Below are positions 1 to 36,177 of a DNA stretch of 36,177 bases, piece after piece (positions within the stretch are counted from its first letter, which is position 1; each line of letters starts with the position of its first letter). Position numbers and translations under genes: made by a program. The notes beneath the pieces were generated by a model. The model was not told where the DNA came from and did not search any database. It was given only the letters and a program-made list of their open reading frames with translations. Source of the stretch: a virus. Taxonomy: Duplodnaviria > Caudoviricetes. The DNA lies in IMG/VR virus record IMGVR_UViG_3300048611_000076, positions 1 to 36,177 of that record. One strand, given 5' to 3'.

Positions 1-127
1 GGGACGCAGCCGGGGACGCAGCCAGGGCCGCAGCCTGGGACGCAGCCGGGGACGCAGCCAGGGCCGCAGCCTGGGACGCAGCCGGGGACGCAGCCAGGGC
101 CGCAGCCTGGGACGCAGCCAGGGCCGC
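1..127. repeat. Terminal direct repeat (identical to 36051-36177); circular-assembly overlap
   Basis: Base-by-base identity of the first and last 127 nt. 127 is a common assembler k-mer length. Confidence 0.9.
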
Positions 128-185
128 AGCCAGGGACGCAGCCAGGGACGCAGCCTGGGCCGCAGCCGGGGACGCAGCCGGGGCC
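1..185 (+). repeat. 12-bp tandem repeat (G/A/T)GGG(A/C)CGCAGCC, continuing from 36002; 19 full units on the circle
   Basis: Units counted directly. A higher-order 36-bp unit (GD-RA-WD) is repeated three times at 12-119. Confidence 0.95.
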
Positions 186-239
186 GCGCAGGCCAAGAAA
201 CTCAAGCAAATTCTCAATGCGGGGGAATGGGCAGAATGA
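1..239 (+). CDS. 3' part of the wrap-around repeat protein (...DAAGAAQAKKLKQILNAGEWAE*)
   Basis: Frame starting at position 3 is continuous with the 35669 frame. Its TGA (237-239) overlaps the ATG (236-238) of the next gene. Confidence 0.85.
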   Translation, partial: DAAGDAARAAAWDAAGDAARAAAWDAAGDAARAAAWDAARAAARDAARDAAWAAAGDAAGAAQAKKLKQILNAGEWAE

Positions 240-595
240 AAACTTACCGAGTGGAGTTTTTGGCACCCAGATCTCACTTTGAGATCACTTACGATAACGA
301 AAAGTCCGTAGACGACTATGAGTTCTGGGGGGAGAAGTTCAGCGTAACTAATCATCAAATCATCAACGCGCAGGCATCAATTGAGATCCCATCATCCTGG
401 ACTATGGTTGGGTCAAATAATGATGCTGAAGCCATGGCGGCAGGTGATCGGTTTTATGGGGAGTTCACAGTTGATATCCCCGCTGAATCAATCCAGGCGG
501 ATACTCTGGATGAGTGGCTGGATATTTTGTGTGATCAAATCCCGGCGAATTGGGACATAAACGATGCATGGACTAAAGATAAGGATCAAATATGA
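236..595 (+). CDS. Hypothetical acidic protein
   Basis: ORF. The ATGA overlap with the upstream gene favours start 236 over 227. Confidence 0.7.
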   Translation: MKTYRVEFLAPRSHFEITYDNEKSVDDYEFWGEKFSVTNHQIINAQASIEIPSSWTMVGSNNDAEAMAAGDRFYGEFTVDIPAESIQADTLDEWLDILCDQIPANWDINDAWTKDKDQI

Positions 596-825
596 AAACA
601 GTAACCGGTGAAGAGTGGCAGTCGGTCAAAGAGCTTTGCCAGCAGCAGTGGTTCAACCATGGCTATCTTGACAACCCGTTCCGTTCCGATCAATGGCAAT
701 TCCGCGCCTGGGCTGAAAGGGCGCTTGAGATCTCAGACCGTATTCTCGCGATGAATGGAGTAATAGACGGTGAATATCGCCGCCTGCCTGATGCGCCGGT
801 AATTGAGGAGCTGAGAAATGACTAA
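592..825 (+). CDS. Hypothetical protein
   Basis: ORF with AAGGA RBS and ATGA overlap. Confidence 0.7.
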   Translation: MKTVTGEEWQSVKELCQQQWFNHGYLDNPFRSDQWQFRAWAERALEISDRILAMNGVIDGEYRRLPDAPVIEELRND

Positions 826-979
826 CATCGTAAACCAGCCCGGCGAGTTTTTGCGCGGGCAGATTGATTGCCAGAATGGTGTAGATCACAAGCCGGGACA
901 GTCGCCCGACTATGACCGGGGATACGCTACCCAGTACGAGTGGGAGCAAGTGCAAACGGAGTTGAGCCGTGGACATTAA
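818..979 (+). CDS. Small hypothetical protein (53 aa, MTNIVNQPGEFLRGQIDCQNG...YATQYEWEQVQTELSRGH)
   Basis: GAGGAG RBS. Fills the gap between coupled neighbours; below the ORF-track cutoff. Confidence 0.7.
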   Translation: MTNIVNQPGEFLRGQIDCQNGVDHKPGQSPDYDRGYATQYEWEQVQTELSRGH

Positions 980-1559
980 GGAGCTATCAAAACCGCTGTT
1001 AATCGACCAGATAGAATTCCGGGTGCAAAGCATAAACCGAGGCGGCTACGCTACTATCTTAGCGTACAAGGACGCCAGGGTTGATCAACAGCGACTCGAT
1101 GAAGTGGTCGGGCCCCTGGGCTGGATGCGGGAGCACAAAGACAGTAATAGGAACTGTGTGGTTTCCATCTGGTGCCCTGAAAAATGTATGTGGGTGTCCA
1201 AGGAAGACACAGGCACAGAATCGAACACAGAAGCGAAGAAGGGGCTTGCGAGCGATTCATTCAAGCGAGCTTGCTTTAACTGGGGGATCGGTCGGGAGCT
1301 GTACGATTACCCAGTGATACAGGTCAGGCTAGCACAGAATGAGTTTAAAGTTGACGGAGACAAGGTCCGGGCAACCTGGGAGCTAAAGTTAAAGGATTGG
1401 GTATGGTTTAGCCAGTTCGACGAAAACGGGAAATTATCATGCCTTGCAGCGGTGGATAATCACGGCAACCGAAGATTCACATGGGGTGAATACAGAAAAC
1501 AAAACCCATATCCTGCCGCCGGTCCTGATGTTGGGGATGGTGAAAATATTGGGCCGTAA
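969..1559 (+). CDS. Sak/Rad52-like single-strand annealing protein
   Basis: Motifs LAYKDARVDQQRLDEVVG..W and KEDTGTESNTEAKKGLASDSFKRACFNWGIGRELY, typical of Rad52/Rad22-family phage annealases. Confidence 0.85.
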   Translation: MDIKELSKPLLIDQIEFRVQSINRGGYATILAYKDARVDQQRLDEVVGPLGWMREHKDSNRNCVVSIWCPEKCMWVSKEDTGTESNTEAKKGLASDSFKRACFNWGIGRELYDYPVIQVRLAQNEFKVDGDKVRATWELKLKDWVWFSQFDENGKLSCLAAVDNHGNRRFTWGEYRKQNPYPAAGPDVGDGENIGP

Positions 1560-1562
1560 TCA

Positions 1563-1868
1563 ATGGCCGAACGCCGAAAGTCGATTGAAACGAAGGCTGC
1601 TCGTCTGAGGGAATATATACACGATAACATGCTGTGTATATCCGTGGATATGGAGAATCTTCCCCGTTTCAAGGATGCAGAGATTGCCGTTTCTCTCGCT
1701 AAGGGCCGCGATTCTGTTGTTGTGGATGATGAATCCATCATTCCCGATCAATTCGTTAAGGTTAAGCGAGAACCGAAAAAGACTGAAATCGGCAATGTTA
1801 TAAAATCTGGCCAGGCGGTGCCCGGTGCTCGAATTGAACAGGGCAGGCCAAGCCTTCGGATCAAGTAG
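1563..1868 (+). CDS. Siphovirus Gp157-like protein, apparently N-terminally shortened
   Basis: AERRKSIE..AARLREYI and SVVVDDESIIPDQF...EPKKTEI...KSGQAVPGARIE...SLRIK match the C-terminal part of the Gp157 family. Confidence 0.75.
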   Translation: MAERRKSIETKAARLREYIHDNMLCISVDMENLPRFKDAEIAVSLAKGRDSVVVDDESIIPDQFVKVKREPKKTEIGNVIKSGQAVPGARIEQGRPSLRIK

Positions 1869-1883
1869 TTTAACCATAGCACA

Positions 1884-1905
1884 TAGGGGCATAGCCCCTA
1901 CTTTT
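1884..1905 (+). terminator. Rho-independent terminator-like hairpin
   Basis: TAGGGGC-ATA-GCCCCTA followed by CTTTT. Confidence 0.6.
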
Positions 1906-1917
1906 GAGGATAGAAAG

Positions 1918-2097
1918 ATGAAATTTCTCTTTAAGCATATTGGATTATTTATTGGCGCTCTTGGGTGGGGAATATTGTTTAACCACAATTGGGTTATTGC
2001 TATTGGCGTCGGGTTAGCTATGTGGGGGTATGAAATGCAGTTAAGGAGCCCGGCAGAGGAGGAAAGCGATGGCCACGCGCAGACCGAGAAACGATGA
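1918..2097 (+). CDS. Small membrane protein (two hydrophobic segments)
   Basis: GAGGA RBS before ATG 1918; MKFLFKHIGLFIGALGWGILF...IAIGVGLAMWG. Confidence 0.65.
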   Translation: MKFLFKHIGLFIGALGWGILFNHNWVIAIGVGLAMWGYEMQLRSPAEEESDGHAQTEKR

Positions 2098-2305
2098 CGG
2101 TGAATTGCAGTGCAAGGAGTGCGAACAATGGCTGCCAGAGCCAGCATTCACAATCAAGAGATGCGGGAGGAGCGGGCATCTATACCCTGACCGAACCTGC
2201 AAAAAGTGCCTGTCGGAAAAGATGCGGATTCGGAGGGAGGCCACGGAGGAAAGAAGGGCTCCGAATTCTGCTGTTTCTGAGTTTATGAGCAGGCAGTGGG
2301 TTTGA
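2069..2305 (+). CDS. Small zinc-finger-like protein
   Basis: CKEC...CKKC pairs and a GAGGAGG RBS. Last gene of the + early operon. Confidence 0.65.
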   Translation: MATRRPRNDDGELQCKECEQWLPEPAFTIKRCGRSGHLYPDRTCKKCLSEKMRIRREATEERRAPNSAVSEFMSRQWV

Positions 2306-2317
2306 TTTTGGTATTCA

Positions 2318-2334
2318 GGCCCCTATATGGGGCC
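2318..2334. terminator. Hairpin between the convergent early and late operons
   Basis: GGCCCC-TATAT-GGGGCC, with no clear U tract. Confidence 0.45.
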
Positions 2335-2339
2335 GCGTC

Positions 2340-4148
2340 TTATGAGGACAAAACCCCCTTGTTAACTAGATCACTGATAAGTGTTCCTAACACATCGGCA
2401 AGTTCATCAACACTTGTCGCGTCGGCATTGTACGCTCTATCGGTAGTAAGGTTAGTCACGGCATAATTTGGGTTCGCCGGGTATGCTGTTGTGGTATCAT
2501 TTATTAACCCTGCGTCTTCTAGGGCTTGTAAAAAATTTGTTATCCCCGTTCCTGGCCCCCGGACTCCTGTAACTGAGAGCGGGAACGTTTGGGGAGTAAC
2601 TCCAGACGAAAAACTTATACCATCAGCAGCGTATTTTATAATGCCGCTGTAATTAGATGCCTCGGTAATGCCACCGCCAACGGTATTGGGTCCTAGCAAA
2701 ATATTACTATTGCCTCCGGAAGTCACAAACAGAAAATTATCTGTAAAGCCTGCCGAAAAATTACCAGAAATGGAGCCGTTTCGCGAAGCTGCTAGCCGAA
2801 TAGCATGTGCCCCAGCAGTGTTTCCAATCATTCTAACGCCGTGAATGCAAAACCCGTCTACAAAAGAACCCGCGAACGTTGTCCCCAGCTGGATTTGGTA
2901 AAGCGTATTCGCATTTTTGGCCTCCATGTAGCCGCCAAAGAAATTCACCGCATCAGCATTATCGATTAGAACTTGAGCGGAAACATTCCAAGTCTCAAAA
3001 TCGCAGCCATAGAAATTTATATTATTACACCCCTCTGTTTCACCAACTCTCACGCTACGTAAAGGCGTTTTAGTGGAGCTTCCCCATGCCTTGCATCCCA
3101 CAAGGTTAGAGTTGTGACACTTATCCCGCAACCTCCAGCCGTAGGACTCGAAACCGTACGATACGCAATTAGTCCAGCGGCATGCAAAACAGCTTTCCCC
3201 AAGATTCCAGCAGTCAAACACATCGAATACTAGGACATTATCAAACAGGAAGTTGGCACACTTATCATCTAGCAGAAACCCGTGTAGCGCGGCGTCATTA
3301 CCATCGAGAGCCAAATCCTTAACAACACATGCAAAGACTGTTGTGGTGCCCCCATCACCATAGCGAATCATTGTGGTAGCAACACCTCCCCAAACGATAG
3401 TGGAGGCTTGTCCAGGCGTAGTGCTCTGAAGTGAACCATGGCCATCCCCCTCCAGCATAATTCCTGTAGTTTTTATATTTAGCGTGGTTAGTATAGTATA
3501 AGCGCCAGCCGGAACCCTTAATCGCTTAATACCTGACGACACGACGTAATCAATAGAGTTCTGAATGGCTGTTGCATTATCCGCAATCACAGGCGCCGCG
3601 CCAAATTGACGGATATTCACTTTCCTATCGGGGAACAGCCCCTTAGCCTGCAACTCACCACCCGCAAGATCAATAAATGATCCGCCGTCATCTGTCCCGG
3701 TGCCTGCGGCTACAATTTCATAATCGTTCCCGCCGCCGCCTCCAGGGGATAAATATCCAGCCGTGTGAACAATGTCACCCTCTTTTAGATAGGGGGAGTC
3801 GACCATGTCCTGCTTGTTGACAAACTGGAGGTTTTCGAGCCTATCCAATGTTGCCGTAGCTCCGTTGTCGAGGGGAATATCTAACGGAGAAACAGGGGCA
3901 AGCGAAGTGATCCTGTAGAGCCTCCAGGAAGGTGCCACGCGCACATAGATAGGGTTATCAGGGTCAGCCTCAAGATTGGCCGCCTTTAGATCGTCCTCGC
4001 TGTCGTAATAGTAGGTCTGGGCCTGCTTCTGTATCTGCGAGAATAGATTCTCTTTTGAGATCTTCCGGTTTACGCCATTCCCGAACGTATCGAAAAAGTG
4101 ACCGTCTGGGACTTCGGCGTCAGTGATGAAATTGCTTTTTCTTGGCAT
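2340..4148 (-). CDS. Tail spike / putative polysaccharide depolymerase (pectate-lyase-3-like beta-helix)
   Basis: GYLSPGGGGG...DDGGSFI neck motif and VNIRQFGA...DNATAIQ..I...VPAGAY beta-helix start. Asn/Cys-rich coils. Last gene of the late operon. Confidence 0.85.
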   Translation of the reverse strand: MPRKSNFITDAEVPDGHFFDTFGNGVNRKISKENLFSQIQKQAQTYYYDSEDDLKAANLEADPDNPIYVRVAPSWRLYRITSLAPVSPLDIPLDNGATATLDRLENLQFVNKQDMVDSPYLKEGDIVHTAGYLSPGGGGGNDYEIVAAGTGTDDGGSFIDLAGGELQAKGLFPDRKVNIRQFGAAPVIADNATAIQNSIDYVVSSGIKRLRVPAGAYTILTTLNIKTTGIMLEGDGHGSLQSTTPGQASTIVWGGVATTMIRYGDGGTTTVFACVVKDLALDGNDAALHGFLLDDKCANFLFDNVLVFDVFDCWNLGESCFACRWTNCVSYGFESYGWRLRDKCHNSNLVGCKAWGSSTKTPLRSVRVGETEGCNNINFYGCDFETWNVSAQVLIDNADAVNFFGGYMEAKNANTLYQIQLGTTFAGSFVDGFCIHGVRMIGNTAGAHAIRLAASRNGSISGNFSAGFTDNFLFVTSGGNSNILLGPNTVGGGITEASNYSGIIKYAADGISFSSGVTPQTFPLSVTGVRGPGTGITNFLQALEDAGLINDTTTAYPANPNYAVTNLTTDRAYNADATSVDELADVLGTLISDLVNKGVLSS

Positions 4149-4193
4149 AACCGCACCCTTCTCTATGGGATAGAATAATATTCTTACTTTTCA

Positions 4194-5744
4194 TTAAATA
4201 GGGTCTGTAAACTCATAGTCCCAGCCGGCACCTAATGGGCGTAACAACCGCTGAGTTGTTCCCGCGAGCTTATTGATCACCATTCCGTGACGCAGCGGTG
4301 CGGTCGGGACAGTTGTATGGGTCGCAACCAATACGCCGTCGATATAAAACTCAGTCTCAGTGGCATCAGCGTTGACGACGATTTCCAAGACTTGGCGAGT
4401 GTTGCCTGTTGTGGGAGACACTGCGGTATTCGTAATCTCCTCACCGCCTCCCGCATCTTGTGAGGCACAGACCCAGTTTCCACTATTGACCGAATCGGTG
4501 TAGCGAAATAAAGCTTCGTCGTCATCACTTACCGTATCAAACGCCCCTCCGTGGAGTCCGACCGCAACCGCATAGGTCTCTGTTATGTCACTCAGAGCAC
4601 CAACAGCTACGTCTGTCCTGAACCGTGCAGGACCGAACCCGAGCCTAAATGACAGAGATGTCCTTAGACGCGCGGAAGCGTCCGACGACGTGCTTGTGCC
4701 AAGAAATGTACCGGCGCCTACTGGTATCCCGGTGACCGAGCCGGCCTCACCATAAATGCCCGAATTGGCCGCAGTAGAGCTATACAACTCTAGGCCATCG
4801 CCCGTTGCCGTAAACCAAGTCCACTCAGAACTGCGTCGAATCGTGCCAAAGGAAGATTCCGTACTTTGTATCGAATACGAAACCGGAACATTTACCCATG
4901 TCGAGTTTGCCTGATCAAATACAAGACCTTCGCCACCCTGTGGAGACGCCGCGTCTACATCATGAATATCCTCCAGGGACTCTACGTTAACAATCCTGAC
5001 AAATATGAATCCCTCATTTGCATTTGAGCGAACAACAAAACCTATATGTACCGCATGGCTAGGAGGGTCTGGTTTAACATTTGTTATCTCACCTGCAACG
5101 CTATCAGACAGCCAAAGCTCGTCACCCTCCGGCCACGCAGAAGTGTCAAGATCTCGAACATAGCCAAATATGGTCACAAACCCGGTAGAATTGTTTTCTA
5201 TTGTTTGAGTTGTAACTCCAATAGTTAAATTAGCCGCGCTTGTATTTGCCTGTGCTCTCTCGACAACTGTTCTGGTCCCTGTGGCGCCTGTGATATAGAC
5301 GGCCTCACCATCAACAAGAGTGATTCCCGTCTCGTTTCTAACCTTGATGACGAACTCTTGACCGGTCTGCAAAACTACGCCGCCACTCAACCCTATATCT
5401 ACAGTGGAATCTGTATCGTTCCATGCCATCATTCCTTCTGTAACAGTGGCGCCGGCAGCAGTATCGAAAGTTATAGACTGCATGTTTTCCGGCGTCAGGG
5501 AGCTGTTGAAGGTTAAGGTTCCCTCTGCCTGGTTGATAGCCAAAGACATGTTTGTGCCGGCAATCAGCTGCAAAGCTCCCGGCAGATCATTCAGGGATAC
5601 AACGCCAGGCGTTCCGATCTCTTTCTCGATCTGCGCGAAGAGGTTAGGCTTTGAAATCCGGCTGTTGAATCCGCCACCAAACACATCAAAGAAATAGTTC
5701 GATGGGACTGAGGTTATACCGGTGAATGTGCTTTTCTTTGGCAT
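4194..5744 (-). CDS. Tail fibre / virion appendage protein with C-terminal lectin-like beta-sandwich
   Basis: Thr/Gly-rich. VRNETGITLVDGEAVYITGA...GVTT...GFVTIFGYVRDLDTS domain; C-terminal FYIDGVLVATHTT. N-terminus is homologous to the 2340-4148 gene. Confidence 0.7.
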   Translation of the reverse strand: MPKKSTFTGITSVPSNYFFDVFGGGFNSRISKPNLFAQIEKEIGTPGVVSLNDLPGALQLIAGTNMSLAINQAEGTLTFNSSLTPENMQSITFDTAAGATVTEGMMAWNDTDSTVDIGLSGGVVLQTGQEFVIKVRNETGITLVDGEAVYITGATGTRTVVERAQANTSAANLTIGVTTQTIENNSTGFVTIFGYVRDLDTSAWPEGDELWLSDSVAGEITNVKPDPPSHAVHIGFVVRSNANEGFIFVRIVNVESLEDIHDVDAASPQGGEGLVFDQANSTWVNVPVSYSIQSTESSFGTIRRSSEWTWFTATGDGLELYSSTAANSGIYGEAGSVTGIPVGAGTFLGTSTSSDASARLRTSLSFRLGFGPARFRTDVAVGALSDITETYAVAVGLHGGAFDTVSDDDEALFRYTDSVNSGNWVCASQDAGGGEEITNTAVSPTTGNTRQVLEIVVNADATETEFYIDGVLVATHTTVPTAPLRHGMVINKLAGTTQRLLRPLGAGWDYEFTDPI

Positions 5745-5760
5745 TTCTATCTACCTAACC

Positions 5761-7149
5761 TTATGATTGCGCCTTGTATGTTATAGATACTTGATACTTT
5801 GAGGATATGGTGCTTGAAGATGAGCCGGCCCAATCGGAATACAAAAGATTAAAGGTGGATGCCGAACCATCGACAATTACCTGGTAAACTATAGATGCAT
5901 CAAACCCATAAACATTTGTAGCCTCTACTGGATCTGGAGCATATAGATCTGGGATCACAGCTCCAGAAGAAACAAACGATAGGCTTGCATGCGTCAACAC
6001 TCCATCGCTTGTGATGTTGACAACATCTCCATTTCTGTTCAATGTTATTTCCTGTGTGCTAAAGTCTCCACCAAGCTCAATAACCTCTGATACCCCATTG
6101 TCGGCGAATACCCTGTAAAAATTGTCGCTTTCTGTCGAAACCAGTCTTAATGTTTCTCCTGGCTTTATTTCATACGAATCGCTTGCACCGCCCCATGTAT
6201 CGACACTTGAAAATGCCCATTTTAGAGTTACCCCTGCGATGAACTCTCTTTTTAGTGTCAAGCTGCTTGGAGAGTCCGGATCACATATTATTATTGTTTC
6301 TGTTGCGCCTTCATCAAAATCCGCAAGCCCTATTGTTAGCTCATGGCCGCCAGTGTCATTCCAAAAATATGTGTTATTGAATCCTGAGTTTATGGTTGAA
6401 CTGGCACCAGAAAGAGCAACACGCGTCCTAGTTGTGACAAGATCCCTCCAGTCAGAATTGCCAAATGACCCGGGCTCTGAATTTGTGTTGTTGTTTATAT
6501 CCGAAACCCAAATTGATTCGTTATGAATAACCAAGTCGCCATCTTGATATATTCTTGTTGATAGCCACCGTCTCGGCTCGTTTGTGTCTGCCCAAACATC
6601 CGTTGATGATTGTTCTGGCTGGTTTCCCACGTTGTCATCACTAACAGATCTATAAAAATTTCCATTGTGAATCACAATGTCGTTCTGTGAATATGTAGCA
6701 TTTGTATTCCAAAATGACATAAAAGCCAACTCCTCCCAGAGAGTTGGGCTGCTTACTGGATCGTTACCCAAGTTATTATTTGTTAAGGATTCATAATAAT
6801 TTGCATCGGAACCTTTTATAATATCCCCTATTCTGTAAGAAATTATAGGCGACCAGTCGGAGAACTGACCAAGAAGATCAGTTAAGTCAACATCATCGCG
6901 TGACCATTGCTGAATATTATTGTTAGATTTGAATACAACAGTATAACGACCGCTTCCGAAAACTGGCGGCAGCCTTCCCTCACCATCAAGCAAGACAGGA
7001 TTGGTGTTCTTTATAGTCTCGATAGGGTCGTTGAAAGTGTCCTTCTTGGTGTTCGGATCTTTGTTCTCGTAGAAGTACAGCTTGCCCGAGGATGCAACTG
7101 AACCATCATTCAGGTAATATTGTGGAACCGGGTTTACAAATCTGCTCAT
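5761..7149 (-). CDS. Tail protein with P22-tailspike-like head-binding N-domain and three CBM5/12 (chitin-binding-like) repeats
   Basis: N-terminal GKLYFYE..P.T.K.TF.D....NTNPVLLDGEGR. Three W....Y..(G/N)D.V....Y.S....N....P....W repeats. Confidence 0.75.
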   Translation of the reverse strand: MSRFVNPVPQYYLNDGSVASSGKLYFYENKDPNTKKDTFNDPIETIKNTNPVLLDGEGRLPPVFGSGRYTVVFKSNNNIQQWSRDDVDLTDLLGQFSDWSPIISYRIGDIIKGSDANYYESLTNNNLGNDPVSSPTLWEELAFMSFWNTNATYSQNDIVIHNGNFYRSVSDDNVGNQPEQSSTDVWADTNEPRRWLSTRIYQDGDLVIHNESIWVSDINNNTNSEPGSFGNSDWRDLVTTRTRVALSGASSTINSGFNNTYFWNDTGGHELTIGLADFDEGATETIIICDPDSPSSLTLKREFIAGVTLKWAFSSVDTWGGASDSYEIKPGETLRLVSTESDNFYRVFADNGVSEVIELGGDFSTQEITLNRNGDVVNITSDGVLTHASLSFVSSGAVIPDLYAPDPVEATNVYGFDASIVYQVIVDGSASTFNLLYSDWAGSSSSTISSKYQVSITYKAQS

Positions 7150-7170
7150 CTTAAAGGTGTCCTATGCAAA

Positions 7171-9402
7171 TCATTGCGCTTGCACTGCTGTTCTGGATTG
7201 ATCCGCGTCTTGGTTTTGCGGCTCTTGCCCTAGTTGGTCTTGTAGTAGCACATCAGTTAATCCAACTGTGGTTCCCGCCTCGCCGCCGTACTTTCTAGCC
7301 CTACGCATAGCTTCTCGCGTCTGTGCTCGCTCCAGTGCTGCTATGTCGTCGGTAAGGCGCAGAATTTGCTGTTCTGCACGGCGAGTCTGAGCCGCTCCAA
7401 GTGCGGAAGAAACGACCGGAACCCTGAACCCAAGGATTCTGTCTAGCTTCTCATCCAGTTTTGCGGCTGCATTCTGTATCGACTGACCGCTTGGACCCGA
7501 CCCAGGTTGAGCACCCGGAACGGGCTCCTTGAATGTTGCCACTTCTGCCAAATCTGCCAGAAACTTCCTCTCGGGCTCATTGAAAAGCACATCGAATTTT
7601 TCTCGACCAACCGATTTTATGGCGCGCTCTATCCCAGCTCTGGAAAGAGATTGCGTCCCACGTTCAGTCAGAGGGCCACCGAAAGCTTTTGATACCACGT
7701 CCTGCATGGCCGCCGCCCGTATATCGTCCCACGCCTTTTCACCGGCCAGGCCCTCGTCGCCGGTTGGGGCGGTTAGATATCGGCGCAGCTCCTTTAGATC
7801 CTGAGCTTTGTATCTTGAGCCGGCCCGGGATAATGCACCCTGCTGTATATCGTCAGGAGTGACACGATTTGTCAGAATGTCACGAACGATATTAACGTCA
7901 CGCTCGTCAAATTTGTTGAATCGCTCTCGATCAAGGCCACGCTCAAAAGATGCTTTTGCGGCCCTGGCGCCACGAAAGAAGTCTTCCCCCGCTGCCGACC
8001 CTACATCCTCGTCAAGCGCATCCTTGAACCGCCGGATAATCTCCCTGCCACGGGAGTTGGTGCTGGGGAATATGTCGTTAGCGGTCTGTCGTAAACGCTC
8101 TGCTGAAGCCACTGAAACGCGACCCGAGGGGCTGAACCCCTTTAGGGCACCACTCTGCTCCATGGCGCCACGAAGAGAGGAGATGACGCCGCCGCTCAGC
8201 TCATTGTCAGGCGCGAATTGCCGCAGGATGCTGGAGGAGTTGTTAAACCTGACGTTTTTCGCATCTGGCGCAGCTTCCCGGGCCTGCCTATACAGCTCCC
8301 CGATTCTCTGATCTGCCCGCAGGGCTCGGGTTACCACCGTATCGATAGGCGATGACGGGGCCTGAAACGGATCTCCTCCAGTGCCTTGCAGGGCCTCCCT
8401 GGCGCGCTGCGCGAACACTTCCTCCTGCCCCTCGAGCTTTTCAGTTACGCGGCCACCCTGCTTGAAAAGGTCCTGCTGCTGGACAAATAGACCGCGATCA
8501 CGGGTCCGCTGTGCCTCTGTAGGCGTCGTACCAAGCCTGGTGAATGCCTCTTCCCGCTGGAGATTCCTCGCAGCCTGTTCTGGAGTTATTGCGGATGATG
8601 GGGCTTCTACTGCGGGGGCCTCCAATTCGGGCCTACCGGTAGTTGCCCTCGAGAAATCATCTATCACCGCTTCCTCTTCCGGCCTGAGAGGAACCTGGAC
8701 CTCTTCTTGTGCAGTGCGCGGGCGCGCTCTCTGTGCTGCTAGGCCACCGGCCAACGGAGCCACTAGGCCGCCCACAAGCTCACCCACCTGGCGCCCGCCT
8801 TCCCCTCCTATCGCCTCACCACCAGCGCCACCAAGCGCAGCACCCCCACCAGACAGGGCCGAAAATGCCACGTCCTGAGCCAGAGTAGAGGCGCCCATCT
8901 GCCGAATAGTGCCAGACAACAGGGATTCCCCGGCGCGCCCGAATTGTGGCAACTGCTGAGCAGCGGCCCGGAACCCAGTCCCCGCAAGCGCGCCCGGCCC
9001 TACTAGCTCGCCACCACTGCGCACCACTTCCCGAGCCAAACCGGGCTGCATGAATCCGCCAGCAGTGCCAGCGGATAGCGCCTCAGTTATCGAGGGTACG
9101 CGGCGATCAGATCCTGATAGCTGGAGAATCGCGTTTGCTTGGTCTGTGGTCAGAAAATCAGCAGCCTGTGAGACCCCCCGGTTGATTGCCGCGGCGGTTT
9201 CAAGGGCTGGGTCTGTGACAAGGCGCCGAAGGAGACCCCTCTCCTCTGCTTGTGGCTGTGGGGCCGCTTCCGGCTGTTGCACAGGCTGCTGGATGGGCGC
9301 AGCGGTCTGCTCAGACAGCATGGTTAGCGTCTGGACAAGCCGCTCTCCCTGGACCTCGTCAGGAACTTCATAGATCTGGCCGTTTATCTCATACCGGGCC
9401 AT
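7171..9402 (-). CDS. DNA ejection (pilot) protein, P22 gp16 position
   Basis: 743 aa, Ala/Gly/Gln-rich and helical, with a Gly-rich hydrophobic stretch. Third of three ejection genes by synteny. Confidence 0.65.
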   Translation of the reverse strand: MARYEINGQIYEVPDEVQGERLVQTLTMLSEQTAAPIQQPVQQPEAAPQPQAEERGLLRRLVTDPALETAAAINRGVSQAADFLTTDQANAILQLSGSDRRVPSITEALSAGTAGGFMQPGLAREVVRSGGELVGPGALAGTGFRAAAQQLPQFGRAGESLLSGTIRQMGASTLAQDVAFSALSGGGAALGGAGGEAIGGEGGRQVGELVGGLVAPLAGGLAAQRARPRTAQEEVQVPLRPEEEAVIDDFSRATTGRPELEAPAVEAPSSAITPEQAARNLQREEAFTRLGTTPTEAQRTRDRGLFVQQQDLFKQGGRVTEKLEGQEEVFAQRAREALQGTGGDPFQAPSSPIDTVVTRALRADQRIGELYRQAREAAPDAKNVRFNNSSSILRQFAPDNELSGGVISSLRGAMEQSGALKGFSPSGRVSVASAERLRQTANDIFPSTNSRGREIIRRFKDALDEDVGSAAGEDFFRGARAAKASFERGLDRERFNKFDERDVNIVRDILTNRVTPDDIQQGALSRAGSRYKAQDLKELRRYLTAPTGDEGLAGEKAWDDIRAAAMQDVVSKAFGGPLTERGTQSLSRAGIERAIKSVGREKFDVLFNEPERKFLADLAEVATFKEPVPGAQPGSGPSGQSIQNAAAKLDEKLDRILGFRVPVVSSALGAAQTRRAEQQILRLTDDIAALERAQTREAMRRARKYGGEAGTTVGLTDVLLQDQLGQEPQNQDADQSRTAVQAQ

Positions 9403-10589
9403 TATTGGACCCTCCGGACTACAATTCCATTGGGCAGCGTGATTGCCTCAGCCTGGGGCGTTTGTGGTTCCTGAACTTGTCCGGGTTGCTGCACAGAGCC
9501 GCCGACCGGGCCCGTTGCCGCGAGATCAGCTAACGTGTTGCCTGGCACATTCAGGAACTGAATTGCGTTATTGATGTAGCTGGCAAGCTTTTCTTGCGCA
9601 CTCCGCTTTTCAACCAACCACGCTTTCAGCTCTTCGCCTTCGAGATTAGTCGGTAACGCAGTGTCAATCGCAAACGCAAGCTCGGACTCTGAAAGGGCGC
9701 CGAATGTGGTGTTTCCAATCACATCAAGGCCCAATCGATTTTTGAGGTTATCCAGTTTCTGTGACGCCGCACGGGTGCTCGGCAGGCGGCTCTGAATCAC
9801 ACCAGTACCGGCACCCTCATCAATTAGGCCAATAGCCTCATTGTAGTTCCCGATATTTGATTGGATGTTGCCGAGAGTCGTGAAGTACTCCTTAACTTGG
9901 CCTTGCGCGTCCTTAGCCGATTGTTCGGCGCGGGTTACGCGATCTTTAATCTCTGCCTCTGACTGCGCAACTTGCTCTGTGATGGCTTGGTCACCTGCAA
10001 TTCGCTCTCTTGCTGTTGCGGTTCCAGCCCTTGCTGTGAGTCCAAGCGCAGTAGCGGCAGCGCGCTGTCTAGCCGTTAGTTGATTCTCAGGCTTCAATTG
10101 GCCCGTAGCAGGATCAATACCGCCTTCAATGTCGCGCATCAGATCCTGACGTTCCCGCTGGCCTGCGGTAAGCTCCGACCCCCGCTCATCCGGTAGAACC
10201 GCCTGTGTTTGTCCAATCAGAGCGTCTAGGTCACGATCATTAAGGCCCACACCCTGCACCTGCGCCGGGTCAATCCCTACGGACTGCAACATTTCAGGGT
10301 CAAGGCGCTGGACGAACTCCCCTCTCTGCTGCTCAGATGGAATATCGCGCACCTGCCGGGCTATCCGGTTGATGATCCGAGCCCTCTGGACCGCCTCATC
10401 ATATTGAGCTCGGGTGACCTGCTGTTGCTGATTCTGAGCCCTTATGTCCATCAGTTGCTGGCCCTGCTCCAGATCCTGCTGGCCAGCAAGAATACTTTGG
10501 CGCGCCTGCTGCCCGGACAAAAAGCTCCCGACCAAATTGACAGGCTCATTGTTTGGGCGAATGCCCGATAAAACTGACCCATTAGCCAT
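9402..10589 (-). CDS. DNA ejection protein, P22 gp20 position
   Basis: Gln-rich coiled coil with FGALSESEL motif; synteny. Confidence 0.65.
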   Translation of the reverse strand: MANGSVLSGIRPNNEPVNLVGSFLSGQQARQSILAGQQDLEQGQQLMDIRAQNQQQQVTRAQYDEAVQRARIINRIARQVRDIPSEQQRGEFVQRLDPEMLQSVGIDPAQVQGVGLNDRDLDALIGQTQAVLPDERGSELTAGQRERQDLMRDIEGGIDPATGQLKPENQLTARQRAAATALGLTARAGTATARERIAGDQAITEQVAQSEAEIKDRVTRAEQSAKDAQGQVKEYFTTLGNIQSNIGNYNEAIGLIDEGAGTGVIQSRLPSTRAASQKLDNLKNRLGLDVIGNTTFGALSESELAFAIDTALPTNLEGEELKAWLVEKRSAQEKLASYINNAIQFLNVPGNTLADLAATGPVGGSVQQPGQVQEPQTPQAEAITLPNGIVVRRVQ

Positions 10590-10590
10590 A

Positions 10591-11586
10591 TTAGCCCCCT
10601 TGAGCCGCTATCCAGTTTTGATACGCGGGGCCGCTATATCCGGCCTGCGTTGCTCCTGGATTGCTCTGGCCGAAGCCCGAAAAATTGAATTGCCCACCTA
10701 GCCCACCATACGCTGATAGTCCGGCTTGCAGCCCCTGAACAACTGGCGGCGTCTGTTGGGCCCGGAAAGCATCGTATCCCGCCAATGCGGCGCCCCGGTT
10801 TTGCTCAAGGCCGGCTAGAGTTGTCCCCTGCTGGATCAAGGTGTTGGCCTGGCTGGTCCCTAGGTCTCTCTGAAGCTGCGCCACCTGCTGAGCCTCATCC
10901 AGGGAGAGGCCGGCCAGTGACTGAGAAAGGCCTCCGCGAAGCCCTGACCTCTGCTGTCCAAGCTGTGCTTGCAGATTGGCAATATTGGTTGTGGCAGCGT
11001 CCCCGCGACCGGCGATCTGCCCAAGTCTGGCAAATTGGTTTTGGAAGTCTTGGGCGGCAAACCCGGCTGCCTGCTCCTGGAGGGCGGAAAGAACCTGGCC
11101 GGATTGCCCAAGACCACCACCGAGCGCAGCTTGATTGCGTAAAAGGGCCTGCTCTTGCCGACCTTGGAGAAAGTCTTGTCCGGGAGAAGACTGGAAGTCA
11201 CTAATAGCCTGCTGCTGAGCTTGAGGCCCAAGCGCGCCGGATAGCGCAGCCTGCAATTGTGATGCGCCGGCACCTTGCTGGGCGGTGGGGGATAGAGTTT
11301 GCTGAGCTTGTTCAAACCCTGTGGTTAACTCAGCGAGAGTGGGGTCCAGGCCGCCTAAAAGAGCCTGGCGCGCCTGTTCGGTGCCGCCGGTAATACTTTC
11401 CTGCGCGCCTCCAAAACCTTCTTGAAGGCCAGTGAGGCCACGTTCAACATTTTGCTGAACCAGATCCTGTGCCGCCTCTGCGGATTCAGCTTGCCGTCTA
11501 GAGGCTTTCTTCGCCGCATCTCGCTGCTTCTTGCCGGTATATGCTGCTGTCCCTGCGGCTACGACGGCGCCTGTGACTGCTGCCAT
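10591..11586 (-). CDS. DNA ejection protein, P22 gp7-like
   Basis: Hydrophobic Ala/Gly N-terminus followed by KKQRDAAKKASRRQ; FQSSPGQDF...ALGGGL motif; synteny. Confidence 0.75.
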   Translation of the reverse strand: MAAVTGAVVAAGTAAYTGKKQRDAAKKASRRQAESAEAAQDLVQQNVERGLTGLQEGFGGAQESITGGTEQARQALLGGLDPTLAELTTGFEQAQQTLSPTAQQGAGASQLQAALSGALGPQAQQQAISDFQSSPGQDFLQGRQEQALLRNQAALGGGLGQSGQVLSALQEQAAGFAAQDFQNQFARLGQIAGRGDAATTNIANLQAQLGQQRSGLRGGLSQSLAGLSLDEAQQVAQLQRDLGTSQANTLIQQGTTLAGLEQNRGAALAGYDAFRAQQTPPVVQGLQAGLSAYGGLGGQFNFSGFGQSNPGATQAGYSGPAYQNWIAAQGG

Positions 11587-12026
11587 GAGAGTACCTTGGT
11601 GTAGGTCGTTTCCGAGTGGGTATAACCCATTTTCTCGTACAAACGATTGACATAATCAGGCATCGAAGACTGCATGGAGGCCATGTTCCAGTATTTGATG
11701 CCCTGCTCTTTTGCCAATTGCTCCATAAACTGAAGCAACGCTACACCATTTTTACCCCCTCGGTGATCGGGGGAGAGATACCAAGCCAGCTCGGTACCAC
11801 ATTTTGCCTGGGTTGAGGCCAAGAGGAAAGACGAAACGCCAGCGGCGAACCCCTCTACTGAACCATCGACCTCAAGGACAGCTAGCAATCCATGCTCGCG
11901 CGCCATTTCGACCATCTTGAGCGTGTGCTCTTCCTCGAATGGCTCCTCAAACATCGTGTGTTTCCAGAATTCTCGGGAAAGCTCCACGATGCTATCAAAA
12001 TCAGATTCAAATGCCTTTCGGATCAT
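11559..12026 (-). CDS. GNAT-family acetyltransferase
   Basis: MIRKA..SD start, WYLSPDHRGGKNGVALL acetyl-CoA motif A, RLYEKMGY. Start 12026 is supported by an ATGA overlap. Confidence 0.85.
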   Translation of the reverse strand: MIRKAFESDFDSIVELSREFWKHTMFEEPFEEEHTLKMVEMAREHGLLAVLEVDGSVEGFAAGVSSFLLASTQAKCGTELAWYLSPDHRGGKNGVALLQFMEQLAKEQGIKYWNMASMQSSMPDYVNRLYEKMGYTHSETTYTKVLSWQQSQAPS

Positions 12027-12580
12027 GAGAAAAACGCTGTTAGTACGGTTCTTGCGTTGCTCCCTTGTCCATACCCGCCAACCGGCATGGCGCAATGGAA
12101 GATCCCCGCATCAAAAATCGCGGCCCGATTGGACTTTGAGTGAATCATGGATGAAACAACCCATTTGTCCAAGTCATTCTGATCCTTGACCACCAAATCC
12201 ACAAACTCTTGTGATTCCGGTTGGTACATTATACCGGATTCCTTGTGGCGCAGGAATGCCGTCCCTGAACCCTCCTGATCGTCCAAGTACAGCATCAGGC
12301 TGTAACGACCCATAACCGCGTCATGGTGGGCCACATGAGGCACGTTAACACCCTCGGGGCTGCGGCGCATGAACATGGCGTGAATCTCTGGGGATTGGCC
12401 CATGTACTCAGACAGGCCTAGGCGCACATCATCCCAGATGGCCCGGGGGATATCCCGGCAGATCAATGGGTAGACAACTCCATCAGCCGGATTAACCTCA
12501 TCTTTGAATTCAGCATGTTTCGCATATTGCGCCAGGTCATGGTACTGGTTGAGGAAATCGTCATGCTGAATAATGATCAT
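12023..12580 (-). CDS. 2-oxoglutarate/Fe(II)-dependent oxygenase
   Basis: HxD (AHHD), SLMLYL...GSGTAF, NRAAIFDAGIFHCA (distal His), terminal R-TVLTAFF strand. Start 12580 is supported by an ATGA overlap. Confidence 0.8.
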   Translation of the reverse strand: MIIIQHDDFLNQYHDLAQYAKHAEFKDEVNPADGVVYPLICRDIPRAIWDDVRLGLSEYMGQSPEIHAMFMRRSPEGVNVPHVAHHDAVMGRYSLMLYLDDQEGSGTAFLRHKESGIMYQPESQEFVDLVVKDQNDLDKWVVSSMIHSKSNRAAIFDAGIFHCAMPVGGYGQGSNARTVLTAFFS

Positions 12581-12837
12581 CCAATCGCCTGCCATCCGGT
12601 ATTACCGGTCGCTGTTGTCTTCAGATACAGGGTAGCGCCCACCGGGTACGCGGTATCAATGTACTGTCGGTGGAGAGCGGCTTCTACAGCGCCCTCTGGG
12701 CTTCCCGTCCCCTCCAGTGGAGTCAGGCTATTAATTCTGATCGTAATGGCCCTGATCCAGCCGAAGAACCGGTTCTCGCCCGTTCCCACCCTATCTACTA
12801 GGGGCAACTGATCATGTGGGGGTAGTATCTCGTCCAT
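12577..12837 (-). CDS. Small tail protein at the gp26 (tail needle/plug) position
   Basis: GTGSPEGAVEA...Y.D......LYLKTTATGNTGW fibre-type motif. TAATG overlap with gp10. Confidence 0.6.
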   Translation of the reverse strand: MDEILPPHDQLPLVDRVGTGENRFFGWIRAITIRINSLTPLEGTGSPEGAVEAALHRQYIDTAYPVGATLYLKTTATGNTGWQAIG

Positions 12838-14261
12838 TATCCAGTGATCGCCATAATTTTGTTTACAGCGCAAGGGTTGGGGCCGGTATACGTCAGCTCC
12901 AGAACCCGAGTATTGGAGAATGAGCCAAGGCGATCAAATACTACTCGGCGCCCATACTCTCCAGTATTCCCCATGCTGCGCAAAAGCTGGTTGCTCCAAT
13001 TATATCCCCCGTCATCGGACCAGCGAAGCCCCATCAAGTCACCATCACCATTTCCGGTGTCCGTGTAAACCTCGATACCTTTAGCGCGTACTCGGTTGCC
13101 GCCATCGAAATATGGCTGCGTTACCAGGGTGCGAATCATGCTGTTGTCGTATTCGGTCATCAAGTCATCATCGATTCGACCAATACGCCCATCTACCGCA
13201 TCACCAACAAAGATTTTGTTGTATGCCTGCACGATTGAATTTACGCGCCACCGGAAATCCTCCTCTCCTATTCTTGATTCTCGCTCATGCCAGCGGCCCA
13301 CCGACAAGTCATAGCCTAAGCATCGATCACCAACCGTATACATCACGAATTCGGCCCCGTTCTGGGATAGCATGGTCATAAATGACTCCGCTATCTGGTC
13401 GGGGTTCTGATTCTGCAACAGGAAATCAACCGGATCGATAGATATGCGATTCATGCTCCCAGAAAATAGCCAGATAGAGTTTTCGGCATTTTCCCCACTC
13501 CCCGCAAACGCGAATGAACTGCGGAATACGGTTTTAGCGTGGACCGATGCCAAGCCAATATCTAGGACAGCATTAGGTATCGGCTGGAAGTTGAAGTTGA
13601 GGCCGCCTACAGGATCGAATGGCACTGTCAGGGAATCGCCCATGATGTACAGCTGGTTGCGAAATACCATCAAGCCAACAACAACCGGAACCTGTGTGAC
13701 AGTGGTAAAGTCCAGCGCGTTATATGATTGGCCGTCATTTATAGCGGATTGGAACACCTTATTGGTGTCGGTCTTGCAGAACACGAAAAAGCTGTTGATC
13801 TGCACCACATCATCAACAGGGCCGTCGAAGTCAGGGTCTGTTATCTCAACCAGAGCGGGGTCGCCATCGACATAAGTATAGGCGGCTACACCCGGAACAA
13901 CGATAGCCAGCTCTTGACCTGTTGCCGCCATTCGAACTCTACCAGTCCCGGCTATCTCCCCGAGGTCATCAACAGTAAACGACTCTTCCAAGTCGGGGCC
14001 AACTTCGCGATTCAGACGGAAAAGGCGAGTTCCGTTAACGAAATAGGGGCGGCGGTTCATCAGGAATGCTCCGCGATTAATACCCCCAGCCGTGGCCACT
14101 TGCTCAACCCCCGCAGTGGGATACAGGTTCTCATCGCTTAGGGCCGGCGACTCCACAACATTAGGATACCAGTTAATGCAGCGCTGGCTAGATAGAGCCT
14201 TTGACCTGGATTCGTAGAACCCATTGGTGAACGGTAGTTCGGTTCTTCCTAGCAGGGACAT
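12837..14261 (-). CDS. Tail hub / packaged-DNA stabilisation protein (P22 gp10-like)
   Basis: SQRCINWYP, LYPTAG, LRWSDDGGYNWS...MGNTGEYGRRVVFDRLGSF motifs. Confidence 0.9.
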   Translation of the reverse strand: MSLLGRTELPFTNGFYESRSKALSSQRCINWYPNVVESPALSDENLYPTAGVEQVATAGGINRGAFLMNRRPYFVNGTRLFRLNREVGPDLEESFTVDDLGEIAGTGRVRMAATGQELAIVVPGVAAYTYVDGDPALVEITDPDFDGPVDDVVQINSFFVFCKTDTNKVFQSAINDGQSYNALDFTTVTQVPVVVGLMVFRNQLYIMGDSLTVPFDPVGGLNFNFQPIPNAVLDIGLASVHAKTVFRSSFAFAGSGENAENSIWLFSGSMNRISIDPVDFLLQNQNPDQIAESFMTMLSQNGAEFVMYTVGDRCLGYDLSVGRWHERESRIGEEDFRWRVNSIVQAYNKIFVGDAVDGRIGRIDDDLMTEYDNSMIRTLVTQPYFDGGNRVRAKGIEVYTDTGNGDGDLMGLRWSDDGGYNWSNQLLRSMGNTGEYGRRVVFDRLGSFSNTRVLELTYTGPNPCAVNKIMAITG

Positions 14262-14755
14262 GAGCCGTCACCAGAGTCTTGTGGAAGAATGGTTTTCCCC
14301 TCCTCTGTAAGGATGTCTTGTCCATCCTCTTTTTCGATCACCTCGTTTTTTCCCGGGTAGAAATAGATATTTGTGTCGGTTTGCTGATTCCCAGCGCCAA
14401 CGGGAAGTCTGGACGGATAACAGGATGGATCAACCTCAACAGTCTGCAACAGCATGTTCGAGTAAGCTGTATCGCGATCTTCCATGATGCTCGGAAGCAT
14501 CGAAGTTCCACCGAACTGCGGGGACAACCTGACAGCCAAGGCCTTGACCATCCACTCATCGCAGAATGGCGGGACGGTAATCTCGTCCGAGGCGTCATTG
14601 ACGACGGTGAACCCCAGATTCAAATAATCAACCGAGGTCATCATTCGGTTGGTGTATCGAATCCCGGTCTGAATTTGGTCAGGAGTTATCGGCTGTTCAG
14701 CAGCCTGCACACCAAGCTCCTGGAGAGAGTCACGAACCAAGTCTTCAACTTTCAT
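14249..14755 (-). CDS. Head-tail adaptor (P22 gp4-like)
   Basis: DLVRDSLQELGV, LAVRLSPQFG, YPSRLPVGAGN motifs; synteny. Confidence 0.85.
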   Translation of the reverse strand: MKVEDLVRDSLQELGVQAAEQPITPDQIQTGIRYTNRMMTSVDYLNLGFTVVNDASDEITVPPFCDEWMVKALAVRLSPQFGGTSMLPSIMEDRDTAYSNMLLQTVEVDPSCYPSRLPVGAGNQQTDTNIYFYPGKNEVIEKEDGQDILTEEGKTILPQDSGDGSCPC

Positions 14756-15077
14756 TGCGGTACTCTTCTAGAGCCTTAAATGCTTTTTCCTTGACGGTAT
14801 CTAGGGTGCCGCGCTTGTCGATATCCACACCGATTGTGGACAGAATCAGAGACTCGACTTCGTTCTTATCGACGCATTCATGAATTGCTGTCTCGACATC
14901 AACCTGTTGCGGCTCATCATCCTGAGATTCGGATTTCTCGACAGGATCACTTTCACCACCATGAAGATCATCAACAGAGCGCACAAACCCCAACGCCTTA
15001 AGTTTTTGATCTTGATCTTTGTGCGAGACAACCTGAACATAATCGCCCCTTGTCCCGTGGAAATAAGAGATATGCAT
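14745..15077 (-). CDS. Hypothetical protein downstream of the coat gene
   Basis: GGAGG RBS; C-terminal GVDIDKR..LD motif. Confidence 0.7.
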   Translation of the reverse strand: MHISYFHGTRGDYVQVVSHKDQDQKLKALGFVRSVDDLHGGESDPVEKSESQDDEPQQVDVETAIHECVDKNEVESLILSTIGVDIDKRGTLDTVKEKAFKALEEYRNES

Positions 15078-15086
15078 ATGACCTCC

Positions 15087-15155
15087 TTAATTGTCAGTCA
15101 TCGATTTGAGAAGCCACATAAGGGGTTGGCCAAGGTGGTCGCGTGGAATGGACAT
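15087..15155 (-). CDS. Possible 22-aa mini-protein MSIPRDHLGQPLMWLLKSMTDN
   Basis: AAGAGGG RBS. Its stop abuts the RBS of the next gene. Confidence 0.35.
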   Translation of the reverse strand: MSIPRDHLGQPLMWLLKSMTDN

Positions 15156-15174
15156 TGTTCGTCCCTCTTAAGAG

Positions 15175-15195
15175 AAAACGGCCCCGAAGGGCCGT
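15175..15195 (-). terminator. Terminator after the coat gene
   Basis: On the minus strand ACGGCCC-TTCG-GGGCCGT-TTT (UUCG tetraloop). Confidence 0.8.
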
Positions 15196-15200
15196 CAGGT

Positions 15201-16493
15201 TTATGCAACGCCGAAGCCATGGCCCGCAAAGAGCGGGTTGAAGCAGGCGAAGGCCGGTAGCGCGTCGAAGCGAACAATGTTTTTGTTCACATCACCGTCA
15301 GCGTAGCGGCTGATACGGATCGATACACCATTCTGCATGGTCATCACAGTATCAGTGCTGTACAGCTTGGGCAACTTCACGAATCCCAGACCAAACGCTG
15401 CTTTATGGTAGAACAGGTTGGGTTGATACTCGGTATCGGCAGCGCCCAAAATCTCGAAGGCGTCACCAGCGGTGATTGGGCTTGAGATGTTGTTGTACTG
15501 GCCAGTAGCACCCTCGTTGATAGCGGCAGGGGCAACCGTCACAGTCACATCTCCAGACCCATCAGTGCCGCCACCAGTTACAACGGTAGCACGCCACTTG
15601 ATCGGAAGTCCGTCAGCGCCCATTACGGTGCGGCGGGTCTTCAGGTTGATATAGTTGCGGTTGTTATCTGTGAACTCGATAACGTCACCCGGGCGCAGAG
15701 CTTCAGCGGTTGAAACAGTCAGGCCAGTAAGTACGATGGTCTGCTGATAGGTGTCTTTGGCCGCGACATAAGTCGCAGTAGGAGTCGCAGACACTGTGCC
15801 AGTTTCCCCAGCCAGAGCGCCGGCAGTGTATGAACTGAGCGAATTGGATGAGAGCGCCCGCAGCCCACCAAACCGGCTGCTAATCTGGGCCCGATTCCAC
15901 GCCATGTTGACCAGATTGTTATCACCAGACGCCAAGCCGGATTGAGTATCCGCCAGGTTGGTCTGCGAAAACGGGTTCATGGTGTAGAACCGGTCGCCAT
16001 TCGGGACCCCCAGGGAGTTCAGGAGTGCGCCAGCGCCGGCCACATCTGACCATGCATCAACGGGAGTGCCGGGGTCTCCGAAGGTAAGCCCGGACTGTTC
16101 GATCATGAACGTCCCCAGGTCAGTCTCGATATCCGCCGCCAATTGCTCTGCGATGGGGTTGAGAGCTGCCTCAAGTTCGTTCAGGCGCAGGGCCTCTTCG
16201 ATAATCGCGAATTCAACGTCAACGGTGTAAAACTCCTGCACCTCACCGAAGGAGCTGCCGAAGATCAGGTCGTTGCGCGGACCGCCGGAGATATCGCCGT
16301 CAGTGGTCTTTTTGGACCGGTATTGCATCGGGCGCTTGAACTTTACTGTTTCGCCAAAGTCGGGAGTGCCGAGACCGGAACCCGGAAGGGTCTGGGTGTC
16401 GACGGTATTCATTAGCACCACGGAAGATTCGAAGCCAGGCTTAAAGCCCCTCGCGACCTTCAGCGTGATGTTGCTGTCTGTGTTGTTAGCCAT
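15201..16493 (-). CDS. Major capsid protein (P22 gp5 coat family)
   Basis: 430 aa; MANN start, GETVKFKRP, NLFYHKAAFGL...LP, VSIRI, RFDALPAF...NP. Confidence 0.92.
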   Translation of the reverse strand: MANNTDSNITLKVARGFKPGFESSVVLMNTVDTQTLPGSGLGTPDFGETVKFKRPMQYRSKKTTDGDISGGPRNDLIFGSSFGEVQEFYTVDVEFAIIEEALRLNELEAALNPIAEQLAADIETDLGTFMIEQSGLTFGDPGTPVDAWSDVAGAGALLNSLGVPNGDRFYTMNPFSQTNLADTQSGLASGDNNLVNMAWNRAQISSRFGGLRALSSNSLSSYTAGALAGETGTVSATPTATYVAAKDTYQQTIVLTGLTVSTAEALRPGDVIEFTDNNRNYINLKTRRTVMGADGLPIKWRATVVTGGGTDGSGDVTVTVAPAAINEGATGQYNNISSPITAGDAFEILGAADTEYQPNLFYHKAAFGLGFVKLPKLYSTDTVMTMQNGVSIRISRYADGDVNKNIVRFDALPAFACFNPLFAGHGFGVA

Positions 16494-16505
16494 TTAAGCC
16501 ACCTT

Positions 16506-17327
16506 TCATTCGTATAAGGTGCCGTCTTCCGCTTTGCCCGAGGATCTAGTTCCCCGAACTGTCGTCGGCGGGGGCGGCAAATCTGATTTGGGTTTTTTCG
16601 CTGTCTTCAGCTTTCCGCGTAGACGCTCGATGGCTTGCCCTGCTCGGTAGGGGCTCTCTTTCGAAGCCTCTAGAAGGGCGCTAAGGTCGGATACGTTTTC
16701 GTGGAGATAGACGGTCAAAGCCGGGCCATCTTCATCCATCAGGATCGTATCGCGCAGATCCTCGCTCATGAATTGCTCGATTGCATTGCCGGCATCAGCC
16801 AAGGCTTCCTTAGCGATTCCGATCTTATCGGCGCGCTCCACATAGGTGGTAACACGCTGCTGTAGCGCCTGCATCTTCTGCGCTTCAGACTGCTTCTTCT
16901 GCTGCTCGCCCTGGTAGCTCCGGCGTTCGTCTTCCCGGACGTAGTCCACATACGCCCTCTGTTGGCGCTTGAACTCCTCCGGGTTGTCGATAGCCAGGTC
17001 AGGGTCTGGCGCAGATAACTCCTGTAGAGGTGTTTGTTGCTGGGACTCGCTCTGCTTTTGCTTGCTCTGCAATTCGTCAATTTGACGTTGCAGGGCCAAA
17101 GCCTTGCGCTCCGCTTCTGTCGCTTTTCGCGTCAGGTGGCCGAACCGAGCTATTACCTTCGGATCGTCGGTCTCAACGTAGTCATTACCCGAATCATCTC
17201 CACCAGAATCCTTTTCCGCCTGGACAGTCTCTTGCCGCTCACCAGCTTCAACTGTCTCAGTTACCTGTTGATCCTCAACTTCTACATCTGCGGAATATTC
17301 AGTGGTATCGATTGCTTGGTCGCTCAT
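16506..17327 (-). CDS. Scaffolding protein
   Basis: Acidic N-terminus, coiled coil, GPALTVYLHEN motif, Pro-rich tail. Lies between portal and coat. GAGG RBS favours MSDQ start. Confidence 0.8.
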   Translation of the reverse strand: MSDQAIDTTEYSADVEVEDQQVTETVEAGERQETVQAEKDSGGDDSGNDYVETDDPKVIARFGHLTRKATEAERKALALQRQIDELQSKQKQSESQQQTPLQELSAPDPDLAIDNPEEFKRQQRAYVDYVREDERRSYQGEQQKKQSEAQKMQALQQRVTTYVERADKIGIAKEALADAGNAIEQFMSEDLRDTILMDEDGPALTVYLHENVSDLSALLEASKESPYRAGQAIERLRGKLKTAKKPKSDLPPPPTTVRGTRSSGKAEDGTLYE

Positions 17328-17380
17328 ATTGCCTAACCTCAATGGTCGCTGGTTAATTGTTGCTCATAATGAAATAAACG

Positions 17381-19531
17381 TCAACTTCTCTGTAAATCAT
17401 CTTGCGTTTGTGCTATTGCCTCAGCCTGCTGGCCATATGCCTGGGCAGCACTGGGGCTTACTACAGCATCGGCGCCCATGCTTTCCCGCAGGGTATTAAG
17501 GGTCTCAGCCATGGTTTTTAGCATGTTGACCGTCTGCTCTTGCGCCTGCATAACGGCGCCAAATTCCTCCTGTGACCTCTTGAGGTCGATCTCTCGTTCT
17601 TGTTGCTGAATCTTCAGCTGCTGCATGGCCTGGTCAAAGTCCATCTTTTGCTGACTTTGCTGTAGCTTGATCAGCTCTGACTGAGACCGGATCTCCTCTC
17701 GGGTTTGCTGAGCCTCTGCTTTGCCCATCTCCGCCTCGGCTATAATCGCAGCCGGATCTGGTGGCGGCGGCTGCTGTGCCGCCATCTCAGCTTGCTCGCG
17801 CTCCTCATCGGTCCACTGAGATTCTGGGATCTCGCCCATCTTCATCAGCCTGGATCGGGCCCTGTCGGCCAAAATATCCATTCCTGGAGTGTCGATATTG
17901 CGCAGTAGCACATCCTGACCGGACTGGACAATCGCCGGATCAACAGCCCCTAGCTCAATGATTTTATCGGCGCTCTGCTCTTGTTTGTTGGCATAGGATG
18001 GGCCAATGGCGCAGACAACAGAATATGAGCCCTTGCTCAAATCGTTGATTGTGTATACACCCTGCTCCTCGTCGAGCTTCTGCTCATAGAGCGTGACTTC
18101 TTCAAACTCGCCGTCTTCGCGCAATATTTGTACAACAGTGCGGTCTGTGTATAGCTTGGGGTAGACATTGGATAAGATCTTGCCGGTATATATCATGGCC
18201 CGCTCAAGGGCTTTGAAATACTCGATCTGGCCTATGTCGCCCTTGTGCTGAACTCTCTCTATAGCCACGCCAGACCGGTCTTGCGGGCTCCTGGCCATGC
18301 TGTCCTCAAACATGTTGGAGCTGGCCTGTATGGCCTGCGCAGTCATGCCGATCAGCTCGGATACAGCGGGGTTTGGTCCGGCGCGCCCGACTTGATAGGG
18401 CGGATTCTGCCCCTCTACCTGGTTGTAAAACTGCACCGGTGAGTTGCTGACATTCATATCTCGTAAGGTTTTCTCGTGGCCGGCAGCCTGCTCCTTGGTC
18501 ATAAATGTCTTAGGCTTCGGTGACAGGGCCACATCCTCAACCGCAGTCGAAACCGCGTAATTGTGTACCCGTTGCTCATCCATCAACCATTCAATAGCGC
18601 CGCAGGTGATGACCTTGTTATCAACAATCTCGAAATTCGGATAGATCGGCACGATGGGCAGACAATCAAAGACAGTCTTCTCTGGCTCAGTCAGCCAATC
18701 AGAGCCATCATAGAATCGTGTGCAGATTTCATAGGTGGTGCGCTCCCGACTCTTCCATCGGTCATCATCAAGCGGAACCTTGAGGCGCTGTGCCTCTTTC
18801 TCAGCGTCCTCCAGGCCTAGAATGTCTCCTTCGGGAGATAGGTACAGGGTCTTGGTGACTGGCTGCTTGTAGATCAGCTCTGATATCAGGATGCCTTCGC
18901 GCTTGTAGTAGTACTCGTCATAGGACCGATCTTGCCCAAGGGCCATAGGTGACCGGTCTTCGCCAAATCGCTCTTTGAACTCATCCAGGCTTACCAGATG
19001 GTCGAGCGTCCAGGCGTCGGCGTCTTCTGCGGTCGGCTGCTGGAAGTAGCCGATAGGCCATAGCCGGTCAATCACATTGTGAATGGGCCGGATGAAAATG
19101 TCTTGCTCGAATGAATCTACATCCAGCCAATCCTGTTCCACTCTCCAGGCCGCGAAACCAACGGCTATCGACTTTTTCGCGCATTGCTCGAAGACATCCT
19201 CTCCGTTTGAGATGTTCTGAGTCTTGCGCGCCAGGCCGTCCATGACTTCGGCGGTATCTTTATCGGCGCCTCCACCCATCGGCTTAAACCGGATGGCGAA
19301 CTCGTTGTCGGCTATCTCTCCCCATATCTGGTTTAGGATTGGCTTGGTGCGGTCGAATGTGTATCGAGGGCGTCCGAACGTGCCGAACCTATCCCAGATG
19401 GATTGCTCCCACTGGCCCGCCTTATTGGTGACGAACGAGTTCACCTCACGCATTATTTCGCGGCGGTCGTGGTCGACCTCTTGCGAGTCTGAGCGGGCCT
19501 GAACTACCGCTTTGTGGTCTTCAAAATCCAT
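17381..19531 (-). CDS. Portal protein (P22 gp1-like)
   Basis: 716 aa; GQWEQ, GRPRYTFD, SGVAI, DLSKGSYSVV..GPSY, Gln-rich C-terminal barrel helix. Confidence 0.92.
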   Translation of the reverse strand: MDFEDHKAVVQARSDSQEVDHDRREIMREVNSFVTNKAGQWEQSIWDRFGTFGRPRYTFDRTKPILNQIWGEIADNEFAIRFKPMGGGADKDTAEVMDGLARKTQNISNGEDVFEQCAKKSIAVGFAAWRVEQDWLDVDSFEQDIFIRPIHNVIDRLWPIGYFQQPTAEDADAWTLDHLVSLDEFKERFGEDRSPMALGQDRSYDEYYYKREGILISELIYKQPVTKTLYLSPEGDILGLEDAEKEAQRLKVPLDDDRWKSRERTTYEICTRFYDGSDWLTEPEKTVFDCLPIVPIYPNFEIVDNKVITCGAIEWLMDEQRVHNYAVSTAVEDVALSPKPKTFMTKEQAAGHEKTLRDMNVSNSPVQFYNQVEGQNPPYQVGRAGPNPAVSELIGMTAQAIQASSNMFEDSMARSPQDRSGVAIERVQHKGDIGQIEYFKALERAMIYTGKILSNVYPKLYTDRTVVQILREDGEFEEVTLYEQKLDEEQGVYTINDLSKGSYSVVCAIGPSYANKQEQSADKIIELGAVDPAIVQSGQDVLLRNIDTPGMDILADRARSRLMKMGEIPESQWTDEEREQAEMAAQQPPPPDPAAIIAEAEMGKAEAQQTREEIRSQSELIKLQQSQQKMDFDQAMQQLKIQQQEREIDLKRSQEEFGAVMQAQEQTVNMLKTMAETLNTLRESMGADAVVSPSAAQAYGQQAEAIAQTQDDLQRS

Positions 19532-19535
19532 CGCT

Positions 19536-21017
19536 TCACCAGCCTGTAAAATCTATGTTCACTTCGGACCTTTTTGGTTCCGGGCGACGCTGAGCCATCA
19601 TTACAACGTCCGCCATGTTCGGTGAGTCAATGCCAAGCTTCTTCATCTCTGGCTTTGACAGTATGTAAATCTTACCTGACCCCACCGGCTTTCTCGGTAT
19701 CCTGCAAATCTCAGCCTTCAGTCTTGATATGTTCTCGATTTTCGAGGAAAAACTGATCAGATTGTCAGGGCTGACATAGTCCCCGTGCTCTACCGCTCGG
19801 TATGTTCTGCGCATCTTGTCAGCCAGCAGGATGTAATACTGTGCCCGCTTGTTGCCGAACATCTCTTTGTTCTTCTTGGCCTTCTTGACCTCATCATCCA
19901 GGGGCTCATAGATGGACTCCGGATTGTCGGGGCCACCTCCACCATTGAACGCCTCTAACTGTATCTTCTTCCCGGCCAGGGCTGTGCTTATCTCGCCTTT
20001 CAGCCCCAGCCCTAAGCCGTCTCCATCCCAGGCGAATATGTCGGGCTTTGTGGAGCTTGCAAAATCACAGGCCCACCGGGTTGCGTCGGTCACGTCACCA
20101 CTCTTGCTATCCCGCACGTCCAGGACAACGGCGCCGTGCTGATAGCACACAGCCTTTGCGTCTCCACTATCTGCCGGGTCATAGGTGACAATCTCCTGGC
20201 CCTCCGGCCTAAACCCCTTGATCTTGATGTGAGCATCGACACAGGCATCAAACCACTCCGGCTGAATGATGGCATTCTCCACCGTCTCCAAATATTTCCC
20301 GTGCCATTTGTGGTCGTACTGCTGCCGGGTCATGTTCTTCCAGTCAGCTGCGCGCTCGTCCTCCAGTCCAGATGCGACAAACCAGTCTGTCGGCATATCG
20401 TTGTAGTTGGCCTCTACTATGATGCACTCGTCATCTTCGTAGTACTGGCTGCGTTCCAATTCTGCCTCTGCGCGGGCCAAATACTTCTTAGCTACTGGGT
20501 CATTCCTAGAGCCCCGGTTCATGGTGATCCAGATTTCGGGGCTTTTCATCTCCTCAATCGGTATGCCAGCCTTCCGGGCATCGTCAAAGTCCTTGGCCGT
20601 GGCGCGGACTGAGCTCGTCATTATCCGCAGCGTGTCATCAGACAGGCCTTCGCCCTCCTCTACCCATAGACCGTCAACACCAGACAGCAGGCCCTTCAGG
20701 GACAGGATGTTGCGGGCCAAGCCTCGGTAGAAGTTCCTTCCTCCCGACTGGTGGCCAATGTCAGACTTGCCAACCGTGAATCCCGGTATTCCCAGGCGCC
20801 CAATCTCATCCGCTAGCGTCCTATGTACCGATTCGTCGATGGAGTTCTGGAACTCGCGACCGCAGCACCACAACTGCCCCGACGCCATACAGGCAGATAC
20901 GTAGTCAGCGGCAAACGTCGTCTTAGTCGATGCCCGGCCACCAACGAGGATCTTAACCCTCTTCCGCTTCTCGATCAGTGGCCGGAACTTGTCCAGGACC
21001 GGTATCTGTATTTGCAT
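19536..21017 (-). CDS. terL: Terminase large subunit (PBSX-type)
   Basis: GGRASTKT Walker A, REFQNSIDESVH, WVEEGE Walker B, YDPAD and SPNMAD nuclease motifs. Confidence 0.93.
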   Translation of the reverse strand: MQIQIPVLDKFRPLIEKRKRVKILVGGRASTKTTFAADYVSACMASGQLWCCGREFQNSIDESVHRTLADEIGRLGIPGFTVGKSDIGHQSGGRNFYRGLARNILSLKGLLSGVDGLWVEEGEGLSDDTLRIMTSSVRATAKDFDDARKAGIPIEEMKSPEIWITMNRGSRNDPVAKKYLARAEAELERSQYYEDDECIIVEANYNDMPTDWFVASGLEDERAADWKNMTRQQYDHKWHGKYLETVENAIIQPEWFDACVDAHIKIKGFRPEGQEIVTYDPADSGDAKAVCYQHGAVVLDVRDSKSGDVTDATRWACDFASSTKPDIFAWDGDGLGLGLKGEISTALAGKKIQLEAFNGGGGPDNPESIYEPLDDEVKKAKKNKEMFGNKRAQYYILLADKMRRTYRAVEHGDYVSPDNLISFSSKIENISRLKAEICRIPRKPVGSGKIYILSKPEMKKLGIDSPNMADVVMMAQRRPEPKRSEVNIDFTGW

Positions 21018-21468
21018 TCACGCCCACAAATTGGAAAGTTGCCTTGGTTTGGATGGGGCTGCCATTAGGGCCGCTAAGTTCTTGCTGGATCTTGTCGCCG
21101 TACTTCTTCGGCATCAGCTTTGATAGCAGCCACTTGCGCGAGTCAACACGCAATTTAGAGCGCTGGACGTTCTCACCCATGAACTTCCAAGCCGCCGCCT
21201 TCCCCTCGTCGTCCAGCTTCTCCATGTAATCATTGGAGCCGTCATCTGCTATCTCAAGGATCTCTTCCGCCCATACCATCGCCCCAATCTCTTTGGCTTC
21301 CGCGTATTGGGTGCGAAATTCTTCATGTCTTGCCAGCCAACGCAATACAGTTGTCTTGTCTGGCATCCCGTCTTCCAAGCATACCTTGCGTAAGCTCATG
21401 CCTTCCGCTATCAGCATACAGATAGCTTTCGCGGTCTCTTCGGTGTAATCGCTAGGGCGCCCTACCAT
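20953..21468 (-). CDS. terS: Terminase small subunit (Sf6 gp1-like)
   Basis: GRPSDYT...IC..IAEGMSLRKVC...MP...TVLRWL and RSKLRVDSRKWLLSKLMPKKYGDK. Confidence 0.9.
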   Translation of the reverse strand: MVGRPSDYTEETAKAICMLIAEGMSLRKVCLEDGMPDKTTVLRWLARHEEFRTQYAEAKEIGAMVWAEEILEIADDGSNDYMEKLDDEGKAAAWKFMGENVQRSKLRVDSRKWLLSKLMPKKYGDKIQQELSGPNGSPIQTKATFQFVGVNANTDTGPGQVPATDREAEEG

Positions 21469-21470
21469 TC

Positions 21471-21617
21471 TTAACCTTTTGATTTCTTTGACTTTTTAGG
21501 CTTGCCTGCGTTGCTATAGGCAGTCGCTACCGCCTGCTTCGGGCTCTTCCCAGCCTTGATTTCAGTCTCGATATTCTTCTGAATGACCTTCTTTGTCACG
21601 CCTTTCTTGAGGGGCAT
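21471..21617 (-). CDS. Small basic protein (48 aa, MPLKKG...QAVATAYS)
   Basis: AGGAG RBS before ATG 21617. Resembles small proteins often found upstream of terS. Confidence 0.75.
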   Translation of the reverse strand: MPLKKGVTKKVIQKNIETEIKAGKSPKQAVATAYSNAGKPKKSKKSKG

Positions 21618-21628
21618 TGTGTTTACTC

Positions 21629-22021
21629 CTATGGATACTGGGGGATGTAGTGGGTTACGTTGATCTCGAATTCGTCCGGGAGCAGGGTGCGCAGGATAGT
21701 CATTGCGTTTTGGGAGTGACTGACGCCCCACGCTCCATCCCACTCCATCCCAGGCCCGATACACCCCTGCACGTCTTTTGCCCAGTTGGCGGCGTGAATC
21801 AGGATATGGGTTCGCTCTGGTACGTCTTTCAGTTCCCACACGTCCGGATATTTTGGGGAGCTGTATTTCTCCGCTTGGTACACGCCCTCTGGGATGCAGG
21901 ACTTGAACGGCATGTTATCCAGCCAAGGGCGCTCTATGGTGTACAGGACTGTGCCAGGGAGGATTAGGCGCCCTAGTGTGGCATTGGGGCCATAAGCGAA
22001 TCTTTCCAGATCAACAATCAT
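21629..22021 (-). CDS. DUF5675-like protein, candidate endolysin
   Basis: TLGRL...YTIERPW..N....SCIPEGVY, VPERTHILIHAAN...DVQGCIGPG, S..AM. Located in the lysis module. Confidence 0.75.
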   Translation of the reverse strand: MIVDLERFAYGPNATLGRLILPGTVLYTIERPWLDNMPFKSCIPEGVYQAEKYSSPKYPDVWELKDVPERTHILIHAANWAKDVQGCIGPGMEWDGAWGVSHSQNAMTILRTLLPDEFEINVTHYIPQYP

Positions 22022-22232
22022 CAGGCACCTCCAGCAACGATAGCTTCATCCGGTCCAGCAGCCAGTTAACCGTCCCGCCATCTGCAATGGAGCTGGCGAA
22101 ATACTCGCTGCCGTCCTTGTGGTAGCCGATGACGACCACTTGGTCAAGCTCGCCCGTTGCTCCTTCCAGTACTCGGTCAGCGGGCAAGTCAAGGCGGGTG
22201 ACCCCAGGGAAGTTAACAACTTTATTGCCCAT
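22011..22232 (-). CDS. Conserved-looking small phage protein
   Basis: T.LDLPADRVL..A...L..VVVIGY..DG.EYFASS; overlap-coupled to neighbours. Confidence 0.75.
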   Translation of the reverse strand: MGNKVVNFPGVTRLDLPADRVLEGATGELDQVVVIGYHKDGSEYFASSIADGGTVNWLLDRMKLSLLEVPDDC

Positions 22233-22419
22233 GGATATCCTGCACTATCCCGTTTACAACGTCGAAATATGCCTCGCACTCTGGGCACTGGATGCCAACG
22301 ATCAGAGGGCGGTGCGGGTCCGGTATAGCTACAGGCGTGAACCAAGCATCCTCAGAGCACTGGCATTCCATGAAACCCACGTCTTGGGCTTTTGGCCCTG
22401 GAAATTCAATAACGCTCAT
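22222..22419 (-). CDS. Small zinc-ribbon protein
   Basis: CQC...CPEC; GGAG RBS. Confidence 0.65.
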   Translation of the reverse strand: MSVIEFPGPKAQDVGFMECQCSEDAWFTPVAIPDPHRPLIVGIQCPECEAYFDVVNGIVQDIHGQ

Positions 22420-22438
22420 TCCCCACTCTCCAGCCAGT

Positions 22439-22813
22439 TTATGATTGCCGCCAAATCTTCGCCGTCTTTTCTACTCCGCGTGACACTACGTACCCGCCAA
22501 GCCCCACCTGAACGATATTCAGCAGCTTCAGCACCTGCTCCTCGCTCAGATTGGGGGCCGTCCAGCCTAGCCAGTGTGCTACAACTAGGGCCACAAATGT
22601 CAGCATGGTCACCGGGCGCCAGTTGCGCTGTAGCCAGGATTCGCCTCCGGCCTCGGCTGTAATGATGCTTGTCGCGGCCTTGAGCTGCTCCAGGTCCATG
22701 TTGATCAACTGAGCGTCAATCCCTGCCTTGATACGGTTGGCCTCGTCTTTGTCGGGAAATGCCTTGTCGATTACCTTGCCGACCAGGTCGCTTATGGCGC
22801 CAATCGGGTTCAT
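22439..22813 (-). CDS. 3TM-type (GTA-like) holin
   Basis: KVIDKAFPDK, EAGGESWLQRNWRP, GLGGYVVSRGVEK. GAGG RBS before ATG 22813. Confidence 0.8.
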   Translation of the reverse strand: MNPIGAISDLVGKVIDKAFPDKDEANRIKAGIDAQLINMDLEQLKAATSIITAEAGGESWLQRNWRPVTMLTFVALVVAHWLGWTAPNLSEEQVLKLLNIVQVGLGGYVVSRGVEKTAKIWRQS

Positions 22814-23019
22814 TTCTTGCCCCTCCTCTGTATCCAGCCCGCGCACATCTTGATCAAGAGAGTTGCTACATACAGCCCGCCAAGCACTTGTAGCCACTCT
22901 GCGTAGGAGAGTAGCCATATACCATGGGTTGCCAGGTAATCGCCGTACATCGGCGTGGGGGCTGCGCTAGCGCCGGCTGCGCTTACCCCGACAACCCTTT
23001 CGATTGGTGCGGCCATCAC
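22810..23019 (-). CDS. Small membrane protein (holin/antiholin candidate)
   Basis: One clear TM segment, basic C-terminus, dual-start M-M. Confidence 0.55.
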   Translation of the reverse strand: MMAAPIERVVGVSAAGASAAPTPMYGDYLATHGIWLLSYAEWLQVLGGLYVATLLIKMCAGWIQRRGKK

Positions 23020-23435
23020 TGCTTAACCTCTTGATTATCCAGCGGATTACGCAAATAAGCTGGGCTGCGATTAAGGCTAGAGCGCCCGCGTTGGTGAACC
23101 ATTCTACGAATTCCATCCCAAGGCGCCCCCATTACCAGTACCGCAATTTCTGCGGCCACAATCATGTCGATTACATCGCCGTAAACACTGTACAACCATA
23201 CCCTGGCGGTAAGGTACTGATATAAACAGATCAGATTGAGCGCGATTGCGCAGGATTCGAGAGTCACCAAGGAGAGAGCGGTCTTTGACCGGGATATGGC
23301 CAAAACCATAATGCAGAGCGAGAAAGACCACGACGAGTTGGCTACAAAAAACCACACCCCGCTCGCCGGGCCGGTGAGTACAGGCAGCCAGTACACAGCT
23401 ATACATGCCACGCAGAGGCATAGCCAACGGATCAT
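23016..23435 (-). CDS. Multi-pass membrane protein
   Basis: About four hydrophobic segments; overlap-coupled on both sides. Confidence 0.7.
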   Translation of the reverse strand: MIRWLCLCVACIAVYWLPVLTGPASGVWFFVANSSWSFSLCIMVLAISRSKTALSLVTLESCAIALNLICLYQYLTARVWLYSVYGDVIDMIVAAEIAVLVMGAPWDGIRRMVHQRGRSSLNRSPAYLRNPLDNQEVKQ

Positions 23436-23482
23436 TTACCGCCCTTGGACTTCTTCGGGGGCTTCTTGTTGCCACTGGGCAT
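23432..23482 (-). CDS. 16-aa Lys/Pro-rich peptide MPSGNKKPPKKSKGGK, first ORF of the late operon
   Basis: GAGG RBS at normal spacing; ATGA overlap with the next gene. Confidence 0.6.
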   Translation of the reverse strand: MPSGNKKPPKKSKGGK

Positions 23483-23514
23483 AGGGATTGCCTCGGTTTT
23501 GGGGTTGAGCCCAC

Positions 23515-23531
23515 ATTATACCCAATGTCAA
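23515..23531 (-). promoter_or_regulatory. Putative late promoter region: TTGACA-N5-TATAAT (non-canonical spacing)
   Basis: Perfect hexamers just upstream of the late operon, but no good -35 at 17 bp. Confidence 0.4.
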
Positions 23532-23585
23532 GTAGAAATAAATGCCAGTTTTTGCAGTTTGGCGCAAATGGCATCTTTTATCGTG

Positions 23586-23614
23586 TTGACTTAATGATTT
23601 AGCTTTTGTATTCT
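23586..23614 (+). promoter_or_regulatory. Sigma70 promoter of the moron cassette
   Basis: TTGACT-N17-TATTCT. Confidence 0.75.
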
Positions 23615-23662
23615 ACATCCGTGGTTGAAGCAAAGACCACTTAACAAATCAAGGAGACGGAA

Positions 23663-23881
23663 ATGATCACTGCATCCAACTTGGTATCCAACGGAACAGT
23701 TAGCGGCATATTTGGTGTTGTAGAAGTAGATGGCGGGTTCTCGGTTCGCGACCCGTACGGTAACGCAGACGGCAAGGTTTTCACTACTCGCGACCGTGCC
23801 GAGCGCTGCGCATATGCGGCGAACGCGGCGATGCAAAATTACAACAACGGCGTCCGCATTTCCCACGGCGAAGACATCTAA
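23663..23881 (+). CDS. Hypothetical protein (moron)
   Basis: AAGGAG RBS; own promoter. Confidence 0.75.
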   Translation: MITASNLVSNGTVSGIFGVVEVDGGFSVRDPYGNADGKVFTTRDRAERCAYAANAAMQNYNNGVRISHGEDI

Positions 23882-23891
23882 TCAGCCCACC

Positions 23892-23909
23892 GCCCCGCTC
23901 AGGCGGGGC
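23892..23909 (+). terminator. GC hairpin between the two moron genes
   Basis: GCCCCGC-TCAG-GCGGGGC, with a weak U tract. Confidence 0.5.
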
Positions 23910-23925
23910 CTCTTAGGAGGTATCT

Positions 23926-24123
23926 ATGACCCCCTTACAATCCTGGCGCGCCCGCATGGGATGGACGCAAACCCAAGCAGCCGAGGCCATGGGGGTGACT
24001 AAGCCCACATACCAAAGCTGGGAGAGCGGCAAGCGGTGGAGCGATGGAACACCCCTTCCGCCCCCCAAAACCGCGCTGCTGGCCGCATCAGCTCTTGAGC
24101 AACGCTTGCCCCCCCTCGAATAA
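23926..24123 (+). CDS. XRE/Cro-type helix-turn-helix protein
   Basis: LQSWRARMGWTQTQAAEAMGVTKPTYQSWESG; AGGAGG RBS. Confidence 0.85.
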   Translation: MTPLQSWRARMGWTQTQAAEAMGVTKPTYQSWESGKRWSDGTPLPPPKTALLAASALEQRLPPLE

Positions 24124-24148
24124 AAAAGGCCCATCACGCAGATGGGCC
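24122..24148 (-). terminator. Terminator ending the minus-strand early/nin operon
   Basis: GGCCCATC/GATGGGCC stem followed by T6 on the minus strand. Confidence 0.8.
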
Positions 24149-24206
24149 AAGCGGTCCTGCGGTAGAGGATAGGCACTCTTGCAGGTGGGGGAGAATACTA
24201 TCTAGT

Positions 24207-24302
24207 CTACCACACGAACTTTCCTTGATATACCGCTATCATCATGCCTATTAGAGAGGCAGAGCAGCCTGTGGCGATTAGGAAGATGGCTATGGCTTCC
24301 AT
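24207..24302 (-). CDS. 31-aa hydrophobic peptide
   Basis: GGAGG RBS and TAATG overlap; MEAIAIFLIATGCSASLIGMMIAVYQGKFVW. Confidence 0.55.
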   Translation of the reverse strand: MEAIAIFLIATGCSASLIGMMIAVYQGKFVW

Positions 24303-24568
24303 TACTGCACCTCCGGAGATTGCAGTGGGCGCCAAGCAGATGGGGTGCGCTTCCGGTCCAGCCGCTCTCCAGTTTCATCCACCCACCGCCAACAGCCTTT
24401 CTTCATCCCTTTGTGTGGCGGCTTCTTGTACGGTTTGCGCATGGCAACGAGCCTGTAACTTCCGGCGTAGTCATGAATTAGCACCTCAACCCGCTGGCTT
24501 AGTTTTGGGAGCGCGTCACAAGTCCAGCCCTGGTTTTTCTCCTCTTCGCTTAGCATCATTTCGATCAT
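24302..24568 (-). CDS. Hypothetical nin-region protein
   Basis: GGAGG RBS and ATGA overlap give start 24568. Confidence 0.65.
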   Translation of the reverse strand: MIEMMLSEEEKNQGWTCDALPKLSQRVEVLIHDYAGSYRLVAMRKPYKKPPHKGMKKGCWRWVDETGERLDRKRTPSAWRPLQSPEVQ

Positions 24569-25245
24569 GGCTGCACCTCCGGCGGTTCGGGGCGGCGCAG
24601 GCCGGTGGGAATCCAAGCGAGCATATCGGGGTGCTGGTGCCAAAATCGAACATACTCCACTGTTGCTCTCGTAACGCGATCATCTCCGTAGCTCTCATCC
24701 CAAAATAACCAGACACGCCCCTCGCAGTCCTCGTCGTCTTTCGTCGGTAGACGATCCTTGAGCTTTATTGGCTCCCGCTTATCCGCTATGGAGGGGGCGG
24801 CGAGCACTGCGTCTGACAGATTTTTTCTCCACCAGAACGTGCCACCCTTCCGGCATACAACATTTTTTGAGAATATCCCGTCTCCAAACCAAATACCGTC
24901 AAGCGGCGCGACCCCCAGAAGAAAATCAATCACCTCTCTAAGCCTTTCCGGCACCTGCGCGGCAGGCTGGGGGCCGAGATAGAGCAGGTCTCCATTGCGT
25001 GGCTCTGGAACTTCATTGCACAGGTAGCCCTGAAATTCGCGCGTCCCATTCGATGTTTTACGCTCAAAACCAAACACCCCGACCGGCTCGCTCTCTGCCT
25101 GATGGTGGGCGAGGGCGTCTACGACGTTTTGCCATTCTTTACATCCCTGCGGATCGTAGTCCCTTTCCTGCTTTCGAGCTTCGTATCCCGCACTATAAAG
25201 GGCATCTGCTTTATCCGACGCATCTCGTATCTTATCGTTACTCAT
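24565..25245 (-). CDS. Modular nin/Ea-like hypothetical protein (paralogue of 26747-27640)
   Basis: Shares four DNA blocks with 26747-27640. Confidence 0.75.
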   Translation of the reverse strand: MSNDKIRDASDKADALYSAGYEARKQERDYDPQGCKEWQNVVDALAHHQAESEPVGVFGFERKTSNGTREFQGYLCNEVPEPRNGDLLYLGPQPAAQVPERLREVIDFLLGVAPLDGIWFGDGIFSKNVVCRKGGTFWWRKNLSDAVLAAPSIADKREPIKLKDRLPTKDDEDCEGRVWLFWDESYGDDRVTRATVEYVRFWHQHPDMLAWIPTGLRRPEPPEVQP

Positions 25246-25471
25246 CTCTACCCTTCCTCCCTATCCTGTCATTGATCGACGGTGACAGCAGGTGCCGGCA
25301 TCCGTCATTGCATACCGCTGTTATCTCGCCATGGGGGCCGACCTGGTCACGCCTTAAGCCCCCATGGCCATCGCACATCCTCTCGCCCCATGGCCTTGGC
25401 TCCGGCTCTCTGGCTGCTTCATAAATGCACATTGCAGAAAAAGCCAGGACTATGCTAAATGCGGCTTTCAT
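25238..25471 (-). CDS. Small exported/membrane protein with C..HGG...C.DG motif
   Basis: Hydrophobic N-terminus; RBS present. Confidence 0.6.
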   Translation of the reverse strand: MKAAFSIVLAFSAMCIYEAAREPEPRPWGERMCDGHGGLRRDQVGPHGEITAVCNDGCRHLLSPSINDRIGRKGRDE

Positions 25472-25509
25472 TTGAGATTATATTCCCTCTTGATGCGCTT
25501 TGAAAGCCT

Positions 25510-25641
25510 TTATCTTCGCTTGAGCGTCTTGCTTCCACCATAGATGGCATCTTTAGGATCTTCACCTGCAAGAACTCTACGCCTTATGGTCACACCACAA
25601 ACTGTAACGCCAGGCTCCCTAGCCCATTCCGTCGGAGTCAT
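25510..25641 (-). CDS. 43-aa HTH-like fragment (EWAREPGV...TIRRRV..G)
   Basis: ATGA overlap with ninG. Confidence 0.45.
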   Translation of the reverse strand: MTPTEWAREPGVTVCGVTIRRRVLAGEDPKDAIYGGSKTLKRR

Positions 25642-26234
25642 AGTGCGTCCATCGCATGTTGACGCTTATGCTCAAGCTTTTTCCGGAATACTCTTCCGAT
25701 CCTGCGAATATACTCTAGGCTATATTTTGGAGCATGATTCTGTGATTCTATCCACTCGACTTTATCCGCCCCAATCCTACTCTGTAGCCTTGGCTTATAT
25801 TCTGATATGTTCCCACTCAGGTGCAAGTTGCACTTCATGCAGGATGAATTAATATTCCATAGATTGAATCGTAGTGACGGACATGATCCAACCGACCTAA
25901 AGTGTGAGGCGTTACGAGAACGCGGCTGCAACGGGTCTGGGGCATCACAAGAAATGCATGGCCTTCCGCGGTCGCGCCAATTTACATAGGCGTTAACCGC
26001 ATTTTGTGCTGACTTCAGCGCTGAACGCCTATCCCTTTGGCTGGACTCCATTAAGGCTTCTTTCCTTCGCCTTGTCTCCGCTTTCCAGTCGCGTGTTTCC
26101 CGCTTCTGCTGGCGTTCGCGCTCTTGGCGCCCAACCTCCAGGGCACACTCCAGGCTGCTGCATGACTTCTGTAGAGTGTTCCACGGCTGAAACTTCTTCC
26201 CGCAGGCTTTGCACTTCTTCTTTCTTGGCTTCAT
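25638..26234 (-). CDS. ninG: NinG/Rap-family recombination endonuclease
   Basis: KKCKACG..F...Q..CS..CA, AQ.AVNAYVNWRD...PCISC, ASHFRSVG...LRFN..NI...C..CN..LSGN. Confidence 0.9.
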   Translation of the reverse strand: MKPRKKKCKACGKKFQPWNTLQKSCSSLECALEVGRQERERQQKRETRDWKAETRRRKEALMESSQRDRRSALKSAQNAVNAYVNWRDRGRPCISCDAPDPLQPRSRNASHFRSVGSCPSLRFNLWNINSSCMKCNLHLSGNISEYKPRLQSRIGADKVEWIESQNHAPKYSLEYIRRIGRVFRKKLEHKRQHAMDAL

Positions 26235-26317
26235 ATCCTAACCATTGCAGGAAATAGGACGGGGAGCTACATTGCTCAGCAATGGATAGCTCTCTGTCTG
26301 TTAGATGGTTCATAATG

Positions 26318-26644
26318 TCACCTCATATTCATTTCTGCCCTGGCAGTGGCCTGCTTGGTCCGCCAGGATTCAAACTGAGTTTGTATTATTGTCAGCTCCC
26401 ACTTGGCTTCTATCGCTTTTTGCGTGGCCACTTCCAGCCCTTTCAAGAGATTTTGATACTCCTGGTCTGCGTAGGCTTCCCGCTCTTGTGCCGCTGCTGA
26501 CATGCCGGGTTTAGCTACTTCTGCGGCTTTCATCAGCATTGATTTTTTGGACTTCCTGAACTCCACAAGATAGATCCTCTTGGCCTCCGCTTCGGCGTAG
26601 TCTTTCGCCAGGCGGTGCATTCGAGCATAAATTTCTTCACTCAT
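26318..26644 (-). CDS. Coiled-coil hypothetical protein
   Basis: S.AAQEREAYAD.EY...F..WRT.QA motif; start MSEEIY. Confidence 0.7.
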   Translation of the reverse strand: MSEEIYARMHRLAKDYAEAEAKRIYLVEFRKSKKSMLMKAAEVAKPGMSAAAQEREAYADQEYQNLLKGLEVATQKAIEAKWELTIIQTQFESWRTKQATARAEMNMR

Positions 26645-26750
26645 ACGGCACCCAGCATATCGCAACGAACACAACCACCAGCAATATCCCGTAGACTATC
26701 AGCTCCCAGAGCGGGTAGTCGTCTTTGTCCTGCTCTATATCATCTCTCAT
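26637..26750 (-). CDS. 37-aa single-TM peptide
   Basis: MRDDIEQDKDDYPLWELIVYGILLVVVFVAICWVPYE; overlap-coupled on both sides. Confidence 0.6.
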   Translation of the reverse strand: MRDDIEQDKDDYPLWELIVYGILLVVVFVAICWVPYE

Positions 26751-27640
26751 CGCTCTTCTCCAGGCGGTTCCGGGCGGCGTAGGCCGGGCGGGTTTATTTT
26801 TTGCCATTTAGCTCCTGCCGGTAGCTGCCCGACATCGCTAGGTTGTGCCACGCAAAAACGCTGTAGAGTCATGTTCCACCGGGCAATCCAGGGGCCCTCC
26901 TCTGCGAAGTAGACCAATAGCTCCACGCCTTCTGGGGGCTCCTCTTCGAGTGCTGTGGGCCACTCCCGCTCCTCCGCTATGGAGGGGGCGGCATTGGCTG
27001 CATCTATTCGCTCCAAAGCAGCAGTAATAAAATCCCGGGTCGATTCGCTTTCACATTGCCCGGAAAATATGGCCAATCCATCTAGCTGCTCTTGAACAGC
27101 ACGAGGAATTGACGATTGAACTGAGGTCATCGTTGGAGCGGAAGACAAAATGACTCGCCTGCAATCGTTCCACCCCTCAGCAAAATTATCATGAAATCCC
27201 TCTAGCATTGCATCCGGAAACCACTCGGGAAGTCTCGACTCCAGGCTTGATTCCGTTACAGTCGGAAAATTGGCTAACGAATCCTGGATTGCTAGGTGAA
27301 TGACCCTCGCATCCCAATCATCTGCATTATCAGCAATTACACTTGCAGCTTGTTGGAGTAGATATATTAACCCCTCCGGCACCTGCGCGGCAGGCTGGGG
27401 GTCGAGAAATAGCTGCGTCCCTGGTGGCGCTACGTGATGCTCGAAGTAGCAAGCTGTAAGCGGAGTATCTGTCGGGTTGGCGTCAACTTCGTGCGTAACA
27501 CCAGCCGGTTGACGCTCTGCCCGATGGTGGGTGAGGGCGGTCTCCGCTATACACTCAATTCTACCCAGGGCTGCCGCGTACCCGTGAAAATCGCTGTGCT
27601 GACAGATATCCAGTATCTCCCGCAGTGTTTCGTTGCTCAT
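26747..27640 (-). CDS. Modular nin/Ea-like hypothetical protein
   Basis: Contains the AEGWNDCR motif seen in Eaa-like proteins; four blocks shared with 24565-25245. Confidence 0.75.
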   Translation of the reverse strand: MSNETLREILDICQHSDFHGYAAALGRIECIAETALTHHRAERQPAGVTHEVDANPTDTPLTACYFEHHVAPPGTQLFLDPQPAAQVPEGLIYLLQQAASVIADNADDWDARVIHLAIQDSLANFPTVTESSLESRLPEWFPDAMLEGFHDNFAEGWNDCRRVILSSAPTMTSVQSSIPRAVQEQLDGLAIFSGQCESESTRDFITAALERIDAANAAPSIAEEREWPTALEEEPPEGVELLVYFAEEGPWIARWNMTLQRFCVAQPSDVGQLPAGAKWQKINPPGLRRPEPPGEER

Positions 27641-28266
27641 TGCTCATCACCCTCAAATACAAATTGTGATCGCATTCCCTTGGGGATTGGGCGGAAATAA
27701 CTCCAGGACACCCCAGCATTTGACACAAACTCACCATCTGCTCTCAGCGTATGAAAAACTTCCGCATTGAATGGACCCGAAAAATCTTCCTTGTCGGAAA
27801 CCTCATACCACTTCCCCGGTATGAGCTGGAGCTTGGGGCGCTTTTTTATTTCACAGGCGTCGGCCCAGTAGGTGTTAAAGCCACTCCCAAATGGAGATGC
27901 AATCAGATACCTGCAATGCTCACCGTCCAACATCCCGGAATCCCATATGTGGACAATCTCACTCCCGTGATATTCATAGTCCTGGGGCCTTGAGCAATCA
28001 ATTTCCGGTTCTTGCGCCTCTTCCTCCCCCAGTACTTGGGAGACGGTTAGCTCGCGGCCTGTGAATGCACGACGGATGAAAGCCGGATGGGAGTAAACCG
28101 AGCCGTCCCTAACATCCAATCCTAGGTAATTGTCTATCCCTATAAGATCTGTCCATTCACGGCCTGATGATGCCTCTTCAAGCCCATCTTTCAGCCTCAT
28201 CCGGGTTTCGTGATCCACTCCGGAAATATTCACATAATCACCGTTCTGTAACTGTATCTGTCCCAT
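27637..28266 (-). CDS. Hypothetical protein
   Basis: ORF with GAGGAG RBS. Confidence 0.7.
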   Translation of the reverse strand: MGQIQLQNGDYVNISGVDHETRMRLKDGLEEASSGREWTDLIGIDNYLGLDVRDGSVYSHPAFIRRAFTGRELTVSQVLGEEEAQEPEIDCSRPQDYEYHGSEIVHIWDSGMLDGEHCRYLIASPFGSGFNTYWADACEIKKRPKLQLIPGKWYEVSDKEDFSGPFNAEVFHTLRADGEFVSNAGVSWSYFRPIPKGMRSQFVFEGDEQ

Positions 28267-28301
28267 TTCAAATCTCCTCGGTTGTTTTGGTGGGTGACTC
28301 G

Positions 28302-28715
28302 CTATTCAGTTATATATTGCTCAATATCCATCTGGATGCTTTCTATGAACTCCTTGGCATCCGCCGCCGCTCTTTCCTGAGCAGCCCTGCGGACAGCGGC
28401 AGAAACCTGTTTCGAATATTCACTTTTGAACGCATTCCGAAAGCCTCCAATCTCTTCCGGACTCAGCTTCACATTGCGCGCTATCCTTTTTGCTTCGCCT
28501 AACGCCTTCTGGCGAAATGCGTCGATCAGGACGGAATTTCGACCATTGCAATGGTCTATTTCATTCCGGCCACCACGCGCCTCAAGTCCCATCAGAGAAA
28601 GAGTTGCGCTTTCCAGGGCCCTACGAATCACCTTGTCTACATCCCCAAGGTATTTGGCGGCTTCCTCTTCCAGCTTCTTCTGGATTTTCTCTTTAGTTGT
28701 TAATTGCTTTGCCAT
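28302..28715 (-). CDS. Hypothetical helical protein
   Basis: ORF with GAGG RBS, downstream of its own promoter. Confidence 0.7.
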   Translation of the reverse strand: MAKQLTTKEKIQKKLEEEAAKYLGDVDKVIRRALESATLSLMGLEARGGRNEIDHCNGRNSVLIDAFRQKALGEAKRIARNVKLSPEEIGGFRNAFKSEYSKQVSAAVRRAAQERAAADAKEFIESIQMDIEQYITE

Positions 28716-28754
28716 CTTTTTTTCCTCATGTCCGCTTGTGTTCTAGTCTCAGTA

Positions 28755-28783
28755 TTTATATAGAATAAATTCCCACAATGCAA
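28755..28783 (-). promoter_or_regulatory. Promoter for the nin-like region with a putative operator in the spacer
   Basis: TTGCAT-N17-TATAAA; spacer contains TGTGGGAATTTATTCT. Confidence 0.65.
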
Positions 28784-28845
28784 GCCTGGCCCGTAGATTG
28801 GCGCCCTAGTCATCGAATAGCGTTTTTAGGGTGTCTAGAGTTTGC

Positions 28846-30228
28846 TCAGCCTTGAAATTGGCGGAACTTCGGCTCCGGCTTTGGCTCGTGAACTTCTGCG
28901 GTCCACACGTCCATACGGAAATGTGACAGCTTGGATTTCAGGAAATCAGTCCCCGGCTCGCCGCGTCGGTGCTTTGCGGTAATCACATGCACTAGACCTG
29001 GGTTGACCGGGTCGTCGCTGTCTTTGTCCTCGCGCCAGAGTAGGACAACAATGTCTGCGTCTTGCTCTAGGCTCCCAGAGTCGCGCAACTGCGACATGGA
29101 CGGCTTGCCGCCTTTCCCTGCTTCTCGGTTGAATTGGCTCAGCGCAATAACTGGTACGTCTAGCTCCTTCGCCAGGGCTTTCAGGCCTGCGGAAACACTG
29201 GCCACCTCTCGCTCCCGGCTCTGCCCGTCCCCGCGTACCAGTTGCAGGTAATCCACCACGATCAGCGACAGGGGGGATTTCCTGTGTGCCCGCCGCGCTC
29301 GGCTGGCAATCTGGTTGATATGGAGCGCACCCTGGTCGTCCACATCCATAGCTATCCCTTTGAGCTTGCCAACAGCTACTGACAGCGCGGTGCTGTGGTG
29401 GGAATAAAAATTCTCTCTGTCTTCCGGATTATCCGAATCCGCCAGGAATACCGGGATGCGGCCGACCTGGCCGACCATGCGCCGGTATAGCTCACGGCGG
29501 CTCATCTCCAGGGAGAAAACTAGAGACCGGTTTCCCTGTAGAGCATTGTGGGTTGCTATCTGCATGGCCGTTACCGTCTTGCCGGTTCCCGTTGTGCCGG
29601 CGAGGATCACAAGCTCCCCGCCGCGCAAGCCTTTCAGGCGTCTATCGACGTTATCCCAACCGGTATGGGTACGCCTAACCTGTTCCCCAGCCTCCAGGGC
29701 TTGCCAGTCTTGCAAGACCTCTTTGGCGGCGGAATCAATCTGTAGGGGCCCTAAGCCCGTATCGCGGCTTTTCTCCAGACCCGCTAGGGTAGCATAGGCC
29801 GAGGCTATAACGTCGCCCACAGGGCGTACAGGGGCGGCGTAGACAGCCTTCCCAGCCTCGTCCAGAGCTGCCAGCAACTGGCGCCGGTGACTGTGGTCGG
29901 CAACCATCCGGGCATAGGCTCGCACATTTGCGGCACCGGGGCAGTTTTCGCATAGCTCGGCGAGGTATACCAGGCCACCAGATGCCTCTAGCAAGTCGCG
30001 GCCCGTCAGATCCTCGGCTACGGTCACTACGTCCACCGGGTGAGACTGGGCTGCTAGGGCTTGGATGGCCCCGGCTATGGTGCGGTGCTGCGCACTCAGG
30101 AAATCTCCGTCTCCGACAATCTCTAGCACGTCCTCGATGCAAGCCGGGTTGATCAGCATCCCGCCCAACGTGTGTTGCTCGGTGGCGATAAGTGAATCCT
30201 GTTCCGATTGGTTTAATGGGTTGTTCAT
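28846..30228 (-). CDS. dnaB: Replicative DNA helicase
   Basis: N-domain EQ.TLGGML, Walker A GTTGTGKT, FSLEMS, IVVDYLQL, ALSQFNR, LRDSGSLEQDADIV, AKHRRG. Confidence 0.95.
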   Translation of the reverse strand: MNNPLNQSEQDSLIATEQHTLGGMLINPACIEDVLEIVGDGDFLSAQHRTIAGAIQALAAQSHPVDVVTVAEDLTGRDLLEASGGLVYLAELCENCPGAANVRAYARMVADHSHRRQLLAALDEAGKAVYAAPVRPVGDVIASAYATLAGLEKSRDTGLGPLQIDSAAKEVLQDWQALEAGEQVRRTHTGWDNVDRRLKGLRGGELVILAGTTGTGKTVTAMQIATHNALQGNRSLVFSLEMSRRELYRRMVGQVGRIPVFLADSDNPEDRENFYSHHSTALSVAVGKLKGIAMDVDDQGALHINQIASRARRAHRKSPLSLIVVDYLQLVRGDGQSREREVASVSAGLKALAKELDVPVIALSQFNREAGKGGKPSMSQLRDSGSLEQDADIVVLLWREDKDSDDPVNPGLVHVITAKHRRGEPGTDFLKSKLSHFRMDVWTAEVHEPKPEPKFRQFQG

Positions 30229-30971
30229 TATTTATCCTCCCATTGTTTTTCTGTGAAGAACCTCCCGGTTTGCATATTCTCGAACCGATTGAACCCCTCA
30301 ACACTATGCGCCTCAACCACAAACTCACAAATCTGGTTCACTTTTGCCCGATAGTCATCCTGGGTATGGGTCAACCAGTATGAGTGGTTGAACATGGGCT
30401 TCCACTTTTTCTCAAAAGTCTGGCGCTTTGCCGAGGTATCCACTTTGCCAAGTCGGTTTTTCTCCGCCTTCCAGGTTTTCCAGAAGTGTTCGAATCCCTT
30501 TTCAACAAGTTCCTGGCGGTGGGGTTGGTCGTCAGACCTACCATTTTCTTTATCTTGGTTAATGGTTAATGGTTCTTGGTTGCCTTCACGGTCGCTTTCC
30601 AGTGGCAACCCGATGGTAACCGACTGGGAACCCACTGGGTTTTTATGCCCGGATTTACTGGCTTTCGGGCGGCCACCCTTTTTCCCGTTTAGCCTATTTC
30701 TCTCTGCTATCTCATTGTACTTGGACAATTCTTGATCACATCTGTGGTGCCTCCAACCTTCTTCTGTCTTGATAAAGAAGTCATCAAGTATAGTTTGTAA
30801 GGTGTCGGTATCCACCCGCAACCGTCTGGCAACCCACTGGGTTTCCAGTGGGATAGGCTGCTCAGTGTCGTAATACCAGTCTAGCGCGCGGCGATAAGCA
30901 AGCTCTTCCGCATCCGACAGATGGGGTGTTGCGCTGCGGAAATCGCCGATATGGAAAGGATAGAAATTCAT
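30228..30971 (-). CDS. Replication initiator, YdaU/DUF1376 family
   Basis: MNFYPFHIGDF...T.HLS..E..AYRR.LDWYYDTE.P, NGKKGGRP; directly upstream of dnaB. Confidence 0.88.
   Translation of the reverse strand: MNFYPFHIGDFRSATPHLSDAEELAYRRALDWYYDTEQPIPLETQWVARRLRVDTDTLQTILDDFFIKTEEGWRHHRCDQELSKYNEIAERNRLNGKKGGRPKASKSGHKNPVGSQSVTIGLPLESDREGNQEPLTINQDKENGRSDDQPHRQELVEKGFEHFWKTWKAEKNRLGKVDTSAKRQTFEKKWKPMFNHSYWLTHTQDDYRAKVNQICEFVVEAHSVEGFNRFENMQTGRFFTEKQWEDK
30551..30852. other. Putative replication origin (iterons plus AT-rich repeats) inside the initiator gene
   Basis: 11-bp-period units AACC(C/G)NNTGG at 30596-30642 and 30820-30852; TGGTT(AA/CT) heptamers at 30555-30582. Confidence 0.6.
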
Positions 30972-30973
30972 CG

Positions 30974-31138
30974 TTAGCCCTCAAACTTCTTGCGGGCTGC
31001 AATGTCCTTGAATATTGCCTCAAGCAGCGTTCGATCATCCAGCAGGCATATGGCACTGGCAAGATCGACGTTATTGACGCCTAAATGGCTAGATACTTGA
31101 GATAGTAGGTGGAGTGTGAATTTGTCATCTGTGGACAT
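30974..31138 (-). CDS. 54-aa hypothetical protein upstream of the initiator
   Basis: MSTDDKFTLHLLSQ...KKFEG. GAGGG RBS lies inside a long hairpin; the stop is 2 nt before the initiator ATG. Confidence 0.6.
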   Translation of the reverse strand: MSTDDKFTLHLLSQVSSHLGVNNVDLASAICLLDDRTLLEAIFKDIAARKKFEG

Positions 31139-31275
31139 GCTGAGAACCCTCTGATCTCCGGCCCTGGGTGACTTGCCGCTGCAAGAGCTACCAAGGGACG
31201 GTAATGATTTACGGCACAGGAGCCGGAGATCAGAAGATTCTCAGCCCATGCAATTGTTTACACCGTGTCACCAGT
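31139..31275 (-). promoter_or_regulatory. Structured 5' leader of the replication operon
   Basis: GCTGAGAA/TTCTCAGC plus a 13-bp TCTGATCTCCGGC/GCCGGAGATCAGA stem ending at the ATG. Confidence 0.7.
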
Positions 31276-31285
31276 GCGTGAACAA

Positions 31286-31313
31286 ATTATACCCCTGTAT
31301 GAAACCGATGCAA
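31286..31313 (-). promoter_or_regulatory. Sigma70 promoter for the replication genes
   Basis: TTGCAT-N16-TATAAT. Confidence 0.65.
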
Positions 31314-31350
31314 TACCTTCCGTACTCGCTCGAATGAGAGGCCGGGCGCT

Positions 31351-32076
31351 CTAGTGTGCCACGGCCTTCAAAACTCCTTCCTTCAGAAGGCGCCCTGTGA
31401 GCCACTGCTCGCCCTTCCCGGTTATCAGAGGGGTATGGCCTATCCGGGTCTCTTCGTTGGCCTCATACGTTGTCTGTCGCACCTGGAAGTATCCCCGGTC
31501 AATGTATTCCTGTTTCGGCAGGTTGTGGCGGTCGCCGCCGCGCATCAGTATCCCCATATCGCGCAGGATCTCGAATATCTTGACCGGGCCCAGGCCGGAT
31601 GCTTTGGCGAACACTCCCAGCTTGACCCCCTTGTCAGCCAGAGAGACGCGCTCAGCGAAGTCTACGGCTGGCTTCTGGGCCTCGATCAGGGCCTGCTGCT
31701 GCTCTACCTGCTGGTTAAGGTCAGCAATTGCGACTCGAGCTTGTGGGCTTAGGTTGGCAATCCATGTTGGCTCTTTCGGTTTGGCATCAAGCCGCTTTAA
31801 CCTTTCCAGCACATTGCGGCGGACGGCCTTGGATTCACGCATAGCAACCAACATGCATTGGTCTTTGCTGAGAATGAAAGCTGTGGTTGTTGTCCCGTTC
31901 AAATTTTCTACTACCATTTTTTGGTAGTGCTCACCCTCAAGCTCATCGGAAACGCGATCATGGAAATGATTACGGCGCGCCTCTACCTGGCCGGCGTCAC
32001 GGCGTTCTTTGTTGATGATTTCGAGCAATTCAAGGCTGCCCATGGTGGGCTCTGAATCGGTGATAAGGTCTTGCAT
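31351..32076 (-). CDS. Antirepressor-type (Roi-like) protein with C-terminal ANT/KilAC domain
   Basis: QCMLVAMRESKAVRR N-domain; QKPAVDFA...NLPKQEYIDRGYF...TPLITGKGEQWL. Confidence 0.88.
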   Translation of the reverse strand: MQDLITDSEPTMGSLELLEIINKERRDAGQVEARRNHFHDRVSDELEGEHYQKMVVENLNGTTTTAFILSKDQCMLVAMRESKAVRRNVLERLKRLDAKPKEPTWIANLSPQARVAIADLNQQVEQQQALIEAQKPAVDFAERVSLADKGVKLGVFAKASGLGPVKIFEILRDMGILMRGGDRHNLPKQEYIDRGYFQVRQTTYEANEETRIGHTPLITGKGEQWLTGRLLKEGVLKAVAH

Positions 32077-32079
32077 AGT

Positions 32080-32260
32080 AGCTCCTTGTTGGTGTTAGGA
32101 GCTGGCTGGAGGCAAATAGCGGGCAAACAAAAACCCAGAAATTGACCGCCGTTGGTACCAGGGACTGAGAGGGTGACGAATCTCTCAGTATGCCAGCGGC
32201 CCATTTCTGGGCTCTTGTCGTCACTTTTTTGGTGCCGGGTACCAGCCAGCAATTCACCGC
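32080..32260 (-). promoter_or_regulatory. Attenuator-like leader of the antirepressor gene
   Basis: Long hairpin at 32134-32211 followed by TTTTTGTTT. A second hairpin AGCTCCT/AGGAGCT (32080-32103) sequesters the SD. Confidence 0.7.
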
Positions 32261-32262
32261 CA

Positions 32263-32290
32263 ATTATCCAAGCTTATCCCATGGAGTCAA
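32263..32290 (-). promoter_or_regulatory. Promoter for the antirepressor
   Basis: TTGACT-N16-GATAAT. Confidence 0.6.
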
Positions 32291-32646
32291 GCCCCTCGCT
32301 TAATCGACGCGCATCCAGCTATCACAACCTGGAACAGATCGGGCTTCCTTCGGCTCCAGTTGTTCAGGGTCTGCGGGCTCTGGCCGGTCATCCTGGAGAC
32401 CTCGGCGAGGCTGGAGAGCCCCGCCGCCTTGGCTTGTTGGGATGGGGTCATTACCCCCCCTGCATTAGGCGATTCCTGAAAGCAAGCCAGCCAGCGACCA
32501 AAGCTGCTTGCCATTTCCAACGGTAGCTTTTGTCTATGCCCCAAACGCAATAACGTTTCATATTGATAAATCCTCTTGTTGATTGATTTGTATACTACAG
32601 TGACCGCCGGCTTAGTTTTTTGACGGGGAAATTTTAAAATCCGCAC
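32287..32646 (-). CDS. Protein with C-terminal HTH (MTPSQQAKAAGLSSLAEVSRMTGQSPQTLNNW); a 54-aa stand-alone start at 32451 is possible
   Basis: HTH pattern; internal ATG preceded by a G-rich tract. Confidence 0.65.
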   Translation of the reverse strand: MRILKFPRQKTKPAVTVVYKSINKRIYQYETLLRLGHRQKLPLEMASSFGRWLACFQESPNAGGVMTPSQQAKAAGLSSLAEVSRMTGQSPQTLNNWSRRKPDLFQVVIAGCASIKRGA

Positions 32647-32828
32647 TCCGCAGACATCATTCGGAAGTCAGTGCAAAGATCCCCGGGGAGGCGCCAGGCT
32701 ACAGAACCCCAAAAAGCCGCAGGTACATTATTTTGAACCCAGGAGGCCAAAGCCTGCTGCTGGTCCTCTGTGGGCTCGGCTCCAAGTGCATCCAACCGGG
32801 CGTCAAGGCGTGATTCCCAAGCATCCAT
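32634..32828 (-). CDS. Hypothetical protein
   Basis: GAGGA RBS; possible promoter TTGCAT at 32883-32888. Confidence 0.55.
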   Translation of the reverse strand: MDAWESRLDARLDALGAEPTEDQQQALASWVQNNVPAAFWGSVAWRLPGDLCTDFRMMSAECGF

Positions 32829-32930
32829 TTATATATCCTCATTGCGTTGCCGACTTGCGTATAGTGCCAAACTATTTCACACATGCAAGCACTTTATCAA
32901 AATATTGGCGGAATATTCTCTCTATCCCTG

Positions 32931-32958
32931 TTGATTCTGTGTGAAGGGGATGTAAAAT
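32931..32958 (+). promoter_or_regulatory. Promoter of the tRNA/ncRNA operon
   Basis: TTGATT-N16-TAAAAT, 13 nt upstream of the first RNA element. Confidence 0.65.
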
Positions 32959-32971
32959 GGCTTTGCAGTAC

Positions 32972-33104
32972 GGGGAGGTAGCTCAAGCGGGCAATCAGGT
33001 TACTGTGATTAGTGTAAAGCCGGGATGCAGGGCGTAGCCCGAGGAACAGTAACCCTTGGCTCACCGGTGAAGACGCTGCCGGGTAGCGCTGGCCCTCTCC
33101 ACCA
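32972..33104 (+). ncRNA. 133-nt tRNA-like RNA with Ala acceptor identity and an expanded anticodon domain
   Basis: GGGGAGG/CCTCTCC-ACCA acceptor (G3.U70); TAGCTCAAG D-arm start; 9-bp GGTTACTGT/ACAGTAACC stem; GCCGG/CTGGC T-like stem. Confidence 0.7.
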
Positions 33105-33108
33105 ATTC

Positions 33109-33185
33109 GGGGACGCATGTACCAAGAGCGGCGACGATCCCTTGCAAGGATTGTGTGGTGGGTTTGATTCCCACCGTCTCCACCA
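33109..33185 (+). tRNA. tRNA-Ala(UGC) with atypical D-arm
   Basis: GGGGACG/CGTCTCC-ACCA (G3.U70); GATCC-CTTGCAA-GGATT anticodon arm; GTGGG-TTTGATT-CCCAC T arm. Confidence 0.8.
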
Positions 33186-33190
33186 ATTAT

Positions 33191-33275
33191 GGGGCGAACG
33201 CGCTGGTGCGGACGATTCAGCGGATATCAGCTGTATTCCGGTTTCGGGTCTGGTTCGATTCCAGAAGCTCCACCA
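33191..33275 (+). ncRNA. 85-nt tRNA-like RNA with Ala acceptor identity and no canonical anticodon loop
   Basis: GGGGC/GCTCC-ACCA (G3.U70); perfect TCTGG-TTCGATT-CCAGA T arm; CAGC-GGATATCA-GCTG 8-nt loop lacking U33. Confidence 0.7.
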
Positions 33276-33306
33276 ATTAACCGATCCGCTTCCGGTATAT
33301 GAGGTG

Positions 33307-33441
33307 GCATTGATTAGCGCTCGGAGCATGGTGTAACGGTAGCATCCGATTCTTAGGACTGTTCGGCGAAAGCCCATGACGGCAATGGCGATGGCCGTGG
33401 TGCCGGTTCGAATCCGGCTGTAACCGAGCGCTATTCAATGC
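33307..33441 (+). ncRNA. tRNA-elbow mimic (canonical D and T arms) on a 17-bp closing helix, no CCA
   Basis: GCATTGA-T-TAGCGCTCGG pairs with CCGAGCGCTA-T-TCAATGC; TGGTGTAACGGTAGCA D arm; GCCGG-TTCGAAT-CCGGC T arm. Confidence 0.7.
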
Positions 33442-33543
33442 GGTGAATGCCCAGTGGCGACGGGCAGCGAAACCAGTGTAGCGGCCCGAAGATGGACTGG
33501 AACACTTCTAGGGCAAGCCGGGATGGTTGCCGCCGGCACCGCA
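33439..33543 (+). ncRNA. Cloverleaf-like RNA with complementary (kissing) loops
   Basis: TGCGGTG/CACCGCA closing stem; TGCCC/GGGCA and GCCGG/CCGGC arms whose loops GGCGAC and GTTGCC can pair. Confidence 0.6.
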
Positions 33544-33549
33544 GACGAA

Positions 33550-33790
33550 TTGCAGCACCCAGGTAGGACCGCCATGCACGGCTACCTGGCTCTGCTGCAA
33601 CCCAATTGCAGCGTCCCCATTAGGGCGGGGACATGGAGGACGTCGGGTCGACCCTTGCAGGTCGCATCAGCGGCGCAACCACATGCCGGCTACCCGGTCG
33701 GAGCTGCAACCGAACATGGAATGATGCTGGCATACCGCGAAAACCATGTTAGTCAAACTTGATATGCCTGACTGCCGTGAATAGTGCGGC
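33550..33790 (+). ncRNA. Three further structured modules (hairpin 33550-33604, cloverleaf 33606-33709, hairpin/pseudoknot cluster 33713-33790)
   Basis: Stems paired by eye: TTGCAGC/GCTGCAA twice, CCAGGTAG/CTACCTGG, GTCCCC/GGGGAC, CGACC/GGTCG, AACATGG/CCATGTT, AGTCA/TGACT. Confidence 0.55.
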
Positions 33791-33796
33791 ACCTTA

Positions 33797-33873
33797 GCCC
33801 TTGTAGCTCAATTGGCAGAGCGCCCGGCTTGTAACCGGGAGGTTGCGGGTTCGAATCCTCGCCTCGGGCTCCA
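33797..33873 (+). tRNA. tRNA-Thr(UGU), imperfect acceptor stem
   Basis: TAGCTCAATTGGCAGAGC D arm; CCCGG-CTTGTAA-CCGGG; GGTTCGAATCC; encoded CCA. Confidence 0.85.
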
Positions 33874-33884
33874 CATACTAATCA

Positions 33885-33960
33885 GGGCCGGTAGCATAAC
33901 CGGTAGATGCAGCCGGCTCATAACCGGCAGAACGGGGTTCGAATCCCTGGCGGCCCACCA
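33885..33960 (+). tRNA. tRNA with CAU anticodon, probably tRNA-Ile2 (lysidine) rather than Met
   Basis: GCCGG-CTCATAA-CCGGC. Paired G1-C72 excludes fMet; C4-G69/C5-G68 are TilS-type determinants. Ends ACCA. Confidence 0.8.
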
Positions 33961-33972
33961 AATTCCAGGCAT

Positions 33973-33997
33973 AAGAAAGGCCGCTCTGTGGCGGCCT
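33973..33997. terminator. Terminator between the convergent RNA operon and early genes
   Basis: AGGCCGC/GCGGCCT stem; TTTCTT tract on the minus strand. Confidence 0.7.
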
Positions 33998-34015
33998 ATA
34001 ATCTATCTTAGGAAA

Positions 34016-34234
34016 TCAGTCTTCTGGCACTATTTCATATTTTAGAGTTTTCCCTAGCGTCTCCAGCGTCGCCTTAATCTCCAGGCATTGATCAATAGTA
34101 CCAAGACAGTCCTTAAAGTCACTGTCTCCCGACTTCCACCGGCATCCAGGACAACGCAAATCTACAAACCTCCATCCCAAAAACCAGGAACTCCTAATCC
34201 CGTACATTCCGTTTTCGAACTTGACGATTTTCAT
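34016..34234 (-). CDS. Hypothetical protein (MKIVKFENGMYGIR...)
   Basis: GGAG RBS and ATGA overlap give start 34234. Confidence 0.7.
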   Translation of the reverse strand: MKIVKFENGMYGIRSSWFLGWRFVDLRCPGCRWKSGDSDFKDCLGTIDQCLEIKATLETLGKTLKYEIVPED

Positions 34235-34443
34235 TGCTTTGTCTCCGACTTGTGCCCCAGCCCCTCGTTTAGCACCTCTTGTATACGGCATCCCAGCAGT
34301 TGCAGGGACTCACGAGAGAGCCGCGCCACAATCTCCTCAGCCACCCCCAGCGCCTGGCCGTCGGTCAGCAGCACTTCGGATGGATAGCACATCATGGCGA
34401 TATGCTCGCCGCACCTGGCTAGGATTACGTTTGGCTCTGTCAT
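34231..34443 (-). CDS. Hypothetical protein
   Basis: Overlap-coupled ORF with GAGGAG RBS. Confidence 0.65.
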   Translation of the reverse strand: MTEPNVILARCGEHIAMMCYPSEVLLTDGQALGVAEEIVARLSRESLQLLGCRIQEVLNEGLGHKSETKQ

Positions 34444-34622
34444 TTCCCTTCTCCTCTCTGCTTCCTGATCCTGATTTCCTCCCGGTCTACAGCAACCGAT
34501 TGCGGAGCGTCAATTGCCAATTTCACTTGATGAGATCGGCGGTCTACCTCGACGATAGTCACGCGGATATCATCTCCGATGATGATTGACTCGTTAATAC
34601 GTCTTGTGAGTATTAGTGACAC
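34440..34622 (-). CDS. csrA: Carbon storage regulator CsrA/RsmA homologue
   Basis: LILTRR.NESI.IGDDI.VT.......QVKL.IDAP..V.V.REEI aligns by eye with CsrA, including the Arg44 equivalent. GGAGGAG RBS, GTG start. Confidence 0.92.
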   Translation of the reverse strand: MSLILTRRINESIIIGDDIRVTIVEVDRRSHQVKLAIDAPQSVAVDREEIRIRKQRGEGK

Positions 34623-34852
34623 TAGAGAACTCCTCCATGCTTGAGTTTTACAATGTCTTCGGCAGACATGCCCGCCGTGACCAACTTGACAACCACTTCG
34701 TTACTTGGGGTTTCTGAGCTGGAGACTCCAATCGTCTCTTTTGCCAACTCAATTTCAGAGGTTGAGTCCAACAAACCGACATGCCACAACTTATTGGCGT
34801 CCTGATAGCAACTTCCTGTGCCCTCATCCCAGTACACAATTATTTTCTTCAT
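34622..34852 (-). CDS. Hypothetical protein (MKKIIVYW...)
   Basis: AAGGAG RBS and ATGA overlap give start 34852. Confidence 0.65.
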   Translation of the reverse strand: MKKIIVYWDEGTGSCYQDANKLWHVGLLDSTSEIELAKETIGVSSSETPSNEVVVKLVTAGMSAEDIVKLKHGGVL

Positions 34853-35088
34853 TTCTCTTGCTCCTTTTCCAGTTCTGCCAAAAGAGCATCGGCATATAGG
34901 ACTGCCATCTCGGCGGTATATTGACGGTCGCGCAACCATGTCCCATTCAATGCACTTGCAAGCCCCTGCATCGCCATAGCGGCGAAGTACTCGCGCTTTG
35001 TGAGTCCAGTCTCGTCAAAATACCCGTCTTGGAACCGGTCGCTCACTTCCCGGGCCAACGGCATTGCCGGAATATCACCGTTTTTCAT
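34849..35088 (-). CDS. Common small phage protein (PAMP...GLTKREYFAAMAMQG...AV.YADALL)
   Basis: Recognisable widespread phage motif of unknown function. Confidence 0.8.
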   Translation of the reverse strand: MKNGDIPAMPLAREVSDRFQDGYFDETGLTKREYFAAMAMQGLASALNGTWLRDRQYTAEMAVLYADALLAELEKEQEK

Positions 35089-35300
35089 CTTCCATTCTCC
35101 TTCATTGCTAATAGATCAAAAACCATCTCAGCCAGCACAGGCGCGGAGCCTATGAGGATGGACAGGGTTAGTAGGGTTGCGATTGTTTCATTCATCCATG
35201 GCCTCGCATTTATGCGGGACGACATGGATTTGCAAATCTCCGTAGCGGTCCACGCTCGCAGTGAATTCATATTCATGATTGCATTCCTCACACCTGACAT
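35085..35300 (-). CDS. Hypothetical protein with one TM segment
   Basis: ORF in the operon; exact start uncertain. Confidence 0.5.
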   Translation of the reverse strand: MSGVRNAIMNMNSLRAWTATEICKSMSSRINARPWMNETIATLLTLSILIGSAPVLAEMVFDLLAMKENGR

Positions 35301-35351
35301 ATTCTATGTTCAGAGAGGCGCTTACATTTGTATCGAAATATACAGTTTCCA

Positions 35352-35567
35352 TCACTCCTCCAGCATCTTCTCTAGTTTAGCCGGCATCCTCACCAGCCCG
35401 AGGCGGAAGCAGGCGCCAATAACACGGTCGCCGTGCTTGTCCTTCAATTCCTCGGGCAGCTTGCGGATGTTGCTCTCTGTCGTCCCCAGTGCCGCAGCTA
35501 GGGCTTTAGTTTGCTCTGCGTTGCTGGCTCCGGGGGCGAACAGTTGTAATGCTACACTTTTTCTCAT
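35352..35567 (-). CDS. Cro-like repressor
   Basis: MRKSVALQLF...KALAAALGTTESNIRKLPEEL...RVIGA, Cro-type HTH. First gene of the divergent operon. Confidence 0.7.
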   Translation of the reverse strand: MRKSVALQLFAPGASNAEQTKALAAALGTTESNIRKLPEELKDKHGDRVIGACFRLGLVRMPAKLEKMLEE

Positions 35568-35609
35568 GGTCTGCGGTTCTCGTTTGCGCCAATTTGTGGA
35601 AAATATTAC

Positions 35610-35638
35610 TTGACTGTGTGAGAATTTACTCTTATTGT
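35610..35638 (+). promoter_or_regulatory. Early promoter (PL-equivalent)
   Basis: TTGACT-N17-TATTGT; spacer contains TGTGAGAATTTACTCT. Confidence 0.75.
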
Positions 35639-35651
35639 TTGCAGAAATCAA
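35623..35651 (-). promoter_or_regulatory. Early promoter (PR-equivalent), overlapping the + promoter
   Basis: On the minus strand TTGATT-N17-TAAATT. Confidence 0.6.
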
Positions 35652-35668
35652 GCAAAGGAGAAAAGGAA

Positions 35669-36177
35669 ATGTCAGGCAAAATAATGATAACACTGGGCGA
35701 GATTCATAAGCACAACCCGTGTGCGGATGGATGGCGCAAGCTGCTGAAAGCCAAAGGGAAAACCGTTGCCGATGGTGATCAGTTCCCCCTGTCGGATATC
35801 CTGGATACTAACGACCTGGATGACTGTCTATGGGCTCTCAGATGCACACCGGAAAGCTACCACGGCCTATGGCGTAAGTTTGCAGTGTGGGCAGCGCGGC
35901 AGGTCGAACATTTAATGGAGGATGAGCGTAGCAAGACGGCGCTGGATGTGGCATGGCGCCATTCTAACGGAGAGGCTACTGATGAGGAGCTAGCCGCAGC
36001 CGGGGACGCAGCCAGGGCCGCAGCCTGGGCCGCAGCCAGGGACGCAGCCGGGGACGCAGCCGGGGACGCAGCCAGGGCCGCAGCCTGGGACGCAGCCGGG
36101 GACGCAGCCAGGGCCGCAGCCTGGGACGCAGCCGGGGACGCAGCCAGGGCCGCAGCCTGGGACGCAGCCAGGGCCGC
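35669..36177 (+). CDS. First early gene, 5' part. It wraps through the origin to TGA at 237-239 (~206 aa on the circle). Phage protein with a (G/R/W)(D/A)AA repeat tract, possibly Imm5-like.
   Basis: AGGAG/AAGGA RBS, ATG at 35669. Translation MSGKIMITLGEIHKHNPCADGWRKLL...FAVWAARQVEHLMEDERSKTALDVAWRHSNGEATDEELAAAGDAARAAAW. Not in the ORF track because it crosses the ends. Confidence 0.85.
   Translation, partial: MSGKIMITLGEIHKHNPCADGWRKLLKAKGKTVADGDQFPLSDILDTNDLDDCLWALRCTPESYHGLWRKFAVWAARQVEHLMEDERSKTALDVAWRHSNGEATDEELAAAGDAARAAAWAAARDAAGDAAGDAARAAAWDAAGDAARAAAWDAAGDAARAAAWDAARA
36051..36177. repeat. Terminal direct repeat (copy of 1-127)
   Basis: Identical to 1-127. Confidence 0.9.

Follow-up and report, generated by a model that had tools for sequence, protein, structure and literature searches.

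The locus and its RNA cassette

The window, by which we mean the whole stretch of DNA analyzed, is an entire virus record of 36,177 bp with a CheckV completeness of 99%. Its source is a podophage from soil. The genes detected include P22/Sf6-type head and tail genes, DnaB, NinG, an antirepressor, a Rad52/Erf protein, and a CsrA homologue. Eleven sequencing runs are listed for the phage DNA, 10 from soil and 1 from a sediment metagenome, and all of them are DNA runs. The closest named terminase, that of Gilvimarinus chinensis, matches at 65%, too weakly for a host to be named. A tyrosine integrase and an S24 repressor domain were both searched for in the genome and neither was found; a single small HTH_3 match lies at 23935-24039.

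Between about 32970 and 33960, the + strand carries no recognized protein gene, and gene blocks on the - strand lie on both sides. At the start of this interval stand three RNAs in tandem, separated by gaps of 4 to 5 nt and referred to here as RNA1, RNA2, and RNA3. They open a longer cassette of structured elements, listed below (L143 is a syntenic metagenome locus and X numbers denote sequencing runs that contain relatives, both described further on).

32931..32958, + strand: predicted sigma-70 promoter (TTGATT, 16 nt, TAAAAT), ending 13 nt upstream of RNA1
32972..33104, + strand: RNA1, 133 nt, with a 7-bp alanine-type acceptor, D-like arm, hairpin with an 8-nt loop, long branched arm, T-like stem, A73, and CCA
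32998..33005, + strand: RNA1 loop A, 8 nt, at the anticodon position, with 7 bases Watson-Crick complementary to loop B
33045..33053, + strand: RNA1 loop B, 9 nt, within the long arm on its three-way junction, the predicted kissing partner of loop A
33109..33185, + strand: RNA2, 77 nt, a tRNA-Ala(UGC) belonging to a phage family whose members have C8 and a weak D stem; its own elbow pair is A19-U56 in place of G19-C56
33191..33275, + strand: RNA3, 85 nt, with a 5-bp alanine-type acceptor plus G6.A67, hairpin with an 8-nt loop, canonical T arm, and 11-nt branch
33223..33228, + strand: 6-nt palindrome in the RNA3 loop, a possible homodimer contact (chance 4.6% for an 8-nt loop)
33286..33307, + strand: spacer hairpin 3' of RNA3, present in L143 with base changes and covered by relatives from X8 and X11
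33310..33437, + strand: RNA4, a long closing helix around a tRNA-like D/T core, no alanine end (folding z-score -2.81)
33440..33543, + strand: RNA5, with a 6-bp closing stem, G3-C70 (non-alanine), and complementary 5' and 3' hairpin loops
33550..33709, + strand: two more structured elements, from folding, both covered by soil-run relatives
33770..33790, + strand: 21-nt hairpin motif, letter-identical in L143 and 10 viral contigs
33797..33873, + strand: tRNA-Thr(UGU), its T stem bulged and its acceptor containing two mismatches (ARAGORN, Rfam)
33885..33960, + strand: CAU-anticodon tRNA, called Met (ARAGORN, Rfam)
33978..33997, - strand: terminator-like hairpin that faces the converging - strand genes and closes the cassette, conserved in L143

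Does the cassette stand in for a cI gene? This idea was dropped because it sits between two - strand gene blocks and the divergent point of the genome lies elsewhere, at about 35565-35670.

Standard gene finders see little of this arrangement. ARAGORN, together with Rfam at gathering score, reported only the tRNA-Thr and the CAU tRNA and missed RNA1, RNA2, and RNA3; relaxed ARAGORN settings gave output that was mostly noise. In the CAU tRNA, C4-G69 suggests tRNA-Ile2, judged by the isoleucine determinants listed in Table 1 of PMC9976931. RNA4 scored 21.9 bits on the Rfam tRNA model, which is below the cutoff. The complement between the 5' and 3' hairpin loops of RNA5 amounts to 8 pairs, G.U included. 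The idea that RNA5 is a C4 RNA failed against Rfam RF01695: the model gave no match at gathering score in the window and none at an E value of 10 in 32800-34100, with a P4 control at 74.9 bits. A C4-type complementary target in the ant leader was not found either, the best match being 9 nt, a length that 91 of 200 shuffles reached for RNA1.

An alanine identity end on three RNAs

RNA1, RNA2, and RNA3 all begin with GGGG and end with CTCC-A-CCA, so that G1-C72, G2-C71, G3.U70, G4-C69, and A73 are found in three of three. This is the bacterial alanine set, which consists of A73, G2-C71, G3.U70, and G4-C69 with no anticodon element, and alanine is the sole bacterial identity in Table 1 of PMC9976931 that needs neither the anticodon nor a long variable arm. 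The minor alanine element G20 of the D loop is a G in RNA2; in RNA1 and RNA3, whose D regions are odd, its numbering is undefined. The first-pass annotation had reported three consecutive RNAs with G3.U70, A73, and CCA whose inner acceptor pairs differ from one another, and the sequence and folds confirm both points. Among 5,000 dinucleotide shuffles of 32900-33990, 4,986 held no such unit, 14 held one, and none held even two, compared with the three observed. The rule is a loose one, and on the + strand of the whole genome it gave 4 units, 1 of them outside the cluster. The acceptor pairs have predicted probabilities of 0.92 to 0.95 in RNA1 and 0.95 to 0.96 in RNA3. The global folding z-scores are unremarkable (-0.54, -0.68, and -0.06 for RNA1, RNA2, and RNA3).

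When these three RNAs are set beside the first RNA of the L143 cassette, pairs 2, 5, and 6 vary while G1-C72, G3.U70, G4-C69, and A73 are constant. This constancy amid varied pairs is the best support, on comparative grounds, for selection on the alanine end, and it is limited by the number of sequences, only four, and by the possibility that their ends share ancestry.

RNA2, a decoding tRNA-Ala

RNA2 has a 7/5 cloverleaf and a 7-nt anticodon loop with U33 and the anticodon UGC at 33143-33145. BLAST matches it to phages of Vibrio, Pseudomonas, Pectobacterium, and Mycobacterium, and some of these records annotate a tRNA-Ala. Compared with the GenBank calls in Vibrio phage EniLVp02 (87.8% identity), Mycobacterium phage Reindeer, and Pseudomonas phage PE09, it has the same invariant D-arm letters and UGC anticodon; it differs in having A19-U56 rather than G19-C56 and in lying in a 36-kb podophage rather than in the tRNA array of a large lytic phage.

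The loci in hand gave nine distinct copies of this family. G3.U70 is present in all nine, with the anticodon UGC in eight and CGC in one. Eight copies were aligned on a 21-pair structure, and all 168 of 168 cells are paired, with both sides changing in 13 of the 21 pairs; none of 500 shuffles did as well, and slid controls were 43 to 64% paired. All eight have C8 in place of the canonical U8 and a bulged, 3-pair D stem, likely the reason that ARAGORN misses RNA2. Elbow pair 19-56 is G-C in seven of the eight and A-U in RNA2, a compensated tertiary pair. A phage tRNA-Ala gene family is therefore one that escapes gene finders. On the Rfam tmRNA model, RNA2 scores 29.6 bits, coming from its two ends. 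The RNA2 model, at an E value of 1e-11, found no match in 151 bacterial genomes in a search run without a positive control.

Because the family covaries and its anticodon stays alanine, RNA2 is, on this comparative evidence, under selection as a decoding alanine tRNA, and it therefore has no bearing on the idea of non-decoding RNAs. Two earlier claims have to be divided accordingly. The three RNAs had been treated as one kind; RNA2 falls out of that grouping, belonging to a covarying tRNA-Ala family with an alanine anticodon in nine of nine copies, and RNA1 and RNA3 stay in it as non-decoding RNAs. The kept determinant had also been read as selection for alanylation independent of decoding, which holds up to the extent that the alanine set looks kept in RNA1 and RNA3 and does not extend to RNA2, a decoding tRNA.

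RNA1 and RNA3, two RNAs without an anticodon

What occupies the anticodon position in the other two RNAs? In both it is an 8-nt loop that starts with GG and has no U33, which bears out the report that they lack an anticodon.

RNA1 is predicted to fold into a 7-bp acceptor, a D-like stem of 4 bp (0.83), a hairpin of 5 bp that bears the 8-nt loop (0.46 to 0.57), a long arm with a base at 0.84 to 0.91 that leads to a three-way junction, and a T-like stem of 5 bp (0.64) capped by a non-canonical loop of 6 nt. Its acceptor/T branch is thus a 7/5 branch of 12 bp in a molecule of five arms, with no GG in the D loop, and its stems are fully paired. The complement between loops A and B amounts to 7 bp; the best loop-loop match in 1,000 shuffles with fixed ends was 5. 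The stem of loop B has a pair probability of about 0.5. The full complement run is 9 nt (32998-33006 with 33046-33054), and it follows that a nested alternative exists, in which the complement forms a plain helix; this lies 2.8 kcal/mol above the minimum with kissing energy not counted. RNA1 may switch between kissing and nested forms, and the loop contact may be intramolecular or between copies. Homologues were sought without success: in cultured phages, BLAST returned nothing beyond short matches that were due to chance or to the T arm, plasmids gave nothing useful, and a pattern scan of viral contigs found three loci, all unrelated.

The acceptor of RNA3 has 5 pairs plus a G6.A67 mismatch, and 11 rather than 12 nt separate the T loop from the discriminator. 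There follow a weak D-like arm with GG (0.16 to 0.38), a 4-bp hairpin with the 8-nt loop, a short variable hairpin, and a standard T arm and loop. A homodimer energy of -69.6 versus -54.4 was calculated with no shuffle control and carries no evidential weight. A strict RNA3 pattern had no match in viral contigs, BLAST of cultured phages again gave only short chance or T-arm matches, and plasmids gave nothing useful. The T4-like BLAST matches to its T arm proved to be ordinary tRNA-Gln and tRNA-Ile genes.

The geometry of RNA3 is found elsewhere. When viral contigs were scanned for branches of 10 or 11 nt that end CTCCACCA, 64 loci were recovered, 36 of them distinct and 21 with a T stem of at least 5 bp, while the 11-nt-branch pattern was absent from all 401 bacterial genomes searched. 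As far as sequence goes, then, the short branch recurs across phages and is not merely a defect of this copy of RNA3; the RNAs concerned appear to be look-alikes, and homology is not implied. The scan pattern fixes U70, and position 3 was read from the nearest 5' start, which could be assigned in 23 of the 36, with G3 in 9 and A3 in 14. Six rows (L167, L184, L187, L213, L223, and L225) were removed by eye as chance pairings or as the ends of ordinary tRNAs or tmRNAs, which leaves 17, with G3 in 7 and A3 in 10; in five rows (L174, L182, L189, L228, and L230), a longer start with the other of these two bases at position 3 fits too. That A3-U70 is so common tells against strict selection for alanylation. 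A further case comes from Kuravirus-type phages of E. coli, which have an RNA of 115 nt that is not annotated; 30 records match it over at least 80% of its length, and it has a 6/5 branch with G3.U70 in four of four copies read. The copy in SR02 was considered as an RNA3 homologue, and the 7-letter likeness is lost in three of the four copies, making it an analogue.

Turnover of the cassette among relatives

L143 is the sole metagenome locus found with this promoter, and it is syntenic with the window through the antirepressor, promoter, cassette, terminator, and downstream genes (CsrA 97%). Both promoter hexamers are identical and the spacer differs at several places; in soil relatives, the listed differences in the promoter region fall at 32930 and 32940-32945. 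The contents of the L143 cassette differ from those of the window throughout. Its first RNA (2987-2867, - strand, 121 nt) has an unrelated body closed by G1-C72, C2-G71, G3.U70, G4-C69, and A73, with no encoded CCA. The RNA at the end of the L143 cassette (2210-2128) combines G3-C70 and U73 with a loop of 11 nt that contains a 6-nt palindrome, for which the chance expectation is 8.9%. A 54-nt unit has A3-U70, but this unit may be a leader that belongs to the gene after it.

Relatives from the sequencing runs tell a similar story. In X8 and X11, five contigs align through the promoter to 32976 or 32978 and then continue into at least four different bodies; G3 in these contigs is inferred from the positions at which the alignments stop, since letters near the alignment ends are unlisted. 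In one of the contigs, 81 other letters lie between 32976 and 33264. In a sediment contig (X9), the interval that measures about 1,030 nt in the window is about 380 nt long, which means that not all members of this phage group carry the RNAs. By comparison, the near-identical copies in X5, X6, and X7 show zero changes within the three RNAs.

Other routes to relatives gave less. A scan of viral contigs for the promoter letters found none, with a pattern that would have missed L143. Five records related by replication protein or capsid contained no ARAGORN gene and no GGGG..CTCCACCA unit; only G001 is complete, the other four being fragments, and the early region of G001 is a different one.

Relation to known systems

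Tandem, irregular tRNA-like genes from soil, some with G3.U70, have been described as allo-tRNAs and irregular tRNA polycistrons by Mukai et al. (PMC5389517). Some of these irregular tRNAs are charged yet unused in translation, and they have been linked to toxin-antitoxin systems (PMC5389517). According to the text of that paper, whose figures may show related irregular tRNAs, the allo-tRNAs have 12-bp branches of 8/4 or 9/3 (or 7/5) and anticodon loops. The 8/4 or 9/3 branch is absent from RNA1 and RNA3. RNA1, with its 7/5 branch, has five arms and a paired loop, RNA3 has a 5(+1)/5 branch of 11 nt, and both lie in a podophage cassette. Stable, non-decoding RNAs of 119 to 139 nt also occur within the tRNA cluster of phage T4, where they are known as species 1 and 2 (rnaC and rnaD); no sequence likeness to them was seen, and they have no G3.U70 alanine end.

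What is already known is an anticodon-less alanine RNA in a phage (DS6A, discussed below), irregular tRNA polycistrons (Mukai et al.), and phage RNAs with kissing loops (GOLLD and ROOL). The present locus adds three things: a cassette with swappable contents, an RNA1 designed around loop-loop pairing, and the class with an 11-nt branch. The accessible text of PMC7609411 describes no 11-bp or phage case, and a literature search whose coverage left out most subscription papers turned up nothing published on either these RNAs or a phage class with an 11-nt branch. The cassette is also a natural side-by-side set, with one decoding tRNA-Ala, two non-decoding alanine RNAs, and neighbors that are not alanine-type.

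What might these RNAs do, if charged?

Fast-changing accessory loci with turnover between kin often serve anti-defense. Tentatively, and somewhat short of an even chance, we propose that RNA1 and RNA3 are charged, non-decoding decoys for host enzymes that attack tRNA. By established knowledge of tRNA processing, a single transcript would be cut by RNase P and trimmed at its 3' ends to release the RNAs, and host AlaRS would then charge RNA1 and RNA3. Such charging is expected because alanine identity needs no anticodon or long variable arm. Pairing between loops, within RNA1 or between two copies of RNA3, would bury the spot that an anticodon nuclease cuts, and with no free anticodon loop to cut, the RNAs are predicted to persist. 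The surviving charged RNAs would occupy tRNA-targeting toxins or defense effectors, and the true tRNAs of the cassette (Ala, Thr, and CAU) would replace host tRNAs that had been destroyed. Binding by EF-Tu, a role proposed in the first-pass annotation, is doubtful because the D-loop GG and a normal T loop are missing from RNA1 and the branch of RNA3 measures only 11 nt.

Several observations point this way: the alanine set in three of three RNAs, an RNA1 loop match that exceeds 1,000 of 1,000 shuffles, turnover behind a kept promoter in a 99% complete genome that yielded no tyrosine integrase or S24 repressor, G3.U70 and A73 on the unrelated body of the first L143 RNA, a short branch that recurs in phages and was absent from the 401 bacterial genomes, and the covariation of the RNA2 family. 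Precedents exist on both the phage and the host side. Phage tRNA variants, including a tRNA-Thr(UGU), counter tRNA-cutting defense by PARIS (PMC12409363), and several toxins read the acceptor stem (PMC11559606). The T5 tRNAs that act against PARIS resemble the present RNAs in being phage-borne variants with non-standard features, and they differ in that they decode as replacements. RNA1 and RNA3 cannot do so, and protection would need binding. The accessible text of these two papers describes no decoy RNA, the counter-defense there being resistant replacement tRNAs, and reports no preference of FaRel2 or AriB for alanine tRNA. Against the decoy reading stand those cassette members that lack the alanine set, namely, RNA5 (G3-C70) and the last RNA of L143 (G3-C70 and U73), together with the C2-G71 pair and the absence of an encoded CCA in the first RNA of L143, the frequency of A3 among the short-branch look-alikes, the shortened interval of the sediment contig, and the failure of the searches to find a homologue of RNA1 or RNA3.

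Bacterial immunity often targets tRNA, and the known phage answer is the resistant replacement tRNA; charged, non-decoding RNAs would be an answer of a different sort. A bolder form of the proposal, which we consider unlikely, is that these phages hold an exchangeable library in which alanine ends are set on unrelated bodies and kissing loops conceal the anticodon position and build dimers or chains with several Ala-CCA ends, a multivalent, uncleavable sponge for tRNA-targeting defense enzymes. If that were true, it would represent an RNA-only class of anti-defense factor. The cultured E. coli Kuraviruses, which carry a G3.U70 RNA with the geometry of RNA3, make the role of anticodon-less phage RNAs testable in E. 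coli.

Why keep an alanine end if the function lies elsewhere? A possible, if somewhat unlikely, answer is that the end is a handle only, providing for the RNase P cut, a protected or charged 3' end, and stability, much as in an engineered tRNA scaffold. The function would then reside in the swappable bodies, for instance, as protein-binding or antisense loops or as kissing-loop oligomers. Bodies that are unrelated and exchanged between kin fit this well, as do the RNAs in these cassettes with tRNA-like ends that lack the alanine set and the frequency of A3-U70 in the short-branch class. The loop-loop design of RNA1 and the palindromic loops of RNA3 and of the last RNA of L143 recall the kissing loops, some of them palindromic, of GOLLD, ROOL, and OLE (10.1101/2024.12.08.627333). 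GOLLD and ROOL are, moreover, phage noncoding RNAs found near tRNA islands. All three are far larger and have no aminoacyl end, and no Rfam match to them was found in the cassette. Telling against the handle is that it needs no weak G.U pair, yet this is kept while the adjoining pairs are replaced. An antisense target in the phage was also not found: across 43 start regions and the ant leader, complementarity reached 8 to 9 nt at best, equaled by 91, 174, and 179 of 200 shuffles for RNA1, RNA2, and RNA3, respectively.

It is improbable that RNA1 and RNA3 are simply leftovers, that is, tRNA-Ala ends duplicated or recombined onto other sequence and kept by chance or just as processing sites for the real tRNAs. 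The flat folding z-scores, the G6.A67 mismatch and weak D arm of RNA3, and the failure to find a homologue would be expected of such debris. The shorter cassette in one relative would be as well, and the invariance of the X5, X6, and X7 copies within the three RNAs adds to this side. Debris does not account for the fully paired stems of RNA1, a loop match beyond 1,000 shuffles, or promoter hexamers that are kept, nor for the recurrence of the short branch among unrelated phages and in the Kuraviruses, where all four copies read have G3.U70.

An alanine end without an anticodon is also the design of tmRNA, and RNA1 and RNA3 might mimic its head, bind SmpB, and so block ribosome rescue. The precedent is the TLD-only (CDS-less) tmRNA of phage DS6A (JN698994.1, 28478-28560), which, like the RNAs here, is phage-borne and has G3.U70, A73, no anticodon, and no tag frame in about 80 nt (PMC4131195 and PMC11915505), and which inhibits tmRNA in E. 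coli (PMC11915505). RNA3 even has a GG, followed 5 nt on by GAC, before its central helix, in a loosely DS6A-like manner. The DS6A form differs: its branch is 7/5, it lacks a D stem, and it carries the tmRNA 5' motif and a linker of 4 nt. It scores 43.2 bits on the Rfam tmRNA model, which gives no match to RNA3 at an E value of 10 and 4.2 bits for RNA1, on a 24-nt tail only. RNA1 has a D stem (0.83), a non-canonical T loop, and no linker, and RNA3 has an 11-nt branch and a hairpin as linker. Nor does a tmRNA-type tag frame end within the body of RNA1, the sole longer frame in a three-frame translation stopping in the T-like loop and not ending in Ala-Ala. The SmpB-binding role suggested earlier is thus unsupported, and mimicry of this kind is very unlikely.

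Less likely still is a role as alanine donors for non-ribosomal transferases of lipid or cell wall alanylation, with odd elbows that avoid EF-Tu. Such transferases do take Ala-tRNA-Ala (PMC2175331), and in RNA1 both the D-loop GG and a normal T loop are missing. No transferase of the kind was found among the scanned phage proteins, and neither cassette turnover nor the kissing loops would be explained.

Finally, it is barely credible that RNA1 or RNA3 decodes as a frameshift or four-base suppressor, since, although the 8-nt loops sit at the anticodon position and RNA3 has a D-loop GG and a normal T loop, both loops start with GG and have no U33, that of RNA1 is predicted to be paired, and the branch of RNA3 is one base short.

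Other tRNA-like RNAs carrying the alanine-type pair

G3.U70 RNAs also occur at other viral loci (L numbers).

L142, 1501-1621: 121-nt G3.U70 tRNA-like RNA

Its D and T arms are normal, a long insert takes the place of the anticodon loop, and it has a short motif in common with the long arm of RNA1, the first of the three alanine-type RNAs of the window. At least two G3.U70 tRNAs with unlike D arms occur per locus in 11 of the 26 rows listed (L028, L035, L043, L046, L078, L080, L093, L099, L100, L119, and L120), a proportion that is not a frequency because the search pattern itself favors loci with such pairs. One of the G3.U70 tRNAs of L099 has a CUA (amber) anticodon, and two of those in L119 have nonalanine loops.

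Short-branch RNAs and a further tRNA-like RNA of phages

The first two entries below have an acceptor/T branch of 6/5, one short of the usual 12 (7/5).

L169, L178, L181, L182, L193, and L215: phage RNA family with a 6/5 branch and CCA
L231 (Escherichia phage SR02, OQ870566.1), 412-528; also L242-L244: unannotated 115-nt RNA
L238 (Aeromonas phage AhSzw-1): unannotated tRNA-like RNA within a tRNA array

In the first family, all five members with an assigned start have A3-U70, and a GAAA-type hairpin immediately precedes the RNAs; the L169 form is present in 16 contigs. The 115-nt RNA of Kuravirus-type coliphages lies downstream of tRNA-Arg and combines G3.U70, CCA, and a 6/5 branch with the lack of an anticodon arm, making it a test case at hand in E. 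coli. The AhSzw-1 RNA has A3-U70 and CCA but no evident anticodon arm.

Further members of the cassette

33310-33437 (+): RNA4, long closing helix enclosing a tRNA-like core
33440-33543 (+): RNA5, 5'- and 3'-side hairpin loops mutually complementary over 8 pairs
33797-33873 (+): tRNA-Thr(UGU), with a bulge in the T stem and two mismatched pairs in the acceptor

RNA4 (fold z, -2.81; Rfam tRNA score, 21.9 bits) has a design that presumably resembles a Y-RNA-like architecture. It gave no hit in Rfam, and no Ro60 gene was found among the phage proteins scanned. RNA5 (33515) and RNA1 (33017) have an 11-nt stretch in common. The tRNA-Thr(UGU) isoacceptor of E. coli is described as a PARIS target in PMC12409363.

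Genome form and neighboring features

35672-36177 and 1-240: ORF with Ala-rich tandem repeats, spanning the contig ends
33770-33790; 2241-2220 in L143 (a syntenic metagenome relative); L144-L153: 21-nt hairpin motif
32090-32275 (-); 3210-3360 in L143: antirepressor gene leader, inspected by eye
34440-34622 (-): CsrA homologue (Pfam E value, 2.7e-17)

The Ala-rich ORF is continuous over the contig ends, and the record is therefore circular. L161 (PAPR01000007.1), a phage contig that is complete at 38 kb and has a capsid identity of 81%, lies within a Pseudooceanicola MAG, possibly through misbinning; ARAGORN found no RNA gene on it.

The 21-nt hairpin motif, which had no match in Rfam, is identical in the window and L143 and recurs unchanged in 10 viral contigs that fall into about five unrelated types; a tRNA gene lies directly downstream in 6 of these 10. 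By eye, the antirepressor leader apparently forms an extended hairpin with branches, whose closing helix is similar in the window and L143 but whose body differs between them. GGA motifs occur in RNA1, RNA3, and RNA5. The phage-borne CsrA homologues of the window and L143 are 97% identical.
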